In this document: positions 1 to 64,000 of the stretch, piece by piece
Layout of the letters: the number at the start of each line of letters is the position of its first letter
Position numbering within the stretch: position 1 is the stretch's first letter
Assembly: GCA_951406725.2 (NCBI GenBank)
Contig: OX597816.1
Location: forward strand, 105,462,001 to 105,526,000
Reading direction: 5' to 3'
Source of the DNA: Octopus vulgaris
Taxonomy: Eukaryota
Length of the DNA stretch: 64,000 nt
Notes under the pieces: generated by a model
Told to the model about the DNA's origin: nothing
The model's input: the letters and a program-made list of their open reading frames with translations, nothing else
Database searches by the model: none
Program-made: the position numbers and the translations under genes

Positions 1-639
1 ATATGTATGTGTGTGAAGCCAATGGGTCTCAAACTTTTGGTGAGCTAGGGCTTGTCTACCTATGCATGTGAAAACTGGACCCAGTGGAATGTGCAGAGGA
101 AACCACCATTTGATTTAATGGGCAGAAGGACAGGTCATCAAGCATTGTGGAGTGCAAACAGGGCACAGTGGGAAATGAAGGACACTGTAGCCATCCACTG
201 CATACCAACCTATCTCTAGTCACGTTTACTTCATCCTGCCACTGGAATCAGTTAGGAAGGAACAAGAGAGTGAGGCAGATGATGTTGTACAGCCCCCACT
301 CACCTTAATGCATATCATACATAAGTCAAGACATCACTCCATCCCAGACTCACCTTGAAGTCCTGTGGTGATGAGTGAATGATGAAGTAACATGTGTGGA
401 TGCACTGGAAACTGTAGTTACAAATCTACATAGAAGTGGCCCAGTGCATAGGGTCATTCACCACTAAATTAAAACAATAGTAGAGCTTAGCTGCCCACTG
501 GGTTTCTGAGCAGCCCACTTTATGATCATTCTGCTCACCTCCATGGCCTGAGGAAAGGGCAAAAAACATGTCCTAAACATAGCCTGCTTCACCTCACCCA
601 GGCCTGCATACCACGGCAAGTGGGAATCCCAAACATGCA

Positions 640-1980
640 GTTGAACCATCAAGATGAAAACATTAATGACATCACTCACAACTGGCACATGGAATGTGCA
701 AACTCTCATGGACAGTTCCAAAGCCAACACACCTGAGAGACAAACAGCACTTGTTGCAAGATAACTCAGCAGATACAACATCCATGTTGCAGCTCTAAGC
801 AAAACCAGGCTTCTGGAGTGGCTGCAGTAGTAACAAATGCCATGAAGCAACAGTGGATTTTGCCATTGGATTAATCTGATCAGCAAGCTAACCAACCTCC
901 CCAAAGAACTTAATAACTGACTGATGTCTCTGTAGCTCTTCCTCAGTGCTTATGCCTCCATCACAACTAACCTAAGGAAGTCAAAGACAAGTTTTATGAT
1001 GACTTGGAAGCCTTCCTAGTAGCTGTACCTAAGGAAGACAATCTCATCATTCTTGGCGACTTCAACACCAGAGTTGGTACAGAATACCAGACATGGGAAG
1101 AAGTTATTGAAATGGAGAATTGGGGTTGGCAAGAGAAACAATTATCTACTGCTGAAGACCCAACCACAGTAAGACATCCTGGATGCATCAATGCAGTAAA
1201 CATTAACATCTAATTGACTAGGTACCCAGAAAACAGAGATTGTTACCAGCCTATCCCACAGAAGCCATATGTGGAAGTAGCTATCATTGTCAAAGAGGGA
1301 ACCCTGAAGGGTCTTAATAAGCTCATGTACCTTGACAGCACATTCTCCAGATATGTGAACCTTGATAATGAAGTTGATACACATCACCAAAAGAAGCTCA
1401 GCATTTGTGCAGCTACATGAATCAAGATAGGAGAGGAGAGACATTAGGCTGCCACCAAGTTGAAGATGTACAAAGCAGTTGTATTGGCTACTCTACTGAA
1501 TTCCTGTGAGACTTTGACAGTTTATGAACATCATGGCAAAAAGCTAAACCACTTCCACATGAACTATCTGAGAAAGCTGTTGAAAATCACCTGGCAAAAC
1601 AAGGTCTCAGACACAGAGATCCTCTCTTAAGCTCATCTACCAAGAATTTACACATTGCTTAGAAGAATGTAAGTCAGGTGGACAAGCTACCTTGTCCAAG
1701 TGATTGACACAGACCTCCCCAAGACGTTGTTTTACAGCGAACTGGTAGAAGGAAAACATACACAAAGTGAACAGAAAAAGCACTTCAAGGACACACTCAA
1801 AGTTTCATTGAAGAGCTTTGAGATCAACTTCCTAACATCTGGGAAATACAAGTGCAAGACTGCGCTACTTCGCAAAGACACACCAACAGAGATGTAACCT
1901 CCTACAAACAGAATAGGATTGCAGGGGCACAAAGAAAATGCAAACTGTGCAAGTCCAGAGCCAACTCCTCACCTTCAGTT
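640..1980 (+). mobile_element. Decayed, internally deleted RTE/BovB-like LINE (AP endonuclease and post-RT C-terminus)
   Basis: Motifs GTWNVQTL, TALVAR.LSRYNI, LIILGDFNTRVG, KLKMYKAVVL..LL..CET, LRKLLKITWQNKV, LPKTLFYSEL..GK..QKKHFKDTLK, with stops and frameshifts. Confidence 0.85.
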
Positions 1981-2259
1981 CCAGCAGACCACCTTCACGG
2001 TCCTTCCCAGTCCATAGACTTATAAGGATGGTTTCCTGGATTCTGTAGTGTATATGTTCCTCACCTGGATAAGATGCTTGTCCATTGCAGGATTACTTAT
2101 TTTGGGGTTGCTGAGTAGACTGGAGCATAGTGAAATAAAGTGTCTTGCTCAATAACACAAGTCCGGGAATTGAAACTGCAATCTTATGATCATAAGTGCA
2201 ACACCCTGACTACTAAACCATTCACATTTATGTGTGTGTGTATATGTATGTATATGTGT

Positions 2260-2637
2260 GGAGGCGCAATGGCCAGTAGTTAGGGCACTGGACTCGCAGT
2301 CATAGGATCGCAGTTTCAATTCCCAGATTGGGTGTTGTGAGTGTTTATTGAGTGAAAACACCTAAAGCTCAATGAGGCTCCAGCAGGGAGTGGTAGCAAG
2401 CCCTGCTCTACTCTTTCACCACAACTTTCTTTCGCTCTTTCTTCCTGTTTCTGTTGTACTTGTATTTCAAATAACCAGCCTTGTCACAATATGCATCACA
2501 CTGAATCTCCCCAAGAACTACTTTAAGGGCACAAGTATCTGTGGAGTGCTCAGCCACTTGCCCATTAATTTCACAAGCAGGCTGTTCCATTGATTGGGTC
2601 AAATGGAACCCTCATTGTCGTAACCAACAGAGTGCCG
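2260..2637 (+). mobile_element. tRNA-derived SINE (family 1)
   Basis: Head GGAGGCGCAATGGCCAGTAGTTAGGGC with A box and B-box-like GTTTCAATTCC; homologous minus-strand copy at ~7160-7539. Confidence 0.8.
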
Positions 2638-2665
2638 TAGAAATATATATGTGTATATATATATA

Positions 2666-2729
<64 letters not shown>

Positions 2730-4198
2730 TATGTATATATATATATATTATGTATGTATGTATGTATGTATGTATGTATGCACGTATGTAAATGAGTTAA
2801 GTGCATACCAGATATTTATGTAAGCATCAAAACAGATTAACTGAATACATGTGAAAGGAAGTGTATTGAATCAACATGTATGTACAAGACTACCTCGACA
2901 TATGACAATAGTTTGAATAGACATTTCCCTTTGAGGAAAAGTCTAACTAGCATACCATTAATTAAATTTCATTCAAATTATCAAAAACCAAATTCTTATA
3001 TCAGATTTATTTTTTGTGTGTAATGTTTGTTCAGTATATTTTACTTTTATATTTTCACATGATAACCAGTTTTACTAAATTTTCATGTCAGCATATTGCA
3101 GTTGATGAGTTAAGAGAAAAGAGAAAGCAAGTTGAGGTTTAGATAATTGCAAAAGAGGAATTCCAGTATGTATCTCTTTCTTGAGAATCATATAAAATGG
3201 TTTGTAAGTATTTTATTGATTTAATATCTTAAGCCTTTTGTAGAGATGAATGCATTAGTGTTGCCAAATCTATGCCATAACTCTACATTGATTCCCACTT
3301 GTAGACATTTCACTAATGTTTTTCAGAAATGTTCTTGAGAAGGATTTTTAGAACTGTATAGATGTATCACAATTCAATTTCTCTACAAAAATGCTCCTTT
3401 TTATTCTTTTACAGATTTCATTTCCACAGACATGCATACTCTTAACATAGTTCTCAAGGAGATTCAGTGTGACATGGAATGTGACAAGGCTGGTCCTTTG
3501 AGTTACAGGTGTTACTCATTTTTGTCAGCTGAGTGGACTGAAGCCTAAGGGACAATCTGGATAAGCTAGGGTTTTCAGAAGAAATTAACCAGCTAATACA
3601 CACACTACAAATACAATTTTATTAGCAGAACATTATAAATATGCAAGATTTTTCTCAAGTTCAAAATGTGAATCTTCTTTTGTTATCTTCATTCCAACAA
3701 TGGAGCTTTGTATCTTTGTCAGAAATCAGCTTCTTCTTTACAGGAATACTTCAAATAATTGAAAATAGAAAGAGCATATGACAGACACATGCATATATAT
3801 GACACAGTTTCCACATCCAAATTCACTCTCAAGACATTGGCCAGTTCAGGGCTATAATAGAAGACACATGCATAAGGTACTATGCAGTTGGGCTAGACTT
3901 AAAGCCATGTGATTACAGAAGTGAACTTCTTAAATAAGTTACCATGCTTCTGCTTTTGTTTGGTTCAGCATTTCATGCAAAGGGTAGCAGTATTTTTTTG
4001 TTAAATCTCCAGTACACCATAAGATCAAAAATATTAAGAATCACTGCAGTAAGACATGATTGTCGGAGATTTGGTTGTTATTTCTAGAATGATCAAACAA
4101 TCAAATAAAGGCTCTTTCATTGGCATCTTGAGTTGCTAGGTAAAATTGCAATAGACATATTCTTGAATATCAGTATTTTCTTCAGAGTTATCAAATGT

Positions 4199-4382
4199 TT
4201 AACCTTTTAGAATTTCAACCCACCATATCAGGCCTTTCATACACACCCTATAATGTCATTTTAAAAATAAACAATCACAACATTGAAATTTCTAAGCTCT
4301 GAGATAGTGCATGATCAATTCAAGGCAATGCAAATAAATAAGCATTACATTTGACAGAGTAATCTAAATGCTAAAGGGTTAA
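4199..4382. mobile_element. piggyBac-type MITE
   Basis: TTAA-CCTTTTAGAATTT ... AAATGCTAAAGGG-TTAA: 13-bp TIRs (2 mismatches) with TTAA target-site duplications. Related partial copies at ~33887-34098 (+) and ~43370-43527 (-). Confidence 0.7.
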
Positions 4383-4689
4383 AGATTTCAACAGAAAGAA
4401 AATATCCATTGTAAGCATTATGCAGTGATCACTGGCAATAATATCATAATAGAGAAATAAAAACTCATGTGCTTAGAATATAATATGATAATCTACAGGT
4501 AATTATTGGGGTGTCATTACTAATAATGAAATAGAATGAGAAATTTATATGTTCAGGATATTTTCATTTCCAAAACACCAACAACAACAAAAAAGAAACT
4601 GATGATATTCAACATTATAACCAGCGTCAACATCATCACTACCACTGTCACAATCATCACTGTTGCTGCCATTGCTGCCGCTATTGCTG

Positions 4690-5015
4690 CCACCACCACC
4701 ACTACCACCACCACTGCCACCACCACCGCCACCACCACCACCACCACCAGCACCACCACCAGCACCACCACCACCATCAACACCACCAGCACCAGCACCA
4801 CCACCACCACCACCACCAGCACCACCACCACCACCAACACCACCAGCACCAGCACCAGCACCACCACCACCACCAGCACCACCAGCACCACCACCACCAC
4901 CACCACTACCACCAGCACCAGCACCACCAAAAACCACCACCACCACCACCACCACAGATGCTGCTGTCACTGCCATCACCTCTGCCACCACCACCACCAC
5001 CACCACCACCATCAC
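4690..5015. repeat. (CAC/CAG)n trinucleotide microsatellite
   Basis: ~320 bp of CACCACCAC with CAG/CAA variants; explains the poly-Thr/Pro/Gly/Val ORFs. Confidence 0.95.
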
Positions 5016-5269
5016 CATTGTGTTTGTTGGTGTTAGTAGTAATACTGCTGAAAATGCTGTTGCTGCTGCTGATGATGATGTGAAAGCTGAAGGTATTAGG
5101 GGTATCTGTGATGATTCTGATAGCAACAACAACAACAACAATAACAATAATAATAATGAGCTCATTTTATACACTTCTCAGTTACACTACTATTTGTTGA
5201 AAATGGTTAAAAGAAAAGACAGAGAGTCGGCTTATAAGTCAAGTAAAGAAAGACATCAATGAAAGCTAA

Positions 5270-5930
5270 AAGTACATGTACAGTACACAGAATAAAACAC
5301 AAAAATGGCAGAAAAGTGAACATTAAAAGACTCATAAAATGGAAAGAGTACATAAGGCATATCAGGAGTAGTGTTAACAACTTTCAGGAAGGATAGAATT
5401 TTTGAAGGATGCAGTGTCCTTACACTTAACAATGGATATAGGAAGTTTATTCCATGTTTCAGCAATCCTGAAGAAAAAAAGATGTTTCCAAAAGTCATGG
5501 ATGCCACACTGTTTTTTGATTTTGTAAGCAGGTTTATGAGTGGGAGAGGAACTCATCATGATGATCATCATCGTTTAACATCCGCTTTCCATGCTAGCAT
5601 GGGTTGAATTCAAAAAAGTGATCAAAGTTGTTGGAGAAGTTGTTGGTGGATAATCTTGTGGGCTTCCACCAAGCCAGCTGCTAAATATTGAAATTTTAGT
5701 GCGTTGATTCTCAGAGAAGCAATATATTCAAAATATGGTAAATGATCGACAGAGGGTATTCGTCTGGTTGCACATCTCTGGACAGCTTCCAGCAGATCGA
5801 TATTCTGGACAAGATGGGTATTTCAGACTGAAGATGCAAACTGTAAGTGTGGATGTACTATAGCCATATATAGCTTTAAGCAGATAGCTGGTGAGTGACT
5901 GACAAAGGTCTTATCAAGTGATGTTCAGAT
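5270..5930 (-). mobile_element. CR1/L2-clade LINE 3' fragment
   Basis: LKLYMAIVHPHLQFAS..., NIDLLEAVQRCATRRIP and HDFWKHLFFFRIAETWNKLP..IV. Same family at ~17830-18230 (-) and ~60170-60575 (+). Confidence 0.8.
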
Positions 5931-6637
5931 GTTCATAGCCATCTTGATAATGATGACAACAAAGATGATGATGATGATGATGATGACACTGACACCACTG
6001 CTGCTGCTGCTGTTGACGATGAAGGAAAAAGTTGAAGATAGTTGTTTAGTGTTTGTCTGGAGGGAATTTTATGTTATTACAAATGTTGAGACTCAAGAGT
6101 GAAAGAAGAAAAAACAAACAAAAGAGGAAGGAAGTTATAAATGTGTTTGTGTATCTACAAATGTGTGTATGTATACAAGTATATATATATATATAGCTGT
6201 CTTTCACTCTCTCTCTTTGTATTTATCTCTCTCTCTCTCTCTCTCTACTTTCCATCTATATGTATGTATGCATGCATCATCCTCATCGTTTAACGTCCGC
6301 TTTCCATGCTAGCGTGTGTTAGACACTTTGACTGAGGACTGGCAAGCCAGGAGGCTGTACCAGGCTTCAATCTGTTCTGGCAAGGTTTCTACAGCTGGAT
6401 GTCCTTCCTAACAACAACCACTCCAAGAGTGTAGTGGGAGCGTTTTACATGTCACCAGCACGGGGGCTAGTCAGGTGGCACTGGCATCAACCACACATGA
6501 ATGGTGCTTTTATGAGCCACTGGTATGGAAGCCAGTCAGGCAGCACTGGCATGTATGTATGTATGTATGTATGTATGTATGTATGTATGTATGTATGTAT
6601 GTATGTGTGTGTGTATGTATGTATGTGTGTATATAAA

Positions 6638-6724
<87 letters not shown>

Positions 6725-7159
6725 AAAACAAGTTTAAAATATAAAGATATATGTATGTACATATATATACATGAATATATGTATGTACACACACATACAC
6801 ATTTATACACATCGCTTGTAAATGAAACTACAAATAAATACTTCTCACTTGTAGAATAAAAACAGTGAAAAATGAAAGATAAATATGTCGGAAAAATAAA
6901 AAGAGGGAGGAAATAACAGATTTATGTTGACATTTTTAGCCTGTCTGTTCTCAAAGTGTTAATGTAGAATGGATATTTTGCTTTAATCACTGATGTCTAC
7001 TTTTTTGTCAATAAATAAATAAATAAATAAATAAATAAAAGACATAAAAATGAAAAATAGAAAATAATAAAATGAACAGTACAATCATTTTTTTCCTCTT
7101 TTTTATTTTCTATAACAACTTGTTTTCTTTTGCTCAAAGGCGGCTGTTGAAGTAGTGGC

Positions 7160-7539
7160 AACTCTGTCAGCTACAATGACGAGGGTTCCAGTTAATCCAA
7201 TCACTGGAACAGCCTGCTTGTGAAATTAACGTGCAAGTGGCTGAGCACTCCACAGACACGTGTACTCTTAACGTAGTTTTTGGGGGAGATTCAGCGTGAC
7301 ACAGAGCGTGACAAGGCTGGCCCTTTGAAATACAGATACAACAGAAACAGGAAGAAAGAGTGAGAGAAAGTTGTGGTGAAAGAGTTAGAGCAGGGTTCGT
7401 CACCCCACCACCTGCTGGAGCCCCGTGGAGCTTTAGGTGTTTTCACTGAATAAACATTCACAACAACCAGTCTGGGAATCGAAACCGTGATCCTACGACC
7501 GTAAGTCCACTGCCCTAACCATTGGGCCATTGCACCTCC
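7160..7539 (-). mobile_element. tRNA-derived SINE (family 1)
   Basis: Reverse complement of the 2260-2637 element, including the tRNA-like head. Confidence 0.8.
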
Positions 7540-10500
7540 ACTTGAAGTAGTAGCTTTGACTGAATTGAAATATTCTTTTCGTCTTTTACTGGTTCCAGTA
7601 CAAGAAGTATGCTGGGATACTTAGTGTATTACTAGTACTTAATGTATTGCTGTTCTCCCCCACCACACCTATTTTCCTGAAGAAGATTAAAGGCAATATC
7701 AACCTTGACAAGATTTGGACATGGAAAATAATAAACCCAGCACCTGTCACCTAAAACAAAAAGCTACATAAAGCGAGACAAGTATTTTGTGGTTGTCCCA
7801 ACAGGAGTTCAATGTTGAAGCCATTCTACCACTTTCTTGGAATTGTTCCATAGATCTAGTTTTTTTAAAATTAGTAGTATTTGCTGTGCAATTCTGCATG
7901 TACCCACTTCTTTTTCTGTTGAAGGCATTCTCCTTTATTGAAACTGGTCAAGTAGTAGAAAATCACTTCATAATATTTGAGGTTAGTTGCTTCAAAATTG
8001 TGTCTTCTGCTGTCAGAAAAGTTTTTGAATTGCAATCTTTTTTGTTTCCTATTGGTAACAAATTTCTAAACTACCTGAGTTCTTCTGAATCCTGTGAATA
8101 GAATTATCTTTATGTTTTCATTTGTAGTCCAAATTTGATGATAATTGGTGATAAGAGTAACTTCTGTTGTGGTATTGAAAACATTCAAGGCAGTATAGTA
8201 GAGCCAGGTGGTATAAATATGGTCATACTGTCAATATTTTTGTCTCACAATGTAGATGATTTTTCACCTACCATTTTGAGGAAAACTATGGCTACTTGAA
8301 GAGTTGCAGTTTGAACAAATTGACTTGAAAAGCATTTCATAGATTGTTGCAATTGTGAAATTGTTCTGCTTCCCCCAACATCAACTACTTTCAGTCAGTG
8401 ATTTAAGAGTAGTTTTTCTCTATTGAGTATGACCTGTTTTTCTTCTATAATGTGACAAAAATGAAAACACTTTAGCTCCAAAGATAGTGTATGGCCAGAA
8501 TCTTGGATTTGGAAATGAAGATGGAACTGAGTAGTTTGAGGAGTGTTCACTCCTCAAAGTCACGGTCAATTTTGGAGTTGACAGTTCTAACACTCTACCA
8601 ACAAAATAGAGTTCTAGAACCATATTCAAAATGGAGCGTAATTTGTTCAACCAAACTTGCCCAAGGTATTGTCCTCATGACCAAGTTTTCCCCGGCAGTG
8701 CTCTCTTGTCTCAGCCATCATCTCACCATTGTTATGTTATTGTAGACTACTGTTATTATGCCACACCCTCACCTTGTATTGACTGGTTAAGTTGATTTTA
8801 TTCATAACTATTCCATATATCAGATATTATCACTAATATAGAATGTTGTACTTTATACATGACAAGCTTCTACATATTCATATTAACAATCACAGCACAT
8901 TTCGTGCACTACTACCATCATCCCCATTCAATATATGTTGCCACTAAAACAACAGGCACCACAATTTTACCATATTTGTTTGATTGATTAATTGCCTGTC
9001 TGCTCTGATACTTGAGACACAATGGAAGCAAGGAAGTCTGAAAATTTTTTATAATTATCAATGATTACTCGATAAAAGGTATTGTTTTAAACATTTTGCG
9101 AGTTTTACTTTAAAATGAATTTATTAAGATGCTAAAGTATATGGTGCATCTCTATTCAGCATACCATCATATGCTACAAAGCTCTAGTGTTTGATGGAAA
9201 ACAATCCACGAAAATGAAATGCAACAGAAATTAGTTCATGCATATACAGTTGCATAGCAACATAATTTCTTTCAGATATTGTCAGCCTATGAGAGTTAAT
9301 AGTAATGTAAAATATTTTCAGATACTAATTCCATATGGAGAGATAAACATTCCATTGTTTTAACTCGTTAATGTTTTGGTTAATATTAGTTCAAATATTT
9401 CTTCTGGTTATTATAATGCTATGTGAAGTATGTATGAGTATATATCACATATAGTTTAGAAATATGTTTTATGCAGGGCCAATCTTGACTGATAGGGAAT
9501 CTGTCTATGACTCAATGGTCTACTGCTTGTTATTGCTTCAGTGATGCCTTATTGTAATGATCTTTGCTATATACAATTCTGTTTGAACCAGTTCAACTTG
9601 TTATAAATTGGTTGTTGTTGTTGTTTCATACCCGATTTTCTTTGATATATCACACGTATGATCCAAAACATTCAAGCCATGACTATTCCAGTCTTTTGTA
9701 AATCTTGGATTATATTGTTAAATAAGTCCATTCTTTTTAGATAGCAGGATATTGTTTGAGGGAGATTTGGGTACTATACCCAGCAAACTGTACAGCCACA
9801 TAAAGGCTGCCTCTCCACATCTGTAGTGTAGAGATAGATACAGTTGTCTGCTGCCAACTGTTATCAGCAACAAATGTTAAGTTTGACTTCAGTACTTAAC
9901 CAAATATTCCTCCATAACTCTTGAGACAAGAATTTCCCTCCTTAAATCTCTATATTCAGTTAAAATCATCAGTGGTTCTTCCATGAATCAAGTCACTATT
10001 AGATTTCATACATTTTTAACATTTTGTCCCCATTATAGCACTCAGCACCGTTATCAATGCAGTTAATGTGCAAGTTACTAGAAATACAACTGAACCTCCT
10101 TAAAATTACCTTACCATCTTAAAAAAAAAAACACGCAAGATGGTATTATTCCTAGATACATCATGTCTTACAAAAAGATGGGATGGTCATAGAGGGAAAG
10201 CTTTTGATCATGATTGGTGGATCAGAGCTGTCTGAGACTGAACAGTGGCTGCAGCCCTGAGAACCTGGATCAAACATAACTTTACTAAATCTGTCTGTAA
10301 AATGGTTAAAAGAAAAGGGGAGCCTCTCTCTGGTTTCTCAATTTGCTGGAAGTAGCAGCTAAGTCACCATCTGTTGTACCTATTTGTCTTGAAAGGAAGA
10401 GTGCCATACCTGAGGATAAATTGCACTGGTAACCTATGAAACATTTTAATGTTATGTAAGATATACCTGATGTGCTTTAGAAACATCTGTAGTACTTGAC

Positions 10501-12814
10501 AACCCCTTTCATCCTTTTTATATACAGATCTATTTATCAATTTATAACCAGTGTTTGTTTCTTTTAAAATGGAATTATATAGCATCTAACACCTAACTGG
10601 GATTTTCTGTCAAAGTTTGATCTAGAGTAAATTGTATTTGATGCATTGATAAATAGATTTTATTGATCAGTTAACGAGTCTCTTGTATTTTTTATACAAG
10701 CCATGTTTATGCTAAGGACTAGCCAAGTTGTACCAAGATCACTCAACTGATCCTACTTACTATATTGTGATTATATATAAATATATATATGTGTGTGTAT
10801 ACACCCCTCATTACATATATATATATATGTATGTATATGTGTATGTGTGTATATTTGTGTGTACCCTTGTCACATGGTGTTTGTAGAAGAGTATTATCAT
10901 CATGCAGCAAGGTTGTTCATTTCCAGTCTTCTGTGAAAAACACCTGTGCTTATGAAGAAATATTACCTTCTTGAAAATAGGTGAGGGCTGGCAACAAACA
11001 GGAAGGGCATCTGACCATAGAAAATAAGCCTCAAATAATCTTCATCTGACACATGGAACCCTAGAAAATGGATGTTAAAGGATGATGATGATGATGATGA
11101 TGACGACAACGATGACGACGACGACGACAATGATGATGATTGAGTCATCACAACTGTCTTCTGTCTTTTATCTTTTACTTGTTTCACTCATTAGAATGCA
11201 GCCATGCTGGGGCACCACCTTAAAGAGTTTTAGTCAAAGGAATTGATCCCAGTACCTTTTTCTTTAAAGCCTGGTACTTATTCTATTGGTTTCTTTAGCT
11301 GAACTTCTAAGTTACAGGGACATAAACACACCAGCACTGGTTATCAAGTGGTGATGGGTGACAAACACAGACAAAAAGACACACACACATACACACACAT
11401 ATGATGGGCTTCTTCCAATTTCAATCTACCAAATCCACTCACAAGGCTTTGATCGACCTGAGGCTATAGTAAAATACACTTGCTCAAGGTGTTATGCAGC
11501 TGGACTGAACCCAGAATTATGTGGTTGAGAAACAAGTTTCTTATCACACCGCTACACCTGCACCTGGAAAATTTTTTTTATCATAGGTCAGCTTGGTCAG
11601 GATATTTGATTGCATTGATTCAAGCACTTGTTTATATTGACTGGTACTTCTTTTTCTCACCTTCAGAAAGATGAAAAGCAAAGTGGATGCAGGAGAGGGT
11701 TTGAAGTTATGAGATAAAGGCATGAAACTAAATACCACAGTCTGTTCAATTGAACTTTCAAATATCAGCTCTGCAAACACTTTCAAAGTCTTTAAAATGG
11801 ATTTTCGCCTCTTGTATCTTAAAATAACAAGCTATTACACTAAAGAGAAATTCTACCCAGTCAAAACATGTTAATGAAACAAGATACCTTGGCAAGAACA
11901 CTTGATAAGTATCTTATATTAAGTCATAATGTGTGTGTGAGTCTGTGTGTGTGCGTGTGTTTATGTATGTGTGAGTGTGTGTGTGTGTGTTTATGTATGT
12001 GTGAGTGTGTGTGTGTGCGTGTGTAGTGTATTTGCGGGGAGATTAAGTGGTCAAGAATTACTATAGACACAAGCATGGCTGTGTAGTTAAGAAGCTTGCT
12101 ACCCAACCATGTGGTTTTAAGTTCAGTTCCACTGCATGGCATCTAGGGCAAGTGTCTTCTATAACCCAGGGCTGATCAAAGCCTTGTTATTGAATTTGGT
12201 AGATGGAAACTAAAAGAATCCTGTTATGTGGGTGTGTGCATGTGTGTGTGATAATGATATACACACACACGTGCACAGACACACACACACACACATACAT
12301 GTATGTATATATATGTGTTCGTGTGTCCTTATCTTGATAACATATGAAGATTGTAAATGAGCATCACAATCATACAAGCAGGTCTGCTTGTTTCCTGTCT
12401 TCTGGTCATAGAGAAATATTGCATTGCTTGGAAACAGGTGACGTTTAGCAACAAGATGGGCATCTGGCCAGAGAAAAATCTGCCTCAACATATTCCACCT
12501 GACCTTTATAGTAGCATAGAAAACTTGATGTTAAAATGATGATGTGCCACTGCTCCTGCTGCCACAGCTGCTGCTGCTAAGATTGCTGCTGCCACTATCG
12601 CTGCTGTTGCTGCCAACGCCACTACTGCTGCTGCCAACGCCACTGCTGCTGCCGCCAGCACTGACAATGGTGATGACAATGATGATGACAATGATAACAA
12701 TGATGACGATGATAATGTTAATGATGATGGTGATGATGAATCATAACATTCTAGGTTGATCTGATCATATACAAGTGCCTTATGTTATTGATCCAGAATA
12801 CTCTTTTACACTTT

Positions 12815-13187
12815 TTATTCTTTTTACTTGTTTCAGTCATGTGACTGTGGCCATGCTGGAGCACAGCCTTTAGTTGAGCCTAGTACTTATTCTATAGGTC
12901 TCTTTTTTGCCGAACCGTTAAGTTACGGGGACATAAATACACCAGCATCGGTTGTCAAGCGATGTTGGGGGGACAAACACAGACACAAAAACACACACAT
13001 ACATATGTATATATATACATATATACGACCGGCTTCTTTCAGTTTCCGTCTACCAAATCCACTCACAAGGCTTTGGTTAGCCCGAGGCTATAGTAGAAGA
13101 CACTTACCCAAGGTGCTACAGAGTGGGACTGAACCCAGAACCATGTGGTTCATAAGCAAGCTACTTACCACACAACCACTCCTACTG
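12815..13187 (-). mobile_element. tRNA-derived SINE (family 2)
   Basis: Minus-strand head GGAGTGGTTGTGTGGTAAGTAGCTTGC...GGGTTCAGTCCC and an internal microsatellite. Copies at ~11165-11565, 18905-19283 and 24017-24435 (-), and ~12070-12225, 16082-16345, 34125-34250 and 56715-56857 (+). Confidence 0.8.
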
Positions 13188-13903
13188 TGAAGAAAATTGG
13201 ACAAATGGAAACTGTGAGGAAACCAGTCAGACAGATTGTAACCTGCAATTCAAAGAGTTGGCTTTGTCATACACTGTGTCACACTGAACCTGTCTAAGGA
13301 ATGTATTATGGGAACACATATCTATGGAATACTCAGCCACTTGTTTAATAATTCAATGAATAGGCAGTTTTAGCTGCTTGAACAATTGGAATGTCCATTG
13401 CTGAAATTAACAGAGGAATCATTTACTGTATTATGTATGTATGCTATGTATGTGCATGGCTATATATGTTAAAAGTGTGTGTATGTATTCTATGTGTGCA
13501 TGTGTGTGAATACTATATGTATGCTTGCATGTGTGTATGTGTGTGTGTGTGTGTAAGTATGTGTGCATGTGTTTATTGATGTGATTGTGCTTTTTAGATT
13601 CACATCATACATAAGGGTTTTTTTTGTTGTAAATAGCTGTCACACCAAGCTATATTTAAATACAATTATTTTTATTGTTATCATTAATAAAAGACTTTTT
13701 AAAAAAAAAAACGGCAAATGTGGTAAATGTTCCATCAAGTTCTAAATATGGTTATTAATTATTCTTTCATTTAGCAAAATAAATATAATTTCAAGTAAGA
13801 CTGAGTGATTGCATTTTAAACTCTTCAATCAACCATATCTAATTTGGAGTAGTGTTTGTGTACATAGGTGTATGTGTGTGTATGTATATGTGGATGACAT
13901 ATA

Positions 13904-13936
<33 letters not shown>

Positions 13937-14100
13937 TAGATCCACTTACATGAATATATATACACATATATGCACATACAAACACTCACATTTTATGTAT
14001 ACATATGCATGTATGTATGTGTATGTAAATATATATATATATATAAATATATGTATATATGTATTTGTATATATATCTATATATATATATATATGCATGT

Positions 14101-14139
<39 letters not shown>

Positions 14140-14208
14140 AGTATATATGTATTCATACACACACATTCACACAAATGTATACACACGTGTTTCTGTACAC
14201 ACACACAT

Positions 14209-14243
<35 letters not shown>

Positions 14244-14964
14244 CACATGCATGTATTTTTCGCACACTAGTTTCTCAGAGCTGGCTAGACTTATATGTTA
14301 ACCACTTAGTCATTTCTGACTAACTTATTTCTTTATCCTTCCATCGTTCTTGGCGTGTCTAACCATCCTTTCATTGCACAAACTACTCTACTTAATCCTT
14401 CATCCTCAGGAGATAATTCCACTGGAATCCTTTCCCTGTGCATGTCTTTCCTCTTGGTGTTGATTAGGAACAGTTTAAACAGAACATTTATGGTATTAAG
14501 TTCATCAGCCTTCAAAGTTCAGGGACAACACTTCTTGCAGCCATCTCTCTAACTGCAGCTTTTCCCAGTATTTATCTCAGCCTAGTATTTAATCTGTTTG
14601 AATTTATTGAATCATTACGTTACATTTTGACACAGCACTATTTTACTTCAGTATACTGAAACACAGGCATGGAAACACATATGCATACAGGTTCACACGC
14701 AATTACACACATACATTTGTGCATACACATACATTCATATGCACTCATACACATATATGTGAGCATACACACTCAAACATACATAAGAACACACATACAC
14801 TCACATACACACACACATGCACACTTGCATATGTGTACACACACGTGCATACACCCACACATAAACACATGCTCACATATATGTACACACACACTCACAC
14901 ACACATACTCATGCACACACACATGGGTATGTGTTTGTGTGTGTGTGCTTATATCTATCAAGTT

Positions 14965-15470
14965 CCGATGTGAATGCATTGTGAATGTGCATGGATCTCA
15001 ACATCAAATAGCAGGACCAATGCACCAACAACGAAGTTCTCTATCACTCAGAAATGCCAAGCATTGAGCTACCATCCTCAAGCATTGCCTTAGGTTGTCA
15101 GGACATGTTATCTGAATGGCCCCATCAAGACTCCTGTGGACCATCCTCTACAGTGCATTCGTCAATGGCAAACTACATCAAGGAGTCCCAATATGCAGAT
15201 TCAAAGACCAACTGAAGTCTTCCCTACTTCAAGCTGGGAACCAGAAGCCACTGACTGTCCATGCTGATGAAGAGCAATTCATCTTAGCAGTTCCACTTTT
15301 GAAGAGAAAAGAAAGACTGAAGAGAAAGCAAAAAGACGAATACTAGGCCTCCCTGCCGTGTGATCAATGCCCGAGACTGTCCAATTCCCAAATTGGCCTT
15401 CTGAGCCATGTCAAGTTTGAGCATGATGGAGGCACCAGATGAACCAAACTCAGATACAAGTGGTGCCAAT
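14965..15470 (+). mobile_element. RTE LINE 3' fragment
   Basis: LRLSGHVI*MAPSRL..ILYS..NGK..G.P..RFKDQLKSSL and a terminal C2H2-like CDQCPRLSNSQIGLLSHVKFEH. Confidence 0.75.
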
Positions 15471-16609
15471 GATGAGAGGTTTGTATGTTAGGCTCATGTT
15501 TGGTTGGTCATGTGTTCAGTCAAGGAATACTCTTGTATTTTCAACCTCTGAAGTCTCCCATAAACTAGGATAAGCTCTTGTTTAATGGATCTGTAGGTAT
15601 GAGACAGACTTTAACTTTAACTCAGGGTATTGATCAAAAGAGTAGACATGTGCCCAAGGTGCCAAAAAATCAGATTGGAAACTAAAACCTCAAGGCTGTG
15701 AAACAAACTCCTTAACCACGTTTTTATGTCTATGTCCATACATTTATTTATATCAGGTATCTATGAAAGTGCTTTAGCTTGAATCTATATAGGAAGACAT
15801 TTTATACTCATTGTGCTTGAGAAGATTTGTCAAGCCAAGTGAAATTGTAATTGTGGCTGATGCTGGTGTCACATGACTGACATCCATGCCAGTGGCATTT
15901 AAAAAGCGCCCGTTACACTATTGGAGTAGTTGGTGTTAGGAAGGGCACCAAACTGTGGAAACTATGCCAAATCAGACTGGAACTTGGTGCAGCTCTCCAG
16001 CTTACTTCTTCCAGTCAAACCATCTAATCCATGCCAGCTTGGAAAGCAGACTCTAAATGATGATGATGATAACTATAGATGCAAGCATGGCTGTGTGGTA
16101 AGAAGTTTGCTTCCCAACTACATGGTTCTTGATTCAGTCTTACTGCATAACACCTTGGACAGGTATCTTCTACTATAGCCCCAGGCTGACCAAAGCCTTG
16201 TCAGTAGATTTGGTAGATGGAAACTGAAAGCAGCCTGTCATATATATGTATGTGTGTCTTTGCATCTGTTTGACAATTAGTGTTGGTATGTTTACATTCC
16301 CTTAACTTAGTGGTTCAGCAAAAGAGACTGATAGAAGAAGTACCAGACTTTATAACAGCCCCAATGCTGTTATAATGCACACAGCCCCTATCAGAATACA
16401 CATGTGCTTTATAATAACATTCAAGCATTTTAGCTCATATTTCTAGTAATGTAGGTGTCTTGACACCCTTAGTCACTTTTGGTTGACAACTATAATTCTC
16501 CTTTACAGTATAACATTGCAACTAGCTGTTCTTATTAAATTTTATATACACATTAGCAATCTGCTAAATCATCCATAAATTTTCATGTTGAATTCATATA
16601 TTCTCATAG

Positions 16610-16682
16610 GTGAAGTAGCCTGGAATCTGTCGAATGAGCTGGCCTTACTAACAAAGGCTATGGAAACAGACAAAATTGATGG
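16610..16682 (+). CDS. Candidate internal exon of an unidentified gene
   Basis: ttctcatag| acceptor and |gtcagt donor bracket a 73-nt non-repetitive open frame (xGT)EVAWNLSNELALLTKAMETDKID(GG). Protein not recognised. Confidence 0.4.
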
Positions 16683-16902
16683 GTCAGTGTATATATATAT
16701 ATATATAAACATGCGCAAACTGGTATATACTAGTATTTGTTTGTGAAACACTTGTGAAGATAATATAAAATGATGACATGACAAAATTTAAACTAACTCT
16801 TTTGTTTTATTCTACTCACTCCCTCTTTAATGCACACACACACACATCCATCCATACATACAGGCATACATGCATACATACATACATACATACATACATA
16901 CA

Positions 16903-16934
<32 letters not shown>

Positions 16935-17161
16935 ATATATACATATGTATTTAAGCATATACACACATACTACATGTATCTACATACAAATACGGATAAA
17001 TGTGTACATACATACATAGAAACTTGCATGCATATACATACACAAACATGCATGCACAAACACACATGTATACATATATAAAGGCATGCAAGCACAGATA
17101 CATATAAATATATACTACATACACATACACACACAAATACACACACATGCACATGCACATG

Positions 17162-17197
<36 letters not shown>

Positions 17198-17829
17198 TTT
17201 CTTTCACATATTCATGTATCCAATTCTAAATATGCTTGTGCATAGAAAACTACAGATGCATATAAGTGAATTAGTGCAGAAACAATGCATGTTAATAACT
17301 CTGAGAATGATTTATTACATTAAAGCTAATAGCTTTTGAAATTTGCAACTAACGGCAACCCTGCTTAACACTTTCTTTATATGAGGAATACCTGGATACC
17401 TACCTAAGCCAGTTTTAAGTACTGTGCATTTGGATATATTGGATTATGTGCACTCATACACAAATGTGTGTGTGAGTATATCATTCCATACATACACGTG
17501 CACACATATCATAAATGTATATATCTATATAAATTAATGAATGATAGAGGAATGGAAATTACATAATCACTTTCATTCACTTACAGTTGTTTTTGCTATA
17601 AGAAGCAGTGCTTTCAGAGCTGAATGCTTGTACAAAATCCTATATATGGTTCTGAATGTAACCAACTCTTATCATCATCATCGTTTAACGTCCGTTTTCC
17701 ATGCTAGCATGATGTATCTAAATGCATTCTGAAATAAACGCATATTTCCCTGTAATGGTGTGTGAGTGTGAATGCATGTATGTAAGTCCGTGTGGCTGTT
17801 CACTTGCTATAAAATAATAATAATGAAAT

Positions 17830-18230
17830 TATTGTATACAGTGCTCAGGTGCACCACAACTTGTCAAAAGTGTGTATAAAGTATATGCAGTAATGTACAA
17901 ATGTCTGGAAAGTGAACATTGTATGAGTCAGATACATGCTTGGGGAGAAAATCAGGTGTAGTGTTAGTGAATCTCAGGAAGCATGGAAGTTTTGAAGGAT
18001 GCAGTGCTTCGACAACTAACAACTGATGCCGGCAGTTTGTTCCATGCTTCAGCATGAAAAAATGTTTCCGAAAGTCATGGGAGCTGTGCTGTTTTCTGAC
18101 TTTGTAAACATGTTCATGGGTGTTAGACAGATGGAGTTTGAAAAGGTGCTCAGAGTTATTGTTTGTCGGAGTTTCAATGTATCCATGCCCAGGGAAATAA
18201 GGCGTTCAGAATATGATTCCAACCACTAAC
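17830..18230 (-). mobile_element. CR1/L2-clade LINE 3' fragment
   Basis: Homologous to 5270-5930; ends next to an (AAT)n tail. Confidence 0.75.
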
Positions 18231-19599
18231 TCCTTTCTTCTTTCTTATTAAAAGTGTAGCAGTTCTGTTATAAGCTCTCACAATGACAAAGACATACACA
18301 AATATTGCAAAGTAATAGAAATTTGTTCTGTATAGGCATAAGGCCATAAGTAGATAAAAAAAAATCACACAAACAAAAGGCACATGATTATGAAGCAAGT
18401 TGGAAATAAACAAACAAATAATATTTGATGTCACACAAGCAAAATACTTGGAAGAAAAGTCATAGAAAATTATGAGGTGAAACAAACAACACCAGAAGAA
18501 TGTGCTAAATGAAAATAAATGTGATAATGAAAGAAACAAAAGAGAATATAACACTTTGGGTCACACCTTTAATCAGAGAGAAGGAAAAGGAATAAGAGAT
18601 GTATGAGAGTAAAAGAAACAAATAACAAAGTTACAACATCTGGTTACACTAAGCCTGCCATGTAAAGCAATATTTTCAATTGAGTATTTATTTCTCTTCT
18701 TTTGCTCTTACCTCTCTTATTCCTTTTCTTTCTTTTAGATAAGGGGTATACCCCAAAATGTTAGCTCCCCTTCTGTTTCTTTCACTGGCATGCACATGTG
18801 TGCATACACACACACACACATGTTGCAATTATCCAAAAGGAGAGTATATTATATTTGCCCAATCATCTGATTTGTTTCAAAATAGCAAATTAATGTATAA
18901 TACTTTCTTTTACTCTTTACTCTTTTACTCGTTTCAGTCATTTAACTGTCGCCATGCTGGATCATTGCCTTTAGTCGAACAAATCGACCCCAGGACTTAT
19001 TCTTTGTAAGCCTAGAACTTATTCTATCAGTCTCTTTTGCCGAACTGCTAAGTTACAGGGATGTAAACACACAAGCATCAGTTGTATTTGTGTATATATG
19101 TTTGTGTGTCTGTGTTTGTCCCCCCAACATTGCTTGACAATATATATGATGGGCTTCTTTCAGTTTCCATCTGCCAAATCCACTCACAAGACTTTGGTCG
19201 GCCCGAGGCTATAGGAGAAGACACTTGCCCAAGGTGCCACACAGTGGGACTGAACCGGAACCATGTGGTTCGTAAGCAAGCTTATCAGTTTGTTGAAAGT
19301 GCAATGACCACTAACCATAGTAAATATCAATCTTTTCATTGTTGGACATATTTTTGATGGAAACACTTCTGTTTAGCTCCAGATTGACCCTGATCGAGCT
19401 GATTTATGTTCAAAGACATTCCAGACATAACTATCTAGTCTGAAATGTCTTTATTTGACAGGCATAATGTATCCAAGTGTACCTTTTGTAACGGTTTTAA
19501 TGATCATGAAGAGTTTCTATTGTTAGCTCCTGAAGGAAGGTAAATTTTATTAATGTATATAGCAGTTTTGATTCTTTAGGATTTTTTGGAAATTTTAAG

Positions 19600-19900
19600 T
19601 AATGACTGAGCATGGTTGCATATTCAAGTGTCTGAAATGAGGCTTCTCTAAAGGATTTCTGGAGTAATGTTAACCAACAGGGTGCACAGCTCAGAGGTCA
19701 GAGAGTCTTTCCAGGTCAAGCTGCTACTTCTCTCCTCTAAAAGGTCACAGATCTGGTAACACAGACATGTTTTGAATGTCACAGGAAAGAATCACAAGAC
19801 AAAGTTCTTCAAGCTGAGCCAAGTGGCAGAAGATCCAGGGATAGACCAAGAATGAGATAGTAGGATAATATACATAGTCTCAGTTGAGACATCTGGGAAC
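19600..19900 (+). mobile_element. RTE-like LINE C-terminal fragment
   Basis: EMRLL*RISGVMLTNRVHSSEVRESFQVK.LL and GRRSRDRPRMR motifs. Confidence 0.6.
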
Positions 19901-20511
19901 CCCGCTGGAAAGTGTAATGACAGAAATATATGCCAGAGACAGAGGCAGTATTAACCCCGAGAGGTAATATATATCCCCATTTAAATGAAGATGATCTGTT
20001 AGAACAAACTATACTGGGATCTCTAACCCCACAACCCTCCAAGGAACAGTGGTCAGACAAAATGGAGGAACAGATTAATAGTTCACACAAACTGCAGCAA
20101 ACTATCTGAACCAGCATTATTGAGTTTAGATTATGGGTGCCACTTGTTATATGTGCCATATATTTGACTGGGTTACATGAAAATATTGGTCGTGGCAGTA
20201 GTGGTAACACTGCAGTGCTTTTGGTAGTAGATGTAACAACAGCTTACATTGAAGATCTCTAATCAAGTTTCTTGTGATTGATTTTAAGCTGTTTCTGAAA
20301 AATGTGTAATTAAAGAGTCTATACTTTTTAAATGGTTGCATCAAAGAAGAAGTAAAAAGTGATTCAATGCAAATTTAATTGGAACTTTTTATAAAATAGA
20401 ATATTGATTTCTTACAGTGGCACAAGACCAGATCTGGAAAGACAACATACATATGCATATACATACATATATAAATATATATACAATTTTATATTTATAT
20501 ATATATATGCA

Positions 20512-20555
<44 letters not shown>

Positions 20556-20596
20556 CTCTCTCTTTCTCACATATTCTCTCTCTTGCCTCTCTCTCA

Positions 20597-20654
<58 letters not shown>

Positions 20655-20776
20655 CACAATCAAGGAACGGCCATAATAGGCCATTCACCCACTAGAAATA
20701 ACAGCCAAAAGCTTTAACCGCCAAATAACATTAATTCTGTAAACCAGGAGAAAATTGAAAAACTTTTACCCTGTAA

Positions 20777-20881
20777 TTTCTTAGACGATGCACCGTTTCA
20801 TCTACCGTTTAATGGTAAACTAACCTGATTAAATTAAATCAAGCCAATCCACCATAGGCCCTTAGACTCATCAGTAAGAAA
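20777..20881 (-). ncRNA. Type I hammerhead ribozyme in the inverted copy
   Basis: Reverse complement of copy 1 (TCATCAG at 20868-20874). Confidence 0.88.
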
Positions 20882-20949
20882 TAGACAAGTCGGAACAGAT
20901 ATTTTTCACGAGGCATTCCTCTTGAAAAATATCTGTTCCGACTTGGCTA

Positions 20950-21054
20950 TTTCTTACTGATGAGTCTAAGGGCCTATGGTGGATTGGCTTGATTTAATTT
21001 AATCAGGTTAGTTTACCATTAAACGGTAGATGAAACGGTGCATCGTCTAAGAAA
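20950..21054 (+). ncRNA. Type I hammerhead ribozyme, array copy 1
   Basis: Stem I TTTCTTA/TAAGAAA, core CTGATGA (20957-20963), stem II GTCTA...TAGAT with a long extension, GAAA (21032-21035), near-palindromic stem III ACGGTGCATCGT, GUC cleavage site after 21047. Confidence 0.9.
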
Positions 21055-21439
21055 TTACAGGGTAAAAGTTTTTCAATTTTCTCCTGGTTTACAGAATTAA
21101 TGTTATTTGCGGTTAAAGCTTTTGGCTGTTATTTCTAGTGGGTGAATGGCCTATTATGGCCGTTCCTTGATTGTGATGTTGAACGTAAAAATGGTTTATG
21201 ACTATTTAATTTTTTCCTACTAGGCCGCTGGTGGCAAAAGAATTCTACAAAATTTTTTTTGGCACCCTATATTGATTAATTATGAATTTTCTGGTTAGTT
21301 CCGTAATGGAATCGGTGGCTTATATTTATTTGCTGCCGATAAATTTGGCGCGAGTGCGACGATTTGAAAATTTTAGGTCAGATATTGCCGAGGCAGCAAG
21401 AGGAATGCCTCGTGAAAAATATCTGTTCCGACTTGGCTA

Positions 21440-21544
21440 TTTCTTACTGATGAGTCTAAGGGCCTATGGTGGATTGGCTTGATTTAATTTAATCAGGTTA
21501 GTTTACCATTAAACGGTAGATGAAACGGTGCATCGTCTAAGAAA
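21440..21544 (+). ncRNA. Type I hammerhead ribozyme, array copy 2
   Basis: Same sequence as copy 1; predicted cleavage after 21537. Confidence 0.9.
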
Positions 21545-21930
21545 TTACAGGGTAAAAGTTTTTCAATTTTCTCCTGGTTTACAGAATTAATGTTATTTTG
21601 CGGTTAAAGCTTTTGGCTGTTATTTCTAGTGGGTGAATGGCCTATTATGGCCGTTCCTTGATTGTGATGTTGAACGTAAAAATGGTTTATGACTATTTAA
21701 TTTTTTCCTACTAGGCCGCTGGTGGCAAAAGAATTCTACAAAATTTTTTTTTGCCACCCTATATTGATTAATTATGAATTTTCTGGTTAGTTCCGTAATG
21801 GAATCGGTGGCTTATATTTATTTGCTGCCGATAAATTTGGCGCGAGTGCGACGATTTGAAAATTTTAGGTCAGATATTGCCGAGGCAGCAAGAGGAATGC
21901 CTCGTGAAAATATCTGTTCCGACTTGGCTA

Positions 21931-22035
21931 TTTCTTACTGATGAGTCTAAGGGCCTATGGTGGATTGGCTTGATTTAATTTAATCAGGTTAGTTTACCAT
22001 TAAACGGTAGATGAAACGGTGCATCGTCTAAGAAA
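21931..22035 (+). ncRNA. Type I hammerhead ribozyme, array copy 3
   Basis: Same sequence as copy 1; predicted cleavage after 22028. Confidence 0.9.
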
Positions 22036-22422
22036 TTACAGGGTAAAAGTTTTTCAATTTTCTCCTGGTTTACAGAATTAATGTTATTTTGCGGTTAAAG
22101 CTTTTGGCTGTTATTTCTAGTGGGTGAATGGCCTATTATGGCCGTTCCTTGATTGTGATGTTGAACGTAAAAATGGTTTATGACTATTTAATTTTTTTCC
22201 TACTAGGCCGCTGGTGGCAAAAGAATTCTACAAAATTTTTTTTGGCACCCTATATTGATTAATTATGAATTTTCTGGTTAGTTCCGTAATGGAATCGGTG
22301 GCTTATATTTATTTGCTGCCGATAAATTTGGCGCGAGTGCGACGATTTGAAAATTTTAGGTCAGATATTGCCGAGGCAGCAAGAGGAATGCCTCGTGAAA
22401 AATATCTGTTCCGACTTGGCTA

Positions 22423-22527
22423 TTTCTTACTGATGAGTCTAAGGGCCTATGGTGGATTGGCTTGATTTAATTTAATCAGGTTAGTTTACCATTAAACGGT
22501 AGATGAAACGGTGCATCGTCTAAGAAA
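22423..22527 (+). ncRNA. Type I hammerhead ribozyme, array copy 4
   Basis: Same sequence as copy 1; predicted cleavage after 22520. Confidence 0.9.
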
Positions 22528-22750
22528 TTACAGGGTAAAAGTTTTTCAATTTTCTCTTGGTTTACAGAATTAATGTTATTTTGCGGTTAAAGCTTTTGGC
22601 TGTTATTTCTAGTGGGTGAATGGCCTATTATGGCCGTTCCTTGATTGTGATGTTGAACGTAAAAATGGTTTATGACTATTTAATTTTTTCCTACTAGGCC
22701 GCTGGTGGCAAAAGAATTCTACAAAATTTTTTTTGCCACCCTATATTGAT

Positions 22751-22806
<56 letters not shown>

Positions 22807-22813
22807 GATACAT

Positions 22814-22851
<38 letters not shown>

Positions 22852-23178
22852 GGCCGATGCCAGTGCCACCTGACTAGCACCCATGCTAGTGGCACGTAGT
22901 AAGCACCATTCAAGCATGGGTCAATGCCAGTGCCACCTGACTAGCTCCCCGTGCTGGTGGCATATAAAAAACATCAACTGAATGTGGTCAATGCCAGTGC
23001 TGCCTTACTGACACCTACTGGCTTGCCAGTCCCCCAGTCAAACCGTCCAACCCATGCCAGCATGGAAAACAGACGTTAAACAATGATGATGATGATGATG
23101 TATATATATATATATGTTTGACTAATGGTAGTGCTCCTGCATGGCTGCAGTCAAGCAGCTGAAACAAATAAAAGAAAA

Positions 23179-23266
<88 letters not shown>

Positions 23267-24016
23267 ATATAAATATTTATAAATGAATGCGTGTGTGTGA
23301 CTGTGTGCAGGCATGTGTGTGTGTGTGCATATGTATGTGTATATGTGTGCATGTATGTGCATGTGTGTGCATGTGTGCATGTGTGTGTATGCAAATGCAT
23401 GCTAATCACACACACACATATATAGCAACATAAGCAAATGATTTATATAATGCTATACATTTTTTAATACAAAATTATTGTAACAAGGAAGAATAACGAT
23501 AAGAATAAAAGTACAAAAGCATAAAATGCAATAAGAATGATAGCAACAATAACAAAAATGTATTTTGAGTTATCATCCCTGTTACTCAAGTTTTAATAAA
23601 CGAACAGAATGAATTTTTGCTGACTTTTTAAAGTTTAATTTTACAGAAAAGTTCTTCAAGTATATGTATATACGCTTTATTTGCATGTGTGTTCCTGTGT
23701 GTGTGTGTTGCTGTGTGTAGACGTACGTGACCATATATACACATAGATACATGTGTAGTTGTAATTAAGTAACTACACCATAAGATTCATATCATAGTTA
23801 GTCACATGTATTAGAGGTTTATTGATTTGAAGAGATGTATGAATGCGTGTGTGTGTGCATGTGTGTGTGTAGGTGCATGTTTGTGTAAGTGCTTGTGTGA
23901 ATGTATTCTCTATTTTTAATGATTTGAAATCTTCCTGTGTGGAAGGAGCTAGTTTCTGACAAAGATACAATGGTACAAAGCCCTATCATATTGAATTTCA
24001 GAAAAGCTTTGCATAT

Positions 24017-24242
24017 TACTCTTTTACTCTTTTACTTGTTTCAGTCATTTGACTGTGGCCATGCTGGAGTACCACCTTTAGTCGAGCAAATGGACCTGAG
24101 GAACTTATTCTTTGTAAGCCTAGTACTTATTCTATCAGTCTCTTTTGCCGCACCACTAAGTTATGGGGATGTAAACACACCAGCATCGGTTGTCAAGCGA
24201 TGTTAGGGGCACAAACACAGACACACAAACATATATGCACAC

Positions 24243-24280
<38 letters not shown>

Positions 24281-24435
24281 GACGGGCTTCTTTCAGTTTC
24301 CGTCTATGAAATTCATTCACAAGGCTTTGGTTGGCCCGAGGCTTTAGTAGAAGATGCTTGCCCAAGGTGCCAGGCAGTGGGACTGAACCCGGAACCATGT
24401 GGTTGGTAAGCAAGCTACTTACCACACAGCCACTG
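24017..24435 (-). mobile_element. tRNA-derived SINE (family 2), near full length
   Basis: High similarity to 12815-13187 across head, body and tail. Confidence 0.8.
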
Positions 24436-24689
24436 CTAGCAGATTGCTTTTATAATGTGCAAATTAGCTAGTTGATTTCTTTTTCTGAACTACCTTCCCC
24501 AGAGCATCACTTAGGCATTTACTCACAAAATCAAGTGCAATAATATTGGTATAAATGTGAATTTATAATCTGGGTACAGAAGCTGAAGACTTCAAAGGAG
24601 TTGTCTATATTTATTCACTTTCTCTTTGCTTTTATAAAGAGATATTCAGCAGGGCAGCTGACTTTTAAGCATGTACATGTTTATGGTAA

Positions 24690-24724
<35 letters not shown>

Positions 24725-24810
24725 CATAAATCTATATATATGTGACTGTGTGTGTATTGTTGGCGAATTTCTTTCTCCGTTTTCCCTTCCTAAAACCTTC
24801 CTTTTTCTAT

Positions 24811-24845
24811 GTTTCTGACGAATAGCTCAGCTCGAAACATTAAAT
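24811..24845 (+). ncRNA. Degenerate minimal type I hammerhead (Penelope-type)
   Basis: GTTT-CTGACGA-A-TAGCTCAGCTC-GAAA-CAT-T-AAAT. Core boxes are present, with stem II AGC/GCT and an imperfect stem I/III. It lies in a ~190-bp element between microsatellites. Confidence 0.5.
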
Positions 24846-25193
24846 CCTCCTTCTTTCTTTCCTTTCCTGAGTGTCCAATAACACTATACTTGTTTCACGT
24901 CCTCATGTTGTAGTGTTTTCTCTTTGTTCATGTTTGGAGTAACGATATATATATATATGTATAAATATATATTCTATATATATATATATATACATTCTGG
25001 CACACTGTGCCGGTGGCACGTAAAAAGCACTCACTACACTCATGGAGTACTTGGCGTTAGGAAGGGCATCCAGCCGTAGAAACATTGCCAGATCAAACTG
25101 GGCTTGGTGCAGCCTTCTGGCTTCCCAGATCCCAGTTGAACCGTCCAACCCATGCTAGCATGGAAAGCGGACGCTAAACGATGATGATGATGA

Positions 25194-25240
<47 letters not shown>

Positions 25241-25527
25241 AATGCCATTTAAGGGATATTTGTATCCAATGAATTACTGGTGTATTACCCATTTGTGATT
25301 ATAAGCATTAGTATTAATGCTCATAAACGATAGGTAAAGACAGGAATAAACTGAAGTTTATCTATATTTATGGAAAAATGAAAAAATGGAGATAAAACTG
25401 ATGACTGATAAACATCAATTATTATTTCTTGATTATAAAAAGACAATATCTCATCTTACACCTGTTTCTGTTAATGCTATTTTGAGCATAATCAGGCTTA
25501 ATTATTACAATAACAATAATTGTCATT

Positions 25528-25833
25528 AAGAAAACACCATCCAAGCATGGCCGTCTGCCAGCCTCGTCTGGCACCTGTGTCGGTGGCACATAAAAACACC
25601 ATCCGAGCGTGGCTGTCTGCCAGCCTCGTCTGGCACCTGTGTCGGTGGCACATAAAATCACCCACTACACTCTCGGAGTGGTTGGCGTTAGGAAGGGCAT
25701 CCAGCTGTAGAAACACTGCCAGATCTGACTGGCCTGGTGCAGCCTTCGAGCTTGCCAGACCCCAGTTGAACCGTCCAACCCATGCTAGCATGGAAAGCGG
25801 ACGTTAAACGATGATGATGATGATGATGATGAT
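25528..25833 (+). mobile_element. Retroposon 3' fragment with (GAT)n tail and internal 62-bp tandem duplication
   Basis: Ends ...CCATGCTAGCATGGAAAGCGGACGTTAAACGATGATGAT. Copies at ~25003-25196, 22850-23100, 15870-16070, 44255-44465 and 59020-59180 (+), and 6276-6550 (-). Confidence 0.8.
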
Positions 25834-25902
25834 GTAAATAATTATGCCAACTTAAATAGTGCAACTTCATCAGAGCACACGTACTTATTGAAGCTATTTT
25901 TC

Positions 25903-26021
25903 TGCTCTGATGAAGTTGCACTATTTAAGTTGGTATAATTATTTACAATGATAATTATTGTGACTGTAATAATTAAGCCTGATTATGCCCAAAATAGCAT
26001 GAACAGAAACAGCTGTAAGAT
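25903..26021 (+). ncRNA. Type I hammerhead-like motif with ~90-nt extended stem II
   Basis: CTGATGA 25907-25913; stem II segments GTT/AAC, CTATTT/AAATAG and GGTATAATT/GATTATGCC; GAAA 26006-26009; palindromic stem III ACAGCTGT; GUA site. Stem I is weak (2 bp). Confidence 0.6.
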
Positions 26022-26081
26022 GAGATATTGTCTTTTTATAATCAGGAAATAATTGATGTTTATCAGTTATCAGTTTTATCT

Positions 26082-27389
26082 GAGCTCCCTGAACTTTGCC
26101 CAGACTATTCTTATTCTAGCAGCTACATTTTCAGAGCATGCACCCTTGCTACTGACTTGGTCATCTAGGTAATGGAAGCTATCAACTACTTGTAGTTTTT
26201 CTCCCTGAAATGTAACAGAAGCTGTTCTCTGCACATTTTCAGTGTTTATAGCACCCGAGCATTTGCCACATACAATAACTATCTTCCCAGTTAGCCTTCC
26301 TGTGATATTGCTGCACCTCTTATGTGTCCATATCTTACACTGGGTACATCTTATGGAGTTTCTACCTATGCCTTTTCTACAAATCAAGCAGGGCCATCTA
26401 CCTGAAGGGATTTGTGATTTGTCTGCCTTCCTACTTATTAAGACTTTGGTTTTAGCTAAGCTGACTCTAAGGCCCTTCGATTCTAGACCTTGCTTCGACA
26501 CCTGAAACTTTTCCTCTAGTTCTGATAGTGACTCAGCAATTAGAGTAAGGACATCAGCATAGAGGAGCTCCCAGGGGAATCCTGTCTTGAATTCCTGTTA
26601 TTTCTTGGAGGACTATGATGAATAAAAGGGGGCTGAGGACTGATCCTTGGTGGACCCTTACCCTTATCCGGAATTCTGCACTGTACTTGTTGCCAACCCT
26701 CACCTTACTGACAGCATCCCTGCACATGGCTTGCACAACTCTCACTAACCATTCATGTATCCCTAGTTTCCTCATTGACCACCAGATAAGGGATCGGGGG
26801 ACCCCATCAAAAGCTTTCTCCATGTCAATGACAGCCAGGTACAGAGGTTTATCTTTAGCTAGGTATTTCTCCTGCATCTATCTTACCAGAAATATAGCAT
26901 CAGCAATGCTTTTCCCTGGCATGAACCCAAACTGCATCTCATCAAACTGACTCTCTCCCTATTTAGTTGGGCTATGGGCCTCTCCGTGACCTTCATTACC
27001 TGATCCAACAACTTGATACCTCTGTAATTATTTGTATCTAAAGTGTCACCTTTACCGTTGTATCAGTTGACTATGGTGCCGCTACACCAGGTATTGGGTA
27101 TGACTCCTTCATGTATCACCTGGTTAACTATATGGGTGACTAGGCTATAGCCAACACTGCCAGATATTTTGAGCATTTCTGCAGTGATTCCTGATTCCCT
27201 GTCTTCATACCCTTGAATGCTTTATCTATCAAGGTACTGTCAATTCAGGTAGCTGGTCTCTTTGTTGGGTTGGCATTCAGCAGTATCTCTTTCTCCCATT
27301 CATTCTCTTTATTTAACAGCCTTTCATAGTGGCATCTCCAAACCTCTCTCTTTGCAACCTCGTTTAATGCAAGTGTACCATCATCCATG
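26082..27389 (-). mobile_element. RTE LINE reverse-transcriptase fragment
   Basis: QEKYLAKDKPLYLAVIDMEKAFDGVPR, VHQGSVLSPLLFIIVL, LYAD and GLRVSLAKTKV, plus a Cys-rich insert; frameshifted. Confidence 0.9.
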
Positions 27390-28433
27390 TTAAATTTCTT
27401 CTACACGCTAAGGCCTAAGTTTTTACATTTAAAATCCAGTTAAAAAATGTTCTTCGATAAGATAAGTAACGTATTTATATAACAATATTATTGAATTTCT
27501 GAATTGAATTTTGTTTGATTATTATTGTAAAAATATTAATTTCTATATTGTTATTTGATAATTAGTAGTTACGATATGTATATTTATTTACTTATTATTA
27601 TTATTTTTTTTTATATTATCTTGTGAATTAACGCATTAAATATAATTTACATTGTGAAATAGTTTTGTAAGACAAAATCTAATGTAATAGGTAGGAATTG
27701 TATTTGTTATGTAGTATTGCATTTAAGTAAATACTTTTAATATTAATTGATACTTTGGTTAATTCTATAAGTGTGTGTAATATTGAATCTATTTATAAAT
27801 TAATTATATAGTAAGTTTAACTAACTTGTGTGTATATATTTGAACCATTTTTCTATTTTAATTCTTATAGTCATAGTTTGTAGCAGTATTATGTATATAA
27901 GTTAGCATTAAGTTTTTTAGTATATACTACTTAATTAGAATAAGATTTAATTTAGATGTTTATTAAATAAAGGAATAAATAAATAATTTAATGTATATAG
28001 ATTAAATTATAGTATTTTAGCTTCACTTAATGTATATTATGTATTATACATATATATATTGTTTTAAATATTTTGTTTTAATTACTTGTATTTGAATTTT
28101 CTAGCAATGATATATTATAATTTGTTATTTTTCTCTTCTATAAGCTAAAATTTATTTTCATGGGTAAAATAAATATTTATATCTATTTATTTTAGTTTTA
28201 TTTATACCCCATGTTTAACGAGATAAATTTTATAAACAATAAGTCATATGTATTAAGTTTAAAGATTTAGTTAACAGAATACATTTAAGATATTTTGTGT
28301 TTTTATTTTAACATATATTATTGAATTTTGTTTGATTTTTATTGAAAAATTACATATTTTTATATATATTTATATTTTCTTACAAGATAATATACATATA
28401 TCTATTTATTTAATTATTTTATTGTTTTATCTT

Positions 28434-28516
28434 GGACCTGATGAGTGACTATATTTAAATTGAATTGATTTAACTGTTATTAGTTTGAAAATATAGCCAT
28501 GAAACACGTGTAGTTT
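28434..28516 (+). ncRNA. Type I hammerhead ribozyme with extended stem II
   Basis: GGAC-CTGATGA-GTGACTATATTT...AAATATAGCCAT-GAAA-CACGTG-TA-GTTT; stem III ACACGTGT is a perfect palindrome. Confidence 0.75.
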
Positions 28517-28681
28517 TTTTTCTAATTATATAATATTTATTATTTTGTACTTTACTTAATTATAGGTATATGTTTTATCATTTATTTAATTTTTTTCTAT
28601 ATATTTTGATTTAATTATGTAATTGTTGAATTGCTACATGGTGGTTCTTCTCTAATTTATATACACATATTATAGCAAAAA

Positions 28682-28719
28682 CTGTCTGATGAATGGCAAC
28701 GAGAAACTCAGAGTAACAG
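28682..28719 (+). ncRNA. Minimal type I hammerhead ribozyme (stem II degraded)
   Basis: CTGT-CTGATGA-ATGGCAACGA-GAAA-CTCAGAG-TA-ACAG; stem I CTGT/ACAG and stem III ACTC/GAGT. Confidence 0.65.
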
Positions 28720-28749
28720 ATTTTGTTGAATTTTCTGCTGCTGCTTAAA

Positions 28750-28842
<93 letters not shown>

Positions 28843-28868
28843 TATGCAAAAATCTATTTATCTATCTG

Positions 28869-28907
<39 letters not shown>

Positions 28908-29436
28908 CTCTATATTATATATATCATCATCATCCTCATCATCATGATATATATATATATATATATATTGTATGCATACATGCTCACATACACACACACA
29001 AAGGCCTGTCAGATAAATTTGTTTTTACTATTTATTTAAAACCTTACTTTTCATCAAAAGTTTTAACAAATTAGTTAATGTTACATTCTCCTTCATAGGA
29101 ACATAACTCATAAAAATCTTACCATTTTTCCAGTGACAATTTAAATTATTTACTTTTATTTCCTGTCACTTATTATCATATCTATGATGCATTACTATAT
29201 ATGCTTGTGAGAAAAATTACATTATTACATTTTCTGGCCAAAATATGTCCTTTAAATTAATTAAACTGAATCTGTCATATAAACTTTTATAAACTTATTT
29301 TATTGATCCTGAAAAAATGAACGACAAACTTGATCTTGGTGGAATTTGAACTCAAAACATAAATCCGGAAGAGTTACTGCTTTGGTCCCTTGCCTTCAAA
29401 ATTTCAGGCCTTCTGCCTAAAGAAAGGATTATTAAG

Positions 29437-29590
29437 GTGGCAAGCTGGCAAAATGGTTAGCACGTCAGACAAAATGCTTAAGCAGTATCTCTTCCAGCTT
29501 TATGTTTTGAGTTCAAGTTCCACCGAGATCGAGTTTGTCTTTCATCCTTTCAGGATTGATGAAATAAGTACCAGTTGCATACTGGGGTTG
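29437..29590 (+). mobile_element. tRNA-derived SINE (family 3) with Deu/Nin-like central motif
   Basis: GGTGGCAAGCTGGCAAAATGGTTAGC...GAGTTCAAGTTCC...CTTTCATCCTTTCAGGATTGATGAAATAAGTACCAGT. Copies at ~43975-44170, 47724-47938 and 47990-48200 (-), and 55632-55848 (+). Confidence 0.7.
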
Positions 29591-31787
29591 ACATAATTGT
29601 AAAGCCCAATTCCATCACTAAATATTCTGGAGTGTGACTCAGAAGGTAGGTATACTATTGTATTAATATAAAGGTGAGTGTACACACAAGTGTTGTTTCT
29701 AACTGCATGGTTCCTTTGGGTAGACTTGAAGCTGAAGATTTTTAAAGTTGGAAGAAGAGTAAGTTAGAACATGAATAATATCAATTATAGAAACAACAAC
29801 TTGAATAAAAACCAAGTTGTGGACTCCAATCGACTACCATTTGCACCAACTGGGGAAGCCTCTGTGTTGCTCTTGTTCTGTTAGAAAAAACATCAAAGTT
29901 TTCAATCATTATCACATCCACATTCTTAAAATACTGTTGGACACATTAGATAATATGGTTGTAGAAACACTGGATCTGAATCTCCTCTGCCCTCACCCCT
30001 CAAATGGTTTGTCATGGTTGGAAGGTTGTTTGATTAAAGATCTGTTCAAAAGAGCTGAGCCCTTAAACAACAATAACAACAGCAATTCACATTATATATG
30101 TATTTTCTATATGTCACCAGTACAAACGTAACTTCTGATGATTTCAGAAAAGAATTAACTGGAATGAATGACTTCTGCTCCGTCATCATCCTACAGACAT
30201 TACTCTCATGCAGAATAAAGATAAACCTCATGGGAAAATATTTCCTTGCTAGGAAACAAATGAATGTTAGTGATAGGAAGGGCATTCAACCATAGAAAAA
30301 TCTGCCTCATCAAGCTTTGCCTGACCCATGCAAGTATGGAAAAGTAGATGCTAAAACAATAATGATGATGATGATGACGACGATGATGGTGATGGTGGTG
30401 ATGCAAGATTGTATTAACATGTATGTATATAGACTCAACACTTACATTCACACAGACTCACATACGAATATCATGAACGCAAAAATTATATGGAAATCAA
30501 TGAATTTATAAAACATTTAAGTCTACATTTCTATTAAATGTTGTCAATAGGTTGAGAAGAAAATGTGTATAGAATCGAAGTCAACTATTTCATCAGTAAT
30601 TTCAGTGAGTATGTTGTTCTTGTGGTAAACTGAAATTTTGATGTAATGTTGTAATACCTAACTCTCTCTCTCTCACTCATTGTATTATACTCCCACTCTG
30701 CAATCTCTCTTTCTTTTCCTCATTTGTTCTTTTCATTGCTTCTACTATTTTTTTCTTTTTTTTTCTTTCATCCCACTCTTTTTTGTGTTGTTTTTTCTTT
30801 ATTTCCTTTATTTTATACCTCCTGCTTTGCACCATTTATTCTTTCATATAAAACTTCAGTTTGTAACTAGTTTTATTGTTCAGTGTCAAATGATACGTTT
30901 GTAATTGCATTGTCTGTTAGTGGAACTGAAATGGAATTGAAAAAATTCAGTTTTGTCAAAAACAAACAAAAATATATATATAAATAAAAATACATAGACT
31001 AAATAATAAAGAAATATAAAAAATAAGCTGGAACATTTTTGTATTGTATTTTTTTGGTTAAATCCATTGCAAATTGGTGAATTAAGTAACACTTTCTACC
31101 ACTAACCTTTAATAAGCTCCAATCTTAGAAGTTAAGAACATACAGTCACTTTCAAAATTACTATGTGCAGTCAAACGAAAAGGCTGATTTTTATTCTTCA
31201 GTATTGTAAGTAGTATGAGTCAATAGCAGATACTGAATCTATCAAAATAAGAAAAAAGGAAGAAACAAACAAACAAACAAGCAAACAAACAAAGAGAGGA
31301 AAAAGAAAGTAGGAAGGAAGAAAGGAACACGTATAGAAATGTATTGAACACAATTATTCAAATGAACAACTAGATTCTTCTTTAATGTACTTTTGGTAAC
31401 TTGTAACCTAACACATAGTCGCATACTGTTTCTTTCTGTTACATAATAGAGAAGTTGTTGAAGATGCAATGGTCGAATAGATAAGATGCCAGCTTCCAAA
31501 GATAATGTGTCAAGAGTTTGTGCGTTTACATTGGTGCCACATAGTGTGACTGAGAACAGTATTTAGTTCAAGCTATTTAGGTGAGCCTCATAGTAGTGGG
31601 GTAACTGCACTATGCATTTTCATTTCATTACTGAAAGAATTGATGTATAGAAACTAAAGGATAATCAATTGATTTAATGACCAACAATGGGTAGCAAACA
31701 ATGAAATTCTTACATTCTTTTGATTTCCTGTAATTCAGACCAATTCATGGTCCCAGTAGACAAAATGGAAAAGATGTTGCTTGAGAG

Positions 31788-32276
31788 GAATCAACTTACT
31801 GCTCTAAGTGGAGGCAGCATAGTAAAATTGACAAGTGGTTGTTGTTTAGCACCAGTTCAGTCCTGAATGAACAAACCTATGATAAAAAACATTCCAGACA
31901 TGGCCATACCATCTTTTTCCTTACACTACATTGCTTGAGAGGATGGCAAGGGAGATGCACTGGAACAGCCGTGCTGACTTACAGATAGGCATGGTAATGG
32001 GTACATGGATAACTGAATAGATTGGCTCCCTGAACAACCAGCTAAAAGGAGGTTTGCAGTTCATGTTCTGTCAAAGCATTTAACTCCCAATGGACTCGTC
32101 CACCTAGCTATACAGAATAATTGCAGGGTAGAATCAACTTACTGCTCTAAGTGGAGGCAGCATAGTAAAATTGACAAGTGGTTGTTGTTTAGCACCAGTT
32201 CAGTCCTGAATGAACAAACCTATGATAAAAAACATTCCAGACATGGCTATACCATCTTTTTCCTTACACTACATTG
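31788..32276 (+). repeat. 146-bp near-perfect direct duplication (31788-31933 / 32131-32276)
   Basis: One mismatch. The upstream copy is bracketed by a 12-bp direct repeat TTGCTTGAGAGG (31777-31788, 31931-31942). Confidence 0.92.
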
Positions 32277-34629
32277 TTCAATGTGGTCTTTTTTTAATGA
32301 TAAAATGATCAATGATATTTCAGCTCTCCTTTTCACTAGAACTGTTCAATGTATCGTTACTTCATTTTAAGTTAGTAGGGTGTGATCTGAGAGAAAAAAG
32401 GCTGCTATTTCTGGCAGGTTGAGCAACTACATAAAGGCTTTCTTGTTAACTTGACAAGTGGTTTGTTAATATATAATGCTAAGTCGACCTTCTGATTGAA
32501 GGAAGATTCTCTTTGCCAAAGATACATTACACAAAGTTGGTATCTACAATGGCATACCTTTAACCTAATGAGTTAAGAGATTCCTAACATAATTACTAAT
32601 CACATATATAGTAAAGCTGAATTTGTTTGATAGCATAATTTAAATGTTGTTGTTGTTGAGCCCTGATTCAGCAGATCTATGATCAAGGCGTTCCAACTAT
32701 GACCTTCCTATCTTTTATTGAGATATATCTAAGACAACATTAACTATTGTCTTTCCTTAGCATATGATTTTTAAAAAATTTGGTTATTGTATCTAGTAGA
32801 TTGAACAACCATGTAGAGCTTCTCTCATTGGTTCATATAATCTAAATGTGTCAGATTATTTTTCTTTCACTTAAAGTAGATATTGTGCTCAAACATATTT
32901 ATTTTAAAATTCATTATTGTTCTGGGAGTTTGAATCTTAGGGACATTTGCTTTTTAAAGGTTAATTCAGAGGAAGAAGAATATTATCCATGACCTTTGAC
33001 CTTTGCAGTAACCTCTGAGAGTGGTAGGAGTAAATTATTCTTAGGCTGGAGACATGGCCCAAATGGTTTGTTGTCACCAATATGTGTGGAGGTGGTGGTG
33101 GTGAGTGCTATTTTACTTTTAGTTTATTTGGTTTAGCTTTCATTGTAGGGATAGACTCTTCAGAACTAACTTTGTAATGTAAGTTCAGTTCCTAGTTGTA
33201 GCAATTTCACTTAGTTTGTTTATACTTTGGGGAAAGATATGAATGTCACAAATTTTATTTCTCAATTCCTTTAGCATCAACAGAGCTGATGTCCCATTGA
33301 TGGATATCAATGAAGCAAAATATCAAGCAATTGACTGTATTTATTACCATGGAATAATTATATATGTATACATCATTGCCTCTTCTTCTTCTTCTTCTTC
33401 TAAGATACTGCCTTTAGTTGGACAATTTGACAGGATTCAGTGGGTCAGAGGACTTCCTCATGCTCCAGTGTCTGCTTTGGCATGGTTTCTCTGGCTGGAT
33501 TTCCTTCCTAACACTAACCATTTTACAGAGTAGCTTACAAGACTAAGAATTCCCTTCGTTCTGTGGGGTTATATTTAAGAGAACTTTTCAAGTTTCTTCC
33601 CTTTTCTTTCTTTGTATAATTACTTTAAAATTCTTCAAAAGATTCAACTAAAGATGCTCATAAATTATTGGACTTTGCAAAGCAATTAAATACAGTTAAT
33701 AGATTCTAATGGACACAGAGGATATGACCTGATTAGAATAGCTAATACTCAAATTAGCTGACCAACTGTGATGCTGAAATTGTGAATATTTCAGATTCTG
33801 CATCCTGTTGAAATAAAGAAAGAAAAAAAAAAAAAGTAAGAATATTCTGTACAATGGAGATTAATGAGAAGTGTAACAATTTTCTTCAATCTATTGGCAT
33901 TAAAATGAGCCATATCTGGCCAAAATATTCTACCTGTTTTATGTTCAAACTGGCCAAATCTGGCCTCTCCCACCTAACCTACAATGTCATTCTAAAAGTA
34001 ATGGATAACATCTTTGAAATCTCAAAAGTATGACGTAAGGCATGATTAATTCAAAACAATGTGAATAAATATGCATTATATTTGACAGAGTAATCCAAGA
34101 GCAGAATGTTAAATAATATTTGTTCAGAAGTTTGCTTCCCAACCACATGGTTCTGGATTTGGTCCCATTGTGTGGCACATTGCATAAGTATCTTCTACTG
34201 TTACCCGGGGCCAACCAAAGCCTTGTGGGTGGACTTGGTAGACAGAAACTATCATTCATACACTATGAGTCAGTCCTGCCCACAAGAGCCAAAGCCGCAT
34301 ATGTGCAAAATGAAATCACGCATGAGTGACACATGTCATGACACAGCTGACAAAGCTTACTTCATCAAATAGTTCCTCAGGAACATAATTTACAGTGGCT
34401 ATTCTCCATTTTTAGCCAAATGATTGTGCTTAAACATTAAAGTAAACCACATAAGAAGGCCCATAATCCCAAGTCAGAAATATGCTTCTTAAACTGCCCT
34501 AATTTGATGACAGAACCATTGCAACTATACAACCTCCAATCTGCAGGGAGGGACTCAACAGGCTGATGGTGCACACCAGTTGATCCCCGAGGAAATTTCT
34601 GTCAAGGTATAACATCACAGGTAGCATCA

Positions 34630-34952
34630 TGCGGTGCATACTATCCAATTGCCCCATCAATGACTTCAAAATGTGCTCAAGCGCCTATGTGGTAGTCTAC
34701 AGTAAATATGGAGCATTCTATATTGGGTGTACAACCAGGAAATTGCACGTTTGAATAAAAGAATGTATGTCTACAGACTCTTCAATCAAAAAACACCTAA
34801 AGAAGTGCCAGACCCAGAACTTCAAGGTATCTATCAGGGCTACTCAGTGCAACAGGGCTAATCTCAGAATCATGGAAGCCCTCCTTATCAGCAAACTGGG
34901 ACCAGCCATAAACAACAGGAAAGAACTTCATGAAGCAGACTGGTTACTATAG
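34630..34952 (+). pseudogene. Penelope-like element GIY-YIG endonuclease C-terminal fragment
   Basis: One frame reads MRCILSNCPINDFKMCSSAYVVVYSKYGAFYIGCTTRKLHV*IKECMSTDSSIKKHLKKC...LRIMEALLISKLGPAINNRKE. It has the VVY/YIG motifs, KH..C, catalytic E (MEAL) and P.IN. The in-frame TGA is likely a decayed CGA (Arg). Confidence 0.85.
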
Positions 34953-35028
34953 CAACACCATATCACCTTCCTCTCTCCTCCTTCCCAGACATCTGATCAA
35001 TGACCTTTTCCATCTCTCACTTTCCCAA

Positions 35029-35068
35029 ATGTCCTGAAGAAGGAGTCATAGCTCTGAAGTATAGACAT
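35029..35068 (+). ncRNA. Degenerate minimal hammerhead in the 3' pLTR of the Penelope fragment
   Basis: ATGTC-CTGAAGA-A-GGAG-TCATAG-CTCT-GAAG-TA-TA-GACAT; stem I ATGTC/GACAT; GAAA mutated to GAAG; ~75 bp after the GIY-YIG stop. Confidence 0.65.
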
Positions 35069-38000
35069 ATGAGGTAAAACTACAATTTTGTTTTGCTTTC
35101 TTTTCTTTTTGTAGTTTACTTTATATCTTCTTGCATTGTTCTCTCCTTACACAACAATTCTCTTTAAAGTGACATCATATAATGCTTCATCAAACTATTC
35201 CATTTTAATATGTGTGTGTGAGTGTGTGTCTTTGTGCTTGTGTTTGTCTCCCAGCATAACTTAATGACCGGCATTGGTTTGTTTACATTCCTGTAACTTA
35301 GCGGTGTGGTAAAAGTGACAAGTAGAAAAGTACCAGATTTTAAAAAAAGTGCTGTGCTCAATTAGTTTGACTAAAAACCCTTCAAGGTTGTGCCCCAGCA
35401 TGATCACAACCCAGTGACTGAAATAAGTAAAAAATAAATTAAAAGAATAGAATAAAAAGATTCTGAGAATTACTTAGAAAATAGATTTTATATGACAATA
35501 CTGGGGTGAGAGAACCTTTCTATTTTGTGTCACTTCATAGTTGCTGTCCCTCAGTAAAGTAGGGTGCAGGGGTGATACTATAAAATAAACCTACTATATT
35601 TAATCATATCCATCTCTATGTTTGTGAGTTTACATCTTACCTTAGTTAACATTGCTTATCAATTCTTCAGGGATGTAAAAATAACAGTGTTTTCACTCTA
35701 TTTGATTTAATCAATAATGTTTTACCTTCCCACCTCACCGCTACAGAATTAGCCTCATGTTTTGTCCAAGGAAATCAATATGATAATTGTTAGAGTGTTT
35801 TGTTTTTAATGACTGGATTATTTTTTAATATTTGTTGTTTAACCTTTAGAACAATTTTAATGAAAGACTTTTGTGAAAAAATGACATATTCTATTCCATA
35901 TGCTTTCTCATTTTTATCAATATGTTTATCTTCATTTTTGATGTAGCTTAATATTTCCAAGAATACTGATGTAAAATCTTGAGAAAGTAAATCAAAACAT
36001 ATTTATATGATGAACATCATAGTTAATGTGACATATGAGATTTGATGTAATACAGCTCAGTTTCTTTCCAACCAGTATGAACAGAAAACGCAGAAAACAT
36101 TCATAGTTTTTATCCTTGTCCATGTTATAAAGCTGTATCAAAATACTTTAAAAAAAACAACAACAAAAATAAAACAAAGAAACAAATAAACAAACAAAAA
36201 TACCATTATTTGATGCTTTTTCTCAAGAGTTGGCTATCTCATATAAAAGTTCATATAATTGTTCTGAAAAGCAAAATGAACTGGATAAAATGGTAATGTA
36301 CCACTCATAGATTGTGAGTTCAAATCCACTGCAGGCATTTTTTTGTGTTTCTATGCAAGTCATTTTATTCTACATTGCTTCAGTTCATCTAGCTGTCAAA
36401 AATATGCACAAGATTTCCTGGGAAAATATCCATCTTGTAGAAAGATATTGCTGATAATGAAAGGTCAAAGAAATTGTCTGTGTTTGTCATGCCAACATGA
36501 GAAATATCATTGTCCTAATCTGACATCACTGCTGCTGCTACAACCAACATTGTCATTGATATCATCATCTACAACTTGCATTTGCAATAGGTATAACAAC
36601 AGATGTACTTTATTTTCTGTTCCATCAATAGTGTCCTAAGTTCGTTAACAGGTCTTGACCTTGATTTTGGAAGGATTCTTAGCAGAGGGCTCATTTATTT
36701 GTTTAATGTCTGTTTTTCCATTCAAGCATGAGTTGGACGGGGACTTAATAGAAATAGAATTTTAAAGCCAGATACTTTTCCGGTTGCCAACTTTTACCTG
36801 TTTACATGTAAGAGATTATTTTTATTCGAAAGATTTCAAAAATCTGTTTAACTACCGGTCATAATGTCAACAAGAAATGTAAACATCCTGTTATATATAT
36901 ATATATATATATATATACCTAAATGGCAGGCTTCCTACAGTTTCCACCTATCAAAATCACTCACAAAACATTGGTTGACCTGAGGCTACAGTAGTAGATA
37001 CTTGCTCAATGAATGGCATGATGGGACTGAGGATAGAACCATGTGTTGCAAAGTGAACTCATTAACCACTCAGCCTTCATGATTATAAGTTCTGTACTCT
37101 ACTGTAATTTCTTCAACTCTGTAATTATCAAAAGCAAAACTGGCTCCAATGGAATTTGAACATGGAACAAAGGAACACAACTGCATAAACAAGACATTTT
37201 ATTCAGGTTCTATGATTTTAGCTCTGCCTGTCCTGCTCTGACTAAATAATAATAATGGAAAGTAAAGCATAAATTTTTGAATTAACATTGAATATTTTTA
37301 GAGAGTCATAAGTCAGAATTTGTGAGTTGTTTAGCCTCAGATCAACCTTTATGAAACAGACTGATAATCAAAAGTACTCCAAACGTATTTTGATAATCAG
37401 AAGTATTCTCAAACAGCCAGTGTATCTTGGACTTCATTATCCAATGTATCCTTTAGTTTATTTTTAAAACAGCAGAGTGTAGTTTAAGGTAAATTTGATT
37501 TCTATTTCTGACAGGTTTAATAACTACATAGAGACTTCCCTGTTGGTTTATTTATGAGGTATATTGCTATATTATTAGCTATTTGTAACAATCAGTGCTA
37601 AGCTGTATGAAATTAATGATATTCATGAATTTAGAAAAGTTCATATGCCATATGGAGAACAATGATCTGATGTCCTGGAACTAACACTTTGAGAGAAAAA
37701 AAATTGTTTTTAACTGTTGAAAATATGTGACACATCTCTCCTCCCCTACCTCCAACATACATAGAATCCACTGTTTTCACCACTCACCTCTCACATGGCC
37801 AAAAGTAACAATGTATTCTAGTTACTTTGGTTCAAAGTTTCACTAATCTATTGCTCTAAGTTCATCTGCAGCTTATATATCACTGTCAGCTATTTGGTTG
37901 TCTCACTCTCTGTATTGAAGACATCTATTTCACCTCATATCTCTCTGAAATCATCATAATTCAATGTATATAACCAGTATTCCTTCTAAGTTGTGTGCTT

Positions 38001-38956
38001 GTGTGTAGTGCACATTTTACAACTTAGTGCTTAAAGGATAAAAATGTGCACACACAGGTTTCAAGATGAAATCAAATTATTCTTTTAATTGGAGAGATTT
38101 AAGCATTGGTTACTCGCATGGATGTACACATACTTTGCAAAGGAAGACAAAGTTTGCACATAGAAAATTACTGGGCATCTCACAGGCAAAAATTAGAGGG
38201 GATATTGTATGTAACATACCAAAACTACTGGTGCAGAAGCCAGACAATTTCCTATTTTAAGCTGTTTGTACTAGCTAGTCTCCATACCCACCTATATAAT
38301 TGCCAGAAATATCAGAAGACCAAATATGCCTGATTTCTTTCTTAGTATTTAACCCATGTAATACAGCCACTGCATCCATTGTACTACAGAAGTAATATAC
38401 TCTACATCCTCCTGCAACACAATGCCTCTTACCTTCTGAATCCTCTGATATTTTAGTCAGTTAACCGATTGAAGCTTTTCTTTTTCTCTAATGACAGCCA
38501 TTGGCAGCAAATGAATCAGCTAAGTTGGTAACTCTAATCATATGTCTTTTAACATACCTCACACAAATGAAGCCAAAATTTTCAACACAAGTGAAGCCTA
38601 TAATTTCAACAAATAAGTCATAAGACTTATGAAGATCTTCTGGCCAAACACACTTTTACCCAAATGATTCTGTAGTACTCCTGCTAAAAAACATTCACAT
38701 TTCCTTCTTGCTTTGCTTTGAAACTCAATATATACACAACAATATAACTATCTCCATAGACCAGTCTAACAACAGTATTCATACTCATCTCATGGCAAAA
38801 ACCTTCTGTAAATACTTCAGCTTAACAAAGTAACAAATCAACAATGTCTCCTCCATCAACAGAGCACTCTAAAGCTTAGCTCTTACCATTCACATGCTTT
38901 TCAATCACTCTCTCTATCTCTCACAGCCACCTCTATTTCTCTTTCTCCTCCTCTCT

Positions 38957-41012
38957 CATCATCATCATCATCATCATTGTTTAATGTCCGTTTGTGATGC
39001 TGGCATGGATTGGACAGTTGGACAGGGCTGGCAACGACCCACGCATGAATGGTGCTTATTGCGTACTACCAGCACCAACTAGTCAGGTGGCACTGACATC
39101 GGCCACAACTACAATTTCCATTTGATTGTGATTTGATTTTTGATTTTGATTTTGAATTTGACTCAATAGGTCTTCAAGCACAGCGTGTCACCTGACGATT
39201 CAAAGGTACTTTTTAAATGGGCTGTTTATGTAACACTGGTATAGGCTACAGCTGTGATCTCACTTTATTTGCTGGGTCTTATCACTTGTAGCATATCTCC
39301 AGAGGTCTCGGTCTCTTGTCATTGCCTCTGTGAGGCCAACATTTGAAGGTCATGCTTCACCACCTCATCCCATATCTTCCTGGGTCTCCCTCTTCCATGG
39401 GTTCCCTCCACTGTTAGTTGTTAGGGTGTGACACTTCTTCACACAGCTCTCCTCATCCATATGCAACACATGACCACACGAGCACAGTCATCTCTCTTGT
39501 ACACCACATCTGATGCTTCTTATGTCCACCATTTCTCTCAGGGTGCTTACACTCTGTCGTGTGTGCACACTAACATTACACATCCAGCAGATCATACTAG
39601 CTTCATTTCTTTTAAGCCTACACGTCTTCAGCAGTCATGGCACGTGTTTTACTGCTGTGTAGTATGGCAGTGTGCACACATGCATTATACAATCTACCTT
39701 TCACTCTGAACGAGAGGCCCTTTGTCACCAATAGAAGTAGGAGCTTTCTGAACTTTGCCCAGGCTATTCTTATTCTAGTGGCAATGCTCGCCGAGCATCA
39801 ATCTCCACTACAGACTTGGTCACCTAGGTAGCGGAAGCTATCAACTACTTGTAGTTTCTGCCCCTGGCATATGATAGAATCTGTTTTCTAAGCATCTGCG
39901 GTGTTTATTGCTCCTGTGCATCACAAAAGCTGTCATTCCAGTTAACCTTCCTTTGATGTTGCTGCATCTCTTACGCATCAATAGCTTACACTGGTACATC
40001 TTATAGAGTTTCTACCTACACATTTTCTACAGATAGAGCAGGTTTGTGATGTGTTCACCTTCCTACTTACTAGGACTTTGGTTTTTGCAACATTGAATCT
40101 AAGGCCTTTTGATTTTAAACCTTGCTTCCACACCTGAAATTTCTTCACTAGTTCTGGTAGTGATTCCACTATGAGAGCAAGGTCATCAGCATAGAGAAGC
40201 TTCCAGGGGCAACCTGTCTTGAATTCCTTTGCTTTGTTATTGCCGGGAGGACTATGAGGGGTCCGAGGGCTGATCGTTGGTGAACCCTACTTCTACCTAG
40301 AATTCTTCATTATACTCATTGCTGACCCTTACCTTACTAATGGAATCCCTGTACAGGGCCTGCACAGCTCTTATCAATCACTCATCAATTCCTAGTTTCC
40401 GCATCACGCACCAGATAAGGAATCAGAGGACCCTGTCAAAGGCTTTCTCCAAGTCAACAAAAACTAAGTGTAGGGGTTCATCTTTGGCTAAGTATTTTTT
40501 CTGCAGTTGCCTTACCAGGAATATAGCATCAGTGGTGCTTCTACCTGGCACAAAACTAAACTGCATTTCATCTAAGCAGGCTCTCTCTCTAATTAGTTGG
40601 GCTTTGACCCTCTCTGTGACTTTCACCACCTGATCCAGCAGTTTGATACCCCTGTAGTTATTTCTGTCTAAAGCATCACCTTTACCTTTGTAGCAGTTGG
40701 TTATGGTGCTGCTACACTAGTCATTGGGTTTGACTCTTTCGTGAACTACCTGGTTTACAATACGGATGACTAGACCATAATCCATACCACCAGATATTTT
40801 AAGCATCTCAGCAGTGATTCCTGATGGGCCGGGGCTTTTCCTGACTTTATCTACCAGGGTGCTATCGATTTGGGTAGCTGGTCCCTCTACTGGGTCAACA
40901 ATTGGCAGGCTCTCCTCCTCCCATTCATTCTCCACATTCAACAGCCTTTCATAATGGCTTCTCCAAGCCTCATTCTTTGCAGAATCATTAAAAGCAAGTG
41001 CACCATCATCCA
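38957..41012 (-). mobile_element. 5'-truncated RTE LINE (RT, C-terminus, 3' UTR with (GAT)n tail)
   Basis: GPSGITAEMLK, NYRGIKLL, QFSFVPGRSTTDAIFLVRQLQKKY, FVDLEKAFDRV and LYADDL. Same family as 26082-27389; further fragments at ~43283-43365 and ~61150-61580. Confidence 0.9.
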
Positions 41013-41016
41013 CGTG

Positions 41017-41380
41017 AGTGAAGGTGCATGGCTCAGTGATTAGAGCATGAAGCTTACAATCATGAAGTTGTGAGTTCGATTCCTGGACCGGGCTGCATGT
41101 TGTGTTCTTGAGCAAAACACTTTATTCCATGTTGCTCCAGTTCACTCAGTTGTAGAAATGAGTTGCAATGTCACTGGTGCCAAGCTGTATTGGCCTTTGC
41201 CTCTCCCTTGCATAACATCAGTGGCATGGAGAGGAAAAGCTGGTATGCATGGGTGACTGCTGGTCTTCCATAAAAATAACCCTAGGTTGTGCATTCACCG
41301 GTGAGGTGCCTTTCTGCCCAGACTTGTACCTTGAAGGGGAACCTCTTAGGTGCACCCATGGTCATTTATGACCGACAAAA
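41017..41380 (+). mobile_element. tRNA-derived SINE (family 4)
   Basis: A box TGGCTCAGTGA and B box GAGTTCGATTCC, followed by GTGTTCTTGAGCAAAACACTT; related minus-strand copy at ~2080-2222. Confidence 0.7.
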
Positions 41381-41398
41381 TTGAATTAGAGTTATATT

Positions 41399-41428
<30 letters not shown>

Positions 41429-41431
<3 letters not shown>

Positions 41432-42228
41432 CTAGCAGAGGTACCTGACATTGCTTGGTATTAAAATGGCATAGTTTGTATATATATTACATGTATATTG
41501 AAACAGGTGATACTGGAAAGTGCAGCATTGATGACAAAACATTTGTGGAGTAAATAATGGGCTAATTCGACTAAGCGACATGTCAATCGTCCGTTTGAAG
41601 TATTCCAGGCCCTAAGTTGTTGGGGAAAATTGGGGGTGGGGGCATGTGCATGCCTTTGCTGATCTTAGGAAAGTCCCATTTCCCTTCACTATTGAGACTC
41701 CATTAATTCAAGGGTAAATATGTAATTATAAATACCTTGCAACCTTGCAACTGCTGCAATAATCATGAATTGGGAATTGAACAATAAATGTGCATTGTTA
41801 TATATCTTGGACCTGCTACTTAATTATTTTTTGTCAAGAGTTTCACCTCCAGCAGTTCATTATGTCAGTTAGCATACACTGACATAATTCTGCTGTTATG
41901 GCGGTAAAGACAGAAAGTTGCCGATTCATAATGTTGTTCACATTAGGATATGAATTATTCATTTATTTATCACAGTAGAATTAAAAGTGAAAGAATAAAA
42001 GTGAAACAATATTATATGACATTACAATATAGATCTTATTCTTTCACTTTTGACATGTAATACTGAACCAGTGCTAATGTTATATTGTTTTAATCCAAAA
42101 GGAAAAAGAAAATACATGTTGACACTCATGGGGGCTGATACTATTACCTTGTAAAATTTGATTTGATTTGGTCAAGTCGTTTGAAAATGCATAGAGAACA
42201 GACAGAGAAAGAATTTTATATATATAGA
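41429..42228 (+). mobile_element. Helentron/HINE (DINE-1-like) non-autonomous element
   Basis: Starts (TA)n-TACTAGCAGAGGTACCTGACATTGCTTGG and ends ...GTAAAATTTG...TTGGTCAAGTCGTTTG..ATGCATAGAGAACAGACAGA...TTTTATATATATAG, resembling HINE termini. A similar 3' end lies at ~43040-43150. Confidence 0.5.
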
Positions 42229-43183
42229 CAAGGAAGTCAATTTGCAGACAGATCTTACAAACCTTGTTTGAGCATATAAAGCTCCAGAAGAAAATAGCTT
42301 GAGTGAAAAAACTTGAGCCACTTTAGGATAGCTTTTTCCAATGCATGACTGCTCAGTGGCATGGTTGAAATATCATTGGTTAGCAATAAAGGCTTATCAG
42401 TTGTATGTGACCCATAGCGGTCATATGCACGACTGCACGCACAATGTTTTTCAATAGAGGGGGAAATGTAAATAGTGTATTCACATAGACAGAATGCAAA
42501 AAATTTAGAATAAGTGAAGTAATGTTGTAGGGAGAGCATACAAATACTGTAAAGACATAGATATTTATGCATGATAAAACTGAAATACACTGAAGTCAAT
42601 TTTAAGGCAGATGTGGCAAAACTGAATTTAAACACACTGGGTGAACAAAAATTTAAAGTAACTAAATTATTTTTCTGGGAGAACATACAAAAACCGTAAC
42701 AACAGAGATTTTTATGCACAACTAACTTTAACAACACGGATGTCAGTTTGTAGACAGAAGTTAGTGTGTAAGTTAAAGGGAGAGAGAGAGAGAGAGTGTG
42801 AAAGAAACAGACATAAGCTAAAAGAGAGGAACTATTACAGAGAGTGAGAGAGAATATGCAAAAGCAAGGGAAACAGAGAATAACAAAAAGAGAGAGAAGA
42901 GAGAAATAAACAGAGAGTAAAGAGAGAGAATCAGTTGAAAACTGTAGACGTTTTTAGAGTAAAGCCCATGTAAAACACTGTTTTCCCCAGTTTCTCACTT
43001 TGTGTGGGATCTCTGGGCAAAATGTTACAGTTCATGACTATCCTTGGCACATAAGTAATATGTGTAAAGTTTGGTGAAATTTGGTTGAAAACTGTAGAAA
43101 TGCATACGTACATTACACTCAGACATCCTTTGTTTTATATATATATAGATATATATTAAAGTAACAAAGTTAATGTCTGGTCA

Positions 43184-43247
43184 TAGAGCAACCAATGGTT
43201 TTGCATCCACGAAGGCTGTAGCTTTGCAGACAACTCATCAGACTCTA
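43184..43247 (-). ncRNA. Degenerate type I hammerhead ribozyme
   Basis: Minus strand reads TAGAGT-CTGATGA-GTTGTCTGCAAAGC-TACA-GCCTTCGTGGATGC-AAAA-CCATTGG-TT-GCTCTA. GAAA>AAAA and GUC>GUU both fit CpG decay. Confidence 0.65.
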
Positions 43248-45729
43248 GTCTGAAGACAATTTTAACTCTTCACCTGAAGACATTACACATCCAGCAGATC
43301 ATACTAGCTTCATTTCTTTCAAGCCTACACATGTCTTCAGCAGTCATGCCCCATGTTTCACTGTTGTTTTGAATTAATTATGCATTATCTTGTAGCTGCA
43401 AGGTTTTGATGATGTGATTGCATATTTTGAGAATGACAATGTGTAAAAGGCTAGATCTAGCTGGTATGAACATAAAAACAGGTAAAATATTTTTGTTGGA
43501 CATGGCTGGTTTAAATGCTAAAAGGTCAAGTTCCTTCAAGTTTTTTTTATTAAATTGATGGTTGACAGTTGGTGCAACCATGAACAAAGGGTTTTTTTCT
43601 CCTATATTTCCTTCAGTTCCAAGAAAGTTAATTCCATGTTGAACATTTTAATGTAGTTTTTTCTCATAAGATAGCTTCATCTTGTTAGGTATAAATATTT
43701 GTTTTTGTTTCTTTTTATATTTGTCCATTCTGGAGATTTTAATACCCACTCTTGTGATTACTGGTCACAGAGATTCTTTCTTTTTACTACCTGATGAGTG
43801 ATATAGTGCATAGAACATTCTTGAGGTAAGATCACACATATTTTCTTCATATCATATGTCAGAGGTTAGCTTCTTTTTTCTGTTCTTTCACTTTGTAGTT
43901 TTGGCATCTTTTCTAAAAAATACCATACTAAAATTATTTATGGTATATTCTGGAGCACACAAGCATACACACATTCTTTTCTACTCTAGGCACAATGTCC
44001 GAAATTTTTGGGGAGGGGGCCAGTCAATTAGATCGACCCTGGTACACAACTGGTACTTAATTTATTGACTCCAAAAGGATGAAAGGCAAAGTTGAACTCA
44101 GAACGTAAAGACAAATGAAATACCACTAAACATTTTGCCCAGCATGCTAATGTTTCTGCCAGCTTGCCAATTTAGCATACACACATATTATAAAGTCATT
44201 TTGACTAGAACTTAAAGTTTCAATTGACTAGAAAAAATTTTGCTTCTATTTCATGCCTGTGCCATGTAAAAAGCATTTGTGCTGGTGCTACATAGAAAAC
44301 ACCCAGCACACTCTGTAAAGTGGTAGGCATTAGGCAGGGCATCCAACCATAGGTACCATGTCATAACAGACAATTAGAGTCTGAGCAGCTCTCTGATTGG
44401 CAGCTCCCATTAAACTGTCCAACCCATGCCAATATGGAAAACAAATGTTAAATGATGATGATGATATTTATTTAGGACAAAAGATGGAGAACTTCAGAAG
44501 AAGAAGAAGTGGAGAATAAGGTAGTGAACTACAGTTGTAATTTAGATTCTAAATAAAAGGAGTTTTTATTTTATTAGGAGTAGTAATATGATCAATGGTC
44601 AGGTAAATAAATTCAAAGGTAGGCAAAAGATGGTGAGCAAGTGAGAAAGAACAAAGAAAGAATATATAGAAATAAATAAAATATGTGCACATACAGGAAA
44701 ATAGCACATAGGATGGATCCATGATCATTCAGTATGTGAGAGCAGAAACTGTCTGGACTACTGTTCACATTTATGGTTGTCGCACAGTATTAAACAGCAA
44801 AACTAGAACCGCTGTTTATGAAAAAGATTGTGTCAAAGCAAGTTACTGGGGGATGTTGAAAGCGCTTAAATTCTATTCACTATAGAGAGAAATAGGAAAG
44901 ATATACAATGGACTATATACATAGAAGATCCTTTAAGGGCTGGCTTGCATCAAACTTCAGTATTTAGAAATATATCAATCCAAAAAGTAGTCATTGCTTC
45001 ACAAACCCATAAGTTCTACCTTCCCCTTTGAAAGTCAGGACCTTGTTCTACAATAGACCAATGTTCAAAGGCCCATAGCATCAAAACAAACTGAGCAATC
45101 TACATGAAATGGATATAAATGTATTCAAAAGGTATCTGGATAATATACATTATGAGGGCAGTAGCATTAAATTCCCTCATTCACCAAAAGCTAAGTACTG
45201 TAGAAAAGTACTAATTGCAGAGGCATTGCTTCAGCATGGTTACAGCTGTTGGGCTGGAAATAAAAAAAGAATAAACAAAATTTTGCCCACTGGAATTTAA
45301 AACAATGTGGTTACAAAGTGAACCTTGTAAGCACATACATAAAGTGAGCCTTGTAAACACATGCACATACTCACACACACACAAAAACTTACATTTCAAC
45401 CGTAGCTGCACACACACCCACACATACAAGAGCAAGGGGCAGAGATAGGGGAGATAGAGAGAGAGGGGAGGTTGAGAAAGAAAGTAAACAAGACAAAAAC
45501 GAAAAGAGAAAAACTAATTCATGAAGTGTGAAGTAGTTGAACTCGCAATGCCTGATTGATATTTTAAAATGTCGTTTTTTTTAAATTTTTTTATTTCATA
45601 ACCAATCAAAAATATAAAAAATTAAGCATTTTACTCTTCAATTAGGAATTATTATAATTTGCAGACACAAAAATAAAAAAAAAAAAAATAAAGGAATTAC
45701 AATACACAATGTATATAAGTGTATGTATG

Positions 45730-45816
<87 letters not shown>

Positions 45817-45917
45817 AATAATCACCTGTATATATAATGATATATATACATATGTATATTTTGGGAGTGTTTTCAGTGTTATGTATATATATATACACAT
45901 ATATATTATGTATATGT

Positions 45918-45960
<43 letters not shown>

Positions 45961-45965
<5 letters not shown>

Positions 45966-46149
45966 TAAATTAGAGATAAAACCACTATCAGGCAAATCAA
46001 ATTTATAAGTTTAAATTATTAATTTAAATAATTTTTAAAATCTTAACTTTAATTTAAATATTTTAATTTGGAATTTTATTTCTATGTATTGGCTTAGGTT
46101 TTTCACTGTTTGATTTGCCTGATACTGGTTTTATCTCTAATTTAATATA
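45961..46149. repeat. 41-bp inverted repeat within (TA)n
   Basis: TATATTAAATTAGAGATAAAACCACTATCAGGCAAATCAAA (45961-46001) versus 46109-46149, with one mismatch. Confidence 0.85.
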
Positions 46150-46289
46150 ATATATATATATATTTATACCATAAAATTAGATTTAATCCTAAATCTAATT
46201 TTTCCCTGTAAGTTTGGATTTGCTCCCTAATATTATTATTATTATTATATATATATATATACATATATATATATTATGCATATGTACTA

Positions 46290-46339
<50 letters not shown>

Positions 46340-46498
46340 CATACATACACACACACACAAATGCATTTATGTGTTCATATACATGCACACACATGCATGA
46401 CAGGGTACTGAATGTTTATATCATGCTTAATGATAGCTTTTATTTTATATATATATTACATACATTATATATATATATATATATATATAGAAACATAC

Positions 46499-46537
<39 letters not shown>

Positions 46538-46943
46538 ATATATACACACATACATATACACATAAACGAACATACAAGAAATATTTACAAATGTGTTTAC
46601 ATACAAATGTATGTAACTGACAGAAGAAAGTTTTCAAAAACAATTTTAAGCACAGTCAACTGGGAGGAAAAAAAATAAATATTTTGGCAAATTTCTAACA
46701 AGAATTACAGAGGTTTAATTTAAATATACAGCCATTAGTTATAGCAGCGCAATTGACCTGCGTATGTTTGCACATACATACACACACACTCCTACAGTAT
46801 GTATATGTGCATGTGTGTCTGTGTGTATAATACATGCATACATTTATTTACATACACATATTAACTACATCCATTTCTACATACATACACATAATAGTGA
46901 GTATATGTGTGTGTGAATATATGTTTGTGTGTGTATATATGTG

Positions 46944-46993
<50 letters not shown>

Positions 46994-47682
46994 GTATCTA
47001 TATGTGTCTGTGTGTGAGTATACTTATATATATTTATATACACATAAATATCTGTAACGTGTAAGCAAATACAACCTGTTGCATGTTCAGGTTGTTGGCA
47101 GCTAAACCAGCACCTTCACCAAGGACCTAACATTTACTGCAGATGTGAATACCGAGTTTTGTGTTTAGTGTGAGATACCTCACCCCATAGGTAGATAGTT
47201 GCTCTTTAGTTCTGATTGACAAACTATATAGATGGAAAATCCTTATATGAAAGACCTAGTTTCTATATGTATGTATATTTTGAATGTGGGCATAAAGAGG
47301 CTCAGGTTTATCACTGGATACGCAGTAAAAATTCCAAAATCAAATCAATTGTGGGTCTCCCCTTATTGGAAAAATTTATGAGAAAGCTCTCTAATATATA
47401 ATCTGAGGCTGAGAATAGTAACCAGCCTTCTTACTGTTGCTTGTCATTGGTTATTCAATTGTGAGTACTGAGAGAATGACATACATATTGTACAAATGAA
47501 TGCCGCTGTAATTCAATAATAAACCAATGTATCATCACAGGACGGCTATCATCTGACAAGATGAAGCAATTACCATACACACACTAACACACATACACAT
47601 GTACACACAATAAAGTCATTTTGACTGTCAGTCAAACACTTATGAAGGGAATGTTCTGCAGTGCAAGATGTAAGATATAAAA

Positions 47683-47713
<31 letters not shown>

Positions 47714-48201
47714 TAATTATAATTCTTTCTACTCTAGGCACAAGGCCTGAAATTTTGAAGGAAGGGATAGTTGGTTACACTGATCCTAGTGCTTAACTGG
47801 TACTTATTTTATAGTCCCTGAAGCGATGAAAGGCAAACTTGACCGTGGCAGGAATTGAGCTTAAAATATAATGAGTTGAAAGAAATGCAACTAAGTATTT
47901 TGTTCAGCATGATAACAAATCTGCCAGTTCGCTGCCTTAATAATAATAATAATAATAATAATGATAATAATAATAATGATAATAATAATGGTTTCAAATT
48001 TTGCCACAAGGGTAGCAATTTTGGGGTAGGGAATGAGTTGATTACATCGACACCAGGGTTCAACTGGTACTTATTTTACTGATCCCAAAAGGATGAAAGG
48101 CAATGTCAATCTTGGCGGAATTTGAACTCAGAATGTAGCAATAGGCAAAATACTGCTAAGCATTTTGCCTGGTGTGCTAACGATTCTGCTAGCTCACCAT
48201 C

Positions 48202-48237
<36 letters not shown>

Positions 48238-51200
48238 TATATATATGGTCGACTACTTCACCCAGCTTTCAGAGAGAGTAAGTATTGGGTCAAATTGTTC
48301 CAGTCACAAACCATATTCTACATGTTGACTCGATTTGCCTTGACATTGGAACCAAACTCTGGTTTCGAGTAATGCCTGATACTGTGTAACAGACTATGCC
48401 ATAAGTTCATCATGCACCAGTTATTCACTATCAAGTGAAGTGGACATCTGAAATATACTCTTCTTTATACATACACAGACACTTGTATTATCGTGAATAT
48501 ATTGCATGCACACAAACACATAAATTTATATACATTTTATATTATATACACTTATCCACAAATATATCTCTGTAACAATTTATCATACGTACATGCACAC
48601 AGTCACTCATATGTAAACATACAGGAATATATATATATATTTACACATACACACACACATATGTATGTATATATGTTCAATTTAGAACTTTTTTTATTGA
48701 GAATTTCCCATATTTCCTTTAAGTTCCTTTTTATTTGGTTTGGAGCAACAACTCACCTAAATCCATTGGTCTAAGATTCCAAGACCTTCACAATTTTATC
48801 TTTAAATGAAATTGTTGTAATAGCATACAGTCCATGCTTTCTGTGGTAACTCACAAATGGTGTTAGGAACAATTTTATAAGTGATAAAATTTTATAATAT
48901 ATTGGATTTAAAATTATGTAGCAGTAAGTATTGGCATATTCCATGATGTGCGTGCACATGCATGTGTGTGTTTTTCTTTCTGTGTGTGGTTATGTATGAT
49001 TAATTTAGGCTTATATTTGATTATTAGTAAAGATGAGATATTTGATTAATGTCTCATATTATGCCATGCTGATGATTTCTAAAAAGAAATACTGCTTTAC
49101 ATGATTACCACTGACAAAAAAATTTTAAGTTAGCAACAATAAAATGAAGTATGTATATTTTATGCATCTTTTTCTTTATTCTTTAAGCTCAAATTCAGAC
49201 TTCTAATCCTGCTAAATATTATGAAGAAATGATGATCCCCCACCCCTTGTATTAACTATCTATTAGGGAACTTCACATGTTTTTCGATAATTAATATTTT
49301 TGTGGAATTCTGTATCAAATTATTGTGTTGTTAACTAGTGTTTTTCTCACCAGTTTTGTGTGCTCTACTAGTGCATCTGATGTGCACTTTGAGTAATAAA
49401 ATTTGCAACTTTCATGTTTACATTGAACTATGCATATTACAGTGATTGTCTGAAGTACATTCTGTTGTTTGTTAGGTTCTGGTATTATTGTAATATATTC
49501 TGACAATGATTTGGTGGTTAGGTTTGGTACACTTTAAAACCAGAATACATTTGATTCTTATAGCATGTGGCTTGTGTATTTTTAGTGATTATTGCATCTG
49601 TTGTAGTGTGAGTGAATTTGTTTCTGTATTGGTCTATGACCAGGTCTACTGATCCATTACGATACTCATTATATAAGGCCTGTCTTAGATATAAGATTTC
49701 ATTATTTAAGACTTTTATTAGTGGATAAAAATTGAAATGTTCTAGCTATTGTGCATATATAAGCATTTGTTAGCTTTTTGTATGTATGTAAACTGTGATA
49801 TATGCTATTTCCTATTGCTATGTTTATATTAGGATTGGGTTGGTATTAAGGTCTGAATTTCTGTTGGAGGTATCTTAGAATGTAAATGTAATAGAAAAAT
49901 ACGAACCTAAATTATACACACAGATATATCACACATTACATATATATACCATGATATGAACTCTACCAGGATTTATCTTTGTATGAGTTTAATTCTTGCA
50001 TTGAGGGCTTTATCAATCATAAAATTATTTCCGAGGCTGTTTGCAATTTACTGCAAAATGCATAGACTACATGCTTCAACAAGTTTAATATGAAAATGAA
50101 ATTGTGAAGGTTTCAAAACATAATCCCAATGGACTTAGGAACATAACCATTTAAAATCAAACATGAGCATAAATGTGTTGTAATTATATATTTGAATGAA
50201 AAGCCTGTCTCTGTACAAGTATTATAGGTGACATAAGTATCAGAGATGCTTTGCCCCAAGCAGAAACTGAAGAGGTTACTTAAATGATGATGATACCATC
50301 TCTTGATGGTAACTAAAGTAAACCACATTGTTGGGAATTCTTCTCATCTTCAGCAGGTATTGCAGGGTCATGAGCTTTTCTTCATTTAAATTGAGCTAAA
50401 GGAGCAACCCAATATCAACAAAACAAGACAATGTATTTTTGTTAACAGGAGTTAAGACAAAGAAATTACAGATAAATGTAGGTATCTATATATCTATTAT
50501 TTTTCTTCAAAGCCATATATCATTAAAAATACCTGGATATAGAAAGCAACTTTTTCAGTCTCTCTCTCTTTGCTTTTGTGTTTTAACAATGAAAGTATGT
50601 TACATTTTTCAGAGTTACAAATAAAATATATACATCTACCTACATTATTGCTACTTGAAGTTTCCCAACATTCACTGTCATTCAGGTTGCCACAAGCTGG
50701 GTGTATAGTATTTAAATTGATACTAAATTGTTTACATTTGTCTCTAGGATACTTGAATGACTGCATGTTTAGAGGAAACTCTGAGAAGCAATGAATTGAT
50801 CATCAGTGTCTCCTAATATAATAACAAGTGCTACAAACATTCATTTGTATTCAAAATGTATATATATATACACACACACACACACAGCTATTTATATGTA
50901 TTTGTATCTGGCTATCCATATACATACATACATATATATAAATACAAACACAGTATATACACAAACATATCTATATATATACAGACATATATATGCACAC
51001 ACACACACACACATATATATATATGTTTATATATGCATGTGTGTGTCTGTGTAAGTGTACACACATGTATATACACATATGCATACATACATGTATATGT
51101 ACATATATGCATGTGTACGCATATAAAACATAAAAACAAAAATTATGAACATACCATGTATGTGTATGTGTGTGTGTGTGTGTGTGCGCGCATGCACACA

Positions 51201-51866
51201 CTGATGAATGTGAAAGTTTGTAAGATGGTAAACACATACACTTTAGTTTATGTTACATACATACCTCCATGGTCACATGCATACTTAAACATGCAATACA
51301 TATGGACAAGCAGGCATACATATATTCAAACCTATTATACATTTGGATATAACAAGTAAATATCACAAGAAATCATTTGACTGACTTGTGTATAACATTG
51401 AATGTATATCTATGAACTAATATTCAACATTTTCTCCCTTGTGTATTATTTAACTTTGTACTACGTAATTTGTACCACAATTTAAAAGAAGAGGTATTCT
51501 TATACTTATACCACAAACACACATTATTTCCCCTTTCTTTCTCTCAATCTCAAAATATACATACACAAAATTACATATATATTGGGAATGTCTGTGTAGT
51601 TAAGATGTATATATATATGTATATATGTATACATATATATGTGTATATATATATGAAAGTATATGCAATGTGTATGAGCAATAAAACATTATTTTATAGG
51701 TGACGTTTAAAAGGCACTGAAAAGCAATAGATATGGTCACATTGAAAGCAAAATATTTATTATTATTATTATAATATTTTTAGCATGTCATGCATGTAGA
51801 AACATCCCCAAATCCATATATACATACATATTTATATATATATATAACATACATATATACTACATA

Positions 51867-51903
<37 letters not shown>

Positions 51904-51906
51904 TGT

Positions 51907-52053
51907 TATATTTTTACTAATATTTAGCAAAAGCAACAGAGTGACTCAGCAGATGAGGGTTTCGTGCATAAGTATGTTTGATAAGTGCTAATGCATGAAA
52001 CTCTCGGACCATGAGTCAGTCTGTTGCTTCTGCTAAATATTAACAAAAATATA
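51907..52053. repeat. Imperfect long hairpin (69-bp arms, 9-nt loop)
   Basis: 51907-51975 is roughly 80% complementary to 51985-52053. Confidence 0.85.
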
Positions 52054-52080
52054 CATATATTTATATTTTGCTTCACCATA

Positions 52081-52120
<40 letters not shown>

Positions 52121-52329
52121 GTATGTATGTATGTATGTATGTATGCATGCATGCATAGCTGACAATGCAGTTTATACATAAAATACTTCCTTATAGACAA
52201 GATCACATACTCTCAATTAGATCTACATCAAATTCATTTTGTCTGAATGGGGATGAATATACACACATTCACACACATTTAAATATAGACATTTTAAAGA
52301 ACACTATACTTTGCATACTAGCAGAGAAC

Positions 52330-52465
52330 AGATAAATGTATTTAATACACACATACATATACATAAAACATGTGTACACACAGACACACACACACACGTT
52401 TGTATGTCTGTGCAGTGCATGTGTGTGTGAGTGTGTGTATGTGTATATATATGTGTATATATATG

Positions 52466-52556
<91 letters not shown>

Positions 52557-53130
52557 ATATATATGTATATATGTATGTGTGTGAATGTGTGCATGTATAT
52601 GCTAGACACACACACATACATATATATATATAAATATACGTACATTTGTGTGTATATGTATATTATAAATGCATTAATCAAATATATATAATTTATAGAT
52701 ATACAAAAAAAACTTAAATGCAAGTAAACACACATAAACATACACACAAATATGCATATACATGCATAAATATACAAAACAAAATTATCTTGCCTATATA
52801 TGTTTATATATGTGTGTATGTGTGTGCATATATATATAGAAACAAACATATATATGTATACTTATATGTAGACATTTACATTACATACACTTTTTATACA
52901 TATATACATACATATATATATATGTATGTGTGTATATATATGTATCTATACACATGTGCGTGCATGTGTGTGTGTGTGTATGTGTGAGTGTGTGTGTATC
53001 TATGAACATACACAAATACATGGATGCAGAAATGCAAAAAATTAACCCAGCCCAAACCACATGCCCTTTCTCTCATACACACACGCATACACACAAATAA
53101 ATACACACAATTTCATATATGCATATACAT
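52330..53130. repeat. Compound (TA)n/(CA)n/(TG)n/(TATG)n microsatellite field (representative of many)
   Basis: Directly visible. Similar fields at ~2640-2790, 6550-6810, 13850-14270, 14670-14950, 16830-17200, 23180-23420, 28750-28970, 45730-47050 and 50850-51200. Confidence 0.95.
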
Positions 53131-53747
53131 AGAAGCATAAAAGTTATTTCTACTGGCAGGAATAGTATATATATATATATAGATAGATATATATAAATAC
53201 AGTCGTCCTTTTTTATTATTCATTTATTAAAATTTTTTTTCTTTTTTTTTTGTTTTCCTTTAATTATCAGAACTGCTAGGAAATAAATCAATATATGGAT
53301 GACTGATTTGTTTGGAACAGATGATAAATCATGGATGATGCAGAAATACAGATGAAAATTAACATAAAAAAAAATAATAATTAAAAAAAATCAATCGTAA
53401 AATGAATGAAATGAAATGAATGAAAAAATAGCCATGGAAAATATAAATAAAAATATAATAATTGAATAAATAATCTTATAAATATTACAGAATTTCTGGA
53501 AAAAAAAATGACTTTCATTTTCTTTCTTTTGTTCGGTTTTTGTTGTTGCTGTGTTTGTAATAAAACATTTCAAATTTCTTTCATGTTGTCATATATTCTT
53601 CTTTAATCTCTCTCTCATATTTTATTGTTTTTTTTTTTATTTTTAAACTTTGAAGGAATTCTATCTAATCATTCACAGATTAAATCTGGAGATCGGAAAG
53701 TAAAAATGCACATTATTTATTATTATCATCATCATAAATATCATCAC

Positions 53748-53784
<37 letters not shown>

Positions 53785-54493
53785 ACAGCAGCAGCAGTAC
53801 CAGCAGCGGCAATAGTAGTAGTAGTAGTAGTAGTGGCAGCAGCAGAACAACTGTTGCAACTGCTAATACTATTTCCTTAATTTCCATTCCTAGAATTTTC
53901 CCCCATTCTTACAAATGTTCAATGTACACACTCAAGCAAAGGATTGACATGCTAGACTTCCTTTATTCCTATAAAACAAAAGGTCAGGAAACTGTGAGGA
54001 GCATATTCATGTATGTGTGTGCACACATGTGCGCATGTGTGTGCATTTATGCGTAAATGCATAGACATATGCACACACACACATATTCTAAATCATTTGT
54101 TATTTTATATTCATATTTTCCGTCAGCATGGGTCTTCTACGGTAGTCATGCTCCCTCCTTCCCTCCCTCCCTTCACAGACACATACATAAATATATATAC
54201 ACGTGTGTGTATGTATGTATGTGTGTGTGTGTGTGTGTGTGTGTGCAGGTTTAGTACAATAGGAGAAAGAAAATCCTATATATGAATATATGTATTTCTA
54301 TTATTTTACCATTTTATTATTTGATAAGTGATATGCACCAAACTCTCAGTCTTTCAGTTACTTTTATAACATTCTACTAGTTGACGACAAAGGAACTGTA
54401 TTAGCCTACAGCTGTTTCTACTCTAAGATGCAGTGGACTCATAGTTGAGTACCTTATAGCTTCATTGGAGCCTCACACACAGATAAATATATA

Positions 54494-54725
54494 AAGTAAA
54501 TGAAAGGAATGGAAGAAGTAGTTATGTGTTACACATGTTTTGGAAATGCATAGAGCCTGTATTATGTAACGTTTAAAAATGATATCACAACATGAGCAAA
54601 GTTCACCAAAAGATGAGGTGTATGGTAGAAATATGTAACAGCTTTAATGTTATGTAATACAGATACCATGGATTTCTGAAACATGTCTATTGCATAACTA
54701 CTTCTTTTGTTCCTTTCATTCACTT
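54494..54725. repeat. Imperfect inverted repeat (~83-bp arms), old palindromic MITE-like
   Basis: 54494-54577 versus 54643-54725; many arm differences are TG/CA pairs typical of CpG decay. Confidence 0.8.
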
Positions 54726-57700
54726 ATTCAGTTATTGCATACTAAGCAGCATAAGCTACTTTTGTACTGGAGTTGTGTAATATGTCATTTCATCAGGATT
54801 ACTTTATAATTTTGGTATGGGATGAAATATATTTTGTATTTGGATTAATAAACTTTATTGATTGATAATCATTTCCTTCATGTTTTCATTACAAGCCTGT
54901 ATATGCTATGTATGTATATACATTAACAAGGTGAAAAGAGTGAGCAATTAACTATATAATGTAAAAGAACAAATTGCTTGCTCCATTTTCCTTGTTAATA
55001 TTTATTTGATATTTACAGATTTCAGATATATCATCAGCAAAACTATCCAGTTCTGGTTTATATTTTATATCTGATAGCCAGTACCTGTGGATGGGCTTAA
55101 TAAAGCAAACTCCAAGGTTAAAACTCAAATGGAATCTACACACACACACACGTATAATAAAGATAAAACTAAATGCTAATATTTTTGAATGTATTTAATA
55201 CATGTGTTTCAATTAATCATGTAAGAGAGTTCTTACAACATATCCTTTTTAGTCAAAATGGATCCCTTAATACATATATATTTATATTTCATATACATGA
55301 TAATAGATGCATTATCTATTTTGGTATTGTGTATAATTTTTTAATTATCTTTTTAAATCATATTTTCAGGTTTTGTGAATGGGTTTTGTAGAAACAGAAA
55401 TGTTCTATAAATGGATAGTTGTATGCTTTCAAGAAAATTCTTTTAAAATATCATCTTAATCCTATTGTGTATGTATGTAGCTAAATAAATAACAATTGAA
55501 GTAACTATTGTAGAATTGAAGCTTTTAGGACTGCTATGCTATAGATGTAGTATTTGAATCCTTATAAATCTAATTAAATTAATTATAAATCGACTAGAAT
55601 GATTGAATTTATCAATATATTTATCAATTTAAGGTGGCAAGCTTGCTGAATAATTAGTATACCAGGTAAAATGCTTAGCTGCATTTTATCTGTCTTTATG
55701 TTCCAAGTTCTAATCTCACCAATTTCTACTGTGCATTTCATACTCTTGGGTTTGATAAAATAAGTACCAGTTGAGCACTGGGTTTGATGTAATAGCCTTA
55801 CACTCTCCCTCAAACTTGCTGGCCTTGTGCCAAAATTTGAAACCAATATACTATCAATTTCATAAAATACTATTAGCTCCAAATTAGTTAAATATTTGAA
55901 TTTTCCAAATAACATTCTTGTGCTGAATTATCATTCTATAAACATATTCTGGTGTGAGCATTGAATAGATCAGATAGAACAGTTATTAATGTTGATTCCA
56001 ATGTTGATACAGGTATCCAATTTGTTGTATTTTTAATAAAGTACATTGTCTTTGAAAATAATGAAGAATATAGAGAAATTTAGTAACTGACTTTGGTGTC
56101 TGGAATGTTATTTGAGAAAAGGTCCTTACTGAAAATTATAATGGCAGGTTTTAATTTAAATATAAACACTTTAAAAGAGTAAGTTTTGTATTATAGAACC
56201 AAGAGCAGTCTCAGATAAGATTTTCTTTGTGTCCAGTTGTTAGTTGATGTTCATCAGCTCTGATCAAGCAGAAACGATTATAGAAAAGTTACTAATTAAA
56301 TATTTAGAAATTAATCTTCTAAGTTTCCAAAAGTTTCATGCTTTTGACCAAGATGAGAGGAAACCAGATAATCAGAGAAGAGGTACATTTTTCTTATTGT
56401 TGTTGTCAATGCTAACATCAGGTCAGTCCTGATTAAGCAAACATATGGCCATCCTGTCTTTTCCATGTGTATAGGAGAACTCAGGGTCACATTTTCTTTT
56501 CTAAGATGGTGGGATATGATTGAGGGAGATTTGGTTGCTATTTCTAGCATCCCAAATAACAAAGAAGACATTTTATACAGATATGTATATAAGTACACAC
56601 ACACATATATATATTACCTAGCTTAGGTATGTTTTATGATAGTGATCTGCATGTTACAGAAACTAACTTACACACACAAGCATGTATGCATGCATGTGTG
56701 TACGTGTGTGCATATGAGTTCACTTCACAGCCACATGATTCTAGGTTCAATCCCACTTTACAGCACCTTGAGTAAGTGTCCTGCACAGCAAAAACCAAAA
56801 TCGATCAATGCTTTATGACTGAAATTTGATAGATGGAAACTGTATGGAAGCCTGTCAAATATGTATGTATGCATGCATGTAGATATATAAACAGATAAGT
56901 ATGTGTTGAATATATTGGTGAAAATTCCTTGTGATATTTAAACCTGTAAGATGGGAGGTAATTCTTTAAAAAGGATGTAACTTAGATGCCCTTAGAGATA
57001 AATAAAATGAGTATCTATCTAAAAACTGTGGACTGATAGTATAGACTAAAAATCCTTGAAGTGGTGGTAGTCTCTTAGCGTGGATGCAGTCCAATGACTA
57101 AAGTCAGTAAAAGGATAAACGAATCTATAAATTCCTCTGAAATATCATACTTTGTAGTTTTGTTTATTACGTAAAATACTGTGAAAGATTAGAAAATATT
57201 CCTTCTGAGTTTGAGGTGTTATGTTTGAACTGAACCAATATATTTAGTGTACTTGTCATAAAGTATATGACCAACAGACTTATGGCCAGACAGTCAGAGC
57301 AGAGTCATTCTGGTCATTTACAACTTACAGCCTATTCACTGATAAGCACTGGAGATATTGCTAAAATAACTTGAGTAGCATATGGTTTAGTGGATTGGAT
57401 GAAATTCTTACAAATATATGGCCTTGTTTGTTTGAGTATTATTATTATTATTGTTGTTATTATTTTGTCAATGAACTAATAATAATAATAATGATGATAA
57501 AAGCAGGAAAATATTTTCATTTTCAATCTGAATAATCAGGACAGAATCTATTTTAAGATTTGAAGATAGAACAAATATTACTTTTGCCTCTCTTTCTTTT
57601 TTTTTTTTAGTCAAAACATTTGAAATTATTTTAGCTATTTTGTTATATTGGAATTCGATTTAAATGTCCTGCAAATTTGTGCTTTATATCTACAGTAGAA

Positions 57701-58555
57701 TCATATTGATAAGACTTGTCAGAGATTAGTTACTGTCCACATCAAACATAAACTTCAATAGAAACAGTAGTAGGCCAGTGCAGAAATAGGTTTACCAATG
57801 TCTGTTATGTTTAACTTCTAATTCCTCAAACAGCTCACAAAATAAATAAATGAATGAATGAATGAATAAATAAATAAATGAGTGATTCAATGAATGAGCG
57901 AATAAATAAATATATAAATAAATAAATAAGAACTGTCCAAACTCTCATCCTTCTCCATTTGCCACTTATGTAATTTTAAATAAATACATAAGTAGTCAGC
58001 CAGCAAATTCTATTTTTAGATTTAGTTTTGCTTTTTTTTTTCCTTCCTCTTTTCATTCAGATTCATATTCTTTTAAAGAGCTAATATGTCTGGAGATGCT
58101 TGCTATGAATAAAAAGGAAATGAAAAATAAAATGAAAGAAAAATGTATCACAAAAAAGAATATAAGAACTTGACGAAAAATACCACCTGCTTCACACTAA
58201 TGTCATTGTAATATCTCATCAGTCTAAAACACTTACTCTTTTCTTCCAGTTTTTCACAGACAACATTATTTGAACAGTCATAAAGGTTTGTTGAGATTAC
58301 ATTTATGTTTTTGGATTTACAATTTACTTTTTTATTAGTTTTCATCAGTGAACACTGTCATTAAGCAAAGCTAACTCTCCATTATCCATTGTGGCTAAGT
58401 GGTCTGGAGAGATAAGACCAATTAACACAGGCAGTAATTAATTATATAGCAGGGAAGCTGCTTGGTCAGTTGAACATGGTTCCACAGTATATGTATACGC
58501 ATGGGGTTGTGTATGTGTGTGCTTTGTTAAGTTGTTGTGCGTGCATCAGACAAAG

Positions 58556-58672
58556 TTACTTGAGTCTCTGAGTAACATTCGCCAAAGCTACGGCAAAAGC
58601 CTGCAAGGCAGTGAAGGGATATTGAAAATCCAAGGTATATGCATTGCTGTCAATTCTTCCAAACTGCATTAC
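58556..58672 (-). CDS. TULP4: Tubby-related protein 4, last coding exon including stop codon
   Basis: Acceptor ttttgtcaccag|GTAATG. Translates to VMQFGRIDSNAYTLDFQYPFTALQAFAVALANVTQRLK* (TAA at 58556-58558), matching the TULP4 C-terminus and in phase with the upstream exon. Too short to appear in the ORF track. Confidence 0.93.
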   Translation of the reverse strand, partial: VMQFGRIDSNAYTLDFQYPFTALQAFAVALANVTQRLK

Positions 58673-60169
58673 CTGGTGACAAAAACAAAAACGAAAAAGT
58701 TAAAGAAAACATCATTAATAAAATGCTTTAAATGAATAAAAAAATTTCAAAGATGAAGACATGTAACAGGCATATTTGCTACTTCAAAGACAGTCTAACT
58801 CTTACTTTATCAAGAAGAGATATATGCTATTACACTTGTTTATGACAGTAAAGAACTGGCTCAGGAAAACACAAGCACTTTCACACACACATATATATAT
58901 ATATACACATAATGCATTTTTAGTTTGCTGTGCATGAATTATTTTTCAGTGCTGTCATTGAATCACAGGAAATTTATATAATTTCAAAGAGAATTAATTG
59001 ACATATTTTATAGTTGTTCACTGTAAAATGGTTGGTGTTAGGAATGACACCAAACTGTAGAAAACCTGACAAAGCAGACACTACAGATCAGCACAGCCCT
59101 CAGGTTAGCTGAATCCAATTCAACATGTCCTATTCATGCCAGAATGGAACGCTGATGTTAAATGATGATGATGATGATGATGATAATGATGGTGGTGGTG
59201 ATGATGATGAATGCATACAAAAGATGTCAGGGGCACTCTGCATTAAGTTGTTACAGCTGTTTAGCTCTAGTTCAGCCCTGATTGAACAGGCCTTTGATCA
59301 AAAGCATTCTAGCCATGATCATGCATTGTTCTTTCTCTTTATAATGCTTGATTGAGATAGGATTAAATTTTGCCACTTTTTTTCAGAAGGTTGAGCAAAT
59401 GCATAGTTTCCCCTCAATGACTCATGTTCAACAAGTATAATTAGTACCAACAACTACTAGTTAACTATAACTAGTCATTCAGTTGTTTTCATCTAATCCA
59501 CATAAACTCCATCACGCACAAACAATTCCACAGACTATAAATAAATTAATTCTGTTAACCAAACGCAAGCTAAGATGATTCATACATAATAATGTTTGGA
59601 TTTTTCAAGTTATCCTTCTTTATAATACTTTATATTCAAAGATTCTTATACTGGTATTTGCCTTGTATGTTTACAAGTTTTCTTAATGAGTAACAAATGA
59701 ATTTCATTAAACATCTTCCACCTTCCATAAGATTTTTATCATGAAGGTTGCTTACGTCAACTAATCAATTTATATACAACCCAAGTGATCAATCATAACA
59801 AAATATTGCTTTGATTGTAGATCGCATGCTTAATCTATTGTAGCAAACTAACTTACTCAAATGTCAGTCTTCTAGAAATATCCCTGCTTAGTTTGTAAAC
59901 TTGCTGCCATTCTGTCTGCATAGAATTTAGTTCTAATGCACTTTTATTGTTACACACACAAGTTAGTTATCTGTTTCTTATTAAATTGCTCAAGTCCAGC
60001 TCACAAAACAAATATCTTACTTCTAAACATTTTCTTTTTTCAGCAAATGCAACACATTCAATGTTAGTTAACCATTGAAATAATTCTTTAATTACATCAT
60101 CATCATCATTTTAATTGTTGGGATAGCCATGGTTTCAAGGAAAGCATAAAATGTAGGGGCATCTGAATA

Positions 60170-60575
60170 TGGAATGTTAGATCTGATGATAGCATGAATA
60201 CCTGTCATCAGGCATCTACCATACTTTGAACATCTTACTTCCCTGGACATGAACACATTAAAGCTCTGACATCTGGCAGCTGACTTGGTCAATACTTCAA
60301 AGATTATCATCTTTCCAACAACAACCTTGAGCACATTTTTGAACTCCATATGTCTAACACTTGTGGACATGCTTACAAAATCAAAAAACAAAACATCTAT
60401 GACTTTTTGAAAAATCTTTTCACACTCAGAATTGCTGAAGCATGGAATAAACTAGTTGTTGGGACATGACAGCTTTCAAAACTTCCATGCTTCCTGAAAT
60501 TCACCAACAGTACACATGATGCAAAATTGTTTTTTAAAGTTGTAGTACACCTGAGCACTGTATACAACAATTTCC

Positions 60576-60620
<45 letters not shown>
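60170..60620 (+). mobile_element. CR1/L2-clade LINE 3' fragment with (TAT)n tail
   Basis: Reverse complement of the 17830-18230 family; FFTLRIAEAWNKL motif. Confidence 0.75.
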
Positions 60621-62436
60621 TATTATGTTAGCTCATTGATAGAGCTGTTTAGTAGCATACAGTTCTATGTTCACTTCCATGGACTGATGTTGAAATTTAG
60701 GTTGTTATTGAACATCTACAGAACATGAATAGCTAAACTGATAAGATACATGTCAACCAGCCAAAAGGTCAGAATTTCGCATCCTATAACTGGTTTCTAT
60801 GACAGAGATACTTAATTCTCAGCAATGAGTCTCCACTTAATCTCAAGAAAAGCCATGGGCAGTACATATATTGATGGCTTTCACTGCTGGATTCAATTTT
60901 CATGAGTGAAAAATTACTTGGAAATGATAATGATCCAATCCAGGAAGGAATATATCTCACATCTGACTGCAGGAAACTAACCACAAGAAATGACCTTATG
61001 ACTCATTGGGATTCAGAAAGGATTACTTCCCAAGTATCTAACTGAAAAGTTTCTTGTAATGTGTAGGTCTGCTTCATCAGAAATGATCAGCATCAACTAA
61101 CAACTATAATGTATTTATAGAAAATTTTATTCAAGCTTCAAGCATACTTCAGGTATTCAGGCTGGCACGGTTTGGACAGGTTGACAGAAGCTGACCAGCT
61201 GAAGGGTTGTTCAGGCTCCATGTCTGTTTTGGCATGTTTCTATAGCTGACTGCCCTTCCTAATACCAATCCCTTTACAGAGTGTACTGGGTGCTTTTAAG
61301 CAGGTACTATTTATGTGGCACCAACACTTACAAGTCTTCACAATTAGGGATGCTCAGCTGGAGAGGATTGTAAGGGATGAGTCTGTACACAAAGGCAACT
61401 ATGCTTCTACTTAGCTTGACATGTCTTTTCAAGTACAGCAAATCACCAGGTGTCTCAGTCCCCTATCATCCCCTCTGTGAGTCCCAACATTTGTAGATCC
61501 TTTCTCACCACTTAGTCTCATATCTTCCTGGGTCTACCCCTTCCACAGGTTCCCTCTACAATTAGAGATCAGCACCTTCTCTTGAATTTCATTTCTCATG
61601 TGTCAAGAACTGGCACAAAGTGAAGGTAAAGTTCAATATAAAGTAATGTATACACTATACTTGAAACTTCCTAATTCTTCACTGACTCTTGGTAAATTTA
61701 TCAAAGAACTTCTTGGTTAGTGAAGATTAATTATTGTTTCTTGTTATATGGTAGTAGAAGCATTAAATTGCATAAACAGTAAAATACATGTGAGCTATGA
61801 GAGTGATTGGTTAGTGATGGCATCAACTGATGCATGCAGATGAGACTACTGCACAGGTGTAACCTGTGATGTGAACATACACTGAATACCAAAGGTAAAA
61901 ATGTTGTGTGCAAGTAAATAGTGTAGGTTATCAGATACAGTAAGCAACTTGTAATATTTTTCAAAGGGTTCATCATGGAGAATGAGGGGTTAGCTCAAGT
62001 GATGCTTGAAAAGCTGTTATTGTTAAACCAACTACAGTGCTAGGTTTAATTATGAAGTTTATTTAACATTTTCCATTATACCATTTTCAATACTGCAAAC
62101 ATTTGGCAGGGTACACTGCCTTGACCAAAAGTCCCAGTGACATTGGGGGAGGGGGCTATAGAATTGTGTATTTTAGAAGGGTGGACTACTCATTCAAAGC
62201 TCAGACTTTTCTGAAGAAGAGAGATATTCTCTACAATGTACTAATGAAAGACTTTTCAATTTTAGACTTGTCAATTTTACAATGTTACTGCTGTTTACAG
62301 TGGTAAACTGTATTTCCAAGTGGAACTTAATGAGTACTAAGTGAACTAAACCATTAAAAGTTAAGAACCTTGATCACAGACACTGCATCTTGATGATGAT
62401 AAAAGACAAACAGTCAATCTTTTAGTTGGTTGTCAG

Positions 62437-62881
62437 TACTAGAGCTATCTCAATATTTAGAGTATATCAATATTACTAGAAATATTTTTAATTTTGAAAC
62501 CCAGCGGATGTATTCCACTGAATTTAGATAAATAATCCTTCAAACAGATGGTCAGTAGCGACTCCTGCTGGGTTCGGCTACTCTGCATTGATAAAGGGCA
62601 AATACCCTGAAACATGTCTGCAGATGCCTGACCAGCAAGGGGAAGCGGCTGACCTTCCCTGTTCGAAGGTTATAATGGACACAGGTTTGTGTGTCATATA
62701 GCTAGCTAGAGGTGATGGCCTCTTGGAGCTAATCAACGGCAGCTTTCATCCTATATTTATGGACTGCCATATTAGCTTGGCGATAACTATTAATATCCAG
62801 TATCGCTGCCGTAGTCTCCTTTAGAGAGACTTAGAAATAATAATATTTCTAATATTACTAGAGCTATCTCAATATTTAGAG
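62437..62881 (+). mobile_element. ~370-bp structured HHR-bearing insertion between 26-bp direct repeats
   Basis: TACTAGAGCTATCTCAATATTTAGAG at 62437-62462 and 62856-62881. The interior is GC-richer than the flanks, with many hairpins and one hammerhead. Confidence 0.7.
62582..62624 (+). ncRNA. Type I hammerhead ribozyme with mutated core, in the TULP4 intron (antisense to the gene)
   Basis: TCTGCA-TTGATAA-AGGG-CAAATA-CCCT-GAAA-CATG-TC-TGCAGA; perfect stems I and II, palindromic stem III ACATGT, core CTGATGA mutated to TTGATAA. Confidence 0.75.
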
Positions 62882-63169
62882 CATATAAATATTAGAACAT
62901 TCCTTTCAGTGCCCCAATAAAAATACATTCTTAAAATAGTTGTTCTTTTTATTTTACTTTAAAACAACAGCATCAAAAATAAAATCAGTAATGATAATTC
63001 TCTTCTACATAGGAGTACAATGTTAAAGATGAAAATAGTGACAGTGGAGTTTATGCCTCTACCAAAGGTATTTGGATTGGGCACAAAGTAAAGCTTACCC
63101 CTCCATTTTGGTACAACAATAACAGTGATAATAATAAATTACAAAAACAAAAGATATCAGTTCTCTCAC

Positions 63170-63361
63170 CTGACGTCCTCTAAACTCAATTTGAAAATTT
63201 TTGGCTGATTCCTGTGTCACACGCCCTCCGAAGTCTAACTGATACACTTGACTACCTTCATTCCATAACGGTGCTTTATTGTACATAACAAACTGACGTC
63301 CTGCACAAACAGTACTGGAACCCATGCGTCGAGGTTCACCCCGACGTCGTGCTTTTCGAAT
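63170..63361 (-). CDS. TULP4: Tubby-related protein 4, penultimate coding exon (C-terminal Tubby domain)
   Basis: 192-nt phase 0-0 exon with acceptor ttgtttcag| and donor CAG|gtgaga. It translates to IRKARRRGEPRRMGSSTVCAGRQFVMYNKAPLWNEGSQVYQLDFGGRVTQESAKNFQIEFRGRQ; NKAPLWNE..QVYQLDFGGRVTQESAKNFQIE is the TULP4-type tubby motif. Confidence 0.93.
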
Positions 63362-64000
63362 CTGAAACAAACAAAAATAAAAATTATATCCTGATTTGTA
63401 TGATACTGCCTTGAGTTCCAATGTCTGACAATCATGATTTCTTAAAGATTTTAGATTTGGGGAGGTTGTGTGTGTGTGTATGGTGGGGGTGGAGTAAGAA
63501 AATGAGAAGCTGTGATGTTAACACCTTTTTTTTCAAAAGTATTAGTACTGCAAAAAAAAAAGAGAAAAATAAATCAAATTGGAAACTCAAACTTATAGTA
63601 TTTATAGGGAACTTATAATTAAATTATGCATGGCAGCTGCTACAGAATACAAGATTGAGTGTGAAGTATAAAAATTTAGATTTTAATAGTTGCACTATGC
63701 ATTTTCACCTCCTCCCCCTCCTCATTATCAACATCAGCAACAGCATTATTAGTTTATTTTTTCCTTACTGACAATCTTACAATAATTTACTGTTGTTCAA
63801 AGTCTAATATTCATAAATCATTTTGACAACAACAAAAGTTAGTGAAGCTACCAGTTGAATTGTCAACCATATTGGAGACTAAATACAACATTTGATCAAT
63901 GTGTTTTAAATTACCCATTTTCTGAACCCTGCCTATTCAGGGTAAATTTTTCTCAATAATTCAAGATTCTTTTCTTTTAATAAACTAAATTGTAGGATCC

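Follow-up and report, generated by a model that had tools for sequence, protein, structure and literature searches.

A young, protein-free repeat has recently inserted at several hundred places, and the array at positions 20653–22753 of the window (the whole 64,000-nt stretch of Octopus vulgaris DNA that was analysed) is one of these insertions. The repeat is a new addition to the animal non-LTR retrozymes and behaves like a non-autonomous Penelope-like element (PLE). It is very probably a non-autonomous element that is moved by Penelope-type enzymes, and we give a probability of roughly 0.65 to the whole chain of events, including the RNA circle, in which a borrowed Penelope-type enzyme copies a one-unit circle made by the ribozyme.

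The insertion adjoins (TA)n on either side (20628–20652 on the left and 22754–22789 on the right) and consists of two arms of very different length. The long arm (20923–22753, plus strand, ~3.7 units) contains four type I hammerheads spaced 490–492 nt apart, at 20950–21054, 21440–21544, 21931–22035 and 22423–22527, whose predicted cut positions (after 21047, 21537, 22028 and 22520, respectively) are those given by the first-pass annotation of this DNA. From cut to cut the plus-strand monomers are 490 (21048–21537), 491 (21538–22028) and 492 nt long (22029–22520), with a GC content of 37%, and they differ from one another only in homopolymer lengths and one substitution; TRF reports a period of 491, 3.8 copies and 98% matches for this array. 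Unit positions below take the first base past the cut as 1 and the C of GUC as 491, with monomer 2 as the reference unit. The longest stop-free frame in the circularised monomer is 61 aa, and this and the (TA)n on both flanks bear out the earlier description of near-identical units that lack a real ORF and lie in (TA)n. The segment 20653–20924 had been taken for a part of the tandem series, but it is instead an inverted 272-nt arm (minus strand; unit positions 352–491 plus 1–131) with a fifth, minus-strand type I hammerhead inside it (20777–20881, predicted cut after 20784). The two arms meet head to head at 20923–20924, where a 2-nt overlap, TG, is common to both (judged by eye). The outer 3′ end of the short arm, at 20653, corresponds to unit position 131 (site S), and that of the long arm, at 22753, to unit position ~234 (site T), and the ~103-nt “tail” between S and T (22652–22753, plus strand) is found at just one of the insertion's ends. 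In the last unit of the long arm, a conserved hairpin (22618–22639, plus strand) lies 12 nt upstream of site S (22651), and a second one (22704–22740, plus strand), which shows compensatory changes, lies 13 nt upstream of site T.

A search of the 2.8-Gb genome with the monomer gave 1029 first-look candidates, and scoring of 40 of these yielded 215 matches; among the matches listed, which lie on many contigs, identity is 94–100%. The exact 23-nt core around the cut site occurs 956 times genome-wide (the reversed control, 0 times), and the repeat thus has dispersed, mobile copies, as do the metazoan non-LTR retrozymes. Since 96 of the 956 cores lie on one contig (C1), where they group into 35 loci, we extrapolate to ~350 loci genome-wide. 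We studied 72 loci, the 40 best-scoring ones and 32 taken in order from the core-pattern list, and long arrays are over-represented in this sample because 40 of its loci are best-scoring. None of the 72 arrays has a coding frame, foreign sequence or a PLE frame inside it, including the frame with reverse transcriptase (RT) and GIY-YIG domains by which an autonomous PLE is recognized, while at eight loci PLE frames lie elsewhere in the surrounding 6.5–10 kb, outside the array. The choice that the first-pass annotation had posed, between a standalone array and a plain pseudo-LTR (pLTR), thus falls to the former. Contigs from eight public runs with four organism labels also span the unit. The genome holds a related subfamily B (89% identity, period 491) and more distant subfamilies C and C2 (71–74% identity, period 474–475, 1834 candidates) and E (about 73% identity, 1654 candidates; the candidate sets of C/C2 and E may overlap), and among 50 loci of diverged subfamilies two have a PLE fragment nearby.

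A type I hammerhead has the core CUGANGA, GAAA and an NUH cut triplet, with stem I open, and this core is complete in all five copies in the window. Hammerhead_1 of Rfam matched four of the five copies (three plus, one minus) with 22 bits and E 0.034, so the search with Infernal that had been proposed earlier found the expected hammerheads, but at a score below the gathering score of 34; nothing in the window reached the Rfam gathering threshold. Rfam alone is weak, and the argument for a ribozyme is therefore based on the intact core together with covariation. In an alignment of 11 sequences, 95.1% of cells are paired and both sides have changed in 13 of 69 pairs, among them pairs in stems I, II and III and in the T hairpin (3 of 7 pairs in stem I, 4 of 4 in proximal stem II and 2 of 4 in stem III). 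None of 500 shuffles reached the observed pairing and slid controls pair 31–48%, although the relatedness of the 11 sequences and the hand-drawn structure make these controls flattering. The first pair of stem II is unpaired in 5 of the 11 sequences. The base of stem II is U.U in a variant with 30 copies at 12 loci, and in subfamily C/C2 it is A.A in four of five aligned sequences and A.C in the other. The spread of U.U and A.A tells against a perfect ribozyme being strictly required, an objection that is softened because the axolotl hammerhead HHR_Amex2, as described in PMC7229834, has U.U there and still cuts.

Stem III is a 12-nt palindrome that is fully self-complementary in all five common forms (a tally that includes overlapping loci), and a change of its loop from UGCA to UAUA leaves the palindrome intact, a compensation that would be needed only by a dimer. 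These patterns support selection on the ribozyme fold and on the palindromic stem III to which the first-pass annotation had drawn attention. The linear monomer folds with a z-score of −6.15 (0 of 100 shuffles as good) and the circular monomer with one of −4.9 (40 shuffles). The circular-mode folding suggested earlier thus gave a structured molecule, but the lowest-energy fold traps the hammerhead core, and the active fold is 5.2 kcal/mol higher whether the monomer is linear or circular. The duplex that the stem III palindrome forms in a dimer has an energy of −17.5 kcal/mol. Dimeric cutting by hammerheads is reviewed in PMC6765202 and has been shown for axolotl retrozymes (PMC7229834), and cutting of this kind through the palindromic stem III fits the calculated fold energies and the conservation seen here; among Xenopus retrozyme dimers, only one of nine is reported to cut in vitro in the text of bioRxiv 10.64898/2026.07.22.740005. 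Self-cleavage of the unit is a prediction, weakened by the trapped core and by the sub-gathering Rfam score.

What the template of the insertions was can be approached through the variants that the units carry. With homopolymers and gap edges masked, the locus-variant states comprise 190 that are fixed, 127 confined to a single unit, 11 that are partial and 56 that could not be assessed; 139 of the fixed states span both arms, and 36 distinct variants are fixed across whole arrays. The 119 full units diverge by 0.29% within a locus, by 0.30% across arms and by 1.6% from one locus to another. Four variants were tested genome-wide. Two of them are private: one has four copies in the genome, which are all the units in both arms of one locus (4/4), and the other has five, which occupy every covered unit in one arm of a single locus (5/5). 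The remaining two are not private but subfamily markers; the window's own 349C variant, with 38 genome copies, is one of these. At least one cut site is crossed by 112 of 122 arms, with ~229 crossings in all, and the join at the cut site is exact in 221 of 222 cases. The fixed and private variants, together with this read-through and its exact joins, point to the amplification of one unit before or during insertion from a template that was continuous across the cut, in agreement with the copying from a single unit that had been suggested earlier, and a putative RNA circle is the simplest reading of such a template. The join of position 491 to position 1 is bridged in 4 of 4 public runs, but tandem DNA gives the same join, which is therefore uninformative on RNA circles. 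Three mosaic arrays (L064, L065 and L126) and a locus whose arms come from two subfamilies (L144) show that not every insertion derives from one monomer.

An uncut linear multi-unit transcript might also serve as the template, with the hammerhead a passenger or acting later, if Penelope-type enzymes moved it and uniform masters gave uniform daughters. We consider this unlikely, although several observations speak for it: hammerhead mutants of a green anole element insert normally and uncut RNA is its main template (PMC11167929), the fold of lowest energy traps the core, non-canonical stem II bases have spread and mosaic arrays occur. The 5′ arm ends do not pile up at the cut site (6 stops lie within 10 nt of it, where 5.0 are expected, in 122 arms), which fits a linear multimer equally well. 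Copying of a linear multimer could only shorten arrays, however, and a mutation in one unit of the master would stay in one unit, so that the 36 array-wide variants, the two private ones and the presence of only 11 partial states would be left unexplained; the maintenance of the fold by compensatory changes also argues against it. Mirror-image heterogeneity of the two arms, which is expected of a linear multimer, was seen once, at a CpG site in L047, and was absent in the mosaic arrays L126 and L065. Somewhat less probable again is the amplification of one unit by other means, either a precise jump of the RT from the 5′ to the 3′ end of a cut linear monomer or the transcription of a one-unit DNA circle, released from an array, into a uniform multimer. 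Such routes explain the fixed private variants no less well than an RNA circle, and a weak hint of linear cut ends comes from the three of 122 arm ends, one in each arm of L042 and one in L032, whose position is exactly that of the cut. RT jumps usually leave untemplated or lost bases, however, in contrast to the nearly invariably exact joins (above). A DNA circle would have no need of the conserved ribozyme, and RNA circles have been shown for other animal retrozymes (PMC7229834).

Two arms with their 3′ ends outward are present at 51 of the 72 loci and one arm at the remaining 21; on contig C1 all the two-armed loci are head to head. Site S (near unit position 131) and site T (near 234–238) are ~103 nt apart, and each is preceded by a conserved hairpin at a distance of 12–13 nt. 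The two ends are S + T at 43 of the 51 two-armed loci and never S + S or T + T, with eight loci having other ends or being mis-parsed (at two of these, L142 and L146, a different subfamily adjoins the array). The single 3′ end of the one-armed loci lies at T in 15, at S in five and elsewhere in one. A TA run adjoins 102 of 122 3′ ends, and in subfamily C (72% identity) all six resolved two-armed loci are S + T. Contigs in two of the public runs (X1 and X9) stop at unit position 238 and in a third (X15) at 131, all continuing in (AT)n, so that the fixed ends are backed independently of this assembly. The outer ends of the window array are hence sites that are fixed throughout the family, not the partial-unit ends of rolling copying that the first-pass annotation had envisaged. 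The scars of PLE insertion are present: an inverted truncated copy, a tail at one end and a microsatellite target. As a whole, the earlier interpretation was right about a standalone hammerhead array copied from one unit, but it overlooked the inverted arm, its fifth hammerhead and the two fixed Penelope-type 3′ ends.

The inner (5′) arm ends are scattered over the unit and either arm can be the longer one; at 50 loci the inner junctions have an overlap of at least 1 nt in 30 cases, abut in eight and contain extra bases in 12. It is improbable that fold-back DNA synthesis on the first cDNA makes the inverted arm, with an endonuclease cut at S or T fixing the second end. The arms do break within 10 nt of each other in 6 of ~50 junctions, where ~2 are expected, L042 is a perfect palindrome whose two arms both stop at the cut site, and the tail has been ascribed to endonuclease resolution (PMC8557442), but the breakpoints are mostly far apart with no consistently longer arm, the arms of L144 come from two subfamilies, and extension in vitro takes place on both strands, beginning at two sites on the RNA that bound the tail (PMC11167929). 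Growth in place by unequal crossing-over of orphan pseudo-LTRs or satellites, akin to the local pLTR amplification model discussed in bioRxiv 10.64898/2026.07.22.740005, or an artefact of assembly can hardly be credited, given hundreds of dispersed loci with fixed ends, 139 variant states common to both arms and few partial ones, no coding frame in any of the 72 arrays, and independent contigs that run to T or S and then into (AT)n, which with the 956 dispersed cores also speak against the assembly artefact that the first-pass annotation had considered.

Two intact, young, Neptune-like Penelope families are present in this genome, and the repeat therefore co-occurs with autonomous PLEs, as metazoan non-LTR retrozymes do. 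One has a 479-aa first frame followed by a 781-aa RT-CxxC-GIY-YIG frame, a median divergence of 0.7% (16 copies), a 40-nt tail and S + T-type ends in 3 of 3 two-armed copies. The other, with a 775-aa frame, is identical over 356 nt in 40 of 40 scored copies, forms tandem arrays of full units spaced 4,271 nt apart, and has a 32-nt AC-rich tail and S + T in 4 of 4 two-armed copies. Both frames carry RT, CX2-5CxxC linker and C-terminal GIY-YIG motifs, and Pfam gives a GIY-YIG match in both with RVT_1 just under the cut-off; because Nematis shares the linker, the label is “Neptune-like” only. The shared back-to-back shape and fixed ends suggest that Penelope-type enzymes copy from both sides of the cut DNA. 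Neither family has homology to the unit (the local score against the 775-aa family is 25, and shuffles give 26.9 ± 3.5), and a blastn comparison of the unit with 50 GIY-YIG loci (word size 7) returned only one short, truncated copy of this same repeat (locus L073) and three weak matches. The search scored 150 of 6136 GIY-YIG candidates, and other families may exist. Since no homologous autonomous element was found among these, the partner is surmised from the shared scars only, and by that analogy its enzyme is probably Neptune.

The preferred reading, copying of a one-unit RNA circle by a borrowed Penelope-type enzyme, would proceed as follows. A multi-unit arm would be transcribed by read-through, and its hammerheads would cleave at GUC, probably in dimers that pair through the 12-nt palindrome of stem III, as the fold and the conservation suggest. 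A host ligase would close the 491-nt monomer, to judge from work on coral, mussel and axolotl. An RT-endonuclease dimer would then bind the S–T region and nick both strands of (TA)n, with one DNA end priming at S and the other at T; the S/T end pattern is observed in the insertions, and the priming is modelled on the anole element in vitro. Each RT would circle the template for up to ~six turns; the arm lengths and the read-through of cut sites are observed, and the circularity is presumed. The inner cDNA ends would be joined by short microhomology to give the head-to-head array, and one-armed copies would follow from the loss of one arm; the junctions are there to be read, and the route to them is conjectural. 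The most specific form of this proposal, that dimers of a Penelope-type RT use a single RNA circle made by the ribozyme for two-ended rolling-circle target-primed reverse transcription, with each cut DNA end starting at its own fixed site, seems to us an even bet.

Metazoan non-LTR retrozymes were described in coral, mussel and axolotl by Cervera and de la Pena (2020; PMC7229834), who proposed PLEs as helpers and circles as the RT template and showed expression and RNA circles. Like those in the text of that paper, the octopus repeat has short, tandem, non-coding type I hammerhead units, a GC content below 50% and no LTR, and is highly self-paired. It differs from them in its unit of 491 nt (theirs are 150–450 nt), its long stem II and its 12-nt palindromic stem III, and also in its inverted two-armed insertions, two fixed ends and (TA)n targeting; the word “inverted” occurs 0 times in the main text of PMC7229834. 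For the octopus repeat, RNA expression and circles are a prediction. Vertebrate non-LTR retrozymes are regarded as non-autonomous PLE derivatives by Li, Clavereau and Pollet (bioRxiv 10.64898/2026.07.22.740005); they are of the same class with the same proposed PLE link, and the octopus unit falls within their range of 51–972 nt. That survey, as its text presents it, covers 35 species, none of them a mollusc, and its PLE link consists of co-occurrence and, in 24 of 57 Xenopus families, homology to pLTRs, whereas the link here consists of insertion scars and no homologous pLTR was found.

Among the PLEs themselves, Poseidon PAc of the green anole cuts both target strands and extends them from two sites inside the RNA, between which the tail lies, and a dimer is predicted (Frangieh et al., PMC11167929), and the hallmarks given by Craig et al. 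(PMC8557442) are inverted truncated copies, a 30–40-nt tail at one end only and a microsatellite bias. As described in these texts, the endonuclease-bearing PLEs (Poseidon PAc; Neptune, Naiad and Chlamys) share with the octopus repeat the inverted 5′-truncated copy, the one-end tail, the AT-rich or (TA)n target and a type I hammerhead with a palindromic stem III. In contrast to them, the repeat is without a coding frame, its tail is ~103 nt long rather than 30–40 nt, both of its arms can hold several full units, and its hammerhead is canonical, not minimal. Non-autonomous Chlamys elements of green algae, such as MRC1, resemble it in being non-autonomous, pLTR-forming and, in many cases, multicopy in head-to-tail order, but according to the text of PMC8557442 they generally share 3′ sequence with their partner, unlike the repeat, and canonical hammerheads occur in only two Chlamys subclades. 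We found no cephalopod retrozyme and no scar-based analysis of a retrozyme in the literature seen; supplements, subscription papers and Repbase may hold either.

The scars left by this very young family connect a retrozyme with priming of the Penelope type, and its variant patterns argue for a one-unit template. They add a new line to a published PLE–retrozyme link that is built on co-occurrence and pLTR homology, in a field where the sole in vitro study found the hammerhead dispensable (PMC11167929). They bear on how animal retrozymes move, on circles as templates and on tandem, inverted and tailed PLE insertions; two-ended rolling-circle target-primed reverse transcription, if true, would explain retrozyme arrays and these PLE structures together. 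The 491-nt RNA and the intact, currently amplifying frames would, if the proposal is true, make a ready test system.

Matches of the window to Rfam microRNA families were rejected, as they come from the inversion palindrome and from TA runs. T runs act as terminators for Pol III, and a Pol III origin of the repeat looks unlikely in view of the T runs at unit positions 22, 164 and 207. Judged by eye, the region that contains the 3′ half of the unit's TTGCTGCC/GGCAGCAA hairpin is different in the diverged subfamilies.

Two young Neptune-like Penelope families bear hammerhead-like motifs of their own. The first, found at L068:820-3147 and L211-L235 (genomic loci in their own coordinates; on one contig of this genome, G000 C1, for example at 38876450, 38880721 and 38884992), retains an open frame of 775 aa; it is very young, and a 356-nt stretch is identical in 40 of its 40 scored copies. 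It forms full-unit tandem arrays with a period of 4,271 nt, its insertions are two-armed with one arm ending at each of its two fixed 3' end sites (S+T), and its hammerhead-like motif, read by eye, has the core CCGAAGA. A circle may be the template for the copying of this family itself. The second young family (L101-L116 and L119) has a first frame of 479 aa followed by a 781-aa RT-endonuclease frame, a pLTR that holds promoter-like repeats, and a tail of 40 nt; the core of its minimal hammerhead-like motif is TTGATAA, resembling the U3-A8 variants of PLE hammerheads.

Relatives of the retrozyme itself were also identified. Subfamily B is represented at L146:1-2666 by an array in which the 491-nt unit is repeated at least six times. 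Its units match at 89% and have a CUGAAGA core, a GUA cut and a perfectly palindromic stem III, and the window's subfamily has an insertion about 290 nt away. Further diverged relatives at L158:72-640 adjoin one another, each within (TA)n, and one of these is two-armed with a palindromic junction. The two-armed insertion at L144:2126-2781 is chimeric: its T arm belongs to the window's subfamily and its S arm to a diverged relative (about 70%), which implies two templates or a template switch. At L042:4318-4319 the hammerhead cut site is the precise end point of each arm, so that the two form a perfect palindrome, possibly a trace of in vivo cleavage or of a single fold-back event.

Public sequencing runs were compared with the reference unit (window 21538-22028). 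Run X1 has A>G at seven places, and at four of these the depth is equally low (about 4). The changes may reflect edited double-stranded RNA formed by the inverted arms, or a different subfamily. The commonest letters in runs X15 and X17 differ from the unit at several places (e.g., 21709 and 21808), which suggests that other subfamilies are dominant in other samples or species.

Elsewhere in the window, two stop-free minus-strand frames (63098-63517 and 58559-58672) encode successive portions of the C-terminal region of a Tub domain (Pfam PF01167), presumably TULP4-like; the retrozyme array is about 36 kb downstream of the stop codon. Broken LINE reverse-transcriptase fragments at 26076-26950 and 39978-41121, which we assume to be RTE-like, gave RVT_1 matches in the two frames tested. 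Repeat elements with internal tandem units of 67 nt and 62 nt lie at 22848-23000 and 25531-25662; a stretch similar to these adjoins the retrozyme array at locus L049.
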